64,000 bases of DNA from Thiotrichaceae bacterium (GCA_026989145.1 JALSJU010000123.1:42778-106777); one strand, 5' to 3'; positions 1-64,000 are shown, counted from the first letter of the stretch. Notes: generated by a model from the letters alone, not told the origin. Program-made: numbers and translations.

Positions 1-126
1 CGTATTTCTGGTTTAGCAAAGACAAACATTGGTCGTGTAAAAGTGAAGATTGACAACATCGAAGACCAGCTAGAAGTTAGCCGTCGTCATGTTGCTGAAA
101 TTCGCCGCTTTGTCCGTAATCGGTAA
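1..126 (+). CDS. algR: 3' end of a LytTR-family response regulator (AlgR-like), partial
   Basis: Frame 1 reads RISGLAKTNIGRVKVKIDNIEDQLEVSRRHVAEIRRFVRNR*; LEVSRRH is the typical LytTR/AlgR C-terminus. Start lies outside the window. Confidence 0.65.
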   Translation, partial: RISGLAKTNIGRVKVKIDNIEDQLEVSRRHVAEIRRFVRNR

Positions 127-232
127 TTTAGCGAGCTTACCATTTGGTTTTTTTCAAATGGATAACTCGACAGCTAGCGCTTAATAATTGAGTAGTCCAT
201 TCAAAAAACTGAATGGATAGCTCACTAAATTA
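125..232. repeat. Nested palindromic intergenic element (REP-doublet/MITE-like)
   Basis: Outer inverted repeat TAATTTAGCGAGCT / AGCTCACTAAATTA encloses two related hairpins (ACCATTTG..CAAATGG and TCCATTCA..TGAATGGA). Confidence 0.55.
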
Positions 233-314
233 TGTCGGCGTCTTTTTGCCGACGTTGTGCGACTCAGAATCTGCACAGCAGATGGTGAACTCGATAGTAA
301 AAAGTAATAAACCA

Positions 315-342
315 AAAAGCCTCTCATACGAGAGGCTTTTTA
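315..342. terminator. Intrinsic terminator, probably bidirectional
   Basis: AAAAAGCCTCTC-ATAC-GAGAGGCTTTTT between convergent genes. Confidence 0.8.
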
Positions 343-359
343 TTTTGTAAAATATAATT

Positions 360-1064
360 TCAGTTATAAGCAATTTCTTCCAACCTAGAAATATCACACT
401 GATATTCACTTGATGTTACCTTCACAATGAAATGTTGACGTTTAAATTCAGCAATCATACGACTCGCAGTTTCAGTTGTAATTCCTAACATTGCGCCCAT
501 ATCTTCTCGGCTAAACAAAGCAAAAGAGTTTCCTACTTTGCCTTTTGATAACATAATCAATAATCGCGCTACGCGTTGTTTTGAGGTGCCTGTCGAGAAT
601 TCAGTTACCCAAGCGTCGGCTTCATCTAAAGCGCTTTGCCAGCGTTTCATCAACTCTAAATGCAGCTCTGGGTTGGTATGGCTCAATGCTTCTGCGGCAC
701 TGTCTGGATAGCGGCAAACTTCCGCATTTTGCAAAACGATAGCATCGTGCTTATACGTGGGGTCTAAGGTAGCCTCAAGCCCAACTACATCCGCTGTGCG
801 CAAGAGCCTTACGATACGCTGCGTACCATCAGGAAGATACTGCACTAATTTCACTAAGCCACTGCGGATCGTGTACATATATTCTGCTGACTCACCCGCG
901 CTATAAATAACTGAACCCGCCTTTAACTCAAACTGGTCAATAGGTTTATGTAGTACTTCAAAATCAGCTTCACTCAAGCCCGCAAACAATACCGAATTAC
1001 GAATGGCACACAAACTACAGTTAGCGTGCCCTTGCCATGCATCTCTTTGCGTGATGTGATTCAT
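360..1064 (-). CDS. Crp/Fnr-family transcriptional regulator
   Basis: N-terminal CxxC, cNMP-binding-like core (YTIRSGLVKL..GLE), C-terminal HTH SREDMGAMLGITTETASR. Confidence 0.9.
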   Translation of the reverse strand: MNHITQRDAWQGHANCSLCAIRNSVLFAGLSEADFEVLHKPIDQFELKAGSVIYSAGESAEYMYTIRSGLVKLVQYLPDGTQRIVRLLRTADVVGLEATLDPTYKHDAIVLQNAEVCRYPDSAAEALSHTNPELHLELMKRWQSALDEADAWVTEFSTGTSKQRVARLLIMLSKGKVGNSFALFSREDMGAMLGITTETASRMIAEFKRQHFIVKVTSSEYQCDISRLEEIAYN

Positions 1065-1350
1065 TGGTTAACCCTATGTTAATGCGACTTTAGTCTGTAG
1101 ATTACAGGAAGTAATAAAAATAGCTAACAGTAAAATAACACTTTAGCTGTCTTCCTCTAAAATCTCTTTAAAATAAAAAACAATACTTTGTGAAACTTTT
1201 TTAAGTCTAACCAGTCTGATTAATTGTAACAAGGCTTTGCCTTGTTATGTTGGTGCTGGTGGGTTGCGGTTGATACACTTCAGCTGCGCATATCTTCTCC
1301 CCGTGGCCTAGCAGCACCTCTATATTTTCCAAAAAAAGAGAAACAGTGGT

Positions 1351-3456
1351 TTAAAATGACCCACTTGACTCAGAAAACTTACCTTTCTTTATTTTATTTA
1401 ATAAATCCCTTAAGACTGTAATACTATTCTTTTCAGAGGTAGTCTCAGCGGGACTAGGGTTGTAACACAGCTGTGAATAATATTGTGTAAAGACTTCGAT
1501 GTCTTTAGCCAAACTTGGCAACTGAGAAGCGGCATATTGACTAAACTCTGTTGGGCTTTGTGAAAGCTTCTTGTTAACACCATACTTTTCAAGGTGTTGA
1601 CAAAATTTTCGGTAAAGTTGATGCTCCTCAGCTTCTCTTTGGGGCTTTCGTCCCAGCCCAAGTAGTAATGACCATAGCATGATAATCCCAATAAAAAAGC
1701 CACTAACAATCATAGCAATTTTTTGTAAGCTCAACTCTCCAAAAACACGTTTTAAGAAGGCTGATTGACTGTTTCTGTCATAGCCAAGAACAAAACGTCG
1801 CCATGCATATTGCGCCGAATCCATTTTACTTTGCAATTTATTAAGCCATGAATATTTCTTCATTGAGAAGATTTTATTTTCTAAGAAGCCGCCCTCTGGA
1901 CCAACAGCAAGCTCAAGATTTTTCTCAATACGGCTTGGAGCAACCATCGCAGTAGGATCAAACCTTACCCATCCCTTCCCTTTAAGCCAAACTTCTGTCC
2001 AGGCATGTGCGTCGTATTGGTGTACGGACAAAAACTGACCTTGTTCGTTCCACTTTCCACCTTGATACCCAGTAACGACGCGCGCAGGAATACCCGCCTC
2101 ACGCATCATAAAAACAAAACTACCTGCATAGTGAGCACAAAAACCTTTTTTGTTATTAATTAAAAATTCATCAATGGTATTGAAATCCCCAAGCAGCCCA
2201 GGGCGTAGTGTATAGTAATAATTCTGCTGTTTGAAACGGCTCATCACCCTAGTGATGTAGTCCATTTTTGTTGAAGATTGTAATAATAACCGTTTTACTA
2301 AATTGCGTGTTTGTGGGTTCCCCCCTTTCGGAAGTTGTAAGGAACGTTGACGTGTCTTTTCGTCAAGGTATTCATCCCGTATTGCATCGGGGTAGCTAGT
2401 AAGGCTGAGCATCTTAGGTTCTAGAAGATCTGCTCTTGCCATCAGAGTATAATCACTACCATAAAGTGCATCACCTTTAATATTCACCACTGGAGTTAAT
2501 GCAAACAACCAGGGTTGAGCAGTTTTTTCATAAATAATCTCATACTCTCTGCCATAACCTTTTTTAACTAGACGATTCCTTATTGCTTGCACATCGGTAC
2601 GTAGCTTTCTTTTTATTGTTTCTGGTTCAAATGATTCACTAGACTGAGTCCAGGTTTTTCCATCAAAATGCTGCATCACTATTCCACGCCAATAAAGTTC
2701 GTTTTGTTGTGGTCTTTCACCCATAAATTTAACCGTAAACGCTAGCCCATCAGATTGACTCAAGTTTGCAATATCACCAGGTGTCATACTGTCTGAAATA
2801 CCCGTTTTAGCATGTCCACCGCCTGATAGTGCTACGCTCCAAAGTGGTGCGAAGCGTGGCACAACAATAAAGAACATCAACATCAATGGTAAACAGAGTA
2901 ACAGCATTAATGTTGATAACTTAAGGTTGGGAATAATTCTATTTAATAATGCTCGTGTACTCTTGTGACTATTATCGATTTGAATAGCGCCATCGTGCTG
3001 AAGCGCAATTAAAGCCCCCGTTAGGATCATTAATGCAAATGCGCCATATAATGCGACCAGCATAGATTGAGAATAAATAAACAGTACCCCGATTAATAGA
3101 AAACCGGTAAGAATAACGACAAGCGCATCGCGCTTCTCAACAACTTCTAGCGCTTTATAGGCAAAACCCAGCATAAGTAGCGAGGCCATCATATCCAGTG
3201 AAACCATTGGCATACCGCTAAAAAATAAACCGGCTATCCCCACTCCTGCAATAATCGTTTTAAGTATTTTTTGGGGCTGCTCTTGGTGACCTTGCATAAC
3301 ACGCATTCGCCAACCCGCTGAAAACAGTAATACTGGAAAAATCCAAATCGGCAGATAAAACAATAACGGCGCCATAACCACTAGTTGTGCCACTAACAAC
3401 CACATCATTGCTGAATAGGTAATATTAAAATTTGTGGTAAAACCTTTATTAAACAT
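1351..3456 (-). CDS. TgpA-like transglutaminase-domain membrane protein (DUF3488 + transglutaminase)
   Basis: N-terminal TM helices, GFCAHYA catalytic Cys, HAWTEVW and WVRFDPT motifs. Start placed at the ATG just after the DUF58 stop; ORF track begins at 3498. Confidence 0.88.
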   Translation of the reverse strand: MFNKGFTTNFNITYSAMMWLLVAQLVVMAPLLFYLPIWIFPVLLFSAGWRMRVMQGHQEQPQKILKTIIAGVGIAGLFFSGMPMVSLDMMASLLMLGFAYKALEVVEKRDALVVILTGFLLIGVLFIYSQSMLVALYGAFALMILTGALIALQHDGAIQIDNSHKSTRALLNRIIPNLKLSTLMLLLCLPLMLMFFIVVPRFAPLWSVALSGGGHAKTGISDSMTPGDIANLSQSDGLAFTVKFMGERPQQNELYWRGIVMQHFDGKTWTQSSESFEPETIKRKLRTDVQAIRNRLVKKGYGREYEIIYEKTAQPWLFALTPVVNIKGDALYGSDYTLMARADLLEPKMLSLTSYPDAIRDEYLDEKTRQRSLQLPKGGNPQTRNLVKRLLLQSSTKMDYITRVMSRFKQQNYYYTLRPGLLGDFNTIDEFLINNKKGFCAHYAGSFVFMMREAGIPARVVTGYQGGKWNEQGQFLSVHQYDAHAWTEVWLKGKGWVRFDPTAMVAPSRIEKNLELAVGPEGGFLENKIFSMKKYSWLNKLQSKMDSAQYAWRRFVLGYDRNSQSAFLKRVFGELSLQKIAMIVSGFFIGIIMLWSLLLGLGRKPQREAEEHQLYRKFCQHLEKYGVNKKLSQSPTEFSQYAASQLPSLAKDIEVFTQYYSQLCYNPSPAETTSEKNSITVLRDLLNKIKKGKFSESSGSF

Positions 3457-3461
3457 AACTG

Positions 3462-4439
3462 TTATGGCCGACCGTATAACGCTAAAGCAGTTAAACAAAT
3501 GGTTTTATGCGCCTCACCTGCAGCAGGTTGAATGATTTTTCCTGGAATCTTTAATCCAAAAACTTGTTGCTCTTGATGATACTGTAATACCTTGGCGCTA
3601 AGATGCGAGAGCTTTGCTTCAACCCCCGCTATCTCAACGGAGTCCCAGTCTAACCAGCGCTCTTGGTTGGCATAATCAACAAATGTTTTAGTATAAGCTT
3701 GACCTGTTTTTGCATATGCGCCCCAGTGAATATGCTTGGGCGAATCACCTGCTTGGTATTCTCGTATTCCTGAAAAATCGGTAGAGCCTCGGGCGATTTC
3801 ATTCCCAGCGTCTGCATCATCGCTTTTACCTTGCTGATTTGGAGATGTGTCTTGCAATATAGGTTTGGGGTAAACAACACTTTCCATATCAAGCCTGGCA
3901 TAAGACCATGCGATCACTAAACCTACAGGGTAGGTGGTAAAAAGATTGATTTTATCAGGCTTAAGCAGCCCCCTTTTATGAGTACTATGGGAGAGCTTTA
4001 TTCTCATCGTCTGATGATTTTGTAAAGTAGCTTGTGCGACATCTTGATCTTTCCAGCCTACGAAAATGGCCGATTTTTTTTGATTATCTGGACAACTAAG
4101 CTCAATCTCAAAGACTGCTTTTTCACCAGCAAAACAGGCGTTAGAATGAATCGCTCTAAGAGTGACACCAGCAAGATTACGATAAGTAAAAAAGATAGAA
4201 ATTACAATTAATGCAAGTAACCAAAAGGTTAACGCATAGATAAGCGAGTTTTGAAAATTAATCGCCATTAAAAAAAGCACACCAAGAGTCACTAATAACC
4301 CTAGGCTCACCTTGGTTGGTATCACAAAAATACGTCTAATATTTAAGGTGATATGCTTAGATTCGGGAAAACGATCTTCCATCCAGTCTAACCATCCATT
4401 TTGTAATACTTTAAACAGGGGCACGATTACCCACAGCAT
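3462..4439 (-). CDS. DUF58 domain protein
   Basis: DFSGIREYQAGDSPKHIHW motif; sits between MoxR and transglutaminase genes, the usual trio. Exact start uncertain. Confidence 0.88.
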   Translation of the reverse strand: MLWVIVPLFKVLQNGWLDWMEDRFPESKHITLNIRRIFVIPTKVSLGLLVTLGVLFLMAINFQNSLIYALTFWLLALIVISIFFTYRNLAGVTLRAIHSNACFAGEKAVFEIELSCPDNQKKSAIFVGWKDQDVAQATLQNHQTMRIKLSHSTHKRGLLKPDKINLFTTYPVGLVIAWSYARLDMESVVYPKPILQDTSPNQQGKSDDADAGNEIARGSTDFSGIREYQAGDSPKHIHWGAYAKTGQAYTKTFVDYANQERWLDWDSVEIAGVEAKLSHLSAKVLQYHQEQQVFGLKIPGKIIQPAAGEAHKTICLTALALYGRP

Positions 4440-5349
4440 CTACCGAATGCAAAATATGCCTTGCAAGTTGATCACCTTGTGTTTCTTTTTTACCCACAAT
4501 ACGATGACCAGCAACCGCAACAAAGACAGCTTGCACATCCTCCGGCATAACATGTGACCTTCCTTGAAGCAGCGCCCAGCATTGTGCGCTGGTAACTAAC
4601 GCAATAGCACCACGAGGTGACAAACCTAACTGGCATAACTCATCTTGGCGGGTTTGTGCAATCAAACGTTGTACATAGTCCAACAAGGTATCAGATACTT
4701 TAATCTGTGGAATTAAGCGCTGAATTTGTTGCAAGCTTTCAGTATTAAGAATTTGTTGAACATTATTCAACGCGGATCGACCTTGTCCGCCTTTCAGTAA
4801 CGCTCTTTCAACACTGGGATCAGGATACCCTAGTGATAAACGAAACATAAAGCGGTCTAACTGCGATTCTGGTAAAGGAAACGTACCCGATTGGCTTTGC
4901 GGGTTCTGAGTCGCTATAACAAAAAAAGGCTGAGGAAGAACATGCGTTTCACCATCAACGCTCACCTGACCCTCTTCCATAGCTTCTAATAACGCACTTT
5001 GCGCTTTTGGTGTAGCGCGATTTAATTCGTCAGCCAAAAATATCGAGCTGAAAATAGGCCCTCGGTGAAAACTAAAGGTAGAGGCAGTAGCATCAAACAC
5101 CGATGCTCCAATTAAATCAGCGGGAAGTAAATCACTGGTGAATTGTATACGCTTGTAATCAAGTCCAAGAACCTTAGACAAAGCATGCGCTAAGGTCGTT
5201 TTCCCCATTCCAGGTAGGTCTTCTAGCAGCAAATGTCCACTCGCAAGAATACACGTTAGTGCTAAACGTACTTGTTGCTCCTTACCAAGAATAATATTGT
5301 TCAATTCATTGAGGCTTGCCTCAATCTCTTGCAAAAGTCGTGTTGCCAA
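4411..5349 (-). CDS. MoxR-family AAA+ ATPase
   Basis: LLEDLPGMGKT Walker A, RIQFTSDLLPAD, ADELNRATPKAQSALLEAMEE, FPLPESQLDRF. Confidence 0.95.
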   Translation of the reverse strand: MATRLLQEIEASLNELNNIILGKEQQVRLALTCILASGHLLLEDLPGMGKTTLAHALSKVLGLDYKRIQFTSDLLPADLIGASVFDATASTFSFHRGPIFSSIFLADELNRATPKAQSALLEAMEEGQVSVDGETHVLPQPFFVIATQNPQSQSGTFPLPESQLDRFMFRLSLGYPDPSVERALLKGGQGRSALNNVQQILNTESLQQIQRLIPQIKVSDTLLDYVQRLIAQTRQDELCQLGLSPRGAIALVTSAQCWALLQGRSHVMPEDVQAVFVAVAGHRIVGKKETQGDQLARHILHSVDAVGNRAPV

Positions 5350-5377
5350 TTAATACACCTTAATTTCTATTTAGAGT

Positions 5378-5430
5378 GAGATGTTTGCACGAGTCATTTT
5401 TTACTTGTCATCCGAGTCGTGCAAGGTCTC
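5378..5430. mobile_element. Internally deleted MITE-like element (two joined ends)
   Basis: GAGATGTTTGCACGAGTC...GAGTCGTGCAAGGTCTC; the ends match those of elements at 6481-6638 and 52122-52282. Confidence 0.55.
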
Positions 5431-5649
5431 AGGGTATTAGTTATACGGTAGATCGGCTGTACAATGGCTGAATAATTTATCCTTAAGGAATATTGCAATA
5501 ACCACTTATCAGATAAATTTGTGCGTTTATTAATCTTAGCTTAATATCTTTCTCATGATTAGCACCTATCAAGAAACAACCGTTAATCTAATGCGTAGTC
5601 AACCTATGCATACCTTTAACCCCTAAATTAAAATAAAAAGGAAATAACA

Positions 5650-6138
5650 ATGAAATTAACACAAACTCTAACTGCGTCTGCTCTTCTACTTGCAACCAGT
5701 ACTGCTGTAATGGCTGCATCTGACTCTACAGACATCACAATCAATGTTACAAAAGATGCTTACGTTAACCTATTAGGTTCGCTAAACTCAAATATCACAA
5801 AAACATTATCATTAGCTGAAGTTAATGGCACAACAACGACTTTAGGTGACTTAGGTGCTGAGTCAAATACTGTTGCTGGTTGTAACGTGTCTTTCTCATC
5901 ACTTAATGACTTTAAATTAGTACATGACGTTGATGCTACAAAATTCTTACATGGTGCAGCACAATACACTGTAGATTGGGCGGGTGCTTCAATTGCTTCA
6001 GGCGCAGCAAACACGGTAGCACTTGCAGACTGTAATACAGCTGCGAGTGATATGACGATGACTTCTCCCAACTTACCTGCTGTTGTACAGGCTGGTACTT
6101 ATTCTGATAAGTTAACAGTAACAATTGTTACTCAGTAA
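5650..6138 (+). CDS. Secreted Csu/spore-coat-U-like fimbrial major subunit
   Basis: Signal peptide MKLTQTLTASALLLATSTAVMA, two Cys, C-terminal AGTYSDKLTVTI beta-strand typical of Csu-type pilins. Confidence 0.6.
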   Translation: MKLTQTLTASALLLATSTAVMAASDSTDITINVTKDAYVNLLGSLNSNITKTLSLAEVNGTTTTLGDLGAESNTVAGCNVSFSSLNDFKLVHDVDATKFLHGAAQYTVDWAGASIASGAANTVALADCNTAASDMTMTSPNLPAVVQAGTYSDKLTVTIVTQ

Positions 6139-6177
6139 GTTATAAGTAAATAATTCGTCTAGTTTTGACGAATATAT

Positions 6178-6206
6178 AAACCAGCAGTGTCTCTACTGCT
6201 GGTTTT
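6178..6206 (+). terminator. Intrinsic terminator after pilin-like gene
   Basis: AAACCAGCAGT-GTCTCT-ACTGCTGGTTTT. Confidence 0.75.
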
Positions 6207-6480
6207 GTTGTTTTAATAACCTTCTATTATTCACCCTAAATTTGTTTTTTTAACATAACCTCTATAAAAATAATTTAGTTAGCCTCTATCTTCACTATGA
6301 AGAACTTAATTTCTATCTCTATAAATTAAGAATAGAGTAAAACCATCTCCCCCCCTTGATTGAGAATGGTTACTCCCTCACAAATAACACCACGAAATTA
6401 ATGCCTGTAAGCTCGACCCTATTATTAACTAGCCCAGCTTAGCCAATTTTCAACCTCTTCGTTATTTATTTTTACATAGA

Positions 6481-6638
6481 AAGGCCTTTGCACGAGTCGG
6501 TGGCGCAAGAAATACGGGTGAAATTCCACTTATTGAGGCGGGAAATGAAGCCGATAGTAGGTTATTAGCAAGTTTACAACGAAAAATCAAATGGACTTCA
6601 GTCATATTTGCTCGTCGTCCGAGTCATGCAAAAGTTTC
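6481..6638. mobile_element. ~160 bp MITE-like element
   Basis: Imperfect terminal inverted repeats (CCTTTGCACGAGTCGG / CCGAGTCATGCAAAAG); internal similarity to 52122-52282 (ATTGAGGCGG..AA.GAAGC..ATA..TATTAG..CAACGAAAA). Confidence 0.65.
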
Positions 6639-6704
6639 AGAATAGCAATGCATAAAAAAGGCCACCAAATGATGACCTTTAATCAAACTACTAAGTACTT
6701 CTGA

Positions 6705-8012
6705 TTACTTATTAGTGAACTCTGGATATGCTTCCATACCACACTCACCAATATCAACACCTTCGTACTCTTCTTCTTCAGATACGCGAATACCCATAAT
6801 CATTTTGATGATAAACCAAACGATCAATGAGGCAAAGAATACCCAGATAAAGATTGTTGCGGCTCCTACTAGCTGACCAACAAATGTTGCGCCTGTATTA
6901 GTTAACGGTACAGCCATTAAGCCCCAAAAACCGACTACGCCATGTACCGAGATGGCTCCCACAGGATCATCTATTTTGATCTTATCAAAGAATAAAATAG
7001 AGAACACAACAATTAAACCACCAATACCACCAATAATTGTTGCCATTAGAGGTGTTGGAGTAGAAGGCTCTGCCGTTATTGCTACTAGGCCTGCTAAAGC
7101 ACCGTTTAGTGCCATGGTTAAATCAGCCTTACCGAACATTAAGCGTGCCACTAATAAAGCAACAATAGTACCACCTGCAGCTGCTGCATTCGTATTTAAA
7201 AATACCATTGCAACCGAGTTTGAATTAGCAATATCACCTAATTTAAGAACAGAACCACCATTAAATCCGAACCAGCCCATCCAAAGAATGAATGTACCGA
7301 GTGTTGCTAGAGGTAAGTTTGCACCTTGAATCGGATTAATTTTTCCATCAGCGCCGTATTTTCCTTTACGAGCACCAAGCAATAAAACGCCGGCTAATGC
7401 CGCTGCTGCACCTGCCATGTGAACAATACCAGAGCCTGCGAAGTCAGAAAAACCAAAGCCCATAAGACCTGCTTTTTCATCTGCATCACCTAGGTTAAAT
7501 AAACCAAATACTGATTTCCCTCCCCAAGTCCATGCACCTTCCATTGGGTAGATGAATGCTGTCATGACAACCGCAAACAATAAAAATGCCCAAAGCTTCA
7601 TACGCTCAGCAACAGCGCCCGATACAATCGACATTGCTGTTGCTACGAATACTACTTGAAAGAAGAAGTCAGATGCATTGGAGTAAACAGCATCACCACC
7701 AAAACCAGCTTCAGTTGACTCTTTTAATACAGCAGCAACCATGCCGTCAGCATCCTTAGCGCCATCTAATGCGATATCTTTTAAGAAGATGCCACCGTCA
7801 TACATAATCTCATAACCAATCACAAGATACGCCGTACAAGCAATCGCATAAAGTGCGATATTTTTGGTTAAGATTTCTGTGGTACTTTTAGAGCGAACCA
7901 AGCCCGCTTCTAACATCGAGAAACCTGCCGCCATCCACATGACCAAAGCACCCATTACTAAAAAGTAAAAGGTATCCATGGCATATTGTAATTCTAATAT
8001 ATTGTTTTCCAT
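6705..8012 (-). CDS. amtB: Ammonium transporter
   Basis: WMAAGFSMLEAG, FFFQVVF, DFAGSGIVH, WMGWFGFNGGS, DDPVGAISVH; downstream of a P-II gene. Confidence 0.97.
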   Translation of the reverse strand: MENNILELQYAMDTFYFLVMGALVMWMAAGFSMLEAGLVRSKSTTEILTKNIALYAIACTAYLVIGYEIMYDGGIFLKDIALDGAKDADGMVAAVLKESTEAGFGGDAVYSNASDFFFQVVFVATAMSIVSGAVAERMKLWAFLLFAVVMTAFIYPMEGAWTWGGKSVFGLFNLGDADEKAGLMGFGFSDFAGSGIVHMAGAAAALAGVLLLGARKGKYGADGKINPIQGANLPLATLGTFILWMGWFGFNGGSVLKLGDIANSNSVAMVFLNTNAAAAGGTIVALLVARLMFGKADLTMALNGALAGLVAITAEPSTPTPLMATIIGGIGGLIVVFSILFFDKIKIDDPVGAISVHGVVGFWGLMAVPLTNTGATFVGQLVGAATIFIWVFFASLIVWFIIKMIMGIRVSEEEEYEGVDIGECGMEAYPEFTNK

Positions 8013-8035
8013 TTTATTTTGCCTCCTAGTTTAGG

Positions 8036-8389
<354 letters not shown>

Positions 8390-8425
8390 TTAACTTCAAA
8401 TTAGCTTTATTGCTAATAGGCAGAA

Positions 8426-8442
8426 TGCAATTAACATACCAA
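8426..8442 (-). promoter_or_regulatory. sigma54 (-24/-12) promoter of glnK-amtB
   Basis: Minus strand TTGGTATGTTAATTGCA: GG-N10-GC spacing, about 50 bp upstream of the glnK ATG. Confidence 0.85.
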
Positions 8443-8556
8443 CTCTAAAGCAAGCAACTAAAAATTAATCTTAGGGCACTAAAGGGAGAAACAGATGCTA
8501 GTTATTATTGGCAAGCCTATTTGAGATGCGTAACAGAACCAATACCGAACATTGGC

Positions 8557-8571
8557 GCACCCATTTGGTGC
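8557..8571. promoter_or_regulatory. NtrC-type enhancer box
   Basis: GCAC-CCATTTG-GTGC (GCAC-N7-GTGC), about 115 bp upstream of the sigma54 promoter. Confidence 0.8.
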
Positions 8572-8594
8572 GCTGTTTAAATAAAAGGGTGTTG

Positions 8595-10499
8595 CTATTT
8601 TCCCGTAACAATCGCTTTTGCTTGCTCAATCATATCGGCGAGTGAATTTTCTTTAATAGTTTGCCTCAATTCACTCACGTCAAATTTATGATGGCGTTCG
8701 TACGCTACACCTAGCTGTTGCATATCTGCCAACCCTGATTCACGGGCGTGATCAACAAAGCCTTTATTTTTCCAAAAGAATGCGCCTGGCATGGTGGTAG
8801 GTATGACTAGTGCATAGAAAATAATCCGTCCTAAATAAGCCATGATAATTAATGATGCCGTAAAGAATAAGCCTATTAAGATGCCACCAATACCTGATAA
8901 CCCCGTGTAACTAATGGTAACGGCAAGAATAATATTGAAAATCAACAAGGCGTTTCTTAGCCAATACGTTTTACCAAAGGTTGTTGATAGTTCATAGTGC
9001 GCAGCTTGCCCTTCACCAGAGCCACTTTTTAAATCTTTCGCATGAAACAACAAACCGACAGCTTCAATGATTAAACCCAATGCAATAACCATGGCGAAAT
9101 ACTGAATTAACTGGGTACTGTTTGACATAAACAAGCTACCCATAAAGGCCATTAACAAACCACCCAAACTGAGCATGGTGCCGTAGAAGGTTGTAGCTGT
9201 TTGCCAATGATCCCAAAAGGGACGCGCCTTGATGCGATACAACTTATACATATAGTACGAGCCAGCGGCAAAACCGACTAAGCCGAGAATAGCGGACGCG
9301 CCTGCCAATAAGTTCGTTAATCCATTATCAAAGAAGTTAAAGAATGTATAGCCAGCCAATCCTGCAAAAAATGCCGATACACCTGCAATTTCACGACTCA
9401 ATGGTGAATGGCGAAGGTTATTAAAACCACGATAAAAACGGTGTGGCTTGCCTAGATGCATATTAAGTTTATACAAACCAGACCCCATTAAACCAAACAT
9501 TACCAACAACAATGGGACTAACGCACTTGATGACTGCAGGCTTTCTATCACGGGTGCGCCGAATAGAGAGCCTAAAATCACCAACATTACAAATGCACCC
9601 ATCACTGCTTGCGCCGTTAAGGTGAACATCACGTGCGCATTTTCGTGTGATGCTAATAAGGTTTTCATACCCCAGTGTTTGGTTTTGCCATGCTTTTCAT
9701 CCAGCACAGCTTGGTAATTTCCCGCATCGTCGTCACGGTGATATTTAATCGCGGTAGAGTCTACGCGTTTCATATCGCGGTTTAGCGTTTTAGTTTGCTG
9801 AAAACGAATATTGGGTTGGGTTATTCTCGGATCAGGAAAGCCCGGAATTTGCGCATCGACCTGCTCGCGCCCTGCTGGAGTATTTTCGATCACGCCAAAC
9901 TCTAACGCATTACCTAAACAAGCTGAAACACAGGCCGGCTTAAGTCCAACTTCTAAGCGATCGACACACATATTACATTTAGAAACAGTACCTTCAACCG
10001 GGTCTAACTGCGGTGCATTATAGGGGCAAACCCATGTACAGTAACCACAACCAAAACAAATATCAGGGTCTTGTAAGACAGCCCCATATTCAGCAAATTT
10101 GGTATAAGCACGCGTCGGACAGCCTTTTAAACAAACAGGGTCATCACAGTGATTACATGCCATCGAGATATTTTGACGACGGTAATCGGGGTATGTACCG
10201 CCTTCAACAAAACCGACCGAACGAAAAGCAATGTGACCTGCATTATCATTTTTCTCACTACAAGCAGCTTCACAAGCATGGCAGGCAATACAGTTGTCCG
10301 CTGTGAAATAAAAGCCATGTTGTTTGTAGCGGTTAGGATTTTCGCCAATTTCATTATCGTTATTAATATTAAGGCTTTGCTCACGCAACGCATCACCTTC
10401 GGTAGTTAGCTCAATTGGCTTACCGTAACGGTTTTGATCTTTGCTGTCTTTGTCTTGCAAAAACGCGTATTTTGGTTCGTCTTCTCGTACTTGAAACAT
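8595..10499 (-). CDS. Fused DmsB-like 4x[4Fe-4S] domain + DmsC/YnfH-like membrane anchor
   Basis: CIACHACEAAC, CNHCDDPVCLKGCP, CFGCGYCTWVCP, KCNMC..PACVSAC, then about 8 TM helices with HLGKPHRFYRGFNNLRHSPLSRE. Confidence 0.88.
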   Translation of the reverse strand: MFQVREDEPKYAFLQDKDSKDQNRYGKPIELTTEGDALREQSLNINNDNEIGENPNRYKQHGFYFTADNCIACHACEAACSEKNDNAGHIAFRSVGFVEGGTYPDYRRQNISMACNHCDDPVCLKGCPTRAYTKFAEYGAVLQDPDICFGCGYCTWVCPYNAPQLDPVEGTVSKCNMCVDRLEVGLKPACVSACLGNALEFGVIENTPAGREQVDAQIPGFPDPRITQPNIRFQQTKTLNRDMKRVDSTAIKYHRDDDAGNYQAVLDEKHGKTKHWGMKTLLASHENAHVMFTLTAQAVMGAFVMLVILGSLFGAPVIESLQSSSALVPLLLVMFGLMGSGLYKLNMHLGKPHRFYRGFNNLRHSPLSREIAGVSAFFAGLAGYTFFNFFDNGLTNLLAGASAILGLVGFAAGSYYMYKLYRIKARPFWDHWQTATTFYGTMLSLGGLLMAFMGSLFMSNSTQLIQYFAMVIALGLIIEAVGLLFHAKDLKSGSGEGQAAHYELSTTFGKTYWLRNALLIFNIILAVTISYTGLSGIGGILIGLFFTASLIIMAYLGRIIFYALVIPTTMPGAFFWKNKGFVDHARESGLADMQQLGVAYERHHKFDVSELRQTIKENSLADMIEQAKAIVTGK

Positions 10500-10529
10500 G
10501 TCTATAATTTACTCAAAAAATAAAAAGAT

Positions 10530-10567
10530 CAGGTTGGGCATAAATTGGAAGGGGACTCCCAGCCTGA
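10530..10567. other. Intercistronic hairpin between nitrate reductase and its partner gene
   Basis: TCAGGTTGGG ... CCCAGCCTGA imperfect inverted repeat; boundaries approximate. Confidence 0.35.
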
Positions 10568-10624
10568 CAGCTCAATGTAAGGGGTTCTAATAAAGTTTAT
10601 ACTCTATCAGAAGCTCCTACTAAG

Positions 10625-12829
10625 CTAAAAAGTTCGCATCTCCATGCTCATTTGAGCAGCTGCTTTTTGATCTACAATTCGTTCAATTCGAACGGCGGAT
10701 TGTTTATAAGCAGGCTGGCGAGAATGCGGATCGAGCAAACCGAGTGTTAAACGATTTGCACAATCATGAAAATGGAATGGCACAAATATCATATTCTTAG
10801 GAACACGATGTGTAAGCTGTGCCATTACAATGGCGTCGGATCTCGGTGAAACGAGTCTTATGTAATCACCGGCAATCACGCCAAGTTCCCTAGCGGCGTC
10901 AGGATTTAACTCAGCAAACGGTATTGGAGAATACTTATTGTTATTACTGAGCTTTCCTGTCTTACTTCTGCCATGCCAATGCTCGATTAATCGACCAGTG
11001 TTTAGCCAGAACGGGAATTTGTCATCAGGAACTTCATTGTTATCTATAAATGGTAACGGAATGAGCTTTGCCTTACCATCAGGGTAGCGGAAGGTAGCAT
11101 CCTCCGTGTAGAGGCGCACACCACCTTTTTTTGGCGCCTCACCTGCTTCGGCTTGTTCTTTTGTATAAGGCCATTGAATACCACGATGTTTTTCAATGAG
11201 TTCGTGTGTCATGCCAGAATTATCGGATAAGCGCCCATGTGATAACTTGCCCATTTCTAAGAAAATATCAGCTGCTTTTTCAGGAAAATTAACTTTTCCC
11301 TCGATATTAAAACGCTCTGCCATACGATTAAAAATCCATAAATCAGGCTTTGAATTTCCATGTGGTTTTATGACTGGTTTTACCACATTGATACGGCGCT
11401 CGGTATTGGTCATTACACCGTCTTTTTCTGCCCATGTACCAGCGGGTAGATAAACCGTTCCGTATTGCGCACTTTCTGTATCTTCATAACAGTCTTGAAT
11501 CACACAGAACTCTAATTGCTCCATCGCTTTGCGAATGCGCGCTGTATTAGGCAGTGAACTCATCGGGTTGGTGGCGATTAACCATAAGCCTTTTATTTCA
11601 CCCAGCTCCATCGCTTGGTAAATATCGGTTTGAAACATGCCGCGTTTTTTGGGGAAAAACTCAGGATCAACATTCCAAAATTTACCGATATCTTCACGGT
11701 CTTGTGGGTTTTCTAATAAACGGTGATTCGGTAAGCCTGAACAGGAAGACCATTCACGCGTACCCATCGCATTACATTGCCCCGTGATAGAAAGGCTGGT
11801 GCCACCTGGAATACCAATATTACCTGTGATAAGTGCCAAATTATTAATGCCGACCACACCATCAGAGCCGTGAGTGCTTTGGTTAATTCCCATCGTCCAG
11901 ATTTGCATTGCCGTTTTTGCTTTAGCAAATTGGCGCGCGACTGCACGAATCGTATCCTCATCAATGCCACAAATTTTAGCCGCCGTAACAGGGTCGTATT
12001 TTGCAACTTCAGCTCTTAATTCTTCAATGCCATTAGTATTAGCTTCGATATAACGTTTATCTTCAAGACCTTCATCTAAGATCACATACATCATTGAATT
12101 CATCAACACTACATCAGTGCCCGGCGTCACGGTTAAGTGGCGATCTGCATTTTGTGCGAGCATTGTGACGCGCGGGTCAATAACAATCAGAGGAAAGCCC
12201 GATTTTTCTTGTGCTTCTTTCATCCGCCAATAAATAATCGGGTGTTGCTCGGGCAAGTTAGAGCCCCACGCAATCAATAAGTCAGTCTGATCAAAATCAT
12301 CATAACTCCCCGGAGGGCCGTCTGAACCAAATGATCGTTTATAGCCTGAAACCGCCGATGCCATACACAAGGTCGTATTGCCATCGTAATTGTTGGTACC
12401 AATAAGACCACGCGTAAGTTTGCCCAGCGTGTAAAATTCTTCAGTAAGCATTTGCCCTGTAGAAATAACAGCTACAGAATCACGCCCGAATTTCTCTTGT
12501 ACACGGCGAATCTCTGAATAGGTTTTATCCAGCGCAGTATCCCAGTCAGTGGTTTTCCATTCATCATGGAAGCTATCGCGAATTTTAGGCTCCGTACCGC
12601 GACCATCAGATTCAAACAACTCGTGCTCAAAGATACCTTTTAAACACAACTTACCCCGGTTTACATCCGCATTACCCACGCCGCGTGAAGACACGGCTCT
12701 GCCCTCTTCATTTAAACCCACCTCTATTGCACAACCTGTGGAACAATAACCGCAAGTAGCATACTTCCATTCTTTAACGCCTTTTTCGGCAATTTTGATG
12801 GGGTTCTTTTTTCCGCGACCAAATAACAT
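10625..12829 (-). CDS. nasA: Cytoplasmic molybdopterin nitrate reductase catalytic subunit (NasA/NarB-like)
   Basis: CGYCSTGC..LCLKG [4Fe-4S] motif, DGNTTLCMASA Mo-ligand Cys/Met, ITGQCNAMGTRE, GVMTNTERR, LNTGR..HWH; no TAT signal. Confidence 0.8.
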   Translation of the reverse strand: MLFGRGKKNPIKIAEKGVKEWKYATCGYCSTGCAIEVGLNEEGRAVSSRGVGNADVNRGKLCLKGIFEHELFESDGRGTEPKIRDSFHDEWKTTDWDTALDKTYSEIRRVQEKFGRDSVAVISTGQMLTEEFYTLGKLTRGLIGTNNYDGNTTLCMASAVSGYKRSFGSDGPPGSYDDFDQTDLLIAWGSNLPEQHPIIYWRMKEAQEKSGFPLIVIDPRVTMLAQNADRHLTVTPGTDVVLMNSMMYVILDEGLEDKRYIEANTNGIEELRAEVAKYDPVTAAKICGIDEDTIRAVARQFAKAKTAMQIWTMGINQSTHGSDGVVGINNLALITGNIGIPGGTSLSITGQCNAMGTREWSSCSGLPNHRLLENPQDREDIGKFWNVDPEFFPKKRGMFQTDIYQAMELGEIKGLWLIATNPMSSLPNTARIRKAMEQLEFCVIQDCYEDTESAQYGTVYLPAGTWAEKDGVMTNTERRINVVKPVIKPHGNSKPDLWIFNRMAERFNIEGKVNFPEKAADIFLEMGKLSHGRLSDNSGMTHELIEKHRGIQWPYTKEQAEAGEAPKKGGVRLYTEDATFRYPDGKAKLIPLPFIDNNEVPDDKFPFWLNTGRLIEHWHGRSKTGKLSNNNKYSPIPFAELNPDAARELGVIAGDYIRLVSPRSDAIVMAQLTHRVPKNMIFVPFHFHDCANRLTLGLLDPHSRQPAYKQSAVRIERIVDQKAAAQMSMEMRTF

Positions 12830-12865
12830 GGCGTACTCTTAAAAATTAATGATTATTAATCATAT

Positions 12866-12882
12866 AGCAATTACTGTGCCAA
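12866..12882 (-). promoter_or_regulatory. sigma54 promoter of the nitrate reductase operon
   Basis: Minus strand TTGGCACAGTAATTGCT, a perfect TGGCAC-N5-TTGC match. Confidence 0.9.
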
Positions 12883-12924
12883 CCCATTAAACTCTTAAAA
12901 ATTAGAGTGGATATACGTTATTAA

Positions 12925-13095
12925 GGAAACCCTGATTAAGTCCCATAAAATTCTGTAAGTCTCTAGGGCAGTATATCCTAGGCGTATTTCTCATGAATGC
13001 TTATTGCCTTCATGAGAAATACAACAACGGAGATGCTGCCCTAGAGCCTTACCCTTTGCCGTTGCCAGAATTAATGGGACTTAATCAGGTTTTCC
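12925..13095. mobile_element. 171 bp MITE-like nested hairpin flanked by TTAA
   Basis: GGAAACCCTGATTAAGTCCCATAAAATTCTG / CAGAATTAATGGGACTTAATCAGGTTTTCC near-perfect terminal inverted repeats, two further nested inverted repeats, TTAA at 12921-12924 and 13096-13099. Confidence 0.7.
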
Positions 13096-13148
13096 TTAAG
13101 GAAAACCACCTAAAACATAACACAAATAGGATCAAAGATTAGTTTGGC

Positions 13149-13163
13149 GCACTAAAGTGGTGC
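13149..13163. promoter_or_regulatory. NtrC-type enhancer box
   Basis: GCAC-TAAAGTG-GTGC (GCAC-N7-GTGC). Confidence 0.7.
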
Positions 13164-13185
13164 TAAGCAATAGGTAGAGGAAACG

Positions 13186-13875
13186 ATGGCTAATTTTAAT
13201 ACGCACTTTGCAGTTTCTGCCGTTGGCTCAGGGATGCTTGCAACGCTGTGTTTGCAAGTGGGCTTTGTGGGTACGCAAGATGCTTTGTTGCTAGCTTGCG
13301 CAGGGGTAGTTGGCGGAATATTACCAGATATTGATTTACATTACTCCTACCCAAGCCGAATTCTATTTTCCTTATTAGGCATCATGCTCTCTTTTCTTTG
13401 GGTGTTTTCAGCTAAAAATCAAACGGGCATTTTGCAATTATGGGGCGCAGGTTTAGGCATTTATTTATTTGTGCGTTTCCCGCTTTGGACACTGTTTCAA
13501 AAATTTAGCGTACATCGGGGTGCAATTCATTCGATTAATGCCGCCATGCTGTTCTCATTAGGAAGCGCCGCATTAAGCCATCATGTATTTGCTAAACCTG
13601 ATTTTACAGCGTGGTTGCTTGCCCTATTTATCTTCCTAGGTTTTATACTACATCTAGTTTTGGATGAAATTTACAGTGTTGATTTTATGGGGCAGCGACT
13701 AAAGCGCTCTTTTGGAACAGCGCTTAAATTAATCGATTTTAAAGAGCCATTAGCAAGTGCAAGTATAGCGCTCGGCGCAGGTGTTGCATGGTACTACTCG
13801 CCGAGTGCAGGGCAATTCTTAGATACCTTATTTAGCAAAGAAACCTACCAATTGATTTTACAGCGAATGTATTAA
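13186..13875 (+). CDS. Membrane-bound metal-dependent hydrolase (YdjM/DUF457-like)
   Basis: N-terminal TH, GGILPDID, HRGAIHS, HLVLDE motifs within hydrophobic helices. Confidence 0.8.
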   Translation: MANFNTHFAVSAVGSGMLATLCLQVGFVGTQDALLLACAGVVGGILPDIDLHYSYPSRILFSLLGIMLSFLWVFSAKNQTGILQLWGAGLGIYLFVRFPLWTLFQKFSVHRGAIHSINAAMLFSLGSAALSHHVFAKPDFTAWLLALFIFLGFILHLVLDEIYSVDFMGQRLKRSFGTALKLIDFKEPLASASIALGAGVAWYYSPSAGQFLDTLFSKETYQLILQRMY

Positions 13876-13919
13876 TGTGCTTTGAACTAAGTTCTAAGTG
13901 ATAACAAATAAAATAGAAA

Positions 13920-14981
13920 CTAAGGCAATAGCTTCCACCTATTTTGAGGAACATTTTTAAATACTTCCTTAAAACGCTTTTCACTCAAGTCAGAATCTTT
14001 AACCGTTCTTATCTGAATCGACTGAATATTATCAGGAAATTGTTGATAGATTTTTGCGTACACCTCGGGGTCATGCTCACCACTATCACCAATCAAAATA
14101 AAGTGATGCTTAGGATAACGCTGGATAATATTTTGAATCTGTTTGATTTTATAATCAGTTGACGGCTTTAAAAAGTTTAACAAGCTACTATCTTTAATAC
14201 GGAAATTTCGTAATGCAACGGTACCTTTCGGATAGTTTCTCTCCAGAAAAGGTTTTAAACTTGGGTAAATTTGCCAAGGCGAAGCTGAAACATAATGAAA
14301 ATAAGCCCCTTGTGTAGCAAGCTTTTTATAATACTCAGGAAAACCTTTTGTCACTCGGTAAGGCTTTATAAAGGTATTAATCAGTAATTTTTTCTTATCT
14401 AAGACTTGGCTGACTTTAATCGTGTCATCAATATCAGAGATAACGGATAAACCTTGAGGAGGAATAAACTGTACCTCACCCTGAAACTTACGTTGGAAGC
14501 TATCTTTTACCCTAAAGCTTAGCCACTTTCCATCTTGCACCGTTTTGTTTAAGCTCGCCAGGGTTTTAGCGTGACCGTTAGCTGCTGTTCTATTGAGCTT
14601 GATTAATTGCTCATCTAATGTGGTTTGAATTTCTTTATTGCGTTTGTTATCAACCAAAAACCACATAAAACGACGTTGCAAAACCGCGACGTTTTCACTG
14701 TTGTCGGTCACTTCACCCATACTCTCAAACACTTCTTTTAATGATTTCTGCGCCACTAAGCGACTTAAACTTTTTTCCTCCTTTTCAAACACCCAGTTAT
14801 GAATTGTAAATTCCCAGCCTTTAGCGGTTTTATTCGCTGAGGTAGGAAAAAGAAAAACACTTTCATCCTTTTTTAATTGCTTAGCGCTGCAAGAAACAAG
14901 CAGTACACCCATAACGAGCACCAACAAGCTAAAACGAAGGGGGGTAATTTGCAAAGTATCAATAAGTGATTTTTTCATCAT
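13920..14981 (-). CDS. App1-family phosphatidate phosphatase (DUF2183), probable lipoprotein
   Basis: SVISDIDDTIK, YVSASPWQ, FILIGDSGEHDPEVY; N-terminal LLVSC lipobox-like. Confidence 0.82.
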   Translation of the reverse strand: MMKKSLIDTLQITPLRFSLLVLVMGVLLVSCSAKQLKKDESVFLFPTSANKTAKGWEFTIHNWVFEKEEKSLSRLVAQKSLKEVFESMGEVTDNSENVAVLQRRFMWFLVDNKRNKEIQTTLDEQLIKLNRTAANGHAKTLASLNKTVQDGKWLSFRVKDSFQRKFQGEVQFIPPQGLSVISDIDDTIKVSQVLDKKKLLINTFIKPYRVTKGFPEYYKKLATQGAYFHYVSASPWQIYPSLKPFLERNYPKGTVALRNFRIKDSSLLNFLKPSTDYKIKQIQNIIQRYPKHHFILIGDSGEHDPEVYAKIYQQFPDNIQSIQIRTVKDSDLSEKRFKEVFKNVPQNRWKLLP

Positions 14982-15007
14982 AAGTTTTATTGATTTGGTT
15001 CGTAGTG

Positions 15008-15364
15008 TTACGGATTGAGTGCCTGCCCAATATAATAATGTATTTTCTTATTTTTAATATCGTTTTTGTCCAATATTTTCAGATGCCTACGCTTTTTTCC
15101 TTTTCCCTCAAGAAAACCATCATCATCTTTAAAGTTTGCACCGTTACTAAACTCAATTGAAATATGAGCTTTATAAAGAAAAATCCCACCAATTAGATCG
15201 CCTGAAAGGCTAAAGATAATCCCGCCATACTTAACCCCTTCTTCAAGCATTGAATTCTCATCAAGGAAAATATTTCTTATTTCTTCAACCGTTGCCCACT
15301 TCTCAGAACCAGTATTTTTTATATCATGTAAAAACTCATTAACTTTTTCATTGGATGATTTCAT
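15008..15364 (-). CDS. DUF1801 domain protein
   Basis: EEGVKYGGIIF, GIFLYKAHISIEFSNGA..DD.GFLEGKGK.RRHLKI. Start at MKSSNEK inferred; ORF track begins at 15409. Confidence 0.75.
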   Translation of the reverse strand: MKSSNEKVNEFLHDIKNTGSEKWATVEEIRNIFLDENSMLEEGVKYGGIIFSLSGDLIGGIFLYKAHISIEFSNGANFKDDDGFLEGKGKKRRHLKILDKNDIKNKKIHYYIGQALNP

Positions 15365-15590
15365 TTTATGCTTAGCTCGTGAAATTGATCGGTAATAATT
15401 ACCCCGCACAGATGCAACTTAGTATAGCCACTTATCAGAAAACTAAGTAGCTCGTCGCTTGCTGAATGACCATGCAACTATTTTGTGAGATATTAACAAT
15501 AGAATTACACTTTTTAGTTAGTTTACACATCTTAACGGATGTTTTTGGTTAACAACACTCTAATCCCCCGTTTATAACTGTTGTTAGCCC

Positions 15591-15670
15591 GAGTCCTTCG
15601 GGACTCCTTTTTCATAAAAGCCCCCCCTTTGCTTTTATGAGAATTCTGCCAGACTTCGGTCTGGCTTTTT
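15591..15670 (+). terminator. Three tandem hairpins; two UUCG-capped and followed by T tracts on the + strand
   Basis: GAGTCC-TTCG-GGACTC; TCATAAAAGC-N9-GCTTTTATGA; GCCAGAC-TTCG-GTCTGGC-TTTTT. Confidence 0.6.
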
Positions 15671-15730
15671 ATTGCCTAAAATAATACTTAAAAGTACTGA
15701 CCCGTACTGAGCTTTTTGTTCCTAAGGGAG

Positions 15731-17479
15731 CTAATCCCGACTGCTAAAATCTACTAAAACCTGAGGATTAGAATCCTTAATAAAATCAACCAAATCAGTT
15801 ACTTTCTTACTCAAATCAAGAGCACCTAAATCTACTGTTTTATTTCTAGCGATATATTTTGCAATTCTTACCTTTGATGCTTGGGTTTTCTTCCCCTTTG
15901 CTGTCTTAATTGACAAACAGTTATCATATTTTCCAAGTTTAGAAGTGACTGTAGCAGTAGAGTGCACGCTTTCTATTGCCTCTTTCAAAGAATCAGCAGA
16001 AAAGTAGTTTTCAATTTCACGCCCTGCGGTAATCCATGCAAAGCCTGCACCATCATCAAATTCTTTCTTTAAACGAGTTTTTGTAGCATTTATTCGTGCA
16101 TGAGGTTTTTCTCTATCACTATCTATAACGATTACCGCTCGCCTATTCATACGCCTAAGAGAAATGAAATCATCAATGGCTTCATCCATATCATAACCAG
16201 ATAAATGAGATGCTAACCTTCCTCCATAAAACATAATCGAATAATGAATACCTTCCACTAACTTTGAGTCAACTTCCTTTATCCAGTGATTCAAATAAAT
16301 TCTATCCGATGGTCCTTCTACCCAAATAATACAATTTGATTGTAATAAGTCAGAAGGGTGATAACCCAAATCGGCACAAACCTCTGATTTATGAGTATCC
16401 GACGTTACACGCCTTACTTTTGATGCTCCATCTTCTAAATTAATATGGTAAATTTCTGCATTAGGTGTATCCATTAATGCAGCTGAGTGAGTCGTGATAA
16501 AATATTGATTACTGGTAGCTTCATCTAAATATCTAACCAGCTTTTTTTGGAGTATTGGGTTTAAATGAAGTTCGGGTTCCTCCATACATATTACTGTATC
16601 TTCTAAAATCGTCGCTGCTGAAGCTAATATAATAACTTCGTGTATTCCTGCTCCTAAAGACTCTAAAGGTAAGGTCTTCCCATCCATATGTACTAAAATT
16701 GTTTCTCTATCATGAGGAATCTCTATGATAGCCGAACTATTATCGGTTACATTTTGTAGAAAGTTATTAATTTGAGAGAACTTCTTTTTATCATTCTGTC
16801 TTTGAACTTTTGGATTTTGTAATTTCACCAGTCTCTCTATAATACCTTCACCGCTAAAATCATCTGAAACGGAACCTATTTTTCCTATTTCCCTTATAGC
16901 GGGAATCATTACAGAATGAATTGCTTGGACTCTTGGCGTTAATTTCATCAGAGACTCTGGAAACCAGTGTTCACCCCTACTAATCCCATGTCTAAACGTA
17001 TGCTTATCCAAATCACTCCATAGGTAGTAAAATGCATGATCATTGAGAGTATCAAAGGCTTCCTTCCAAGAGCTATTAACAATTAAGTTTAGATCACTCC
17101 CGTATTCAAACCACACAAGGTTACTTTGATCTTTAGCTACTTTAACTTTAAATACTTCTTGTATATATTCAATAGAACGCTCACTTGAGTTAGGGAAAAG
17201 TAACCTAATACTGTCTTTATCAAGTGGAAAACCTTTACCTGCTATAAAGTCCACTCTTTTCAATACATGATTATCAAGCGGTTCAAGCGTAAATCGACCA
17301 GCCCCATTAATTTGGGGATGTGCTTCATTAATAAATTTGAGTACATTAGACTTTCCACAATTATTCTGCCCAATGAATAGATTAATCTTTGAAAAGTATT
17401 CAAAGCGCTGAATTTCCTCCCCAAAACTCCTATAGCCAGCCAAAGAAAAGGAATCAATAATTACGTTGTCATGACTCAT
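15731..17479 (-). CDS. OLD-family ATP-dependent nuclease (ABC ATPase + TOPRIM)
   Basis: GYRSF, FIGQNNCGKS Walker A, LGAGIHE signature, ICMEEPELHLNP Walker B, FITTHS, WVEGPSD and IDSD TOPRIM motifs. Start MSHDN overlaps the yoeB stop. Confidence 0.85.
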   Translation of the reverse strand: MSHDNVIIDSFSLAGYRSFGEEIQRFEYFSKINLFIGQNNCGKSNVLKFINEAHPQINGAGRFTLEPLDNHVLKRVDFIAGKGFPLDKDSIRLLFPNSSERSIEYIQEVFKVKVAKDQSNLVWFEYGSDLNLIVNSSWKEAFDTLNDHAFYYLWSDLDKHTFRHGISRGEHWFPESLMKLTPRVQAIHSVMIPAIREIGKIGSVSDDFSGEGIIERLVKLQNPKVQRQNDKKKFSQINNFLQNVTDNSSAIIEIPHDRETILVHMDGKTLPLESLGAGIHEVIILASAATILEDTVICMEEPELHLNPILQKKLVRYLDEATSNQYFITTHSAALMDTPNAEIYHINLEDGASKVRRVTSDTHKSEVCADLGYHPSDLLQSNCIIWVEGPSDRIYLNHWIKEVDSKLVEGIHYSIMFYGGRLASHLSGYDMDEAIDDFISLRRMNRRAVIVIDSDREKPHARINATKTRLKKEFDDGAGFAWITAGREIENYFSADSLKEAIESVHSTATVTSKLGKYDNCLSIKTAKGKKTQASKVRIAKYIARNKTVDLGALDLSKKVTDLVDFIKDSNPQVLVDFSSRD

Positions 17480-17735
17480 AATGCCCACCAATAGCAGTAA
17501 TGAACAAAGCCTCACCATCAAACCGATAAACCACGCGATGATACCTAGTCAATCTCCTCGACCAATATCCCGACAAATCATACTTTAACTGTTCAGGCTT
17601 ACCTATCCCCTTGGCAGGATCATTGCGAAGCATTTCTTTGAGGATTTGTCTTAGTTTGTTGTGGGCTTTTTTATCGTCACTACGGAGCTTTTCGTATTCG
17701 CTCCAGCTATCACCTTCAAATATCAATAATCGCAT
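17469..17735 (-). CDS. yoeB: Txe/YoeB-family type II toxin
   Basis: GIGKPEQLKYDLSGYWSRRLTRYHRVVY, C-terminal GHY. Confidence 0.93.
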   Translation of the reverse strand: MRLLIFEGDSWSEYEKLRSDDKKAHNKLRQILKEMLRNDPAKGIGKPEQLKYDLSGYWSRRLTRYHRVVYRFDGEALFITAIGGHYES

Positions 17736-17982
17736 CTATTTCTTCTTGTGAAGGTTTGTAGCTTTTGTTTTCTGCTGATCTGGCTTTATTGATTTGCTTC
17801 ATCAAGTGTTTATTTTGAAGAATATAAATTGTTTCTTGATGCCGCTCCCAGTCTTCGGCGCTCATTACTACAAAATCCTCGGCATTGCGCCGCGTGACTT
17901 TTAAGGTGTCGTGTGTATCAACTACGTTATCGATACATTCTTTTAGATTTGAACGAAACTGATTTACGCTTACGGCTTCCAT
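17716..17982 (-). CDS. yefM: Phd/YefM-family antitoxin
   Basis: SVNQFRSNLK..VTRRNAEDFVVMSAEDWE..ETIY; overlaps the toxin start. Confidence 0.92.
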   Translation of the reverse strand: MEAVSVNQFRSNLKECIDNVVDTHDTLKVTRRNAEDFVVMSAEDWERHQETIYILQNKHLMKQINKARSAENKSYKPSQEEIDAIIDI

Positions 17983-17994
17983 AACTCTTCCTTC

Positions 17995-18013
17995 TGTACG
18001 GCATCGTGGTACA
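17995..18013. promoter_or_regulatory. Putative YefM operator
   Basis: TGTAC-N9-GTACA just upstream of yefM; E. coli YefM binds TGTACA-core palindromes. Confidence 0.45.
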
Positions 18014-18097
18014 TCTTATCATAATGACTTACAATTCACACCCCGACTTTAAGGAACCTCTCATCAGCGCCTAAAATAAGGTAAGAACTACCAAACA

Positions 18098-18340
18098 CTA
18101 GAGCTGTCTTAACTGTTGTAGTACTTTTTGTTGGCTATCACCATCAGCTTCAAGCTCTCCTAATAATAGGGCGTAAAGAATAGGGTCTTCCAGTTCTAAC
18201 AGCTCTTCAAAGGCTACTATTAAAGCTTCATCTTGCGACTCTTTATTTTCAATATATTTTTCAACGTAGTTACACAACACGATATCAAGCTCTTTAACTC
18301 CACGGCGGCAGTGCCATTTTATTTTTGATAAATTACTCAT
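18098..18340 (-). CDS. sdhE: Succinate dehydrogenase assembly factor 2
   Basis: KWHCRRGVKELDIVL, FEELLELEDP. Confidence 0.92.
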   Translation of the reverse strand: MSNLSKIKWHCRRGVKELDIVLCNYVEKYIENKESQDEALIVAFEELLELEDPILYALLLGELEADGDSQQKVLQQLRQL

Positions 18341-18361
18341 GTTGCTAGTAAACGCCCTTGC

Positions 18362-19162
18362 TCATTTCATCTTGCGTTTAATCATTTTACTCTTGATTTT
18401 CGCGATGACCTTGGCAGGGTTTAAGCCTTTTGGGCAGGCTTCGGTACAGTTCATAATGGTGTGACAGCGGTATAGCTTAAACGGGTCTTCTAAATCATCG
18501 AGCCGTGCTTCGCTTGCTTGATCACGTGAATCAGCAATCCAACGGTATGAGTTTAACAATGCGGCTGGGCCGAGGTACTTATCACTATTCCACCAATAAC
18601 TGGGGCAACTGGTTGAGCAACAAGCACAGAGAATACATTCATAAAGTCCATCTAACTTTTCTCGTTCTTCTACCGTTTGCAGGCGTTCTTTATCAGGTTC
18701 TACTTCTGCATCATTTTTCATCCACGGCTCGACAGATGCGTATTGCTCATAAAAATGAGTTAAGTCAGAAACTAAGTCTTTAATTACAGGTTGATGTGGT
18801 AGAGGGTAAATTTTTATATCACCTTCGATATCGGCAATAGCTTTTGTGCAAGCCAGGGTGTTCCCGCCATCAATATTCATTGCACATGAGCCACAAATCC
18901 CTTCTCGGCAAGAGCGACGTAGTGCAACGCTTGAGTCCAGTTCATCTTTAATTTTCAATAAACCATCTAGCACCATCGGCCCACAATTATCCATATCAAC
19001 CTCAAAAGTGTCGGTTCTGGGGTTTTCACCGCTTGCAGGGTCATAGCGGTAGACGATGAATTTACGGGTATTTTTTGGTTTTTCTCCAGCATTATTATTT
19101 GTCGCAGAAAAGGTTTTACCTATTTTGACAATGGAATTTACTGGTAATTTGAATTCAGCCAT
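18362..19162 (-). CDS. sdhB: Succinate dehydrogenase iron-sulfur subunit
   Basis: [49 protein letters not shown]. Confidence 0.97.
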
Positions 19163-19192
19163 GAGTTTTAAACCTTATCTTTGGAGTCTATC

Positions 19193-21004
19193 CTAGTAAA
19201 CGCGCTTTTTGGGTGGGATGACTTCACAGTCTTCCGTTAAGGTGTACATATGCACAGGACGATAATCAAACTTGACCGTGCCTTTATCATCGACCCACGC
19301 AAGTGTATGCTTCATCCACTCATCGTCATTCCGATCAGGGAAATCTTCTCGCGCATGACCACCACGGCTTTCTTCACGGTTAAGTGCACCAGCAATTATA
19401 GTTTGAGCTTGGACTAATAAATTTTCTAGCTCTAAGGTTTCCAATAAATCGGTATTCCATTGCATGCCACGATCGGTTATTCCCACATCGGTAAAGCTAT
19501 CAAAAACTTTTTGCATTTCTGTAACGCCTTCTTGCATAGTTTTTCCGGTGCGAAAAACGGCTGCATACTTTTGCATGGTGCGTTGCATTTTGTCTCTAAT
19601 TTGACCGGTTGGGATGCTCCCGTTAGCATTTCGTGTTTTATCAAAGCGCACTAATAAAGCATCAAAAATATCATCCGATAAAACTTTATGTGGTGTGTTA
19701 GGCTTAATCAATTCAGCTGCTCGAATCGCAGCTGCGCGGCCAAAAACAATAATATCCAATAATGAATTAGAGCCTAAACGATTCGCCCCATGCACGGAAA
19801 CACAGGCACATTCACCAATTGCCATTAAACCCGGAACGGTTTTATCAGGGTCATCGCCTTCAAGTGTGACCACCTCACCTTTGTAATTGGTGGGAATACC
19901 TCCCATATTGTAATGCACCGTTGGCAATACTGGGATAGGGTCTTTGGTAACATCAACACCAGAGAAAATACGCGCACTTTCTGCGATACCTGGCAAGCGT
20001 TCATTAATGACTTCTGGCCCAAGATGTTGTAAGTTTAGGAAAATATGATCTTTGTCTGGCCCAACCCCGCGCCCTTCGTTAATTTCCATCGTCATGGCAC
20101 GCGAAACCACATCCCGCGAGGCGAGATCTTTCGCATTCGGTGCATACCGCTCCATAAAGCGCTCACCTTCTGAGTTGGTTAAATAACCACCTTCACCACG
20201 CACGCCTTCGGTAATTAACACCCCCGCACCATAAACGCCGGTTGGATGAAACTGTACAAACTCCATATCTTGCAGTGGTAAACCAGCACGCAATACCATC
20301 GCGCTACCATCGCCCGTGCAGGTATGGGCAGAGGTTGCTGAAAAGTAAGCACGCCCACTACCACCCGTCGCAAGCACCACTTGATGCCCACGAAAACAGT
20401 GTAAATCTCCGGTGGTTAAATCCCATGCCATAACGCCTCGGCAAACACCATCTTCCATGATTAAATCTGTCACAAAGTATTCGATATAGAATTCAGCTTT
20501 GTGCTTTAGGGACTGTTGATACAACGTATGCAAAATAGCGTGACCGGTGCGATCAGCCGCCGCACAGGTTCGTTGCGCAACACCTTCACCAAAATTAGTC
20601 GTCATGCCACCAAAAGGTCGCTGATATATTTTACCGTCATCAGTACGTGAAAAAGGCACGCCGTAATGCTCCAACTCAATCACAGCTGGCACCGCCTCAC
20701 GACACATATATTCAATGGCATCTTGATCACCCAGCCAGTCAGAACCTTTTACCGTGTCATACATATGCCACTGCCAACTGTCTTCACCCATATTCGCTAG
20801 CGCTGCCGACATGCCGCCTTGCGCCGCTACCGTATGACTGCGAGTAGGAAAGACTTTTGTTATACAGGCCGTACTCAAACCAGCACTCGCCATACCTAAT
20901 GTGGCGCGCAAGCCTGCCCCGCCAGCACCGACAATAACCACATCATGCTCGTGATTGATGATTTTATAATCTGATGATTTGTTTGATGTTGTGCTTGATG
21001 ACAT
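19193..21004 (-). CDS. sdhA: Succinate dehydrogenase flavoprotein subunit
   Basis: [45 protein letters not shown]. Start set at the ATG after the sdhD stop. Confidence 0.97.
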
Positions 21005-21005
21005 T

Positions 21006-21398
21006 TTATTGCCCACCTACTACTATTTTTAAAAGGGACAAAACACCTATCGCCATTGATAAATAGCTTAATAACTTAACTGCTAATATAGCCATACTAC
21101 GGCGCTTTAAATTAGAAATATAATCTTCAAAAATTACCTGCATGCCCAAATGTGCATGTTTAAATGAGATGATTAGAGTTAAAAACATCATCACAAAATT
21201 AAAGGGTGATTTTAGCCAGCTCACCAACACCTCATAGGTGACTTGTGGCAATAAAGCAATGCTGAAGCAAAACCAAATAACCAGCGGTATCAAAGCCAAC
21301 GCGGTAACGCGTTGCATCATAAAGTGCTTGGTGGCTTCTGCCGACTTGCTTGACCCTTTGGCCACTGGTGAACGTAAATTCGTCATATTGTCATGCAT
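21006..21398 (-). CDS. sdhD: Succinate dehydrogenase hydrophobic anchor subunit
   Basis: [25 protein letters not shown]; operon position. Confidence 0.92.
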
Positions 21399-21401
21399 CC
21401 T

Positions 21402-21779
21402 TTACGTTATGAGCCATGTCAACACGGTTAAAATAATAGCTGCAGCAATCACGGCAATGCCAGATTTATGCGCACCTTCAAGATCAAGACCTTTTCCAAT
21501 ATCCCAGAACAAATGTCGGATGCCGTTACAGAAGTGATAATAAAGCGAAAAAGTAAAGCCGAATAAAGTCAACTTACCAAACCAACTTGATAAAAAACCG
21601 TGCATACTTTGCCAAGTTGTCGCACCCGAAGCACCTGCAGCGAGTACCCACACCATTAAAAGTAAACCCATGAATAATACGGCGCCGGTAGCCCGATGCA
21701 AGATAGAAAGCTTTGCAGTGAGTGGCAGTTTATACACCTGCAAGTGTGGCGACATTGGCCGCTTATCATCCCATGACAT
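21402..21779 (-). CDS. sdhC: Succinate dehydrogenase cytochrome b556 subunit
   Basis: RPMSPHLQVY, SILHRATG, HFCNGIRHLFWD. Confidence 0.95.
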   Translation of the reverse strand: MSWDDKRPMSPHLQVYKLPLTAKLSILHRATGAVLFMGLLLMVWVLAAGASGATTWQSMHGFLSSWFGKLTLFGFTFSLYYHFCNGIRHLFWDIGKGLDLEGAHKSGIAVIAAAIILTVLTWLIT

Positions 21780-21841
21780 GCTGGAAATTACCTAAATGTG
21801 AAACAAGATGACTTGATCATAGTACCAAATTTGAATTGTTG

Positions 21842-23026
21842 CTACGGAAGATGACGCACTTGTAAATATTCTTTGGTTTGCATCTCTTTAAGCCGACTAA
21901 CAGTACGCTTAAATGGCTCTTTTAATTTACTGGAAACATAGATTTTTTCAGCCTCAGCTTGCGCTGTCACAATTAAATTTACCTGCAAATCATAGAAAAT
22001 ATCAATCATATTGGTAAAACGACGTGCGGCATCATCCATATTGCTATCCATAATTGGAATGTCAGAAATCAATATGGTGTGATAAATCTTGGCGATTTGT
22101 GAATAATCAGCGATTGATCGGGGCGAGTTACAAAGCTCTTCAAAGCTAAGCCACACAATACCATCTGCCCACATTTCGACCGGTATTCGACGTCCATTGA
22201 TAATAATATCTTGCCTATCTTTATGTAAATTAATTGCCGAAAGTTCATCAAAACGTTGTTGCAAAAACTGCTTAGAGTGATCACCTCTAAGTACGGCATA
22301 CAAGTCTCCCTGAGATAATCGCTTTAACCGATAGTCCAACTCTCCGCCCATTTCAATGACTTGTGTGTGTTGCTCTAACAATTTGATCGCGGGCTTAAAA
22401 CGCTCTCGTTGCAAGCCGTTTTTATAAAGCTCATTAGGCGGGCTATTTGATGTTGTTACCAACATCACACCATAGCCAAAAAGGTGTTCAAATAATTTGC
22501 CCAATAACATCGCATCGGTAATATCAGTAACGTGCATTTCATCTAAAACCAACAACCTTGATTTTTCAGAAAAGTGTTTAGCAACGATTTTTAATGGATC
22601 AACAACGCCTTCTAACTGATTTAGCTCCTCATGAACCAAATGCATAAAGCGATGAAAATGTAGCCGTATTTTTCTTTTTATAGGAACCATTTTATAAAAT
22701 AGATCAACCAAGTGCGTTTTACCGCGCCCTACACCACCCCATACATAAAGGCCTTTTTTGCTTACAGGAGGGATAGTTTTTGTCGACTTTTTAAAAAATA
22801 AATCTTTAAGTGATATGTGTGGGAGCGATGCTAATACGCTGGAAGTACCAGAATTTAATAAATCATTATAAATATTCTGCAACGCTACAATAACGACTTC
22901 TTGATGTGGGTCAGGGTCTAATTCACCAGCGTCTATACTGGCTTGATAGTATGATAATAAAGTCTTGCCAGACTGCTCTGGTTTTTGATCCAACTGATTA
23001 ATCACCCGCAAACTCACACAAAGCAA
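21842..23026 (-). CDS. zapE: Cell division ATPase ZapE (AFG1 family)
   Basis: GLYVWGGVGRGKT, HFHRFM, LVLDE, TSNSPPNELYKNGLQRERF, FKRTVSRL. Start uncertain. Confidence 0.92.
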   Translation of the reverse strand: MLCVSLRVINQLDQKPEQSGKTLLSYYQASIDAGELDPDPHQEVVIVALQNIYNDLLNSGTSSVLASLPHISLKDLFFKKSTKTIPPVSKKGLYVWGGVGRGKTHLVDLFYKMVPIKRKIRLHFHRFMHLVHEELNQLEGVVDPLKIVAKHFSEKSRLLVLDEMHVTDITDAMLLGKLFEHLFGYGVMLVTTSNSPPNELYKNGLQRERFKPAIKLLEQHTQVIEMGGELDYRLKRLSQGDLYAVLRGDHSKQFLQQRFDELSAINLHKDRQDIIINGRRIPVEMWADGIVWLSFEELCNSPRSIADYSQIAKIYHTILISDIPIMDSNMDDAARRFTNMIDIFYDLQVNLIVTAQAEAEKIYVSSKLKEPFKRTVSRLKEMQTKEYLQVRHLP

Positions 23027-23534
23027 AGACGGGACAAATCAGTTCATCACGAAGTTTTTTACTGCCACCGAGATCGGGCAAATCAACGACAAAACAGCTT
23101 TCAATGATGTTCGCATCCAGCTGACGCAGTAGTTTTATTGCAGCTGTCGCTGTGCCGCCAGTGGCTATCAAATCATCAATCAATAAAACGCGGTCATTCG
23201 GTTTTACGCAGTTTGTATGTATTTCGATGCTGTCTTCACCGTATTCTAGTTGATAGCTTTGCGAGATTGTATCACCGGGTAATTTACCAGCTTTGCGTAC
23301 TGGAATAAAACTTGCGCCTAGCTCATAGGCAACAACAGTGCCAAAGATAAAACCGCGTGCTTCAACCCCTGCAACAGCTGTAATATTTTGATGAAGGTAG
23401 CGCTGCACAATGGTATCAATGGTTATGCGCAAAGCGATTGGCTCTTCCAGTAGTGTTGTGATATCCCTATATTGAACCCCAGGTTTTGGGTAATCGGGGA
23501 TAGTGCGAATGGCCGCTTTTATAATATTACGCAT
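22998..23534 (-). CDS. apt: Adenine phosphoribosyltransferase
   Basis: IPDYPKPGVQYRDITTLL, GVEARGF, VRKAGKLPG, LIDDLIATGGT. Confidence 0.97.
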   Translation of the reverse strand: MRNIIKAAIRTIPDYPKPGVQYRDITTLLEEPIALRITIDTIVQRYLHQNITAVAGVEARGFIFGTVVAYELGASFIPVRKAGKLPGDTISQSYQLEYGEDSIEIHTNCVKPNDRVLLIDDLIATGGTATAAIKLLRQLDANIIESCFVVDLPDLGGSKKLRDELICPVFALCEFAGD

Positions 23535-23558
23535 AACAACATGACAAACTAGCGACGA

Positions 23559-24059
23559 CTAACGATAGCCAACACCAGCAACATGCTTGTATAGGGTTGC
23601 CATATCTTTTGAGCTATTGCGAATTAACTTATCCAAGCTCATAACAACAAATTCTAATAAGTTTACTGAAATATACGAATGCTCAACACATAAGCGCTTG
23701 TACATTGGATGAGATATGGCGAGTAATTTTACGCCGTTTTTCTTACCAGAACGTAAACGAATTGAACGTGGTTGACGGTCAAAAAATGACATTTCACCCG
23801 CAAGACAACCTGCTTCGATTCGCCCCACATCCATCTCTTTACTACCCTCTTCATTTACCAGTCGAATTCTACCCTCTAATACCAAATAAAATTCATCACC
23901 CACCTCACCAATATCAGCGATGATTTTATCCGGCTCAGTCTCAATAATATTGGTAAATTTTAAAAATGTTGCTACTTCCTCATTCGTCAGTGCTTCACAA
24001 AATTTGGGGCAAGCTTCCATGACTTGTTGAACAAGTGCGTCAGATACATTGGCAGTCAT
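23559..24059 (-). CDS. Stand-alone cyclic-nucleotide-binding domain protein
   Basis: GEVGDEFYLVLEG..GCLAGEMSFFDRQPRS; no HTH. Confidence 0.8.
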   Translation of the reverse strand: MTANVSDALVQQVMEACPKFCEALTNEEVATFLKFTNIIETEPDKIIADIGEVGDEFYLVLEGRIRLVNEEGSKEMDVGRIEAGCLAGEMSFFDRQPRSIRLRSGKKNGVKLLAISHPMYKRLCVEHSYISVNLLEFVVMSLDKLIRNSSKDMATLYKHVAGVGYR

Positions 24060-24143
24060 CGTTAGTTCCTTTATTATAAGTCTGCAAGAAGTATACGCCT
24101 TCGCTATACTGCATTCGATAACTTTTTAAGGTAGAAATAAAAA

Positions 24144-24377
24144 ATGAGCATTAGTAATGAAGCCGTAAGCGAGCTAATTAAACAACAATTCCCCGATGCA
24201 ACCATTACGGTAAATGGTGACGGTTATAAATATGAAACCACTGTTATTTGTAAAAGCTTTGAGGGCTTGAATACACTCAAGCGGCATCAAGCGGTTTATG
24301 CATCGGTTAACAGCGCTATTACCTCGGGCGACTTACATGCACTTACGATTACCGCCAAAACACCTGACGAAGCTTAA
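24144..24377 (+). CDS. BolA/IbaG family protein
   Basis: FEGLNTLKRHQAVY..LHALTITAKTP. Confidence 0.9.
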   Translation: MSISNEAVSELIKQQFPDATITVNGDGYKYETTVICKSFEGLNTLKRHQAVYASVNSAITSGDLHALTITAKTPDEA

Positions 24378-24380
24378 ACT

Positions 24381-24641
24381 ATGGCTGATGTCACCACACA
24401 TGACTTAGATGCGCGTCGTTTGTTATGCCCAATGCCGGTAATTCGCACCCAACAATTAATTGAATCATTGGGTGAATCGGCAAATGGTGATCACATCAAA
24501 GTACGCTGTACAGACCCTGGGGTGCTTTACGATATTCCTGCTTGGGCAAAAGTGCACGGGCATATATTAATTGATACGCTTGATGATGATTACGAATATA
24601 CGGTGATTATTCAAATTAACTATACTTTAGAATCTAGCTAA
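24381..24641 (+). CDS. TusA-family sulfur carrier
   Basis: LDARRLLCPMPV, DPG..DIPAW. Confidence 0.88.
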   Translation: MADVTTHDLDARRLLCPMPVIRTQQLIESLGESANGDHIKVRCTDPGVLYDIPAWAKVHGHILIDTLDDDYEYTVIIQINYTLESS

Positions 24642-24643
24642 AT

Positions 24644-25825
24644 ATGCACAGTCACTCTCATAGCCATCATGGTCACAGCCACGAGCAAAATACCGAGAAG
24701 CCCGGTACTGTTCGTTATAAAGAAACCCGCAATGTAACTTTAGTTGGCATGGTGGTGAACATTGGTTTATCACTCGCCCAGCTAATCGGCGGTACGTTTA
24801 CTCACTCACAAGCACTCATCGCGGATGGAGTTCATACCTTATCTGATCTTGCCAGTGATGTGGTTGTGTTAATAGCTGCTAAATTAGCCAGTAAAGATGC
24901 AGATGATGATCACCCTTATGGGCATGGACGCTTCGAAACAATTGCCACAGTTATTTTAGGCTTGGCACTGGCGGGAGTCGCAGTAGGCATTGCGATTAAT
25001 GCCATTGGTCGCATCATGAATCCTGAACGTTTATTACAGCCAGAACCCTTGGCATTATTATTTGCAGCACTCGCCATTGTAAGTAAAGAAGGCTTGTATC
25101 AATACACAATGGTGGTAGCTAACCGGCTTAACTCTAAAATGCTTAAAGCGAATGCATGGCACCATCGTTCTGATGCTATTTCATCCCTTTTAGTTGCTAT
25201 TGGGGTAGCGGGAAGTGTATTTTTAGAAATTCCTTGGCTGGATGCGGCGGCCGCTATTGTTGTTGCGGTGATGATATTTTATATGGGTGCACAGCTAATT
25301 CTAGATAGCACGATGGAATTAGTCGACACTGCGCTAGATCCACAGCAAACCGCAAAGATTGGTCAATTCATAAGCAGCATCGAAGGAGTCGATCATATGC
25401 ATTTGTTACGCACCCGTAAAATGGGTAACAATGTATTAGCTGATGTTCACCTGCAAGTTAACTCTTACCTAAGCGTTTCTGAAGGACATTATATTGCCGA
25501 GCGAGTCATCCACGAGTTACGTCATGAGTTTCCAGAAATGCATGATATAACAGTGCATATTGACCCAGAGGATGATGAGACCTGCAGCCCATCAAAAAAC
25601 TTGCCGAGCCGTAATCAGATAATGGCTGAACTATATCCTTTACTACAAAAAAACCAAGTCGATAAAGATATTAGTAATATTGTTCTACACTATATTGATG
25701 GCAAGATTGAAATAGAAATTATTGTGGCACAACCACAAAATGATAAAAGCCTCGCGGCATTAAACGATGCCTGCAAGCAATGTAAAGATGTTAGATCAAT
25801 TACGGTGAATCAAAAGCTAATGTAG
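24644..25825 (+). CDS. Cation diffusion facilitator transporter
   Basis: His-rich N-terminus, ALIADGVHTLSD, DHPYGHGRFE, NAWHHRSD, VHIDP. Confidence 0.93.
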   Translation: MHSHSHSHHGHSHEQNTEKPGTVRYKETRNVTLVGMVVNIGLSLAQLIGGTFTHSQALIADGVHTLSDLASDVVVLIAAKLASKDADDDHPYGHGRFETIATVILGLALAGVAVGIAINAIGRIMNPERLLQPEPLALLFAALAIVSKEGLYQYTMVVANRLNSKMLKANAWHHRSDAISSLLVAIGVAGSVFLEIPWLDAAAAIVVAVMIFYMGAQLILDSTMELVDTALDPQQTAKIGQFISSIEGVDHMHLLRTRKMGNNVLADVHLQVNSYLSVSEGHYIAERVIHELRHEFPEMHDITVHIDPEDDETCSPSKNLPSRNQIMAELYPLLQKNQVDKDISNIVLHYIDGKIEIEIIVAQPQNDKSLAALNDACKQCKDVRSITVNQKLM

Positions 25826-25858
25826 TCCATGTTAAATTCAATTATTAAGAGGTAAACA

Positions 25859-27049
25859 ATGATAAAGCTCAGACCGCGAGAAATTATTACACCCCGCCCA
25901 TCCATGTCGTTAACCGTCCCAGATGGAATGTCGCCGGTAGAGTTTTTTAACAGTGCTGCAAACCTTAAAAACCTTGCAGAAGAAAACGGCTTATTCAGGA
26001 CCCCAGAAGATTTATTAATGTACCGTAAGCTGATTGGCCACAGCACTGAATTTGATACCTCTATTATTTTAGACACCTCAAGACGCATCCTCGACCCACT
26101 CGGTAGGCCAGTTCGACGTGATCAGCTAAGTCGCCAGCAAAAAAAGGTCTGGTCGCAAATGACCACCATTTTAATGGAATACATGCTGGAAAAATATCCA
26201 GACCCGAAAAAGCATCTAGTGCTTTGTGGCGAAGCCAGTTTGGATTCAACATGGCCCTTAAATAAACCTGGCGTACCCAGTATTCGGATGATACATAATC
26301 ACTTTATGGTCTTCCCTATTGCTGATCTAAAAGCTTCAAAAGAGGCCGATGCAAACAACCCCAACCTTACGGATAGTGGTCATAACACTTTATTTTTGCG
26401 CCATCTCAGTGATGCTTATCATGAGTTTTTAGATGTGCTTGATTTACAGCTTTTAAAATTTCTACCTTCGGAAGATTGCGCGCTTGAACTAACCGGCTTC
26501 CCTCAAGGTCTTCCTAGCTGGGAGCTTATTGGCGGTGCGGAGAAACTTCACGACCAATATTTTTGGTATGAGTTTGAACAGGTCTTACGAGGCTTCTTGG
26601 ATTTTTACCGTACCTTCTTTTCGTTAGTGGCAACCGGTGATGAGCGCATCCCAAAAGAAGCAAACTTTCCCAACCAAGTGGCAGATGTGTTACTCGGCAA
26701 TACTCAGTTTTTACGCGTGGCACGTGATTTACGTGAGCAAGTTATCCAAGACCCACAATTTGCCAATGAAATTCGCTGGCGACCCGCCTACAAACAAATA
26801 CTTTACCGTGACGATAAAGGTCGTTTAATTGTCACCATTTCACAAAACTCGGTCGGTAACGCCATTACCGAATTATTAGGCATTGTCGTTAATCGCGTGG
26901 AAGATAATAAAGAATACGGCAAGCGAGAACCCGCATTAGTAGGACGACTTTTAGAAGCAAGACAACGCTTAATTGATGCTAACTTGGGAGAGGCAATTTC
27001 AGGGCCTTGTTGGCCAAATGGTGAGTTTATTGATTGCCGTAAAACATAA
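25859..27049 (+). CDS. Hypothetical protein with a HIT-like motif
   Basis: 396 aa ORF with gene-like composition; PSIRMIHNHFMVFP resembles a HIT/GalT HxH motif. Confidence 0.55.
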   Translation: MIKLRPREIITPRPSMSLTVPDGMSPVEFFNSAANLKNLAEENGLFRTPEDLLMYRKLIGHSTEFDTSIILDTSRRILDPLGRPVRRDQLSRQQKKVWSQMTTILMEYMLEKYPDPKKHLVLCGEASLDSTWPLNKPGVPSIRMIHNHFMVFPIADLKASKEADANNPNLTDSGHNTLFLRHLSDAYHEFLDVLDLQLLKFLPSEDCALELTGFPQGLPSWELIGGAEKLHDQYFWYEFEQVLRGFLDFYRTFFSLVATGDERIPKEANFPNQVADVLLGNTQFLRVARDLREQVIQDPQFANEIRWRPAYKQILYRDDKGRLIVTISQNSVGNAITELLGIVVNRVEDNKEYGKREPALVGRLLEARQRLIDANLGEAISGPCWPNGEFIDCRKT

Positions 27050-27082
27050 GATATGACTGCACGAGTCAAGCTAACGGCTTAT

Positions 27083-27115
27083 TAAAAAGGCGACAACATT
27101 TAGTCGCCTTTTTTT
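27083..27115. terminator. Bidirectional intrinsic terminator
   Basis: AAAAAGGCGAC-AACATTTA-GTCGCCTTTTTT between convergent genes. Confidence 0.8.
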
Positions 27116-27122
27116 ACTTGAC

Positions 27123-27605
27123 TTACTTGTACTTAACTACAGGACGTTTCTCAGCCATCCAACCCATAATACCATGGGTTACATTAAGCACATTTTTATA
27201 ACCAAGTTGCTGTGCTATCGCCTGACTAGCCGCTTGCGTTCTACTACCAGTGCGACACATTAAAGCGACGGTTTGATCAGGCTTCGCAAGCGCGGTGAAT
27301 TGCGGAACAAACTTAGGATTTATTCGTCCCGTATTATCAAAAAAGGTAATCGTATTAGCACCTTTAACAATACCTGTTTGTTGCCACTCTTCCTGTCGGC
27401 GAATATCAACTAAAACAACTTTCTTTTGATCAAGTAAGCTCTGTAGCGTTGCATTATCAATATTACTATAACCACCCGCCTGTTTTACAGGTGCTGATGC
27501 GACAGATTTTGGTGCAACATTTTTGTTTGTTGAAGTATCAGCATTACAAGCAGACAGAGGAATAATTACACTCAACAATGCAACTTTTAAAAAATTAGAT
27601 GTCAT
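27123..27605 (-). CDS. Rhodanese-domain lipoprotein
   Basis: LSAC lipobox; LVDIRRQEEW..GIVKGA; LMCRTGSRT active-site loop. Confidence 0.88.
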   Translation of the reverse strand: MTSNFLKVALLSVIIPLSACNADTSTNKNVAPKSVASAPVKQAGGYSNIDNATLQSLLDQKKVVLVDIRRQEEWQQTGIVKGANTITFFDNTGRINPKFVPQFTALAKPDQTVALMCRTGSRTQAASQAIAQQLGYKNVLNVTHGIMGWMAEKRPVVKYK

Positions 27606-27755
27606 AAGACTATCTCCAAATTATGAAAATACAGTTCTTCGAATAAACGAAGTGCATAGTACGCGTTTTGCTTTAGCAAATAAAATATCAATACGATTTA
27701 TGGGTTACATCAGACGTTATTGCTTAAAAATAGTTCATTTAGCTTTGACATAAGC

Positions 27756-27784
27756 ATGACATAAAACATGAATTTGGCTATGAT
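27756..27784 (+). promoter_or_regulatory. sigma70 promoter of the ankyrin gene with an overlapping 11-bp-period direct repeat
   Basis: ATGACA-N17-TATGAT; TGACATAA repeated at 27746 and 27757. Confidence 0.5.
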
Positions 27785-27848
27785 GAAGAAAATAAAAAGT
27801 ATAAATCTATACTCTTGTGAGAGTAAAAAAGTGTTAAGGGAATTAAAC

Positions 27849-29051
27849 ATGTCGGGTCAATTTTTCAGAACTATTTTCAGCATCTGCATTACTTGTAGTA
27901 TTTTAACAGCCTGTGCAGGAAAAGATGTAAAACCCACTTCTAAAGATGATGCTACCGCAGTATCTTCAAATGATGATACAAGCAAAGGCTTGGCCAGTAA
28001 AAATTCTGTCGATAACAAAAAGGCAGCATTAAAAGCTCCCTCAAAGTTTGGCAAAATTAAAAAGCGTAAAATACCCAACCGCCCACGTGGAGGAACAGTT
28101 GTCAGTAAAGCCTTTGCCGATAACTTGATGGCTAACAGAAAAAAAGAAGCGGAGCGTTTCTTAAAGCAAGGCGCAGACCCAAGTACTGTAACAGCAGCAG
28201 GAGAGCCTGTTTTATACACAGCACTACGCTTAAACCAAAATGGAATGGCAGATAATCTTATTCTTTTTGGTGCCGATGTGAATGCTAAAACATCGGCTGG
28301 GCGCACACCATTACATTTGGCAGTAGAAAAAGCAGACACCAAATTTGTGAAACTACTATTAGAAAATGGTGCTGATGCAAATACAACAAGCCGGTCTGGT
28401 GAAACACCGTTAACGATAGCGATACAAAAAGGGCAGGCTGGCATTGTAGGTTATTTATTAAAATACCAAGCAGACCCAAATAAAAGTGCAAAAGGTGGTA
28501 ACCCACTACATATGGCAATAGCTAGAGCACAAGTAAATATCGTTGATAGCCTCTTAAAATATGGCGCCAATACAAACACAGGTAGTCAAAAAGGCACACC
28601 ACTACAAATTGTACTCAAAAATGGTAATGTGAAAATTGCAGAATTATTAGCAAGTAATAAAGCTGACGTGAATATAACCGATGGCATTGGTGAGTCTTTA
28701 TTACATAAAGCGGCAGCAAAAGGTCAACTAGGTTTTGCAAAAGTAATAATAGCAAATGGTGCCGATGTTAACGCGCGAGACCAGTCAAAAGAAACACCGC
28801 TACATGAAGCTGCAGCCAAAGGCCATACCGAGGTTGTAAAGTTACTCCTATCAAAAGGAGCTGACCTTTACGCAAAAACAGAAAAAAACTGGACAGCTTT
28901 ACATGAGGCTGCTCGCTTTGGCTACCCTGACACAGCATCTTATTTAATTAGCAAAGGTCTCAGCCGCAATGCATCGAATAGTGACGGAAAGACACCAAAA
29001 GGGCTTGCCAGCCATTTAAAGCACGGTGACGTTGTTGAGGTATTAAAGTAA
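27849..29051 (+). CDS. Ankyrin-repeat lipoprotein
   Basis: ILTAC lipobox after MSGQFF; about 9-10 G.TPLH.A repeats. ORF track begins at 27768. Confidence 0.88.
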   Translation: MSGQFFRTIFSICITCSILTACAGKDVKPTSKDDATAVSSNDDTSKGLASKNSVDNKKAALKAPSKFGKIKKRKIPNRPRGGTVVSKAFADNLMANRKKEAERFLKQGADPSTVTAAGEPVLYTALRLNQNGMADNLILFGADVNAKTSAGRTPLHLAVEKADTKFVKLLLENGADANTTSRSGETPLTIAIQKGQAGIVGYLLKYQADPNKSAKGGNPLHMAIARAQVNIVDSLLKYGANTNTGSQKGTPLQIVLKNGNVKIAELLASNKADVNITDGIGESLLHKAAAKGQLGFAKVIIANGADVNARDQSKETPLHEAAAKGHTEVVKLLLSKGADLYAKTEKNWTALHEAARFGYPDTASYLISKGLSRNASNSDGKTPKGLASHLKHGDVVEVLK

Positions 29052-29096
29052 CGTCAACCAACCTCTTTGCTATCTGAGGATAAAAATTTCCCGAAA

Positions 29097-29126
29097 TTCG
29101 CAAAAACAATAACTTAACGCTATAAT
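29097..29126 (+). promoter_or_regulatory. sigma70 promoter of the purE operon
   Basis: TTCGCA-N18-TATAAT upstream of the purE RBS and ATG at 29155. Confidence 0.55.
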
Positions 29127-29154
29127 GTCCCGTTTTGCGAAGTTAGGTATTAAC

Positions 29155-29646
29155 ATGTCTAAAGCCGTTATTGGTGTAGTAATGGGTAGCAACAGTGATT
29201 GGCACATTATGTCGAAAGCTGTTGAGCAGTTAAAAGTCTTTGGTATTGCGCATGAATACAAAGTTGTTTCTGCTCACCGTACCCCCGACCTCCTTTTTGA
29301 ATATGCTAGCAGTGCGAAACAGCGCGGCTTAAAAGCAATCATCGCAGGAGCTGGCGGTGCAGCACATTTACCCGGAATGTTAGCCGCAAAAACAACAATA
29401 CCCATTTTAGGTGTGCCTGTTCCATCGCGTCATTTAAACGGTGTTGACTCACTACACTCAATCGTACAGATGCCAGCAGGTATTCCTGTGGCAACATTTG
29501 CGATTGGCGAGGCGGGTGCTACCAACGCCGCTTTGTTCGCCATATCATTACTTGCTAACACGGATAATGCATTGGCAAACAAGCTTGATGCATTTCGTGA
29601 AACACAAAAACAAACGGCCATGAACATGGCACTACCACCAGAGTAA
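29155..29646 (+). CDS. purE: N5-CAIR mutase
   Basis: [43 protein letters not shown]. Confidence 0.97.
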
Positions 29647-29649
29647 ATT

Positions 29650-30807
29650 ATGAAAAAAGCCTTATTACCAGGATCAACATTAGGCATGCTCGGTGGTGGG
29701 CAACTTGGCAGATTATTTACCCTATCTGCACGCTCTATGGGCTATAACGTAATCGTGTTAGAACCAGACCCTGACAGCCCTGCCGCACAGTTTGCTAATC
29801 AACATATCATTGCCGCCTATGATGATGAGGCTGCACTGATACAACTCGCATCCACTTGTGATGTAATTACGACTGAGTTTGAAAATATCCCTTCCGATGT
29901 ACTTAACAAACTCAATGAAACATGTCCTGTTCACCCATCTGCCAGTGCGCTAGAAAAAGCCCAAGATCGTATTGTTGAAAAGGCCTTTATTCTGTCCTGC
30001 GGTTTATTGCCTGTTCCTTATGTTGCAATAAAGTCAAAATCTGATATTGCTAAAGCTAGCAGTGAATTATCATTCCCTGCAATTTTGAAAACTGCTCGTT
30101 TTGGCTATGATGGTAAAGGCCAGCAAACTATAAAGTCAGCCGACGATATTGAAGAAGCTTTTATGCAAGCCAACCAAGCACCGTGTGTTTTAGAGCAATT
30201 CGTTGACCTTGATTGTGAAATTTCGGTAATTTTAGGCAGAAATGAGAGCGGTGAATCTCAATGTTTACCCATCCCCGAGAATATTCATAAAGATGGTATT
30301 CTCTATCAAAGTTTAGTGCCTGCACGCATAGACGATAATATTGCACAAGCAGCTGAGGCTGCGGCAAAGAGGCTAGCTGATAAATTAGACTATGTTGGTG
30401 TATTAGCGGTTGAGTTTTTTGTCACGAAACAGGGTGAGTTACTGGTCAATGAAATGGCTCCACGCACCCATAATAGTGGGCATTATAGTATTGATGCTTG
30501 TGTGACTTCCCAGTTTGAACAACAAGTCCGAATGATTTGTGACCTACCTTTCGGAGATACTCGCTTGCTGAGCCCTGTCGTGATGACGAATATGTTGGGA
30601 GACTTATGGTATGGAAAGCAGAATAATGATAATTTGCACTTGCCGGATTGGAATAAACTCCTAAAAAGCCAGCCTACAAAGCTCCATTTATATGGAAAAA
30701 AAGAAGCTCGACCTGGGCGCAAAATGGGGCATTACTGCACGCTTTCTGATAGTGTGGAGTCAGCAAAACAAGAAGCTGATAAAATTCATAAAACGCTTTC
30801 AGCTTAG
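29650..30807 (+). CDS. purK: N5-CAIR synthase
   Basis: GMLGGGQLGR, TTEFEN, GYDGKGQ, NEMAPRTHNSGH, GRKMGH. Confidence 0.97.
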   Translation: MKKALLPGSTLGMLGGGQLGRLFTLSARSMGYNVIVLEPDPDSPAAQFANQHIIAAYDDEAALIQLASTCDVITTEFENIPSDVLNKLNETCPVHPSASALEKAQDRIVEKAFILSCGLLPVPYVAIKSKSDIAKASSELSFPAILKTARFGYDGKGQQTIKSADDIEEAFMQANQAPCVLEQFVDLDCEISVILGRNESGESQCLPIPENIHKDGILYQSLVPARIDDNIAQAAEAAAKRLADKLDYVGVLAVEFFVTKQGELLVNEMAPRTHNSGHYSIDACVTSQFEQQVRMICDLPFGDTRLLSPVVMTNMLGDLWYGKQNNDNLHLPDWNKLLKSQPTKLHLYGKKEARPGRKMGHYCTLSDSVESAKQEADKIHKTLSA

Positions 30808-30840
30808 GCTGTTAACTGCAAACCGCTAAAAGGGATAAAC

Positions 30841-31215
30841 ATGGATCTTAATATATTAGTAAAAGCTCACTCAGGTATCGCCTATCTTGTGCTACTCATT
30901 TATGTTGTTAGAGGCATTATGATGCTGGCCAGCTCCAGTCTAACAAATTCACGTAGCGTTTTAGGCTTTGCCTCACTTGTTACACTAGCACTATTTGGTT
31001 TAGGTGTTTTTATTGCCTTTGAAAAGCATTTAAGTTTTGTCGATGGCTTTGTGCTCAGTAAGATTATTGGTTTGTTACTCTTTGTAGCCTTCGGGGTTGT
31101 CGCACTCAAGCAAGGTTTATCAAAACCTATTGCCAGCCTTCTTTGGTTATTAGGTTTGGCAGCCTTTGTTTATACCTACTTAATTGCTACACATAAGTTA
31201 GTACCCTTTTTTTAG
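30841..31215 (+). CDS. SirB2/YchQ-like membrane protein
   Basis: Four TM helices; H near the N-terminus and KIIGLLLFVAFG pattern. Confidence 0.65.
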   Translation: MDLNILVKAHSGIAYLVLLIYVVRGIMMLASSSLTNSRSVLGFASLVTLALFGLGVFIAFEKHLSFVDGFVLSKIIGLLLFVAFGVVALKQGLSKPIASLLWLLGLAAFVYTYLIATHKLVPFF

Positions 31216-31227
31216 AAGATAAAAAAC

Positions 31228-31818
31228 ATGCTAGATGCAAAACAACTTGCAGAATACCGCAAAGATATTTCTTTTTCAGAAACCCTCTGTGAGCAACCCT
31301 TAAAATTTAACAGTACTTGGGGTATCTTCTCACCAAGAGAGATTGATGCAGGTACGCACCTACTAATGAAGTACATCAAAATAAATCAAGATGACGATTG
31401 TTTTGATCTGGGCTGTGGTTATGGCCCTATTGGTTTAACCATGGCCAAACTTGCGCCCAGTGGGCAAACCCTATTAGTCGATAAAGACTTTATGGCGGTT
31501 GAGTACGCTAATAAAAATGCTACCTTAAATAATATTCAAAATGCTAAAGCTCAGCTTAGTAATGGTTTTCAACACATAGATCATGCTCTAAAATTTAACG
31601 TTATTGCCTCTAATGTACCTGCTAAAGTTGGCAAAGAAATGATGTCATTGATGTTACATGATGCACATCAAGCTTTAAAAAATGATGGCCGTTTATACTT
31701 AGTCACCGTTAATGGCTTACGCCAATATATGAAGCGAAACTTAAAAGAAATTTTTGGCAATTACAAAAAACTAAAACAAGGCAAAGCTTACACAATACAT
31801 CTCGCAACAAAAAATTGA
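31228..31818 (+). CDS. Class I SAM methyltransferase (MTS/RsmC C-terminal-like)
   Basis: GIFSPREIDAGT.LL, DLGCGYGPIG, ASNVP. Confidence 0.88.
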   Translation: MLDAKQLAEYRKDISFSETLCEQPLKFNSTWGIFSPREIDAGTHLLMKYIKINQDDDCFDLGCGYGPIGLTMAKLAPSGQTLLVDKDFMAVEYANKNATLNNIQNAKAQLSNGFQHIDHALKFNVIASNVPAKVGKEMMSLMLHDAHQALKNDGRLYLVTVNGLRQYMKRNLKEIFGNYKKLKQGKAYTIHLATKN

Positions 31819-31827
31819 GAATAATAA

Positions 31828-32304
31828 ATGAAAGACGAAGATGACCAAATTACTTTTTTTTACAGCTGTGATACTCAGTTAGATATTTTTAAACTTATTG
31901 GTGAATCTATAGTCAATGAAGAACACTTTTTAATTAAATTTTATGATGAGTTCGCGGTTGATATTTATATGTTACTAGATCGACCTAAGTCTAATTTTAT
32001 CGCTATAGATTGGGATAATACGATTAGTGCTGACAAAAAATTTTTCTTAAAGCTAATTAAAAAACTACAAACAGCAGGATACACCCCATTTGTTTGTACT
32101 TTACGCGCACCAGACAAAGAAAGTATTAAAGAAATAAAAGATGTTCTTGAAGAGGTAAATATTGCTATTTACTTAACTGACGGAAAACCTAAAAGAAAAT
32201 ATATGAAAGAGTTGGGCGTAAAAGTACACCTATGGATCGATGATTTTTATCCAGGGATCTGTGGTGAATCATGCAAAATGCTAACAAGGAACAATATTGT
32301 ATGA
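31828..32304 (+). CDS. Capless HAD-superfamily phosphatase, phage-like
   Basis: Motif I IAIDWDNT, motif II VCTLR, Lys in GKPK, motif IV WIDD. Confidence 0.7.
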   Translation: MKDEDDQITFFYSCDTQLDIFKLIGESIVNEEHFLIKFYDEFAVDIYMLLDRPKSNFIAIDWDNTISADKKFFLKLIKKLQTAGYTPFVCTLRAPDKESIKEIKDVLEEVNIAIYLTDGKPKRKYMKELGVKVHLWIDDFYPGICGESCKMLTRNNIV

Positions 32305-32894
32305 GTCAAACAAGCGCCGTAATTAACGAAAAAGTAATTCATCAATTCATTGCAGGGGATTACCAGCAAATCCATTGCGACAAATGCGAAATGACATTTC
32401 TAACCAATGTCTATATGTTTGATGATAATCATGTGTTGTTAGAAAAACGCTCTTTAGGTTTAGAGTATTATTGCGGTGCAATCCATAGCCAAGGCTTACA
32501 CAAAGTCCCTAATATTCATCGCGTTGGTATCTTAGATGAGGAAGATAATATTGTAGAAAGCCCCAGTCAGGAAGAGATTTATTCAGGCGATGAAACAGAT
32601 TTACGTTTTATCTATGTGATGGAAAAACTCCAGCATTTAGATGAAGCTGACAGTGCTTATTTTGATGAATGTACACAAAATTTTGACTGGAAATCGGATG
32701 TTGATCGCTTAGAGATTGTTGCTGGTATCACTGAACGTTACAATGCTGAACTTGCCCAAGATATTACAAAGTTATACCATTTTTATAAAAAACATGAGGG
32801 TGTGCTCGCTTGGGATTTACACGGGGATAACTTAATGCAGCGCATCAACACTGGGGAAGTTGTTATTCTTGATCCTTTTACACGTAGAGCCTAA
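32301..32894 (+). CDS. Protein-kinase-like protein resembling the T7 gp0.7 kinase domain
   Basis: VPNIHRV, YVMEKL, WDLHGDNLM catalytic loop, VVILDP; ATGA overlap with the upstream HAD gene; AAGGA RBS. Confidence 0.6.
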   Translation: MSQTSAVINEKVIHQFIAGDYQQIHCDKCEMTFLTNVYMFDDNHVLLEKRSLGLEYYCGAIHSQGLHKVPNIHRVGILDEEDNIVESPSQEEIYSGDETDLRFIYVMEKLQHLDEADSAYFDECTQNFDWKSDVDRLEIVAGITERYNAELAQDITKLYHFYKKHEGVLAWDLHGDNLMQRINTGEVVILDPFTRRA

Positions 32895-32926
32895 ATCAGC
32901 ACGCCTCAAACTAATTGTTTCTTGCA

Positions 32927-34072
32927 CTAATCCTCAATGAAAACTTCCATTGCATCATTTAAAAAAGCCCATCCTTTAGTGCTAGGCCAATATCGACTTC
33001 CTTCTGACTTTAGCAAACCATTTTCAGTTATTTGAGCTAATTTTTTCTCAACTTTCGTAAAGTCTAGCCCCGTTCTCGCTGCAAATAATTCTGCTGAAAA
33101 GCCATCTTTTAAACGTAATGCGTTAAGCATAAACTCAAAGGGGCGATCCTTTTCTGCCACATAATGTGTTGATGAACGTGGTTCATTGAGCAGTGCTTGC
33201 CTCATATACTGCTCCGGATGACGATGCTTTAAATGGCGAATAATACTGCCATCCGGCATACTTAATTTACCATGCGCACCCGCACCAATGCCTAAGTAAT
33301 CCCCATACTGCCAGTAATTATTATTATGATGACACTGCCGCTTAGGCTTGGCGTAAGCCGAAACTTCATATTGATTAAACCCTGCCCCAGCCAATACGCT
33401 TTGCCCCGCTTCTTGCAACTCCCACAGTAGCTCGTCGTTTGGCAATGCCGGTGGCGCATGATGAAATAAGGTGTTTTCTTCTATAGTAAGCTGATACCAA
33501 CTAAGGTGCTGAGGCGAGCATTCAATCGCTTGCTGCAGGTCATCTAGCGCTTGCTGTGTTGATTGTTGTGGCAAACCAAACATTAAATCCAAATTAAAGT
33601 TATCAAAGCCTGCTTGCTTGGCAATGCTCGCTGCTTTTACAGCTTCTGTTGAATCGTGTACCCGCCCCAATGCCTTTAGCTTAGTATTACTGAAACTTTG
33701 TATACCAATTGAAAGCCGATTAATGCCTGACTCTCTATAGGCACTAAAGCGGTTTTGTTCAAAGGTACTGGGGTTTGCCTCCAAGGTGATTTCTGTATTA
33801 GGTCGGATTGGCAAGCGCTCACGCAAGCCAGACATTAGCAATTCAATCGCCTTTGCAGAAAATAAACTTGGGGTTCCACCACCAATAAAAATAGATACTA
33901 TCGGACGCCCCCAAATATGCGGTAATTCGGTTTCTAAATCTTTTAATAGTGCTTTTACATAATCAAACTCAGGAACTTCATTACGTGCCTCATGCGAGTT
34001 AAAATCGCAATAAGGACACTTTTTAATACACCATGGGATATGAACGTATAAGCTAAGAGGAATTGGCTTCAT
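32927..34072 (-). CDS. hemW: Radical SAM heme chaperone
   Basis: LYVHIPWCIKKCPYCDFNS, IFIGGGTPS, NRLSIGIQSF, YLGIGAGAHG. Confidence 0.95.
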   Translation of the reverse strand: MKPIPLSLYVHIPWCIKKCPYCDFNSHEARNEVPEFDYVKALLKDLETELPHIWGRPIVSIFIGGGTPSLFSAKAIELLMSGLRERLPIRPNTEITLEANPSTFEQNRFSAYRESGINRLSIGIQSFSNTKLKALGRVHDSTEAVKAASIAKQAGFDNFNLDLMFGLPQQSTQQALDDLQQAIECSPQHLSWYQLTIEENTLFHHAPPALPNDELLWELQEAGQSVLAGAGFNQYEVSAYAKPKRQCHHNNNYWQYGDYLGIGAGAHGKLSMPDGSIIRHLKHRHPEQYMRQALLNEPRSSTHYVAEKDRPFEFMLNALRLKDGFSAELFAARTGLDFTKVEKKLAQITENGLLKSEGSRYWPSTKGWAFLNDAMEVFIED

Positions 34073-34857
34073 AACACTTGTGTAGTGGGTTTAATGTGGT
34101 TACTCAACTTAACAAACTCTTCAACACTTAAGGTCTCTGCGCGTGCGCTAGGGTCAATATTCAAACTTTCAATTTCTTCACTACTTATCAGTTTTTTCAG
34201 GTTATTACGTAATGTTTTACGCCGCATTGAAAAAGCTTGAGCAACAACTGATGCTAACTTTTTTTCATCATCAGCCTTTTGGTCAAAAAACTTTCGAGGG
34301 ATTAACCTTAGGATTGCTGAATCTACTTTAGGAGGAGGCGAAAAAGATTCTGGTCCCACGAAAAACAAGTATTCCGTCTCACAAAAATACTGCACCATCA
34401 CAGATAACCTACCGTAGGTTTTACTGCCAGGTTTCGCGGTAATTCTCTCTACCACTTCATTTTGCAACATGAAGTGCATATCAGAAATTTTTGAAGCGGA
34501 CTCGAGAAGATGAAAGATCAAAGGCGTAGATATATTATAGGGTAGGTTACCTACCACCCTTAAAGTACCACCCTTTTCTAGCTGATCAAACTCAAACGTT
34601 AGAGCATCTTGCTCATGTATTTGTAACGAGGCTAGATTCTTTAGTTTTAACCGTGCTATTACATCACGATCAATTTCAACAACATGTAAAGCTGATAAGG
34701 CATCTAAGAGAGGGAAGGTAAGGGCTCCTAGCCCCGGCCCTATTTCAACAATATTATCATCCACTTGCGGGTTTATTTCATAAATAAGCTTTTGAATAAC
34801 ACCTTGGTCATGCAAAAAATGTTGTCCGAAACGTTTCTTTGTTTTGTATTTTTGCAT
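34069..34857 (-). CDS. rsmA: 16S rRNA m6,2A dimethyltransferase
   Basis: KKRFGQHFL, EIGPGLGALT, VVGNLPYNIST, PPPKVDSA. Confidence 0.97.
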   Translation of the reverse strand: MQKYKTKKRFGQHFLHDQGVIQKLIYEINPQVDDNIVEIGPGLGALTFPLLDALSALHVVEIDRDVIARLKLKNLASLQIHEQDALTFEFDQLEKGGTLRVVGNLPYNISTPLIFHLLESASKISDMHFMLQNEVVERITAKPGSKTYGRLSVMVQYFCETEYLFFVGPESFSPPPKVDSAILRLIPRKFFDQKADDEKKLASVVAQAFSMRRKTLRNNLKKLISSEEIESLNIDPSARAETLSVEEFVKLSNHIKPTTQVL

Positions 34858-34878
34858 AATTAAGTTTTCTCACCTAGA

Positions 34879-34909
34879 AACAAAATAGCCTCCATTTCTG
34901 GAGGCTATT
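34879..34909 (-). terminator. Intrinsic terminator after the OmpA-family gene
   Basis: Minus strand TAATAGCCTCC-AGAAAT-GGAGGCTATTTTGTTT. Confidence 0.65.
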
Positions 34910-34933
34910 ATAACAATTAACGGCTGCTTTTAT

Positions 34934-37186
34934 TTATGGGCGTATCTTTAACTCAACACGACGATTAGACTTTCTACCTTCTGCAGTATTATTGTCAGCT
35001 ATTGGTTTTTGATCACCATACCCTTTAGCAACTAACCTGCTTGCTTCAACACCTTGTTTAATGAGTTCAATCATCACACTATTTGCACGTCGTTGAGAGA
35101 GAGACTCATTAAGAGCACTTCCTCCTTGATTATCCGTATGACCTGATATTTCTAACTTCAAGCTTGGGTTTTTCTTAATCGTTGCCGCTGCCGCATTTAT
35201 AACAGGTAAAGACTCTGTCGTTAAATTAGCAGACCCCGTAATAAAGTTAACCCCCTCTAAAGTAATATTTTCGGTAGATCCGCAACCAAACTCATTCACC
35301 TTTGAGCCTGCACTGGTGCTAGGACACATATCAGCAGCATCCGCTACTCCATCTTTATCTGCATCATCAATATTAGGGCAGCCCTGAGCATTCACCTCGC
35401 TACCAGCAGGAGAATTTAGACATTTATCTGAATGATCTAAAACACCATCTTTATCCCCGTCAGCGGTAGCATCTGCTAGCTTTTTTGATAAATCATCGTT
35501 AGCAGCACCTAGTTTTTTACAAGACTCTTTTAAGCCATTCAACTCACTCTTGCTTGCCTCTAAAGCTGCTAAAGACTTATTTTTTTCAGCATCAATATTA
35601 GCAAGCTTACTTTTTAAATCAATAATTTCTGCATTACAAGACTCTACTGCGCCAGCGTTAGTTGCTAATTTATTTTCAGCTTCGGCTAATTTAGCTTTTA
35701 ATTCCGCAGTACCATCATTCAACATTCTATAAGCAGCTTGCAATGCAGTTAATTCTGTTGCCGATTGACCTAACGCATTTAGCTTTCTAGCTTGTGAGCC
35801 AGCACTAGCTTCTAAACTGCCAACTTTAGACTCTAAGGTTTTATTTACATTACTGAGTTCAGCTAACTTCTTTTTAAGTTCTACATTTTCATCGTTACGC
35901 GCTTTATAAGCACTTTGCAGAGCGCCTAACTCTGTCGCTGACTGCCCCAAGGCATTAAGCTTTCTCGCTTGTGAGCCAGCGCTAGCTTCCAAGCTACCTA
36001 CTTTAGATTGTAAGGTTTTATTTAGATTACTGAGTTCAGCTAACTTCTTTTTAAGTTCTACATTTTCATCATTACGCGCTTTATAAGCACTTTGTAGAGC
36101 GCCTAACTCTGTCGCTGACTGCCCCAAAGCATTAAGCTTTCTCGCTTGTGAGCCAGCACTAGCTTCCAAGCTACCTACTTTAGATTGTAAGGTTTTATTT
36201 ACATTACTGAGTTCGGCTAACTTCTTTTTAAGTTCTGCGTTTTCATCATTGCGCGCTTTATATGCACTTTGTAAAGCCGTTAATTCTGTTTCCGACTGGC
36301 CAAGGGCGGTAAGCTTCCTTGCTTGAGCTCCTGCATTTGATTCTAATGCACCTAACTTTGATTGTAGTGATTTATTTGCATTATCAAACTCTTTAATTTT
36401 TTCTTTTAAAACAGTGACTTCGTCGTTACGGGCTTTATAAGCACTCTGTAATGCGGTTAATTCAGATGCTGACTGACCTAAAACCATTAGCTTTCTTGCT
36501 TGAGCACCAGAGTTTGCCTCTAAAGTAGCTAGCTTTGATTCTAATGATTTGTTTGCACTATCAAAATCGGCCAGTTTGGCTTTTAATTTCGTAATCTCCT
36601 CTTTGCTTGAACTTAAAGCGCTTGCGGTCTTTTCTTCTAGCTGTTTGGTTTTTTGTTCAAAACTTGCTACTTGGTCAGCACTTTCACTTTGTTCTTTAGT
36701 TAGCGTCTCAATAATTGCTCGGCTATCAGCAAGTTGATTTTGAGTATCCGCTAAAGACTGCTCCATTGAGCTAATTTTTCCTTTTGAGGCTGCGGCTGCT
36801 TTATCATAATGTTGCTTTAACGCAAGCAGCTCATTTTTTGCACTATCATCGCATTTCACTGGTGCAACAACAGGTGATGCTGCAGCTACGGGAGGCATTG
36901 GAAAGGCTATAGGGGCCGGCGGTGGGCTATTAAAAAACGGCCCAAGTGGCGGTAAAGGTAAAGCAGCAGGCATGGGAGTTGGAACCATTTTATTCGCGAC
37001 GCTTTCAGGCACAGGCACGCAGTCTGCCCACATAATAGGTGCTTGAGTATTATTCCAAATGGGCGGTGGTGGTGGTGGCGCTTGCATACCAAAGTTATTA
37101 AAAAAGGGAGGGGCTTCCGCAGAAGCCTGTTGGGCTAATACGACTAACAATGTACTAGCGAGGAATGTTCTTAGCGGTTTTTTCAT
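34934..37186 (-). CDS. Secreted OmpA-family protein with Pro-rich N-terminus, coiled-coil repeats, TSP3-like Ca-binding repeats and peptidoglycan-binding domain
   Basis: Signal peptide; DGDKDGVLD..D.C and DADKDGVAD..D.C; ISGHTD..N..LSQRRA..KGYG..N..GRKSNRRVE. Confidence 0.88.
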   Translation of the reverse strand: MKKPLRTFLASTLLVVLAQQASAEAPPFFNNFGMQAPPPPPPIWNNTQAPIMWADCVPVPESVANKMVPTPMPAALPLPPLGPFFNSPPPAPIAFPMPPVAAASPVVAPVKCDDSAKNELLALKQHYDKAAAASKGKISSMEQSLADTQNQLADSRAIIETLTKEQSESADQVASFEQKTKQLEEKTASALSSSKEEITKLKAKLADFDSANKSLESKLATLEANSGAQARKLMVLGQSASELTALQSAYKARNDEVTVLKEKIKEFDNANKSLQSKLGALESNAGAQARKLTALGQSETELTALQSAYKARNDENAELKKKLAELSNVNKTLQSKVGSLEASAGSQARKLNALGQSATELGALQSAYKARNDENVELKKKLAELSNLNKTLQSKVGSLEASAGSQARKLNALGQSATELGALQSAYKARNDENVELKKKLAELSNVNKTLESKVGSLEASAGSQARKLNALGQSATELTALQAAYRMLNDGTAELKAKLAEAENKLATNAGAVESCNAEIIDLKSKLANIDAEKNKSLAALEASKSELNGLKESCKKLGAANDDLSKKLADATADGDKDGVLDHSDKCLNSPAGSEVNAQGCPNIDDADKDGVADAADMCPSTSAGSKVNEFGCGSTENITLEGVNFITGSANLTTESLPVINAAAATIKKNPSLKLEISGHTDNQGGSALNESLSQRRANSVMIELIKQGVEASRLVAKGYGDQKPIADNNTAEGRKSNRRVELKIRP
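35715..36601 (-). repeat. Five tandem 177-bp (59-aa) coding repeats
   Basis: Recurrent ARKL.ALGQS..EL.ALQSAYKARND; identical landmarks at 35941 and 36118 are 177 bp apart. Confidence 0.9.
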
Positions 37187-37262
37187 TCAACTTCTCCAAG
37201 TAAAATAATTAAAATTTATAATATTGGCAAATTAGCAACTTAACCAAAGTGCGCCTACTGTA

Positions 37263-37685
37263 TTAGCCTTTACCACCCATCAAAAAATCTCTGCGTGCGG
37301 CAGCGATAGTAATCGTAAAGCCTGCAATCACATCAATAAACGACATGACGGCTAAAAATAAAAAGGTCGAGTCCCCTTTGCCTCCGATACTCCAAGGAAA
37401 AATCATCCACACCACCAAATACGCAACAAATGTGATCGTTGACAATGTATGGTCAACTATTGAAATTTTCGTGGTGCGGGTTGATTTGAACAGCTCAATA
37501 TACAGAACGACCAAACCTACCAAAACAGCAATATCACCCCACGTTGGCTTCCAAATATTACCTGACGGTAATCCAACATGAAAAACTACATAGTTAAGCT
37601 TTTCTGGAAACAATCCAAATTGGTGACCTCCCCAAAAGCCTACTAATAAAATTGCAAATAACGGAATATAGTTAAAAATGGCCAT
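37263..37685 (-). CDS. Hypothetical 4-TM membrane protein
   Basis: TWGD..ELFKSTRT..SIVDHTLS..DVIAGFTITIAAARRD; pattern recalled from a conserved uncharacterised family. Confidence 0.65.
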   Translation of the reverse strand: MAIFNYIPLFAILLVGFWGGHQFGLFPEKLNYVVFHVGLPSGNIWKPTWGDIAVLVGLVVLYIELFKSTRTTKISIVDHTLSTITFVAYLVVWMIFPWSIGGKGDSTFLFLAVMSFIDVIAGFTITIAAARRDFLMGGKG

Positions 37686-38012
37686 GCCATTACCTAGTCT
37701 TATCGAATGCCCATTCTATGGGTGTTAACGAGATCAAGCAACTTATATCATTCCCAGATCGAAAACCCAATGATAGCACAAGCCTTTGATTCCATAGAAC
37801 ATCCCCAACCGTATGGCTTTTCGAATATACTGGGCTAACTAAAGATATGAAACCAAAGTCTTGTACTCTCATTCGCGTTTCTATCTGGAGATTAGGATTT
37901 TACGACAGTTCTATCAGATACTCATAAGAAAAGCCTTCTAATAAGCTTGATTATAACGATTTTTTGGTAATTATCCGTAAATGGTTAAAAATTGCCCGAT
38001 TCCGTAAAACAC

Positions 38013-38426
38013 TTAAGTCGTGATCACGTAATCATGCGTTACGTCTGCCGTTTTGCCCAGCATGATCGAGGCAGAGCAATATTTTTCAGCTGATAATTCA
38101 ATCGCGCGCTGTACCCGTTTTTCTGATAAATCATTGCCTTTAATAATAAAATGCAAATGAATTTTGGTGAATACTTTCGGCTCCTCACTGGCGCGCACTG
38201 CGGTTATTTCGACCTCACAATCAATAAGGTCTTGCTTGCTTTTTTTCAGCATTGAAACAACATCAAAGGATGCACAGCCACCTAAGCCAAGCAGCAACAT
38301 TTCCATGGGGCGGATGCCTAAGTTTCTGCCACCAAATTCTGGCGGGCCATCCATTACGACAGAATGACCGCTACTCGATTCACCCACAAAGCTCATATTA
38401 TCTAACCACTTTACGCGTGTTTTCAT
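38013..38426 (-). CDS. OsmC/YhfA-family protein
   Basis: RPMEMLLLGLGGCASFDV, LSAEKYCSAS. Confidence 0.93.
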   Translation of the reverse strand: MKTRVKWLDNMSFVGESSSGHSVVMDGPPEFGGRNLGIRPMEMLLLGLGGCASFDVVSMLKKSKQDLIDCEVEITAVRASEEPKVFTKIHLHFIIKGNDLSEKRVQRAIELSAEKYCSASIMLGKTADVTHDYVITT

Positions 38427-39382
38427 AGGACTGATAACTCCTTTTCAATTTCATCCATTAGCAAGCCCGAAATATTGGCAGAATAAATTTCATCCAGCTC
38501 GCGAATACAGGTTGGGCTGGTGACATTTATCTCGGTTAAGTAATCCCCAATCACATCTAAGCCAACAAACATTAAGCCCATTTCTTTTAAAACCGGGCCG
38601 ACTTTGGCGCAAATTTCTAGCTCCCGTTTAGTTAAGTCGCGTCCTTCTGAGCTTGCGCCTGCAGCTAAATTACCACGACCTTCACCTTCGGCAGGAATGC
38701 GTGACAAGCCGTGCGGAAACGGTGTGCCGTTAATCAATAAAATACGTTTGTCGCCTTTTTTAAAATCCGGTAAAAACTCCTGCGCCATCACCGTTTGCGT
38801 ACCATTTTGAGTAATCGCCTCTAAAATCACATTGCGGTTGGTATCTCCTTCTCGTACTTGAAAAATCATTGAGCCGCCCATGCCATCAAGTGGTTTAACA
38901 ACGATATGCTTAAGTTCTTCCTGAAAGGCTTTAATCCGCTCCATATCACGGGTCACCAAGGTTTTTGGTGAGCAATCAGGAAACATTGCGGTGAATAATT
39001 TCTCATTAGCAGAGCGAATACTGGCAGGACGGTTAACGATTAAACAACCTTGTTTTTCTGCCAGCTCAAGCAAGTAAGTGGTGTAAATATACTCCATATC
39101 AAACGGTGGATCTTTACGCATCAGCACACTGGATAATTCATGCAAAGGGCGGGTTATCTCCTCACCCAGCGTATACCAAGCTGCCGGATCATCCTTAACA
39201 CTCACGGGAAACATTCTAGCAAACACCTGCCCATCTTTTAAAAAAAGATCGCCTTGTTGAAAATAATAAAGGTCATATTCTCTACGCTGAGCCTCCAGCA
39301 TCATGGCGAAGGAACTGTCTTTTTCAATTTTGATTGAATCAATAGGATCCATTAGAACCCCGAGACTTATTTTATTGCTCAT
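38423..39382 (-). CDS. gshB: Glutathione synthetase
   Basis: MDPIDSI..KDSSFAM, MRKDPPFD, NEKLF, KPLDGMGG, RGNLAAG, EINVTSPTC. Confidence 0.97.
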   Translation of the reverse strand: MSNKISLGVLMDPIDSIKIEKDSSFAMMLEAQRREYDLYYFQQGDLFLKDGQVFARMFPVSVKDDPAAWYTLGEEITRPLHELSSVLMRKDPPFDMEYIYTTYLLELAEKQGCLIVNRPASIRSANEKLFTAMFPDCSPKTLVTRDMERIKAFQEELKHIVVKPLDGMGGSMIFQVREGDTNRNVILEAITQNGTQTVMAQEFLPDFKKGDKRILLINGTPFPHGLSRIPAEGEGRGNLAAGASSEGRDLTKRELEICAKVGPVLKEMGLMFVGLDVIGDYLTEINVTSPTCIRELDEIYSANISGLLMDEIEKELSVL

Positions 39383-39454
39383 TGTTGATACCTCTGTAAT
39401 CTAACTTAACTCTCATAATAACCCATTGTCGCCTTGTTAGGCAGTACGGTTACA

Positions 39455-39488
39455 CGTGTAAATATGGAGTGAACTCCATATTTACACG
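39455..39488. repeat. Perfect 16-bp inverted repeat upstream of gshB
   Basis: CGTGTAAATATGGAGT-GA-ACTCCATATTTACACG. Confidence 0.85.
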
Positions 39489-39672
39489 ATACAATAGAGT
39501 CTGACCTATTGACTAAACTTAGGCGATGTATAACAGATATATTCCCAAACATGGCATTAAAAGTTTTATGCAAGAACTGATAAAGTTCTCTGAAAGAAAT
39601 TACTCAAAAATAACTTTACACTCTAGAAATTACCCTGAGTTAGACTCATGCCCATTACCTTTTTTGGGGCAC

Positions 39673-39702
39673 AAAAAAGCCCACCAATAAGGTGGGCTTT
39701 TA
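39673..39702. terminator. Intrinsic terminator after the Ig-like gene
   Basis: AAAAAAGCCCACC-AATAA-GGTGGGCTTTT; T tract follows on the minus strand. Confidence 0.75.
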
Positions 39703-39725
39703 AAAGTTTAAGTTACGCTCAGAGC

Positions 39726-42700
39726 TTACTGAACAGTAACCATTCTTCTTGCTACTGCTGTATTACCATCAATATCAGTAACACTATAATAGATGAAGTA
39801 AGCTCCTGCAGTGGAAACATCAACACTTGTACTATCAATTATTACTGAACTTGATAGGTCACCATCAGATGTATCAGTTGCTGTAGCAGTTAATGAACCA
39901 TCAATTGGCAAAGGCGTTCCCACGGGGTGAGTAATATCACCACCAACTAAATTAATCTCTGGAACATCAGTGTCTTTTACCACTACTGTTCTGGTAGTTG
40001 TAACTGTTTTACCAGACTCATCGACTGCAACATAAACAACAACAGTAGTTCCTGCGACAGACGTATCTACTGTACCGTAAGATTTCACTCCAAGATTTTC
40101 ACCCGTGATTAAAGACTTTGCAGTTGCTCCATACTCAACATAGTTTTCACCAACATTTAAAGCGATAGTTGCTGCTTTACCATCTTTATAACCGCCATTT
40201 AACAGAATTTTTGAGCTCTGTGAAAGACCTGGATCATCTTGATAGTAAACAGGTAAACGTGTTGTTAGTGGTCTCTCAGTTGTTTTATTGGTAGTTATAC
40301 TTATGTAGAAACCTGAATCATCAACCACACTATTATTATCGGTTAATTTAAAGTCATTATTAGGCCCAGTTTGAACAGTAACTTTACCAGAATCATTAAT
40401 CACATAGTCGAGACCTAGTACAGCACGTTGGCCATCAATAGTTACAGCGTACCACTTATTAGTAGTTGTACTGTTTTGTACAGAACCAATAATTACATTG
40501 GTTGCAGATTCTATAATACGAACAACAGGTGGCTTAGTATCTGTTGAAGGAACAGGTGGCTCTCCTGCTGGATCATCTGAACAACTCCCCCATGTACCAT
40601 ACGGGCTTGCTTGGTTAGGCGGTGGGTTTTCAGTTTTTACATCTGCAGCTAACACCGGCAATGTAAACTCTGTACGTTCAAGATACTCTGTACCAGCTAC
40701 GACAGTAGAAGCTTCAATCGCCTGATCTGACCACCAAGCTCTGCTTTTAGGGTAAACAACCTGTACGACAATTTTACCATTCGCATCTGTTACACCAGAA
40801 CCTGTCACTGTTGCATCATGAGTAGGTTCTAATTTACCATTGTTATTTGTATCCTCACCCGCATCTAAATTACCATCATTATCAAAGTCTTCCGATGGAC
40901 AGGTTGCTGTAGTTATTCTATTCCACTGCTTATCTTCACCATTTTCTGTATAGGCTAAATAACCTTTATAATACTTTGTAGGTGTAATGGTAAAATCAAT
41001 TTTCTGATCCTTTATTGGATTACCTGCACTATCAGTTACTATTACACCATAACTCTTCGTATAGAAAATTTCATCTGCAGAAACCAAATGATCATGACCT
41101 AATACGATGCGCAGTGCTTTTCCGCCTACCGTCAGCTTAATTTCATCGGCAATACTTGGCGCACTTTGTACATAGGTTTTAATAACGACACCATCTTTAG
41201 CACTTGATGCATCTCCCGCCGTGTAGGATACAGTCGCTCTACCCAGAGAATCTGTAATTGCAGACCCTTGGCTTAGTGAGCCGTTAACCGTATCTTCCAA
41301 GTTAAAAACAATCGTTTTATTTTTAACGGGGTTGTCGTCAATATCACGAATTTTTGCAACAATTGTACTAGTGCCTTTAGGAGCTATTAAGGTAGGATCT
41401 GCTTGGGTATTAAGGTAAGTCGGTGTTGTAGCAACAAATTCACCTTGTAAGGATGTCGACAAACCATCTCCTGTCGTAATAGTGACAACCGTTTGACCCG
41501 CCTTAGGCGAAGATAATGTAAATGTTGCTTTACCATCCGCATCCGTTGTAACAGATGAAGTAGAAACTACGCCACGTGTTGCATTGACACTGATTGTTTT
41601 ATTGGCTTGTGGTGTTCCATTGTTTTTCCACTCTAATGTTAATGTATTATTGCTGCCAACAGATACATCATCTAAGTTACCGGTTAAAGTAAACTCATCA
41701 CCTGATACTTTAACGTCTTTAATATATTCCGCTCCAAGTGCTTTAGCCGTAATTTTATCATCACCACCCACTGTGCCGGTTAGCGTAAACTCAATTTCAC
41801 CTTTTGCATTGGTTTGGCCCGTTGTTGAAATCGCGTTACCTTTTGATGAGCTTAGCTCTACATCTTTATAGGCAAGTGGTTTATTCTCACTATCTTTTAG
41901 CTTTAATACATAAGGGAGCGTTTTATTAAAAGTTATTGCTTCTGCACCATCAATAGCCACCGTTGTACCAACGACTTCAACCTTAATTGTTTTAGTCAAT
42001 GAACCTGATGTTGCTGTTAACGTAAGTATTCTGTTTTCCGCAGCACCTGGTGTCAACACCGCAGTATGAACAGCTCCAGTTGATGGGTTTACTTCTAAAT
42101 TTGCATCTTTATCGACACTAAAGTTAACTACCGCACCCTCTAATAAATTATTATTTGCATCTTTAGTAACTACTGAAATAGTTATGGGCTTTGTTCCTGC
42201 AGACTGTAGCTCTCTCGAACTTGCTGAAAATGTAAATGAATGAGCAGCTATCTCCCCTGGTACGACAACCTCTTCTGCCTTTATCACGTTGATTTTAATG
42301 GTTTCTGTTTTATCACCTGACTTAACAGTAACCGTAAGAACATCACCTTCTTTTGCTCCGCCCTGTGTAAGTGTTGCAACGCCACCTTTCACAACTAGTG
42401 TGGCATCATTATCGACACTAAAGCTATATTTTGCGGTATCAATAACAATATTATTTGCGTCTTTTGCAATTGCAGTAATCAGTACAGATTTTGAGCTATC
42501 CGATTCTAAGTTTTTAGAACTCGTTGTTAAGTTAAGTGAAGAAACCGTAACTTCTTCTGTCTTATTAGGCGTATCATTTCCATTATTATTAGTGCCACTG
42601 TTAGTAGTATCTTGTTTACTACCAGAGTCAGCACCTCCAAAACTACTATCGCCCCCACAGCCTGCAAGAGCAATTGCAACAGCAAGAGGCGATACGATTT

Positions 42701-42773
42701 TTACAAAACGAGTTGTATTTAACTTTTTAGACATGGGAGAGACCTTTGTTTTTGGTTTATTATTGTTATTCAT
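39726..42773 (-). CDS. Large Ig-like (Big_1/invasin-type) lipoprotein with C-terminal DUF5011-like domains
   Basis: LAGC lipobox; repeated TT..G.A.F/V Big-type strands; DFDNDGNLDAGEDTNNNG Ca-binding-like motif; G.Y.I.YSVTD.DGN C-terminal modules. Start may be 42734. Confidence 0.78.
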   Translation of the reverse strand: MNNNNKPKTKVSPMSKKLNTTRFVKIVSPLAVAIALAGCGGDSSFGGADSGSKQDTTNSGTNNNGNDTPNKTEEVTVSSLNLTTSSKNLESDSSKSVLITAIAKDANNIVIDTAKYSFSVDNDATLVVKGGVATLTQGGAKEGDVLTVTVKSGDKTETIKINVIKAEEVVVPGEIAAHSFTFSASSRELQSAGTKPITISVVTKDANNNLLEGAVVNFSVDKDANLEVNPSTGAVHTAVLTPGAAENRILTLTATSGSLTKTIKVEVVGTTVAIDGAEAITFNKTLPYVLKLKDSENKPLAYKDVELSSSKGNAISTTGQTNAKGEIEFTLTGTVGGDDKITAKALGAEYIKDVKVSGDEFTLTGNLDDVSVGSNNTLTLEWKNNGTPQANKTISVNATRGVVSTSSVTTDADGKATFTLSSPKAGQTVVTITTGDGLSTSLQGEFVATTPTYLNTQADPTLIAPKGTSTIVAKIRDIDDNPVKNKTIVFNLEDTVNGSLSQGSAITDSLGRATVSYTAGDASSAKDGVVIKTYVQSAPSIADEIKLTVGGKALRIVLGHDHLVSADEIFYTKSYGVIVTDSAGNPIKDQKIDFTITPTKYYKGYLAYTENGEDKQWNRITTATCPSEDFDNDGNLDAGEDTNNNGKLEPTHDATVTGSGVTDANGKIVVQVVYPKSRAWWSDQAIEASTVVAGTEYLERTEFTLPVLAADVKTENPPPNQASPYGTWGSCSDDPAGEPPVPSTDTKPPVVRIIESATNVIIGSVQNSTTTNKWYAVTIDGQRAVLGLDYVINDSGKVTVQTGPNNDFKLTDNNSVVDDSGFYISITTNKTTERPLTTRLPVYYQDDPGLSQSSKILLNGGYKDGKAATIALNVGENYVEYGATAKSLITGENLGVKSYGTVDTSVAGTTVVVYVAVDESGKTVTTTRTVVVKDTDVPEINLVGGDITHPVGTPLPIDGSLTATATDTSDGDLSSSVIIDSTSVDVSTAGAYFIYYSVTDIDGNTAVARRMVTVQ

Positions 42774-43064
42774 TTTTTTTTCGTTGTTTTAAAGTTGGCG
42801 CTATTAACTAGCAAATTATTTTATTTATTGCGCCTATTCTAAGTTCTCTACCGCTTTTCTGTCAAGAAAACCCCCTTATCATCAGACGGGTGGTAGTTTA
42901 GCAAGTTTTCATTTGGCCTTTCAGATTGGTGAACTGACTTATGTCGGCATCTTTTTTCCAACGTTGAATGCTTTGCGAGCAATTATCAGCACTTTTTTCA
43001 CACCGAAAAGAGAAAATAAGCAGTCTGCTAGGGAGCTTTGGAAAGCAGTCCGTTCCACGTAACG

Positions 43065-43220
43065 CGTAGGTTGGATAAGCGTAGCGCCATCCGACATGAC
43101 GGTGGCATCACATACCTAAATCATTTATGACCTGCCGGGTTTACCGAGTAGCTTTTATTTGCTTGGCTGCGGAGTTTTACATGGTTATGTCCGATGGCGC
43201 TAGCGCTTATCCAACCTACG
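43065..43220. repeat. Inverted pair of GTAG-family REP elements (REPIN/BIME-like)
   Basis: CGTAGGTTGGATAAGCGTAGCGCCATCCGACAT (43065-43097) and its near reverse complement at 43187-43220. Confidence 0.82.
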
Positions 43221-43250
43221 TTTAATCTACATATCTTATCTAGGTTTTCC

Positions 43251-43500
43251 TTGCTTCGACCAACATCAGTTCTTTCTTCGGAAGGTGATTTAGTTTCGAA
43301 AGTTATTGATGACTTTGCTAAAAAGGTTATCAGATCACTTCGTATTGGGGGTGTCCGTTGCTTCGACCAACATCGGCACTTCCTTCGGAAGGTGGTTTGG
43401 CTTCGAAAGTTATTATAACTTTGCTACAACGGTTATCAGGTCACTTCGCACTGGGTATGTCCGTTGCTTCAACCAACATCGGCACTTCCTTCGGAAGGTG
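43251..43500. repeat. Tandem array of 106-107 bp non-coding repeats (two full units plus one partial)
   Basis: Units begin TTGCTTC(G/A)ACCAACATC at 43251, 43358 and 43464. Confidence 0.92.
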
Positions 43501-43540
43501 CAGCGATGTACTTTTCAGCTCCTAGGGAGCTTTGAAAAGC

Positions 43541-43576
43541 AAAAAAAGACCGCTGTATAATTAAATAGAGCGGTCA
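43541..43576 (-). terminator. Intrinsic terminator of tsaE-amidase
   Basis: Minus strand GACCGCTCTAT..ATACAGCGGTC-TTTTTTT. Confidence 0.7.
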
Positions 43577-43622
43577 AAATCACATCGAAGGAAGTTTATT
43601 ATTAGTAGGGTAAAGTGGTTAA

Positions 43623-44855
43623 TTATCCATATCGCGTATCGGTCTCTCCAAGTGCTATTTGATACTGCCGTATGCCTTTAAATATAGCTTTGGCTAATTT
43701 ATCTTGGTGCTTTCTGGTTTTTAATCTTTTTTCTTCCATCGGGTTGCTAATAAAGGCAGTTTCAATCAGCATTGATGGGATGTCGGGTGACTTTAATACG
43801 ACGAAACCCGCACTTTCTACACGACGGCGTAATAAATGATTTACATGGCCTAGCTCTTTTAGCACACCGCTGGCAAGCTCTAAGCTTCTATCAATTGTGT
43901 CTGATAGAGATAGGTCGAGTAACATTGAAGAGACGACACGATTTTTTGGTAATAGGTGCGCACCTCCCATTTTTGACTCATAGGTGTTTTCACTGTTTGC
44001 AAGCCAACGTGCAGCTTCACTTGAAGCTCCATTCTCTGAAAGTATGTAAACGGATGATCCCGTTAATGAGCGAACGGGGTTTGCGTCGGCATGTATAGAT
44101 ATAAATACGTCTGCTTTTTTCGTACGTGCTTTTGCAATACGTTTGCGTAGTGAGACGTAATAATCACCATCTCTAATTAATACCGCCTTCATGCCTGGTT
44201 GGCGGTCGACACGCTTTTTTAATAATTGTGCGATTTTTAAAACCACATCTTTTTCTCGAGTGCTTTTTTTACCTACTGCTCCTGGATCACGCCCCCCATG
44301 CCCTGCATCAATTGCAACCACAATTGGCTTGCCACCCACAGTACGTGCCACTGCACTGAGTGCTTTTTTGGCTTGGCGGCCGGGTGTTTTATCTTTTTCT
44401 TTTTTAAAGGGGCTGAGTGCTACTTCTAAAAAGTAGCTGTCGCCTTTTGTGATAAGCTTGGTTTTGGCTTTGGTTTTTTTAGCCATATCCAACACCACGC
44501 GAAAATCACCTTTATTGCGTGTGGCTTGGCGGATATTTTTAATCACTTGTTGCTTGTTGTTACGACCAAGCTTTAGTTTTGATTTTGCTTGAGTACCGAG
44601 AAAATCAATCACGATACGATCAGGAGAAGTTAACGTAGAAACCTTGTGGCGCACAGATTTATCCAGCTCGAATACGAGACGGCTTTTACCATCGCTGGAT
44701 TTTTTAAAGGTGACTGAAGTGACATTGGCGCTACTGGCTCGTCCTTTAGCAAAAACTTGCGGCGTAACACTGCTTACCCCAGCAACGCCCATTGCTTGAC
44801 CGAGTCTCAGTACGAAGTCTCTTCGCTTCTGACTGATACTTTTCATTTTCCCCAA
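43623..44855 (-). CDS. N-acetylmuramoyl-L-alanine amidase (AMIN + Amidase_3; AmiB/AmiC-like, Tat signal)
   Basis: KRRDFV twin-arginine; RIVID AMIN; VAIDAGHGGRDPGA, FISIHADA, SMLIETAFISN. Confidence 0.93.
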   Translation of the reverse strand: MGKMKSISQKRRDFVLRLGQAMGVAGVSSVTPQVFAKGRASSANVTSVTFKKSSDGKSRLVFELDKSVRHKVSTLTSPDRIVIDFLGTQAKSKLKLGRNNKQQVIKNIRQATRNKGDFRVVLDMAKKTKAKTKLITKGDSYFLEVALSPFKKEKDKTPGRQAKKALSAVARTVGGKPIVVAIDAGHGGRDPGAVGKKSTREKDVVLKIAQLLKKRVDRQPGMKAVLIRDGDYYVSLRKRIAKARTKKADVFISIHADANPVRSLTGSSVYILSENGASSEAARWLANSENTYESKMGGAHLLPKNRVVSSMLLDLSLSDTIDRSLELASGVLKELGHVNHLLRRRVESAGFVVLKSPDIPSMLIETAFISNPMEEKRLKTRKHQDKLAKAIFKGIRQYQIALGETDTRYG

Positions 44856-45034
44856 ACTTCTTTTTAGTGAATCAAACTCAATTTTTTAAACAGGAAGCCC
44901 TTCTTGCTTATTTAGAGTATTGTTCAATATTTATACGACTACTTTATGTTGTTAGTAGAACCTAATGGTTAATCTTTTTCAAGTGAATTTTACCATTAAA
45001 TCGTAAGTTGCTGTTATCACTTATAAAGTTCATT

Positions 45035-45454
45035 TTATTTTTTAATGCTTTCAATCGTCCTAGCTTCATCTAAATATTCAATATTTATGATTAAATCGGC
45101 ATCAGGTAGATAACCTTGTGCTTTTTCTGGCCATTCAATTAAACACAAAGCATCACCCATCCAGTAATCCCTGCCTCCCATGTATTCGAGTTCTTCTGGG
45201 TCTGCTAAGCGATATAAATCGAAATGATAAATATTTCGTCCTTCTATTTCATAAGGCTCTACAAGCGTATAAGTAGGGCTTTTTACTGTGCCTTGATAAC
45301 CTAAGTGGCGTAATAAACCCCGCACCAAGGTCGTTTTACCTGCGCCTAAATCACCGTTTAGAAAAACCAACCCGCCTTTAGGAAACTTTTCTGCAAGCTC
45401 CCCGCCAAATTTCATCATGGCTTTTTCATCAGGAATGTGAATAATTTTTTTCAT
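45035..45454 (-). CDS. tsaE: t6A biosynthesis ATPase
   Basis: LNGDLGAGKTT, VKSPTYTLVEPY, HFDLYRL, LIEWPE. Confidence 0.96.
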   Translation of the reverse strand: MKKIIHIPDEKAMMKFGGELAEKFPKGGLVFLNGDLGAGKTTLVRGLLRHLGYQGTVKSPTYTLVEPYEIEGRNIYHFDLYRLADPEELEYMGGRDYWMGDALCLIEWPEKAQGYLPDADLIINIEYLDEARTIESIKK

Positions 45455-45459
45455 AGGTA

Positions 45460-45620
45460 GGAGCCTGTCCGAGAACTGATTAGCCTACTACGAAAAAGCT
45501 ATTTTGGTCATATTTTTCGCTAATTTTCATCGAATAAAACAACTATTCGATGAAAATGACCAAAAAACCTGTCTCAAAATTGCTTTCTCTCGCTACGGCT
45601 ACAGTTCTCGGACAGGCTCC
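45460..45620. mobile_element. 161 bp MITE-like element
   Basis: Perfect 19-bp terminal inverted repeats GGAGCCTGTCCGAGAACTG / CAGTTCTCGGACAGGCTCC; central hairpin TTTTCATCGAATA..TATTCGATGAAAA. Confidence 0.75.
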
Positions 45621-45625
45621 GACAA

Positions 45626-45634
45626 TGCTATGAT
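45626..45634 (+). promoter_or_regulatory. Extended -10 promoter, probably giving a leaderless queG mRNA
   Basis: TG-C-TATGAT ends 6 nt before the queG ATG; no Shine-Dalgarno visible. Confidence 0.5.
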
Positions 45635-45640
45635 GCTTGA

Positions 45641-46726
45641 ATGGATACAGATTATATCACTAATAACGAAGTTCTAAACCTTGCAACACTCAATCAATGG
45701 GCGCAAGAGTTAGGCTTTCAACAACTCGGGGTTAGTGATATCAATCTTGCTACTACGGAACAATACCTTACAGAATGGCTAGCAAAAGGTTTTGCAGGGG
45801 ATATGGAGTGGATGGGTCGCCACGGTACAAAAAGAACACGCCCAGACAAATTAGTACCAGAAACAATAAGCATTATTAGTGTAAGAATGGACTATCGCCC
45901 TCCTGAAAATTATGACCCTGAAATGATTTTAAATCATCCAGAGTTAGCTTATGTATCCCGCTATGCCTTAGGCCGTGATTATCATAAAATGATGCGAAAG
46001 CGCTTACAAAAGTTGGCAAAAAGAATTGAAACGGTGTTGGTTAAAGAGAATAAAAATAACGAAGGTTTCCAATACCGTGTGTTTGTCGATAGCGCCCCTG
46101 TTATGGAGAAACCAATCGCTGTAAAAGCAGGGCTTGGCTGGCAGGGTAAACATACCAATGTATTAAACAAAGATGCTGGGTCATGGTTCTTTTTAGGGGA
46201 AATTTATACAAACTTAGCGTTAGAGCCTTCCAAAGAGCGCAATGATCATTGCGGTGATTGTACGGCGTGTATTGACATTTGCCCGACGCAGGCAATTGTA
46301 AAACCTTATGAATTAGATGCTCGACGTTGTATCTCATACCTTACAATTGAACATAAAGGCGTTATTGCAGAAGAGTTTCGTTCCGCCATTGGTAACCGAA
46401 TTTATGGTTGCGATGACTGCCAATTGATTTGCCCATGGAATCGTTTTGCGAATGTTGCTACCGATAATAACTTTAGCATTCGGCATAACCTCGACTCAGA
46501 AACCTTATTAAACTTATTTACATGGAGCGAGTCTGAATTCCTAAAAAAAATGGAAGGCTCACCCATCCGACGCATTGGCTTTGAACGCTGGCAAAGAAAT
46601 ATTGCTATCGCCTTGGGAAATGCACCTGCGTCCCAAATAATAATAGATGCGTTAAATAAACAATACGCCGTTGCGAGCGAAGTTGTTCGTGAGCATATCG
46701 ACTGGGCTATAAAAAACTTGCGATAA
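45641..46726 (+). CDS. queG: Epoxyqueuosine reductase
   Basis: SRYALGRDYH, FVDSAPVMEK, CGDCTACIDICPT, RIYGCDDCQLICPWN. Confidence 0.96.
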   Translation: MDTDYITNNEVLNLATLNQWAQELGFQQLGVSDINLATTEQYLTEWLAKGFAGDMEWMGRHGTKRTRPDKLVPETISIISVRMDYRPPENYDPEMILNHPELAYVSRYALGRDYHKMMRKRLQKLAKRIETVLVKENKNNEGFQYRVFVDSAPVMEKPIAVKAGLGWQGKHTNVLNKDAGSWFFLGEIYTNLALEPSKERNDHCGDCTACIDICPTQAIVKPYELDARRCISYLTIEHKGVIAEEFRSAIGNRIYGCDDCQLICPWNRFANVATDNNFSIRHNLDSETLLNLFTWSESEFLKKMEGSPIRRIGFERWQRNIAIALGNAPASQIIIDALNKQYAVASEVVREHIDWAIKNLR

Positions 46727-46888
46727 TCTTTAGAGTTATCGAAAGTTTAGGTGTTAATTAAAAAAACACTTTAGCGACTGAAAATAGCCACTTGACCAAT
46801 TTTTAATCAGTTAAGCTGGCAACGGATGAAACCATAAGGTAAGTTAACAATTGTTGTTTAGGGCATTTAACCAAAAGGCTAAAAATAA

Positions 46889-48157
46889 ATGAAAAAACTC
46901 TTACAAAAAAGCGCACTTACGCTTTTTCTGATTATTAACATGCTAGCACCCGCTTTTGCTGAGTTAGATACCAGTAAGTTGTATACGGAAACTGAAAAAT
47001 CTGTTTATCAAATTCGTGTGATTAATAAACAAACCGGCAAAAAATCGAGTATCGGCTCTGGTTTTGTTGTTAGCAAAGACAATATCTTAGCCACCAACTA
47101 TCACGTGGTAAGTGAGTACATTAATGATCCTGAGGTCTACTCTTTAGAGTATTTATCCACTAGCGGAAAAGGTGGAACGCTCGAACTGATTGATTTTGAT
47201 ATTGTGCATGATCTCGCCATTGTGAAATCTAAGCAGCCTATGGGAGTGCCGCTTAAAATTTCATACCTTCCTGAAAAAGGAGCTAACTTATTCTCTTTAG
47301 GTAACCCGATGGATTTGGGTTTTACCATCATTAAAGGTACTAACAACGGTGTACTACCACGAGCCATTGATGGAAATATTTTATTTTCTGGTAGTTTAAA
47401 CCCAGGCATGAGTGGCGGCCCAACTTTAGATCAGGAGGGTAACCTTGTTGGTGTTAATGTGGCAACCTCCGGTAATAATATTAGCTTTCTTGTGCCAGCA
47501 GAATATTTAAAAGTCGTTTTAGACCGGCTAGAAGGCAATAGCTTTAAATCTGTAGATGATCGCTTTGCTCATAGCTCTAATCAGTTACTTGAGAATTCTA
47601 AAAAAATTGTAGATAAAATAATCCGTAATAAATGGAGTGCTACAAAAATAGGCACCTTCATCGTACCTGCAAAACTGGATAAATCAATACGTTGTTGGGA
47701 TGCAAGCCGCAAACCTAAAAAAGACGATCTTTTTAAAAGTTATTTCACGCGCTGTTCTAACGAAGATAATATTTATATTTCATCACACTTAACTGTAGGC
47801 AGTATTAACTTTGAATACTTGTGGCTAGAAACCGATAAACTTAGCCCTGCTCGTTTTTATCGCCGTTATGAAAAGTCAAATAGTAGTGTAATTGGAAGTC
47901 GTGCTGGGAAACGTGATGTGACTAATTTTTCTTGTCATACAGACTTCACAAAAATTGCTGAGCACAATTTTAAAACCACTGTTTGTCGGCGCGATTATCT
48001 TAAGTACAAAGGTTTAAGTGACATGCTTTTTACCACTGCTCTGGTCGGTGAAAAAGATAAAGGCTTTATTTTTAACCTCGATTTTACGGGCACTGATGCA
48101 AAATCATCACTCGTTTTATTTAAGCGCATGTTGGAGACATTCAAATGGAAAAAGTAA
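46889..48157 (+). CDS. Secreted trypsin-like (S1) serine protease with unknown C-terminal domain
   Basis: Signal peptide; GSGFVV..TNYHVV, HDLA, PGMSGGP catalytic triad; no PDZ domain recognised. Confidence 0.85.
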   Translation: MKKLLQKSALTLFLIINMLAPAFAELDTSKLYTETEKSVYQIRVINKQTGKKSSIGSGFVVSKDNILATNYHVVSEYINDPEVYSLEYLSTSGKGGTLELIDFDIVHDLAIVKSKQPMGVPLKISYLPEKGANLFSLGNPMDLGFTIIKGTNNGVLPRAIDGNILFSGSLNPGMSGGPTLDQEGNLVGVNVATSGNNISFLVPAEYLKVVLDRLEGNSFKSVDDRFAHSSNQLLENSKKIVDKIIRNKWSATKIGTFIVPAKLDKSIRCWDASRKPKKDDLFKSYFTRCSNEDNIYISSHLTVGSINFEYLWLETDKLSPARFYRRYEKSNSSVIGSRAGKRDVTNFSCHTDFTKIAEHNFKTTVCRRDYLKYKGLSDMLFTTALVGEKDKGFIFNLDFTGTDAKSSLVLFKRMLETFKWKK

Positions 48158-49131
48158 TTCTAGAAACCATTCAGCGTGGGGTTCATAGTTACCATAAGAT
48201 TGAGTCTTTCCCCGTTACCATGGGTCGCGCTTTTGATAATGATATTATTTTACAAGATGTCACTATTTCACCGCATCACCTAATCATTGATAAAGAGGAT
48301 GGCAACTACCTTATTAAAAACCTATCCACTGAAAATGGTACGACCTTAGAAGGAAAAAAGCTAGGGTCAGAGCCAGCTATGCTTGATATTCCAGCACACT
48401 TTAAATTGAATAATTTAAAGGCTAGGCTCCTCTCAACTGATATGCCTGTTGAAGACACCTATGTGCAAAATTGCAGTGGTTTATTTTGTTTTTTCAGTAG
48501 CCCAATATGGGCAGCACTACTGTTTCTCGCTACCGTTGCAATTTTCTTTATCGAACGCTTTTTAGATACGCCTGTTGCAAAAGAACCCCTGTTTTACATT
48601 AGTAACGTTTTACCTTCTGTTTGGACCTTGCTTGGTATTACTGTTGTTATTTCTGGTATCACTCGAATATCCACCCATCGCTGGGAAATTATTCCGGCAA
48701 TTAGTATTGCTTCAATGGTATTTTTAGTTCCGCAGCTATTCGAATATTTAGGCCACTTTGCTTCTTACCTCTTTACAGCAGATTCTTTTGGAAGTTGGTT
48801 ACAGAATATTGCCAGTTTTATGATTATCCCTTTATTACTTGCCCTTTTTATTGTCAAAACAATTCATACAAAATGGTTGCCAGCCCTTGGTGTCGCCGCC
48901 TTAGTTTATTCACCTTTTTTAGCTTACCAAGTTATAAATTTGGTGGATGATTTAAACTTAAAATCGGGATTTTCAGAAATTCCGGGGTATAGCCAAACAT
49001 TGTTACCGAGTGATATTCGTTTAAATACGACTATTTCATTGGATGACTATATTAAAGATGCTGATAAGGAAACCTCTAGTATTATCGAAGATATGTTGAT
49101 TGAAGCTAAGAAAAAAGAAGCCAAGTCTTAA
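48145..49131 (+). CDS. FHA-domain inner-membrane protein
   Basis: MGRAFDNDIILQDVTISPHH..STENGT FHA motifs, followed by about 5 TM helices. Confidence 0.82.
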   Translation: MEKVILETIQRGVHSYHKIESFPVTMGRAFDNDIILQDVTISPHHLIIDKEDGNYLIKNLSTENGTTLEGKKLGSEPAMLDIPAHFKLNNLKARLLSTDMPVEDTYVQNCSGLFCFFSSPIWAALLFLATVAIFFIERFLDTPVAKEPLFYISNVLPSVWTLLGITVVISGITRISTHRWEIIPAISIASMVFLVPQLFEYLGHFASYLFTADSFGSWLQNIASFMIIPLLLALFIVKTIHTKWLPALGVAALVYSPFLAYQVINLVDDLNLKSGFSEIPGYSQTLLPSDIRLNTTISLDDYIKDADKETSSIIEDMLIEAKKKEAKS

Positions 49132-49201
49132 TTGCTCCTAGTTATAACAATTTAGTAAACTACTTACTGTTCACTTTATCGCTTGCTGAGTAATACGTTT
49201 C

Positions 49202-49954
49202 TTAGCAATCTCCCCAACGTTGTTGAATAGCGGTGATGCCTGCAATCACCGCTGTTTCTGCACGTAGAATACGTGGACCAAAACAAATACCGTTAATATT
49301 GCTTTCTAACATTTGCTGTTCTTCAATGTCTGTAAAACCACCTTCTGGCCCAATATACAATGATGCTGTTTGATGTTGTTCACAATCATTTAAGTTTTTA
49401 AGTTCGGTTTTGACCGTTGGCAACATGACGATACCTAGATTGTTACTTATCGAATCTTTTTGCAAGCACTCCGCCAAAGTTACCGGGTCGTTAATTTCTG
49501 GAATTTTTGTTCGACCGGACTGCTCACACGCCGCAATGATGATTCCCTGCCAGTGCTCCATTTTTTTTTGTAAACGATTTGCTTTTATTTTTATGACACT
49601 GCGTTCACAATAGATCGGCTGAATAATATTAATTCCAAGCTCTACCGATTTTTGAATTGCGAAGTCCATTTTATCTGGTTTTATCATCGCCAAGTTCAAT
49701 GTGGTAGTCAATGTTGATTCACGACTTGAATCTATAAACGAAACCAGCTGAACAGATGACTTTCGTTTATCAAAAGCTTTTATATAGGCTAAATATTCAC
49801 CACCTTTACCATCAAAAATAATCAGTTTTTCTTCGACTTTTAACCTAAGCACCTGAATGGCATGACGATGATTTTTAACCGATAACGCAAGTTCGCCGCC
49901 TTCTTCAAATACCTGACTAATATCTTCATCTTGGTAGAACCGAGGGATTTTCAT
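49202..49954 (-). CDS. rsmE: 16S rRNA m3U1498 methyltransferase
   Basis: HAIQVLRL, FAIQKSVELG, AACEQSGR, YIGPEGGF, RILRAETA. Confidence 0.96.
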   Translation of the reverse strand: MKIPRFYQDEDISQVFEEGGELALSVKNHRHAIQVLRLKVEEKLIIFDGKGGEYLAYIKAFDKRKSSVQLVSFIDSSRESTLTTTLNLAMIKPDKMDFAIQKSVELGINIIQPIYCERSVIKIKANRLQKKMEHWQGIIIAACEQSGRTKIPEINDPVTLAECLQKDSISNNLGIVMLPTVKTELKNLNDCEQHQTASLYIGPEGGFTDIEEQQMLESNINGICFGPRILRAETAVIAGITAIQQRWGDC

Positions 49955-49955
49955 A

Positions 49956-50288
49956 CTATTGTGGCTTCACATTATCATCTTTTAAATCTTGTTCGATGCG
50001 CTCTAACACATCGCCCAAACGATCAAATTCATCATTATAATTAGTATCACGTACATACCCTGAAACGGTAGCTTTAACGTTATTTGCATATTCACCTACC
50101 AACGGCATATCAGCCACAAGAGTGAGTGCCCAAATAAGAAATGCTATCACCATTGATGCGCCGAGTAGGGTGCCTAAACCTCTAAAAATACCTGCTACAA
50201 AGTTTGTCCAAACAATTCTCCATGGGCTTGATGAGTAACGAATAAACTCTTTTAAGTTTTCGTTTGCGATGCGTTGTTCTTTATCCAT
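49956..50288 (-). CDS. DUF5665-like small membrane protein
   Basis: NFVAGIFRGLG.LLG motif with one or two TM helices. Confidence 0.7.
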   Translation of the reverse strand: MDKEQRIANENLKEFIRYSSSPWRIVWTNFVAGIFRGLGTLLGASMVIAFLIWALTLVADMPLVGEYANNVKATVSGYVRDTNYNDEFDRLGDVLERIEQDLKDDNVKPQ

Positions 50289-50358
50289 TTGAGTTGTATC
50301 TCTCTTAGCACATTTTTGTTTGATGACGCAATTTTAGCATCGTATTTACCAGTCGCAC

Positions 50359-51042
50359 TTATCGACGCAATAACGCAACCCAGCGCCATATATTTAATAT
50401 ACTCATCAACGACGCTGCCACATAAGTTAAAGCCGCCGCTTTTAGAATCTTCTCTACTGCAATAATTTCACCGTCATCAACATAGCCTTCTTTCAAAATA
50501 GGTAATGCTTTGCCAAAGCTAGCATCCCATTCAACCGGTAAAGTAACTAAGTGCACCACCGCAGCCCCTGCGATACTGGCAAGCCCTGCAAGCATAAAAA
50601 TCAAACCAGCGCTGGGGCTGCGTGTAATAATCATTGCAATCGGCATAATCATCATAATGACAGAACCAATCTTAGAAAGTTTTTGTGCTTGTTTAACCAA
50701 GCTTGTTCGTAAAGCTAATTTACTTTCTTTTCGATGATCTTGTATCGCATGACCCACCTCGTGCGCGGCGACTGCTACCGCCGTAAGCGAGTTATCATTA
50801 AAGTTTTTCGGTGATAGTCGTACAAATTTATCTTCAGGGTCGTAGTGATCACCGTTTTCTTCTGTTTGCTCTACCCCCACATGCTGCATATCAAAACGAT
50901 CTAATAAATGCCGGGCCAGCTCTCCTCCTGTCCCTGAGATGTGATCTTGTTTATTAGAATAACGCTTAAATACGCTTTTAGCCCACAACTGCGGGCCGAA
51001 AACTAAGGCTAATATTAAAACAATAACAAATACAATAATCAT
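50359..51042 (-). CDS. Zinc metallopeptidase (YugP/Zn_peptidase_2-like)
   Basis: DHYDP, AVAAHEVGHAIQ, TLPVEWDAS, AAALTYVA. Confidence 0.92.
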   Translation of the reverse strand: MIIVFVIVLILALVFGPQLWAKSVFKRYSNKQDHISGTGGELARHLLDRFDMQHVGVEQTEENGDHYDPEDKFVRLSPKNFNDNSLTAVAVAAHEVGHAIQDHRKESKLALRTSLVKQAQKLSKIGSVIMMIMPIAMIITRSPSAGLIFMLAGLASIAGAAVVHLVTLPVEWDASFGKALPILKEGYVDDGEIIAVEKILKAAALTYVAASLMSILNIWRWVALLRR

Positions 51043-51084
51043 AATTGTTAGTATACCAATTACAGATTATTTTGGAGAGTAGTT

Positions 51085-51497
51085 ATGTTCGAGAGGATAG
51101 TGAAAGATCAATGCTTGTGCGGCAAGATTAAGTATCTAGTCAAAAAAATTGAACAACATATGGCGCATTGCCATTGCAGCATGTGTCGTAAGTTTCACGG
51201 TGCTGCTTTCTCTACTTATGGTGAAGCGAAGATAGAAAATTTTAAGTGGTTACAAGGGGAAGGATTCTTAAAACTTACTTTGCAGCCAATGGTACAGAAC
51301 GACAATTTTGTAGTAACTGTGGATCTAGTATGACCTTTAAACCTGCCAATGATGCAGGTAAAGTGATTGAATTTTCATTAGGAACATTGGATGACGATAT
51401 TACCCACAGACCTGATGTACATATCTTTACTGGCAACCGTGCAAACTGGTTTGAGATCACAGATGACCTTCCTCAGTATAAGTCTGCCAGAAAATAA
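51085..51497 (+). pseudogene. GFA (CENP-V-like) family gene split by a 1-bp frameshift
   Basis: N-half CLCG..HCHCSMCRKFHG in one frame; C-half RQFCSNCGSS..HIFTGNRANW in the -1 frame; adding one A to AAAA 51270-51273 joins them. Confidence 0.8.
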
Positions 51498-51506
51498 AAC
51501 TTGCTT

Positions 51507-52094
51507 CTAACCTAAATCATTGGCTAACGCTTTACGGTAATTTTCCGGCACTGGATCAACCGAATGTGTGTAATTCTCATGATCGATCCCTACACTAATG
51601 GCAGCGCCATTTTTTACAGCTTTAATCATCTCTGGTTCTAGCTCAAAACGCATAAAGTGTACGGCAGACGTTTTTTCTTCCGTTTCTCTCTCTAAGTCTT
51701 CGTTTGAAATAGCGAAAACGGCATCAAAGCCTTCTACCTGTACCCATGTTTGACGATCTATACCAATCAGTTGCGCCAATGCTGCGATGCGCTCATCTAC
51801 ATCGGTGTATTCGATCATCATGGTGCCTTTCCAGTTGGTGCCTTCTGGAATAAGCGGGTTGTAGGTATCCAGTTCTTCTTGAATACCCTCTGCATCAAAT
51901 ATTTTTTCAGCACGTAGCATTTCTTGAATTTGGTAATGGATGGTTAAGCGATCTTCAAAATAAAAAGTAACATTTGGGCCGATAGGAAGGTTGCGGCTTT
52001 TCTTATGCGCCATTACTTTTGCACGCATATCGCTGCGCATTTCTGCATACTTTTCTAAGGGGTAAAGATCGTCACGGGTTAATTTTTTAGCCAT
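51507..52094 (-). CDS. DUF3501 family protein
   Basis: IHYQIQEMLRAE, YNPLIP, SAVHFMRF; follows rubrerythrin and Fe-S oxidoreductase genes. Confidence 0.88.
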   Translation of the reverse strand: MAKKLTRDDLYPLEKYAEMRSDMRAKVMAHKKSRNLPIGPNVTFYFEDRLTIHYQIQEMLRAEKIFDAEGIQEELDTYNPLIPEGTNWKGTMMIEYTDVDERIAALAQLIGIDRQTWVQVEGFDAVFAISNEDLERETEEKTSAVHFMRFELEPEMIKAVKNGAAISVGIDHENYTHSVDPVPENYRKALANDLG

Positions 52095-52121
52095 TGGAGG
52101 TAATTCCTTTTTAAATGATTT

Positions 52122-52282
52122 GAGACACTTACACGAGTCGGTAGCGAAAGAAAAAGTCAGGTAGAATTTTACTGATTGAGGCGGAAAACGAAGCTAATAA
52201 CTAGTTTATTAGTGCATTTTTCAACGAAAATCAGTGAAGTTTCAACCCTTTTTACTTGTTAACCAACTCGTACAAAGGTCTC
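52122..52282. mobile_element. 161 bp MITE-like element with IS1106/IS5-like ends
   Basis: GAGACACTTACACGAGT / ACTCGTACAAAGGTCTC termini; similar along its length to 6481-6638. Confidence 0.7.
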
Positions 52283-52285
52283 GAT

Positions 52286-53620
52286 TTATAAACCGTACGC
52301 CATGCGTAGCAGAGTCAGTGGGTGGTAAGGACTAGAATCATCTTTCATGCCATTAGCAATTTGGTGTCCTGCCATCGGGCAATCACTACTGTAATAGTTT
52401 GATTCTGATTTCTGTACTTTGGTGATGACAGGGCGACATATTTTCATTGATAGCTCGTGATATTCTTCTTTCACGGCGTAGGTTCCGTCATGCCCAGAGC
52501 AACGTTCAATAGTTTCAATACTGGTATCTTCAATGAGTTGCAATACTTCACGTGTTTTTAAACCCATATTTTGCACACGTAAATGACAGGCCGCATGATA
52601 GGCAATTTTACCTAATGATTTTTTGAAATCTGTATTCAAAAGTTCTTTTCTATGGCGTAGCATAAGGTATTCAAACGGGTCAAAAATATGTTCTTTAACC
52701 GTTTGCACATCGGCATCCTCTGGAAACATTAACGGTAACTCTTGTTTAAACATCAACACACAAGATGGTACGGGAGCGATAATATCCCAGCCTGCGTTAA
52801 TTTTTTTCATCATCTCTGGGATGTTGACATTTTTAGCATGCTCTACCGCTTTTAAATCGCCCAACTCTAATTTCGGCATGCCGCAGCAAACTTCTTTATC
52901 TACCAATGATGTGGGGATTTGGTTGTGTTCTAGCACCGCATTTAAATCTTCTAATAAATGTGGTTCATTGCGATTGGCGTAGCAGGTTGCAAAAATTGCC
53001 ACTTTACCAGTGGTTCTACCAGCCGCTTTTGCCTCTGTCGCTTTTTGCATAATTGTGCTGGATAAACGCTTACGACCCGTTTTACTGTGATACTTCGGTA
53101 TCGTTGCATCTGGGTGTACGCCTAGCACGCTCTTCAAGACTTTTCTACCTAGCGCATTATTATTGGTGGCGTTAACAATGGTTGAAACAACAGGAATACC
53201 CGCTAAGTTTCCAACAGTATCGGTGGCTGATAAAATTTTATCACGAGTTTTTACATCGCCTTTCTTATGCTTAATTGCTTTAGCACGAAGCATTAAGTGC
53301 GGAAAATCAACATTCCATTCATGCGGTGGCGTGTAAGGACATTTAGTCATATAACACAGGTCGCAAAGGTAGCATTGATCGACAACTTTCATAAAGTCTT
53401 TTTTATCAACACCATCAACTTCAAACGTATCTGATTCATCCACCAGATCAAACAAGGTCGGAAATGCTTCACATAAACTGACACAACGACGACAACCGTG
53501 ACAAATATCGTAAACACGTTCTAGCTCTTTATTGAGCGAGTCTTCGTTATAAAAATCAGGGTTTTTCCAATCTAGGGGGTGTCGTGTGGGTGCTTCGAGA
53601 TTGCCTTCACGTGCTGCCAT
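52286..53620 (-). CDS. Fe-S oxidoreductase (GlpC/CCG-domain)
   Basis: ICHGCRRC..C, QCYLCDLC..KCP, CCGMP, CSGHDG, SDCPMA. Confidence 0.9.
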   Translation of the reverse strand: MAAREGNLEAPTRHPLDWKNPDFYNEDSLNKELERVYDICHGCRRCVSLCEAFPTLFDLVDESDTFEVDGVDKKDFMKVVDQCYLCDLCYMTKCPYTPPHEWNVDFPHLMLRAKAIKHKKGDVKTRDKILSATDTVGNLAGIPVVSTIVNATNNNALGRKVLKSVLGVHPDATIPKYHSKTGRKRLSSTIMQKATEAKAAGRTTGKVAIFATCYANRNEPHLLEDLNAVLEHNQIPTSLVDKEVCCGMPKLELGDLKAVEHAKNVNIPEMMKKINAGWDIIAPVPSCVLMFKQELPLMFPEDADVQTVKEHIFDPFEYLMLRHRKELLNTDFKKSLGKIAYHAACHLRVQNMGLKTREVLQLIEDTSIETIERCSGHDGTYAVKEEYHELSMKICRPVITKVQKSESNYYSSDCPMAGHQIANGMKDDSSPYHPLTLLRMAYGL

Positions 53621-53761
53621 GAGCTTACCTTATTGTTATAGTGAGCCTTAATCGTATTGTGTAGTAAGGTCTCGATGTTCGTTATCACTGATAAGTAATA
53701 ACTTAGAATGATTCTCCTCTTCTGTTATGAAGAGGAGGGCTAAACAAGTAATTGTTTAGAT

Positions 53762-54181
53762 TTAGCCGTCTAGATTATCTAGCGCTTTTTGGAAACGATT
53801 TGCGTGTGAACGCTCTGCTTTACCTAGTGTTTCAAACCAGTCAGCAATCTCGTCAAAACCTTCTTCACGGGCTGCTTTCGTCATACCAGGGTACATATCA
53901 GTGTACTCATGCGTCTCACCTGCAATGGCAGACTTAAGGTTGTCACCGGTAGCGCCGATAGGTAAGCCTGTTGCTGGATCACCTGTTTCTTCTAAATACT
54001 CCAAGTGTCCGTGCGCATGGCCCGTTTCACCTTCTGCGGTTGAACGAAAAACCGATGCTACATCGTTGTATCCTTCTACGTCTGCTTTTGCTGCAAAGTA
54101 AAGGTAACGGCGGTTTGCTTGTGATTCACCAGCGAAGGCGTCTTTTAAATTTTGCTCTGTTTTAGATCCTGCGAGAGACAT
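53762..54181 (-). CDS. Rubrerythrin (short form, no rubredoxin domain)
   Basis: [38 protein letters not shown]. Confidence 0.93.
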
Positions 54182-54339
54182 TTTTTTCTCCTTTGATTAG
54201 TTGAAGATCTTTACTTTTCTTGCAAAGACCTCTAGTTATCCGAAAAGTAGATTACTGCTTCGGTAACTAAATATAGGAAGTGTCTGGGGTTTCGTCTAAT
54301 TGATTAATTAGGATGATTCAATGCAAAAAAACGAATGCG

Positions 54340-55269
54340 TTATTCTCTAGTACTCCCACAAGTTTGGTTTGATGGGGTCGTAGTCTTGAGAGTGGTTTTC
54401 AAGTCAGGATATTTCAATTTAATCTTCAACAGCTCCAACATTTTAGTGTTTTTTATACGTCTTGATTCTTTTAAATAAGAAACCATGCCAGCGCTTAATG
54501 TTTGCTGTGCGTCTTGGAGACTTATCTGTGGTGGACGAGGCAAGTCCGCATAATCAGCGACTTGATTAAAATAATCTGTCATGGTGCTGGGGTTGCCATC
54601 GGCAATATTGATTATTTCGTTTTTATGTGAGCAATTCATCGCTAATAAGCAGGCCTGCGCTAAATCATCGGCGTGAATCCTATTTGTGAAACCTGCCTCT
54701 GCTTGATTAACAACTGGCAAACCTTTTTGCAAACGTGCAACTGGCAAACGATCTTGCGCATAGATACCCGGTACGCGCAAAATCATATATTCCTTGCCAG
54801 TTTTTTTTGCCCAAGTTTTTAATGCATCTTCAGCAGAAAGCCTACGATATACACGCTCCGCAACTGGGTTTGTCGGCGTTGTTTCATCAATCCATTCCCC
54901 TTGACTATCGCCATATACTCCTGTTGTGCTAATTAAAACAATACGTGACGGTGTATTATCAGCCCCGCCTAACGTTTTACTTAAGAACCTTTTTAGACGA
55001 CTGTCATGTTTACCTTCAGAAGGCGGAGGCGCAAAATAAAACAGCCATGAGCCGTCAAATTCGCTTTCATTAAAAGCTTGCACTAAAGAATGATCAAGAT
55101 TAATTTGACACGTTTCAAGCCCCAGTTTGTTACAAGCCGTGACAGATGCATCGCTTTGAACAACCGCTTGTATGCTGATATTGTCAAACTCAGATAGGTA
55201 TAGTTGCGAAAGGCGACGCCCCACATCACCACAACCTACTATCCAAATTTTTTTCGGCATGATTTTCAT
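54340..55269 (-). CDS. NAD-dependent epimerase/extended SDR (YeeZ-like)
   Basis: IVGCGDVG, ISTTGVYG, LRVPGIY, NRIHADDLA. Confidence 0.9.
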   Translation of the reverse strand: MKIMPKKIWIVGCGDVGRRLSQLYLSEFDNISIQAVVQSDASVTACNKLGLETCQINLDHSLVQAFNESEFDGSWLFYFAPPPSEGKHDSRLKRFLSKTLGGADNTPSRIVLISTTGVYGDSQGEWIDETTPTNPVAERVYRRLSAEDALKTWAKKTGKEYMILRVPGIYAQDRLPVARLQKGLPVVNQAEAGFTNRIHADDLAQACLLAMNCSHKNEIINIADGNPSTMTDYFNQVADYADLPRPPQISLQDAQQTLSAGMVSYLKESRRIKNTKMLELLKIKLKYPDLKTTLKTTTPSNQTCGSTRE

Positions 55270-55353
55270 AGTGTTTTCATGGTGGTTTTCATTGTCTCAA
55301 GGGTAGCACTGTCGGTATACTTCTGCTTTACTTTATCTTATTTGAAACCACAC

Positions 55354-55515
55354 ATGTTTAAAAATATTTGTTGGGCTAACTGGCTCTTTACACTCATGAT
55401 TATCGGACTCTTTTTATTAAGTGTTTCCACTGTTTTATCAGGCTGTGGCAATAAGGGCGCATTAACACTGCCTGAAAAACCAGCAACACAAATATTACTT
55501 GAGAAGCGACAATAA
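55354..55515 (+). CDS. Small lipoprotein LptM/YifL (LppL-like)
   Basis: LSGCGNKGALTLP motif immediately upstream of lysA, the conserved position. Start uncertain. Confidence 0.8.
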   Translation: MFKNICWANWLFTLMIIGLFLLSVSTVLSGCGNKGALTLPEKPATQILLEKRQ

Positions 55516-55516
55516 T

Positions 55517-56770
55517 ATGGATTACTTTAATTATAAAGAAGGCAAGTTACTTGCCGAAGATGTGTCACTTGAGTCAGTTGCTAAAGAGCACGGCACACCC
55601 TGCTACGTTTACTCACGTGCAACATTAGAGCGCCATTGGCATGCGTTTAATGATGCCTTTGGGGATCATAAACACCTTATTTGTTACTCGGTTAAAGCCA
55701 ATTCTAATATCGCAATCCTTAATTTATTAGCCCGTTTAGGTTCTGGTTTTGACATTGTGTCGGTCGGTGAATTAGAGCGTGTATTAAAGGCAGGAGGCGA
55801 CCCTAAAAAGGTTGTTTTTTCTGGTGTCGGAAAGCGCGCAGACGAAATGCAGCGTGCTCTGGATGTAGGCATTCGCTGTTTTAATATTGAGTCGGTAGGT
55901 GAGCTAGAGCGCTTAAATGAAGTAGCGAGTTCTATGAATAAAATTGCAGATATATCAATTCGTGTAAATCCTGATGTAGATGCACAAACACATCCTTATA
56001 TTTCTACAGGACTTAAAGATAATAAGTTTGGCATTGATATTAATATTGTTGAAAAGGTTTATCTTCAAGCGGCTCAAATGAGCCACATCAATATCACAGG
56101 GGTTGATTGTCATATTGGCTCACAACTCACCGAGACAGCACCCTTTATGGATGCGCTAAAACGATTATTAACATTAGCAGATAAACTAAAACAACAAGGC
56201 ATCGTGATTCATCACCTTGATTTAGGGGGTGGACTGGGCGTACGTTATAAAGATGAAAACCCTGCTCTCCCCTCCGAATACATCACAGAGCTATTAAGTA
56301 ACGACAAGCTTAAGGACTATGAAATTCTTATTGAGCCAGGTCGTGCCATTGCTGCCAATGCCGCGGTATTATTGAGTAAGGTTGAGTACATTAAACAAGG
56401 CGAAAGTAAGAACTTTGCTATTATTGATGCCGCGATGAATGATTTAATTCGGCCTTCGCTTTATCAAGCATGGCAAGAAATTGTTCCGCTTAATGAAACA
56501 CCAGAAGGGGAAGATCAGTTATTTGATGTAGTTGGGCCTATCTGTGAAACCGGTGATTTCTTAGGGAAAGATCGCTTATTAAAGCTACGCCAGGACGACT
56601 TAATAGCAATTCGTTCTGCAGGTGCTTACGGCTTTACAATGGCATCAAACTATAATACTCGTCCTCGGGCTGCTGAAATATTAATCGATGGTGATAAAGT
56701 TCATGTCATTCGAAAAAGAGAAACCATTGAACAACTGTTTGAAAATGAACAACTCGTAAAAGATAATTAA
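55517..56770 (+). CDS. lysA: Diaminopimelate decarboxylase
   Basis: YSVKANSN, FDIVSVGE, HIGSQ, LDLGGG, EPGR, GPICETGD, GAYG..MASNYN. Confidence 0.97.
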   Translation: MDYFNYKEGKLLAEDVSLESVAKEHGTPCYVYSRATLERHWHAFNDAFGDHKHLICYSVKANSNIAILNLLARLGSGFDIVSVGELERVLKAGGDPKKVVFSGVGKRADEMQRALDVGIRCFNIESVGELERLNEVASSMNKIADISIRVNPDVDAQTHPYISTGLKDNKFGIDINIVEKVYLQAAQMSHINITGVDCHIGSQLTETAPFMDALKRLLTLADKLKQQGIVIHHLDLGGGLGVRYKDENPALPSEYITELLSNDKLKDYEILIEPGRAIAANAAVLLSKVEYIKQGESKNFAIIDAAMNDLIRPSLYQAWQEIVPLNETPEGEDQLFDVVGPICETGDFLGKDRLLKLRQDDLIAIRSAGAYGFTMASNYNTRPRAAEILIDGDKVHVIRKRETIEQLFENEQLVKDN

Positions 56771-56975
56771 GGATCTACTTTCTCCAAAAGGACTAGGGTA
56801 AACCAATCTATAACATGGAAAGTACAATTTGGTATCTGACTTTCTTGATCTAAGTTAGGTTTTTAACTAAAAAATCACCTATCCCTAATGCCCCTTATAA
56901 TTTAGTGGAGAATAATAGGATTATTTAATATAATCGCGCACCAAATTGCAATTTATCTATTGGAGATAATAAATT

Positions 56976-58073
56976 ATGTCGAACCATGCACCTAAAGTTG
57001 ATCCTGTATCGTGGCTTGTTTTTATCGCGAGTGCGGTCTCTATTTTATTAGCAGTCTACTTTCTAATCTCGAGCCTAATAAATACAGTTAACAAAAACTC
57101 GACTAAAGGTGAATTAGATAACACCATGAAAGTTGCAGCAGCTTCAGATAATTTGAAGGCAGTAGGACAATCATTAACTGCCGATGCTAAACCAGCTGCA
57201 CCAGTTGCTGCTCGCTCAGGCAAAGAGGTGTTTGATGCCGTTTGTACAGCTTGTCACACTGCAGGCGTTGCAGGTGCTCCAAAGATAACTGATAAAGCAG
57301 CTTGGGAGCCTAGAGTTGCTACTGGTATCGACTCTTTAATGCATTCTGCAATAAATGGTAAAGGCGCAATGCCTGCACGTGGTGGTAACCCATCCGTAAC
57401 AGATGCTGAATTAAAAGCATCCATTGCTTACATGACGAAACAAGCTGGTTTTGATTTAGACATAGGTGAAGCTCCCGCTGCAACACCGACAAAAGAAGCC
57501 GCAGCACCAGAATCTAAAGCAGAAGAAGCTCCTGCTAAAAAAGAATCAGCGTCAACGCAAGCGCCTAATGAAAAACAAGCTAAAAGTGAGCCAGAAACAG
57601 CACAGCCTAAAATTGCTACAACCACAGAAGAAAAGCCAGTAACTGAAAATACAACAACAGAAACTGCCCCTGAAAAAGTGATTGAAGCTCCCGCAACACC
57701 TAAAGAAATTGTAGCACCAAGCGCACCAGAGGCACCTAAAGCTCCTGAGGCTGTTGCTCCCGTTGCGGCAGCCGCTACCGCCATGGTGTCAGAAGCAAAA
57801 GCCACATCAACCGCTCCTTCTGCTGCTGACCTAGAGAAAGGTAAGGCCGTATACAGTAAAACTTGTTTTGCTTGTCACGCTACAGGCGTTGCAGGCTCGC
57901 CAAAACTTGATGACAAAGCCGCATGGGAGCCACGTATCGCTACCGGAATGGATGCCTTATATCACACTGCACTCAACGGTAAAGGTGCTATGCCCGCTAA
58001 AGGTGGAAATATTACTTTATCAGATGAAGATGTGAAAGCAGCTGTAAATTATATGGTTAGTGAAGTGAAATAA
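56976..58073 (+). CDS. Membrane-anchored diheme cytochrome c5 with long Ala/Pro/Glu/Thr linker
   Basis: CTACH and CFACH, each followed by GVAG.PK..DKAAW and G.GAMP.RGG/KGG; N-terminal TM helix. Confidence 0.9.
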   Translation: MSNHAPKVDPVSWLVFIASAVSILLAVYFLISSLINTVNKNSTKGELDNTMKVAAASDNLKAVGQSLTADAKPAAPVAARSGKEVFDAVCTACHTAGVAGAPKITDKAAWEPRVATGIDSLMHSAINGKGAMPARGGNPSVTDAELKASIAYMTKQAGFDLDIGEAPAATPTKEAAAPESKAEEAPAKKESASTQAPNEKQAKSEPETAQPKIATTTEEKPVTENTTTETAPEKVIEAPATPKEIVAPSAPEAPKAPEAVAPVAAAATAMVSEAKATSTAPSAADLEKGKAVYSKTCFACHATGVAGSPKLDDKAAWEPRIATGMDALYHTALNGKGAMPAKGGNITLSDEDVKAAVNYMVSEVK

Positions 58074-58095
58074 AGTAACGCTACTATAAAATATT

Positions 58096-58122
58096 AAAAG
58101 GCACCATTAGGTGCCTTTTTTA
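58096..58122 (+). terminator. Intrinsic terminator
   Basis: AAAAGGCACC-ATTA-GGTGCCTTTTTT. Confidence 0.8.
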
Positions 58123-58236
58123 TATAAAAAAATAAGCTTTATAGGCTCTTCACTAAACACAAAAATTAGAATAATATTAAGGCACGACCTCAATGTAAAA
58201 AAGTCTAAAAAAGGTCAATACAATAAGGGGAATAAA

Positions 58237-58479
58237 ATGAAAAAAGGGTTTATCAATATTGCTGTTAGCTTACTGCTGGCTCTATTCTCATCGGCAATAT
58301 ATGCACAGTCTGATAGTTACTTCGCTATGGGTGAAGACCTCGACTTTTTAATTGAAAGTGACAATACGCTAGCCATACGAGAAATCGAGTACAAGTTACG
58401 CCAGTTTAAAGCGTACCGTGAAATTGAAGATTTTGTTTTTTTATTAACCGATGAGTTCGACCAAGAAGAAAAGAATTAA
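58237..58479 (+). CDS. Small secreted acidic hypothetical protein
   Basis: AAGGGG RBS; signal peptide MKKGFINIAVSLLLALFSSAIYA; the 58111 start in the ORF track lies inside the upstream terminator. Confidence 0.6.
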   Translation: MKKGFINIAVSLLLALFSSAIYAQSDSYFAMGEDLDFLIESDNTLAIREIEYKLRQFKAYREIEDFVFLLTDEFDQEEKN

Positions 58480-58603
58480 TTTCTATAACTGCTTGTTCAA
58501 CTCGTTACCAATATCTTCATCATGATTTTAACTGTAAATTGCTATACTAAAAATTTAACGTTACCAAAATTAAGTTAAGTTAATTCGCAGGATTCTTAAT
58601 AAT

Positions 58604-60553
58604 CTATTTTTTGCTGATAAGCCTTGATACCGCTTGCCTTAATACCTTTAAAACATCTTTTTTTCCACTTAAACCTGCTTGATCTTTGGTTGCTTGCCAC
58701 GAATTTTTCTGTAAAACTTTTAGCATAAGCACCTTATTTTCCATAGTCGTTAATCTTGACTGACCTTCCGGCAAAGTCTTTATTGTGAACTTCCAAATTG
58801 GATGCAAACTATTCTCATAACCACGTTGCTGATAGCCAAAAGCTGCTACTTCTTTTTCCTCACTCTTACTTAACTCAATAAACCCATCCGTATTTAAATC
58901 TGCAAGCACCAACAACGCCAACTCTGTTTCTAATTTCTTAAATGGCTCTGCTAATAACAGTACGTAGTTTTTCGCAAATCGTAACTGTGAGGCTTCGACT
59001 AACGCCAATCCTTTGTTAGTTAACCCTTTAAGCATAATTAGCGAGTGCATTCCACTACTTGCATCTCGTTTCATACTGAGATAAACCGAATCAAACCCCT
59101 GCTTATTCCAAAAATTTAACAGCTCTAAACTAACCCCGTAGCTTGTACTCACATACTCAGCTTTAGAACGATTACACACACTCGTTAGCAAATAACTGCC
59201 AAAGCCTTTATTTTGTAATTGCGGATGAACGGCTATTCGACTAACGCGCTCACCCATCAAGCACGGCGCAAATTCACTGCCGGCATTAGCGGCTAATGCT
59301 TGTGCAACTAAATGTCCTTTTATGCGTCGCTGACCATTAAATATTTGGCTTGCCAGTTTGGCTTCAATAGCACCTTCTTTAATCAACAGTGCTACTGCGA
59401 TTACCTGCCTCTGCTCGGTGAATAACACTTGAATGTTTAAAGCAGTGTCATCTAATAATAACTTTAAATCAGAAGGCTTCGTTTGGTAATGTGCGTTGAC
59501 TAAAAGGCCAAAAACACTTTTTAACAATACCTCATCGTTTAGCAGTGCCTGTTTATCAAGCAGTTCTACGTGACAATCTGCAAGTTTTGTTTGCTTTATA
59601 AATTCTGCTTTGGCAGGTTCTGCATTTAATAATAACGATTTAAAAATAAATTGTTCTAGTGGGTCATTCTTTGGGTATCGCACAGGAGTCTCTAGCTGGC
59701 AATGCTTCCATTGGGGTGTTAGCCCATTTAATGCTTTAAAAAACTTAAGAGTGAAACCTCTCCCACAACCTTCATAACCGTGTAGGGTTGTCGCAAAGAC
59801 GATACGTGAATAATGTTTCACAAAACATTCTAAAAGCGGTATGGGTATTGCACCAGCCTCATCCACTAATACTAACCCAGCTTTTGGTTTCTTCTGCTGT
59901 AATTCATCTGGCGAAAAAAAGAGTAGTCTTGCTTGTGGAAATCTATTTTTTGCGTGCTTAAAAATGACTTCTGCCATTTTTTTGTTCGGTGCAGTGATTA
60001 TAATATTGTCTATACTATCTTTTAACAGAAGAGCGCTTGCAAGTCCGAGTGCGGCAGACTTACCTCTACCTCTATCTGCTGTAATCACTAAAGGTCTGCG
60101 ACGATGCCCTTTTACAACTTTAACAATCGCATCTACTGCTTTTTGCTGATCTTTAGTCGCATAGTCACTATCGATTTTTATGGGCTGAGGTACGCCTAAT
60201 ATATCGGCAGTTTTGCTTAGGTCTAAATACCGAATATTCTTACTGTTAGCTAACAATCTCTCAAAGCGTTGTAAAAATAGGCTTTCTGTGCCCCATGAAA
60301 GTGGCTTTAAAAGGATTAAATAACCACCCGCGCGTATCGTCCCTGAAATAATTCCCAATGCATTTGGATTAAATGACTCAAAAGTATTAAAAATTACTGC
60401 ATCAAACTCCATTCCCAAATAGCTACTAGCAGTGCAAAGGTCATCAAGTTCCAAACATTGTAAGTCTCTGCTTAAATTTTTTGCATAAGCTTGGCAACTT
60501 ACTAGCTCACCTGAGATCACGAGTAATTGACGATACCTTTTTTCAACACTCAT
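58604..60553 (-). CDS. tmcA: tRNA(Met) cytidine acetyltransferase
   Basis: ITADRGRGKSAALG, VDEAGAIP, ATTLHGYEGCGRGF, RIAVHP..GFGS. Confidence 0.93.
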   Translation of the reverse strand: MSVEKRYRQLLVISGELVSCQAYAKNLSRDLQCLELDDLCTASSYLGMEFDAVIFNTFESFNPNALGIISGTIRAGGYLILLKPLSWGTESLFLQRFERLLANSKNIRYLDLSKTADILGVPQPIKIDSDYATKDQQKAVDAIVKVVKGHRRRPLVITADRGRGKSAALGLASALLLKDSIDNIIITAPNKKMAEVIFKHAKNRFPQARLLFFSPDELQQKKPKAGLVLVDEAGAIPIPLLECFVKHYSRIVFATTLHGYEGCGRGFTLKFFKALNGLTPQWKHCQLETPVRYPKNDPLEQFIFKSLLLNAEPAKAEFIKQTKLADCHVELLDKQALLNDEVLLKSVFGLLVNAHYQTKPSDLKLLLDDTALNIQVLFTEQRQVIAVALLIKEGAIEAKLASQIFNGQRRIKGHLVAQALAANAGSEFAPCLMGERVSRIAVHPQLQNKGFGSYLLTSVCNRSKAEYVSTSYGVSLELLNFWNKQGFDSVYLSMKRDASSGMHSLIMLKGLTNKGLALVEASQLRFAKNYVLLLAEPFKKLETELALLVLADLNTDGFIELSKSEEKEVAAFGYQQRGYENSLHPIWKFTIKTLPEGQSRLTTMENKVLMLKVLQKNSWQATKDQAGLSGKKDVLKVLRQAVSRLISKK

Positions 60554-62178
60554 TGTTTCTGCGACAAATGCCAGCGATAATGCGATGTAATCGGGTAACG
60601 ACGATCTTTACCAAAGGCACGTTTTGTAATGCGAACCCCAGGGGCAGATTGACGGCGTTTGTATTCATTTAATAATACAAGATTTGCCACCCGCTCAACC
60701 GTTTCATGCTCATAACCTAGTGAAGCAATTTGATCAACACTTTGAAATTCTTCGATAAAGAGGCTTAATACTGCATCTAAAATATCATAAGGCGGTAGTG
60801 AGTCTTCGTCTATTTGATCAGGTGCTAGCTCAGCAGATGGTGGACGGGTGATGACGCGATCGGGGATTATTTCGCCATCACCTAGGCTATTGCGGTAACG
60901 AGATAAGTCATAAACCATGGTTTTAAAAACATCTTTAAGCGGTGCATAACCACCTGCCATATCACCATACAGTGTCGCGTAGCCAACCGCCATTTCACTT
61001 TTATTACCAGTGGCTAATAACATTTTTCCTAGCTTATTAGACATCGCCATAAGCAACACACCGCGTGAACGCGCTTGAATATTCTCTTCGGTCACGTCAT
61101 TTTCTAAACCTTCAAACTCATCCGAAAGCGCATCAACAAAGCTATTAAAAATTGGCTCAATCGGGATTTCTCGGTATTTTACGCCTTGGGTTCTGGCTTG
61201 TTTTGAAGCATCTTGTTTACTAATATCGGCGGTATAACGAAACGGCATCATAATTGCTTCGACATTTTCAGCCCCAAGCGCATCTACCGCAATAGCCATG
61301 GTTAAGGCTGAATCTATCCCGCCTGATAAACCTAACATCACACCAGGAAAGCCATTTTTGTGAACGTAATCTTTTACACCAAGTACTAGTGCGTTATAAA
61401 TTCTTTGCTGCTTTGTAGATTGTCTTGGTTCAAGTGCTTTGTTAGCTTTTTCAAACGGTATTTCAAGGCTGTAAACACCTGCTTCAAAACTAGGTGCTTG
61501 AAAAATCAACTGACCGGCTTTATCAAGTGCCAAAGATTCTCCATCAAAAACCAGCTCATCCTGTGCCCCAACTAAATTGGCATAAGCAACTGAACAGTTA
61601 CTATCCAGTGACCGTTTTTTAAGTAATGCTAAACGCTCTTCTGATTTATCCGCACGAAATGGTGATGCATTTAAAACAAATAAGGCTTCTGCACCTTCCT
61701 TAACTGCTTTTTTAGCAGGACCTTCACGCCAAATATCTTCACAGATTAACAACCCTACCTTATGTCCATTAATATCAATTACACAGCTTTCTTTACCTCG
61801 CTTGAAATACCGTTTTTCATCAAACACACGATAGTTTGGCAAGTGTTGCTTGGCATATATTTCTTGTCTTTTTCCATTCTTTATAACACAAGCACAATTA
61901 TACAATTGTTTATTTTTTAGTAAGGGTACGCCAATAATTGTAGTGATGCTATTCGTTACTTTTGCAATATCTTCTAGAGCATTTTCAACTTGTTCTAAGA
62001 AAGCAGGGCGGAATAATAAGTCTTCAGGTGGATAGCCCGTTAATACTAATTCAGGGAATAATATGGCATCGTCTTTATTCGCCTTTGCTTGTTCGATCGC
62101 ATCTATAATGAGTTGGATATTATGTTTAAAACTACCAACAGTAGGATTAACTTGTGCAATTGAAAGTTTTAATGACAT
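60550..62178 (-). CDS. nadE: Glutamine-dependent NAD+ synthetase
   Basis: Nitrilase domain (FPEL, K..LPNY.VFDEKRYF, ICED) plus LGLSGGIDSA, ENIQARSRG, TGNKSE, PPSAEL. Confidence 0.96.
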   Translation of the reverse strand: MSLKLSIAQVNPTVGSFKHNIQLIIDAIEQAKANKDDAILFPELVLTGYPPEDLLFRPAFLEQVENALEDIAKVTNSITTIIGVPLLKNKQLYNCACVIKNGKRQEIYAKQHLPNYRVFDEKRYFKRGKESCVIDINGHKVGLLICEDIWREGPAKKAVKEGAEALFVLNASPFRADKSEERLALLKKRSLDSNCSVAYANLVGAQDELVFDGESLALDKAGQLIFQAPSFEAGVYSLEIPFEKANKALEPRQSTKQQRIYNALVLGVKDYVHKNGFPGVMLGLSGGIDSALTMAIAVDALGAENVEAIMMPFRYTADISKQDASKQARTQGVKYREIPIEPIFNSFVDALSDEFEGLENDVTEENIQARSRGVLLMAMSNKLGKMLLATGNKSEMAVGYATLYGDMAGGYAPLKDVFKTMVYDLSRYRNSLGDGEIIPDRVITRPPSAELAPDQIDEDSLPPYDILDAVLSLFIEEFQSVDQIASLGYEHETVERVANLVLLNEYKRRQSAPGVRITKRAFGKDRRYPITSHYRWHLSQKQ

Positions 62179-62242
62179 GTGTAAAAACCCAAAAATATGA
62201 TGCCATGATTTTACACTTTATTGGTACGAAAGTCGCAGGCAT

Positions 62243-62277
62243 AAAAAAGCCACTCTTATATTAAACAAGAGTGGCCG
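62243..62277 (-). terminator. Intrinsic terminator after mscL
   Basis: Minus strand GGCCACTCTTG..AAGAGTGGC-TTTTTT. Confidence 0.7.
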
Positions 62278-62293
62278 ACCTGAAACTATTTAA

Positions 62294-62686
62294 TTACTTC
62301 TTTTGTAATGCATCGCGAATTTCAGTTAGTAATTCTTCTTGAGTTGGACCTGCTTCTTCTTCCTCTTTATCATTACGTGTAGCAATTTTTACGATAATAA
62401 ATACTACGGCCATAATAATTAAAAAATCAATAAAACTTTGAACAAACGAACCCCATTTCAACATTAATGGGTCAAGGCCTTTTTCTCCACCACCTTTCTC
62501 TGCGAGTTCATATCCAAGGTCAGCAAAATTAACCCCTCCTAAAGCTACACCAATTGGCGGCATAATTACGTCATTTACTAACGATGAAATTAATTTTCCT
62601 GATGCTACACCAATAATAATACCGGTTGCCATATCAATAAGGCTTCCGCCCAGTGCAAATTCTTTAAAGTCTGAGATCATTCCCAT
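62294..62686 (-). CDS. mscL: Large-conductance mechanosensitive channel
   Basis: FKEFA..GSLIDMATGIIIG, LVNDVIMPPIG, LLTEIRDAL. Confidence 0.95.
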   Translation of the reverse strand: MGMISDFKEFALGGSLIDMATGIIIGVASGKLISSLVNDVIMPPIGVALGGVNFADLGYELAEKGGGEKGLDPLMLKWGSFVQSFIDFLIIMAVVFIIVKIATRNDKEEEEAGPTQEELLTEIRDALQKK

Positions 62687-62918
62687 TTTGTATTTCTCCT
62701 TGAGTTAAAAAAGACCATATAATATATGGATAGAAACAGTTTAACTTACTTTATTTAAGTTATCTAGCTAAGTATTTGATAACACCCTAATCTATTAATT
62801 TAATTAAACCTTGTTTATAGCTACGTATTAATTTGTTAGTTTTTAGTTCATTTTAAATACACAACATATTAGTCACTAAGCCATTGCCTCAACTAACGTA
62901 CGGTTGTATCTTACACCA

Positions 62919-64000
62919 ATGACAGATCATCAAAAATATCAACCTTATCCTGAAACGATTGCAGCTGTCGACTTAGGCTCTAACAGTTTTCACCTCATAG
63001 TTGCCCGTGTCGATGAACTTGGCAACATCACCATGATTGATCAACTCAAAGAAATGGTTCGCTTACGTGGTGGTCTTAATAGCAACAATGATATGAATGA
63101 AGTTATTGCAAAAAATGCCTTAGATTGTTTAGAACGCTTTGGTGATCGAATTCGTCATTTACCCAAAGATGCAGTAAGGGCAGCAGGTACTAATACTTTA
63201 CGATCAATGAATAAGGCGAACTCTTTTTTACATAAAGCAAATGCAGCATTAGGGCACCGTATCGAAATTATTCCTGGACATGAAGAAGCCCGTTTGGTTT
63301 ATTTAGGTGTTTCTCACACTATTTCCGATGATGAGGGTAAGCAGCTAGTCATTGATATTGGTGGCGGTAGTACTGAATTTATTATAGGTAAAAATTTTGA
63401 ATCACTTAATGTAGAAAGTTTAAATATTGGCTCTGTGAGTATTACCAAGCGGTTTTTCCCTGATGGTGATTTAAGCGATGATAAATGGCAGTCAGCCAAC
63501 ACCGCCTTACGCTTAGAAATTATACCAATTCAGCAGGCTTTTTCCGCTAACAACTGGCAAACCGCTATTGGCTCTTCTGGCACCATAAAAGCAGCACGTG
63601 CCATCATTCTCGAAGCTGGTTTAAGTCAGTTTGGAATTTCATTAGATGCACTCTACCAAATTCGCGATAAGCTTATTCTTATGGGTAATATTAATAATAT
63701 TCAGTTAGATGGTCTAAAAGAAGATCGAGCGCCTGTATTTGCCGGTGGTTTAGCGGTACTTATCGCTGCTTTTGAAGCACTAAAAATTGATCATATGACG
63801 ATCTCTGAAGGCGCACTTCGTGAAGGTTTATTATACGATATGCTTGGACGAATTCAGCATGAAGATGTACGAGATAGAACAGTGCAAGATTTTATGCAAC
63901 GGTTTAGTATTGATCCTTTACAGGCGCAACGTGTTAAAGACACCGCACTACATTGCTTTAAACAAGTTCGTAAGTCATGGGGTATACCAAAAAGACGTAA
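62919..64000 (+). CDS. ppx: Exopolyphosphatase Ppx/GppA, partial (runs off the window; absent from the ORF track)
   Basis: ATG at 62919; AAVDLGSNSFH, GTNTLR, GHEEARL.YLGV, DIGGGSTE, GSSGTI, GALREG; frame stays open to 64000. Confidence 0.93.
   Translation, partial: MTDHQKYQPYPETIAAVDLGSNSFHLIVARVDELGNITMIDQLKEMVRLRGGLNSNNDMNEVIAKNALDCLERFGDRIRHLPKDAVRAAGTNTLRSMNKANSFLHKANAALGHRIEIIPGHEEARLVYLGVSHTISDDEGKQLVIDIGGGSTEFIIGKNFESLNVESLNIGSVSITKRFFPDGDLSDDKWQSANTALRLEIIPIQQAFSANNWQTAIGSSGTIKAARAIILEAGLSQFGISLDALYQIRDKLILMGNINNIQLDGLKEDRAPVFAGGLAVLIAAFEALKIDHMTISEGALREGLLYDMLGRIQHEDVRDRTVQDFMQRFSIDPLQAQRVKDTALHCFKQVRKSWGIPKRR

What the first reader, a model, noticed from the sequence alone, without database searches (positions are those of the whole stretch)
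8595..12829. N-regulated cytoplasmic nitrate reductase wired to a DmsB-DmsC-like membrane fusion
Seen: a 734-aa Mo enzyme with nitrate-reductase motifs, no Tat signal and no recognisable C-terminal BFD domain, followed by one polypeptide carrying four Fe-S motifs plus a multi-TM anchor. A perfect sigma54 promoter and an NtrC-type box lie upstream, and glnK-amtB is next door. Established: characterised assimilatory nitrate reductases use NADH-diaphorase or ferredoxin/flavodoxin, while DmsC-type anchors exchange electrons with quinols. Inference: a quinol-fed assimilatory nitrate reductase, a poorly characterised architecture that would suit a lithotroph short of NADH.
Basis: partly seen in the sequence, partly recalled or inferred. 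Interest (0 to 1): 0.6.

Follow-up and report, generated by a model that had tools for sequence, protein, structure and literature searches.

The report
Membrane-anchored, quinol-fed assimilatory nitrate reductase
This sulfur-oxidising bacterium's only candidate nitrate reductase is encoded next to one protein that joins an iron-sulfur wire to a quinol-binding membrane anchor facing the cell interior, so nitrate for growth is probably reduced with electrons from the membrane quinone pool, not NADH or ferredoxin; the arrangement is widespread, and I found no paper describing it.

Summary
On the minus strand, 12829-10625 encodes a 734-aa cytoplasmic Mo-bisPGD enzyme with nitrate-reductase active-site residues. 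10499-8595 encodes a 634-aa fusion of a four-[4Fe-4S] DmsB-like domain and an eight-helix DmsC-type anchor. An exact sigma54 promoter and an NtrC-type box lie upstream; glnK-amtB follows with its own NtrC box and sigma54 promoter.

- In 70 of 70 related loci with enough upstream sequence, the Mo gene sits directly upstream of the fusion gene, mostly as narK | nirB-nirD-Mo-fusion.
- In 400 sampled Gammaproteobacteria, 55 have the fusion, 58 the Mo orthologue and 54 both.
- The DmsC quinol-site residues are invariant.
- Loop charges (14 K+R against 0) place the site and the Fe-S domain in the cytoplasm.
- A complex model scores 0.86 against 0.00 for controls.
- The genome has no Nap or Nar, but has nirBD and narK behind matching sigma54 promoters, plus RuBisCO, Dsr and Soe.

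The Mo subunit is not a canonical NasA, NapA or formate dehydrogenase. Its nearest relative is a Tat-exported enzyme with separate DmsB and DmsC genes.

I found no description in the literature I could search. This scan has already flagged the same architecture in at least 28 other genomes.

The parts
10625..12829 (-). Catalytic subunit: 734-aa cytoplasmic Mo-bisPGD nitrate reductase. FS0 cysteines are 26/29/33/62; the Mo ligand is Cys155; Met156, Met313 and Arg358 are present.
   Evidence: Pfam and NCBIfam; alignment to 2NAP; trees; NCBI names orthologues 'nitrate reductase'.
8595..10499 (-). Electron-input subunit: 634-aa fusion. Residues 1-59 are a conserved extension of unknown role. Residues 60-206 are a DmsB-like 4x[4Fe-4S] domain. 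Residues 207-286 are a linker. Residues 287-565 are an eight-helix DmsC-type anchor with quinol-site residues His348/Ser365/Glu370. Residues 566-634 are a conserved cytoplasmic tail.
12866..12881 (-). Sigma54 -24/-12 promoter TGGCACAGTAATTGCT, 37 bp upstream of the Mo gene's ATG.
   Evidence: Only exact match in the window. Near-identical elements precede nirB and narK on contig C25. A consensus element sits at -42 to -61 of the leading gene in most of the 28 (of 58) related loci that carry one. rpoN is present.
13149..13163 (.). NtrC-type palindrome GCAC-N7-GTGC, 268 bp upstream of the sigma54 promoter and 23 bp upstream of the divergent ydjM-like gene.
   Evidence: One of only two matches in the window, both upstream of sigma54 promoters. 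An ntrC equivalog is present at 698 bits.
12921..13099 (.). About 180-bp nested-palindrome repeat (MITE-like), inserted between the NtrC-type box and the sigma54 promoter.
   Evidence: Inverted-repeat arms. At least 25 copies at 90% identity or more on other contigs; predicted fold -97 kcal/mol.
8036..8374 (-). glnK (P-II), a downstream neighbour. It has its own NtrC-type box (8557-8571) and sigma54-like promoter TGGTATGTTAATTGCA (8426-8441).
6705..8012 (-). amtB (ammonium transporter, marine subtype), co-transcribed with glnK.

Best explanation
The two genes encode a cytoplasm-facing complex iron-sulfur molybdoenzyme built from two polypeptides.

The 634-aa protein is inserted with its N-terminal four-cluster domain in the cytoplasm. 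Its eight-helix DmsC-type domain is upside down relative to E. coli DmsC. Quinol (probably ubiquinol) is oxidised at a site near the cytoplasmic face formed by His348, Ser365 and Glu370. Electrons pass along the four [4Fe-4S] clusters to the FS0 cluster and the Mo-bisPGD centre of the 734-aa subunit, which reduces imported nitrate to nitrite. NirBD, encoded on another contig, takes nitrite on to ammonium.

Both half-reactions lie on the same side of the membrane, so the step should conserve no energy. It does spare NAD(P)H, which a sulfur-oxidising autotroph must make by reverse electron flow.

Transcription runs from a sigma54 promoter, probably activated by NtrC under nitrogen limitation.

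Shown by sequence: domain make-up, cofactor ligands, active-site and quinol-site residues, topology signals, synteny and co-occurrence, and promoter elements.

Inferred: that the complex forms, that quinol is the donor, that the role is assimilatory, and that expression is nitrogen-regulated.
For: Nitrate reductase identity:
- The Cys-Met, Met and Arg residues align with D. desulfuricans NapA, the best PDB hit.
- The clade lies among Cys-Met enzymes, apart from the E. coli FdhF/FDH clade.
- Named neighbours in the trees are nitrate reductases.

Assimilatory role:
- About 45 of 80 related loci read narK | nirB-nirD-Mo-fusion.
- The nearest cytoplasmic outgroup (43% identity, distant GC-rich lineage) also sits next to an Fe-S/DmsC fusion, a NirB-NirD fusion, an MFS transporter and a GAF-ANTAR regulator.
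- In the own genome the only Mo enzymes are this one, NuoG, SoeA and one orphan; there is no Nap or Nar.
- nirBD and narK are present behind near-identical sigma54 promoters.

Partnership:
- The Mo gene is immediately upstream of the fusion gene in all 70 loci that have enough upstream sequence.
- In a 400-genome class sample, 55 have the fusion, 58 the Mo orthologue and 54 both. Of the four Mo-only genomes, two carry only a fragmentary Mo match (one at a contig end), one has its contig end 314 bp past the Mo gene, and one is 88% complete.
- The complex model gives ipSAE 0.86 against a best control of 0.00. That mark was reached by 58 of 80 solved complexes and 2 of 110 mismatched pairs. The runs share at least 84% of contacts, and the partner's pLDDT is at least 77. 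The interface joins the FS0 region (60-67) to the cluster bound by Cys70/73/76/194.

Quinol site and orientation:
- E. coli DmsB is 38% identical and DmsC 32% identical.
- DmsC His65, Ser82 and Glu87, listed as quinol-site residues and backed by mutagenesis in PMC8076601, correspond to His348, Ser365 and Glu370. These are invariant in 34 sequences.
- There are eight helices at pLDDT 85-95.
- Loops on the Fe-S side carry 14 K+R; the opposite side carries 0.
- Neither protein has a Tat or Sec signal.

Physiology: two RuBisCO genes, DsrAB and SoeABC are present. UbiA is present and MenA was not found.

Regulation.
Against: - There is no experiment of any kind.
- NirD here keeps the Rieske ligands (CPH...CPLH). 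An NADH-NirB-NirD route to the reductase, as described for Paracoccus NasBGC (from my own knowledge), is therefore not excluded.
- Solved complexes of the same general kind exist (FdnGH, PsrAB), so the complex score may reflect likeness, not this pair.
- AlphaFold2 modelled the Fe-S domain poorly (pLDDT under 50). The Foldseek matches to ActC and PsrC are weak (best E 4.5e-3).
- E. coli DmsC uses menaquinol, whereas this genome appears to make only ubiquinone.
- In this genome nirBD is not linked to the reductase genes.
- One sampled genome has an orphan fusion gene with no Mo neighbour.
- Promoter and NtrC sites are consensus matches only. The NtrC-type box lies 268 bp from the promoter, beside a divergent gene.
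Confidence: 0.6

Rival explanations
1. Electrons for nitrate reduction come mainly from NADH through NirB and the Rieske-type NirD, as in Paracoccus NasBGC. The Fe-S/DmsC protein would then be an auxiliary membrane tether or a second, minor route.
For: NirD keeps the CxH...CxxH Rieske ligands. nirB-nirD directly precedes the Mo gene in most relatives. All three promoters are co-regulated in form.
Against: The Mo subunit lacks the C-terminal 2Fe-2S domain of the NADH-linked NasA/NasC type. The fusion's quinol-site residues and all 16 cluster cysteines are invariant or nearly so, which a mere tether would not need. In this genome and several relatives the Mo-fusion pair is transcribed apart from nirBD. 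The modelled interface puts FS0 against the fusion's first cluster.
Confidence: 0.15
2. The complex is mainly a dissimilatory or redox-balancing quinol:nitrate oxidoreductase. It would serve as an electron sink under low oxygen, standing in for the missing Nar and Nap.
For: The genome has no Nap or Nar. The enzyme's nearest relative is a Tat-exported three-subunit complex of respiratory design. A quinol-linked reductase can drain the quinone pool.
Against: Sigma54 and NtrC-type elements are present here and in 28 of 58 relatives. Synteny is with nirBD and narK, and here with glnK-amtB. With the quinol site and the active site both on the cytoplasmic side, no redox loop is expected.
Confidence: 0.1
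3. A soluble ferredoxin or flavodoxin reduces the four-cluster domain, giving NarB-like chemistry. The DmsC-type domain would only hold the enzyme at the membrane near the nitrate transporter.
For: JGI annotates some orthologues as ferredoxin-nitrate reductase. Some members of the same wider clade stand alone next to an MFS transporter and Moco genes, with no Fe-S/DmsC partner.
Against: His348, Ser365 and Glu370, the counterparts of the DmsC quinol-site residues, are invariant even in a 30%-identical distant homologue.
Confidence: 0.1
4. The Mo enzyme acts on another substrate (formate, chlorate, selenate or a sulfur compound), and the link to nitrate is only apparent.
For: Its best NCBIfam score is to the formate dehydrogenase alpha model (530 bits), and no curated cut-off is reached.
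Against: It has no (Sec/Cys)-His pair and lies outside the FDH clade that holds E. coli FdhF. Its active-site residues match NapA. It is consistently linked to nirBD and narK.
Confidence: 0.03

Closest known systems
SoeABC sulfite:quinone oxidoreductase (Allochromatium vinosum, Aquifex aeolicus)
   Same: It is the only NrfD-type complex that the 2021 review lists as facing the cytoplasm, with an inverted anchor and an N-side quinone site (PMC8076601). It has the same three modules. The SoeC quinone-site residues His65/Ser82/Ser85/Glu87 match His348/Ser365/Ser368/Glu370.
   Different: Soe passes electrons from substrate to quinone, the opposite direction. Its B and C subunits are separate proteins. 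The genome's own SoeA, SoeB and SoeC are only 24%, 37% and (over a short stretch) 36% identical, less similar than E. coli DmsB and DmsC are. The substrate is sulfite.
E. coli DmsABC (DMSO reductase)
   Same: DmsB is 38% identical and DmsC 32% identical to the two halves of the fusion. It has four clusters, eight helices, no haem, and the same quinol-site His/Ser/Glu. Electrons flow from quinol to the Mo site.
   Different: DmsAB is Tat-exported to the periplasm and uses menaquinol; B and C are separate proteins. DmsA is only 22% identical to the Mo subunit here.
Canonical assimilatory nitrate reductases (Klebsiella NasA, Bacillus NasC, Paracoccus NasC; cyanobacterial NarB; haloarchaeal NasA)
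   Same: They are cytoplasmic Mo-bisPGD enzymes with FS0 and a Cys Mo ligand. Their genes are linked to nirBD and a nitrate transporter, and they are nitrogen-regulated.
   Different: These are soluble enzymes fed by NAD(P)H modules or by ferredoxin/flavodoxin. The NasA/NasC type carries a C-terminal 2Fe-2S domain that is absent here. The protein scores far below the curated cut-offs (452 against 1100; 457 against 1000) and lies in a different clade.
Tat-exported three-subunit nitrate-reductase-like complex of Symbiobacteriaceae (locus L098; uncharacterised)
   Same: It is the sister of the window's clade in the IQ-TREE tree (SH-aLRT 94). Its Mo gene is followed by DmsB-like and DmsC genes, and its B subunit is 49% identical to the fusion's Fe-S domain.
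   Different: It has a twin-arginine signal (RRAFLK) and so faces outward. B and C are separate genes, and there are no nitrate-assimilation neighbours.
NarGHI respiratory nitrate reductase
   Same: It is a membrane-bound, cytoplasm-facing quinol:nitrate oxidoreductase with a four-cluster subunit.
   Different: Its anchor NarI is a di-haem cytochrome b with a P-side quinol site, which makes an electrogenic redox loop. NarG uses an Asp Mo ligand and is very distant (39 bits).

Membership tests
Complex iron-sulfur molybdoenzymes with an NrfD/DmsC-type anchor (DmsABC, PsrABC, SoeABC design) | Mo-bisPGD catalytic subunit with an N-terminal FS0 [4Fe-4S] motif | tested here: met
   Pfam Molybdop_Fe4S4, Molybdopterin and Molydop_binding; Cys26/29/33/62.
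Complex iron-sulfur molybdoenzymes with an NrfD/DmsC-type anchor (DmsABC, PsrABC, SoeABC design) | Four-cluster ferredoxin-like subunit with 16 Cys in four groups | tested here: met
   16 Cys at 70-194; DmsB model 1e-45; 38% identical to E. coli DmsB.
Complex iron-sulfur molybdoenzymes with an NrfD/DmsC-type anchor (DmsABC, PsrABC, SoeABC design) | Haem-free eight-helix anchor of the DmsC/NrfD fold | tested here: met
   Pfam DmsC matched over its full length, E 1.3e-19. Eight helices at pLDDT 85-95. Foldseek's top hits are ActC and PsrC, but weak (E 4.5e-3; PsrC TM 0.65).
Complex iron-sulfur molybdoenzymes with an NrfD/DmsC-type anchor (DmsABC, PsrABC, SoeABC design) | Conserved quinol-site residues (DmsC His65, Ser82, Glu87) | tested here: met
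   His348, Ser365 and Glu370 align with them and are invariant in 34 sequences. Residue list from PMC8076601.
Complex iron-sulfur molybdoenzymes with an NrfD/DmsC-type anchor (DmsABC, PsrABC, SoeABC design) | Physical A-B complex and quinol oxidoreductase activity | not testable with these tools
   Only a model is available: ipSAE 0.86 against 0.00 for the best control. Like complexes have been solved, so the score may come from memory.
Canonical NasA/NasC assimilatory nitrate reductase (NCBIfam NF047855) | Score above the curated cut-off; membership of the clade | tested here: not met
   452 bits against a cut-off of 1100. It lies in a separate starred clade from the Photobacterium and Sphingorhabdus type enzymes.
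Canonical NasA/NasC assimilatory nitrate reductase (NCBIfam NF047855) | C-terminal 2Fe-2S (BFD-like) extension | tested here: not met
   No Fer2_BFD hit. Only 18 residues remain after the aligned core, against 175-265 in the canonical clade.
Canonical NasA/NasC assimilatory nitrate reductase (NCBIfam NF047855) | Cys Mo ligand with the nitrate-reductase Met and Arg; genes linked to nirBD and a nitrate transporter | tested here: met
   Cys155-Met156, Met313 and Arg358. Linked to nirBD and narK in about 45 relatives. In this genome the genes are unlinked but sit behind matching sigma54 promoters.
Ferredoxin-dependent NarB / haloarchaeal NasA (NF041323) | Score above the curated cut-off | tested here: not met
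   457 bits against 1000. The placement of the haloarchaeal NasA is unstable between the two trees.
Periplasmic nitrate reductase NapA (NF010055, TIGR01706) | Twin-arginine signal; score above the cut-off; NapB or NapC partners | tested here: not met
   No RR signal. 387 bits against 904. E. coli NapA falls in another clade. The PF00384 search of the genome found no NapA.
Formate dehydrogenase alpha (TIGR01591) | Sec/Cys-His pair at the Mo site; score above the cut-off | tested here: not met
   It has Cys-Met, not Cys/Sec-His. 530 bits against 666. It lies outside the clade that holds E. coli FdhF.
SoeABC | Orthology of the three subunits | tested here: not met
   The genome's own SoeA, SoeB and SoeC are 24%, 37% and 36% (53 residues only) identical, less similar than E. 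coli DmsB and DmsC. Only the cytoplasmic orientation is shared.

The most novel reading that the evidence does not exclude
A widespread class of membrane-bound, cytoplasm-facing (ubi)quinol:nitrate oxidoreductase carries out the first step of nitrate assimilation. I found no description of it. It occurs in about one in seven sampled Gammaproteobacteria (sulfur oxidisers, methanotrophs, hydrocarbon degraders, invertebrate symbionts) and in at least one distant lineage. It would have arisen from a Tat-exported three-subunit enzyme by loss of export, fusion of the B and C subunits, and inversion of the anchor.
Probability: 0.55. Interest if true: 0.75.

Novelty: new variant of a known kind. Interest (0 to 1): 0.62.

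Why it matters
Textbook assimilatory nitrate reductases are soluble and take electrons from NAD(P)H or from ferredoxin/flavodoxin. A quinol-fed, membrane-anchored form would add a third electron-donor class. It would change the energy budget of nitrate-based growth for autotrophs and methanotrophs that are short of NADH. It would give a function to a gene now annotated as a DMSO-reductase subunit, an anchor, or even aspartate carbamoyltransferase. It would also affect how nasA/narB marker genes are read in marine and symbiont metagenomes. The idea can be tested directly in cultured hosts such as Methylomicrobium lacus, whose genome holds the same gene pair.

Tried and rejected
- Formate dehydrogenase reading: rejected. 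The protein has no Sec/Cys-His pair and lies outside the FDH clade.
- Periplasmic location: rejected. Neither protein has a Tat or Sec signal.
- Recent origin from the genome's own SoeBC: rejected. E. coli DmsB and DmsC are more similar.
- Literature: seven full-text searches found no description of a Nas enzyme with a DmsBC-type partner. The candidate papers I opened were unrelated (PMC4013037, PMC7327174), and PMC10623323 treats nasA and nirD as the reductase subunits. The NrfD review lists no nitrate-assimilation complex. This covers open-access text only.
- AlphaFold2 of the whole fusion: the Fe-S domain has pLDDT under 50, so the relative placement of the domains could not be read from the model.
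- Foldseek against the PDB: no hit at E 0.001 or better.
- Apparent exceptions to co-occurrence: G222's contig ends 314 bp past the Mo gene. G090 and G172 carry only fragmentary Mo matches, G172's at a contig end. G215 is a real orphan fusion gene with unrelated neighbours.
- The first gene call for the distant homologue (L092) looked like a two-cluster protein. The open frame shows the full four-cluster domain upstream of the called start.
- Matches to the sigma54 pattern with one mismatch are not enriched (4 found, 3.19 expected). Only the exact match and its position carry weight.

Full report
**What is there.** The minus strand between 12829 and 6705 carries four genes.
- 12829-10625: a 734-aa molybdopterin oxidoreductase.
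- 10499-8595: a 634-aa protein.
- 8374-8036: glnK.
- 8012-6705: amtB.

The 734-aa protein has the three Pfam domains of a Mo-bisPGD enzyme and nothing else. It has no Fer2_BFD domain. Only 25 hydrophilic residues precede the first FS0 cysteine, so it has no Tat signal.

The 634-aa protein has 16 cysteines in four classical groups between residues 70 and 194. It matches the DmsB model over 60-206, and Pfam DmsC over 285-564 across the whole profile.

**The organism.** The window is part of a 2.63-Mb draft genome that is 97.7% complete. The names of the closest homologues point to Thiotrichaceae near Cocleimonas. The genome encodes two RuBisCO large subunits, DsrAB and SoeABC. That supports calling it a sulfur-oxidising autotroph. 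UbiA is present and MenA was not found, so ubiquinone is probably the only quinone.

**Is the Mo enzyme a nitrate reductase?**
- No curated NCBIfam cut-off is reached: Fdh-alpha 530 against 666, haloarchaeal NasA 457 against 1000, NasC 452 against 1100, NapA 387 against 904.
- The best solved relative is the monomeric NapA of D. desulfuricans (421 bits). The alignment keeps the Cys-Met pair (Cys155-Met156), Met313 and Arg358. The role of these residues in NapA is from my own knowledge.
- A search of 1.84 billion cluster representatives shows a tight, isolated family. Orthologues are 65-92% identical, but the nearest other cluster is only 43% identical.
- In a 147-row FastTree and a 47-row IQ-TREE, the clade has 100% support. 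It lies in a starred group of Cys-Met enzymes. It is separate from three other clades: the canonical NasA clade with the C-terminal extension (named members from Photobacterium and Sphingorhabdus); the classical NapA clade, which takes in E. coli NapA; and the formate dehydrogenase clade, which takes in E. coli FdhF and has Cys/Sec-His.

So it works like a nitrate reductase but is not a member of the NasA/NasC, NapA or FDH families as curated.

**Is the role assimilatory?** I fetched 80 loci encoding orthologues of the fusion protein. They come from Thiotrichaceae, Leucothrix, Methylococcales (including Methylomicrobium lacus and Crenothrix), Cycloclasticus, Sedimenticola, and the Solemya and Lamellibrachia symbionts.
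- Every one of the 70 loci with enough upstream sequence has the Mo gene directly upstream.
- About 45 loci read narK (divergent), nirB, nirD, Mo, fusion.
- The nearest cytoplasmic outgroup is 43% identical and comes from a GC-rich distant lineage. Its gene overlaps an Fe-S/DmsC fusion gene and lies beside a NirB-NirD fusion, an MFS transporter and a GAF-ANTAR regulator.

In the window's own genome the cluster is split. narK, nirB and nirD lie at the end of contig C25. A whole-genome search for the molybdopterin domain finds only this enzyme, NuoG, SoeA and one orphan 672-aa enzyme. There is no Nap or Nar.

**Regulation.**
- TGGCACAGTAATTGCT lies 37 bp upstream of the Mo gene. It is the only exact sigma54 consensus in the window.
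- Genome-wide, the relaxed pattern occurs 21 times. Two of the other sites face nirB (TGGCACAGAAATTGCT) and narK on C25.
- A consensus element precedes the leading gene in 28 of 58 related loci, in most of them at -42 to -61.
- The NtrC-type palindrome GCAC-N7-GTGC occurs only twice in 64 kb (0.63 expected). One copy is at 13149-13163, upstream of this promoter. The other is at 8557-8571, upstream of a second sigma54-like promoter that serves glnK-amtB.
- An ntrC equivalog and rpoN are present.
- A 180-bp nested palindrome, present in at least 25 copies in the genome, has inserted between the box and the promoter. It stretches their distance to 268 bp.

All of this is prediction; no expression data exist.

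**The partner and its orientation.**
- E. coli DmsB is 38% identical to residues 60-231, and DmsC is 32% identical to residues 285-442.
- The review of NrfD-type subunits lists His65, Ser82 and Glu87 among the DmsC quinol-site residues and cites mutagenesis for His65 and Glu87 (PMC8076601). They align with His348, Ser365 and Glu370. These are invariant in 34 sequences, including the 30%-identical distant homologue.
- AlphaFold2 gives eight confident helices.
- The segments on the Fe-S side hold 14 Lys+Arg and the opposite loops hold none. The family medians are 14 and 1.
- With no export signal on either protein, the Fe-S domain, the quinol site and the Mo subunit should all face the cytoplasm. 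That is the inverse of DmsABC and matches what is proposed for SoeABC.
- A complex model of the Mo subunit with residues 55-290 of the fusion scores 0.86 against 0.00 for the best of three controls. That mark was reached by 58 of 80 solved complexes and 2 of 110 mismatched pairs. The runs agree in at least 84% of contacts, and the partner's pLDDT is at least 77. The FS0 region sits against the cluster bound by Cys70/73/76/194. Complexes of this general kind have been solved, so the pass shows likeness and does not prove binding.

**Distribution and origin.**
- In an even sample of 400 Gammaproteobacteria, 55 genomes have the fusion, 58 have the Mo orthologue and 54 have both.
- Of the four Mo-only genomes, two carry only a fragmentary Mo match (one at a contig end), one contig ends 314 bp after the Mo gene, and one genome is 88% complete.
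- One genome has an orphan fusion gene.
- The sister of the clade in the IQ-TREE tree is a Symbiobacteriaceae enzyme with a twin-arginine signal. It is followed by separate DmsB-like and DmsC genes, and its B subunit is 49% identical to the fusion's Fe-S domain.
- Another branch of the same wider group stands alone beside an MFS transporter and Moco genes.

This suggests a long-standing A-B-C partnership that, in the window's lineage, lost export and fused B to C. The order of these events is not established.

**Mechanism and its limits.** The best-supported reading is a cytoplasm-facing quinol:nitrate oxidoreductase that supplies nitrite to NirBD. Both half-reactions are on the same side of the membrane, so no redox loop is expected. 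The gain would be to spare NAD(P)H, which a sulfur-oxidising autotroph makes by reverse electron flow (inference from established bioenergetics).

The main rival is an NADH-NirB-NirD route. It stays open because NirD keeps the Rieske ligands. A respiratory or redox-balancing role, and reduction of the Fe-S domain by a soluble ferredoxin, are less likely but not excluded.

**Novelty.** Seven full-text searches and several opened papers gave no description of such a complex, and the NrfD review does not list one. Annotation pipelines call the Mo subunit a nitrate reductase or a ferredoxin-nitrate reductase. They call the partner a DMSO reductase subunit, an anchor, or aspartate carbamoyltransferase.

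After my own analysis I looked up this scan's earlier notes. The same architecture has been reported in at least 28 other genomes, with the same reading. Those are AI notes, not independent evidence.

Three things are particular to this window: the split from nirBD, a separate sigma54/NtrC-type control region interrupted by a repeat element, and the neighbouring glnK-amtB operon with the same kind of control region.

Noticed in passing
window:12921-13099: A nested-palindrome repeat of about 180 bp (three pairs of inverted arms, predicted fold -97 kcal/mol). It is present in at least 25 copies at 90% identity or more on other contigs. It looks like a MITE, and here it sits between an NtrC-type box and its sigma54 promoter.
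   Followed up: partly
window:8426-8571: glnK-amtB has its own NtrC-type palindrome (8557-8571) and sigma54-like promoter TGGTATGTTAATTGCA (8426-8441). It is therefore probably a separate nitrogen-regulated unit, not the tail of the nitrate reductase operon.
   Followed up: partly
window:8595-8798 and window:10323-10499: The fusion protein has a conserved N-terminal extension (residues 1-59) and a highly conserved cytoplasmic C-terminal tail (residues 566-634, with the VIPTTMPGAFFWKN motif). Neither matches a known domain. The tail is absent from the distant GC-rich homologue.
   Followed up: no
L003:910-2925: An orphan 672-aa cytoplasmic molybdopterin enzyme on contig C83. It reaches no curated family cut-off (best Fdh-alpha 260 bits, DmsA 215 bits) and has no adjacent Fe-S or anchor gene.
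   Followed up: no
L006 (G000:C25:24178-26536): Contig C25 ends inside the last codons of nirD. NirD keeps the Rieske ligands CPH...CPLH. The divergent narK-nirB intergenic region holds two sigma54 consensus sites and a palindrome TGCAC-N8-GTGCA.
   Followed up: partly
L098:6001-9764: A Symbiobacteriaceae contig encodes a Tat-signal Mo enzyme followed by separate DmsB-like and DmsC genes. It is the closest relative of the window's clade and looks like an outward-facing, three-subunit quinol:nitrate reductase that is neither Nap nor Nar.
   Followed up: partly
L095:4381-6273: In one sampled gammaproteobacterial genome (G215) the fusion gene is an orphan. Its neighbours are ATP-grasp, transglutaminase, glycosyltransferase and HD-domain genes, and no Mo orthologue was found at the threshold used.
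   Followed up: partly
window:15731-17982: An AAA/OLD-like ATPase (596 aa) preceded by two overlapping 88-aa ORFs. Not examined here.
   Followed up: no
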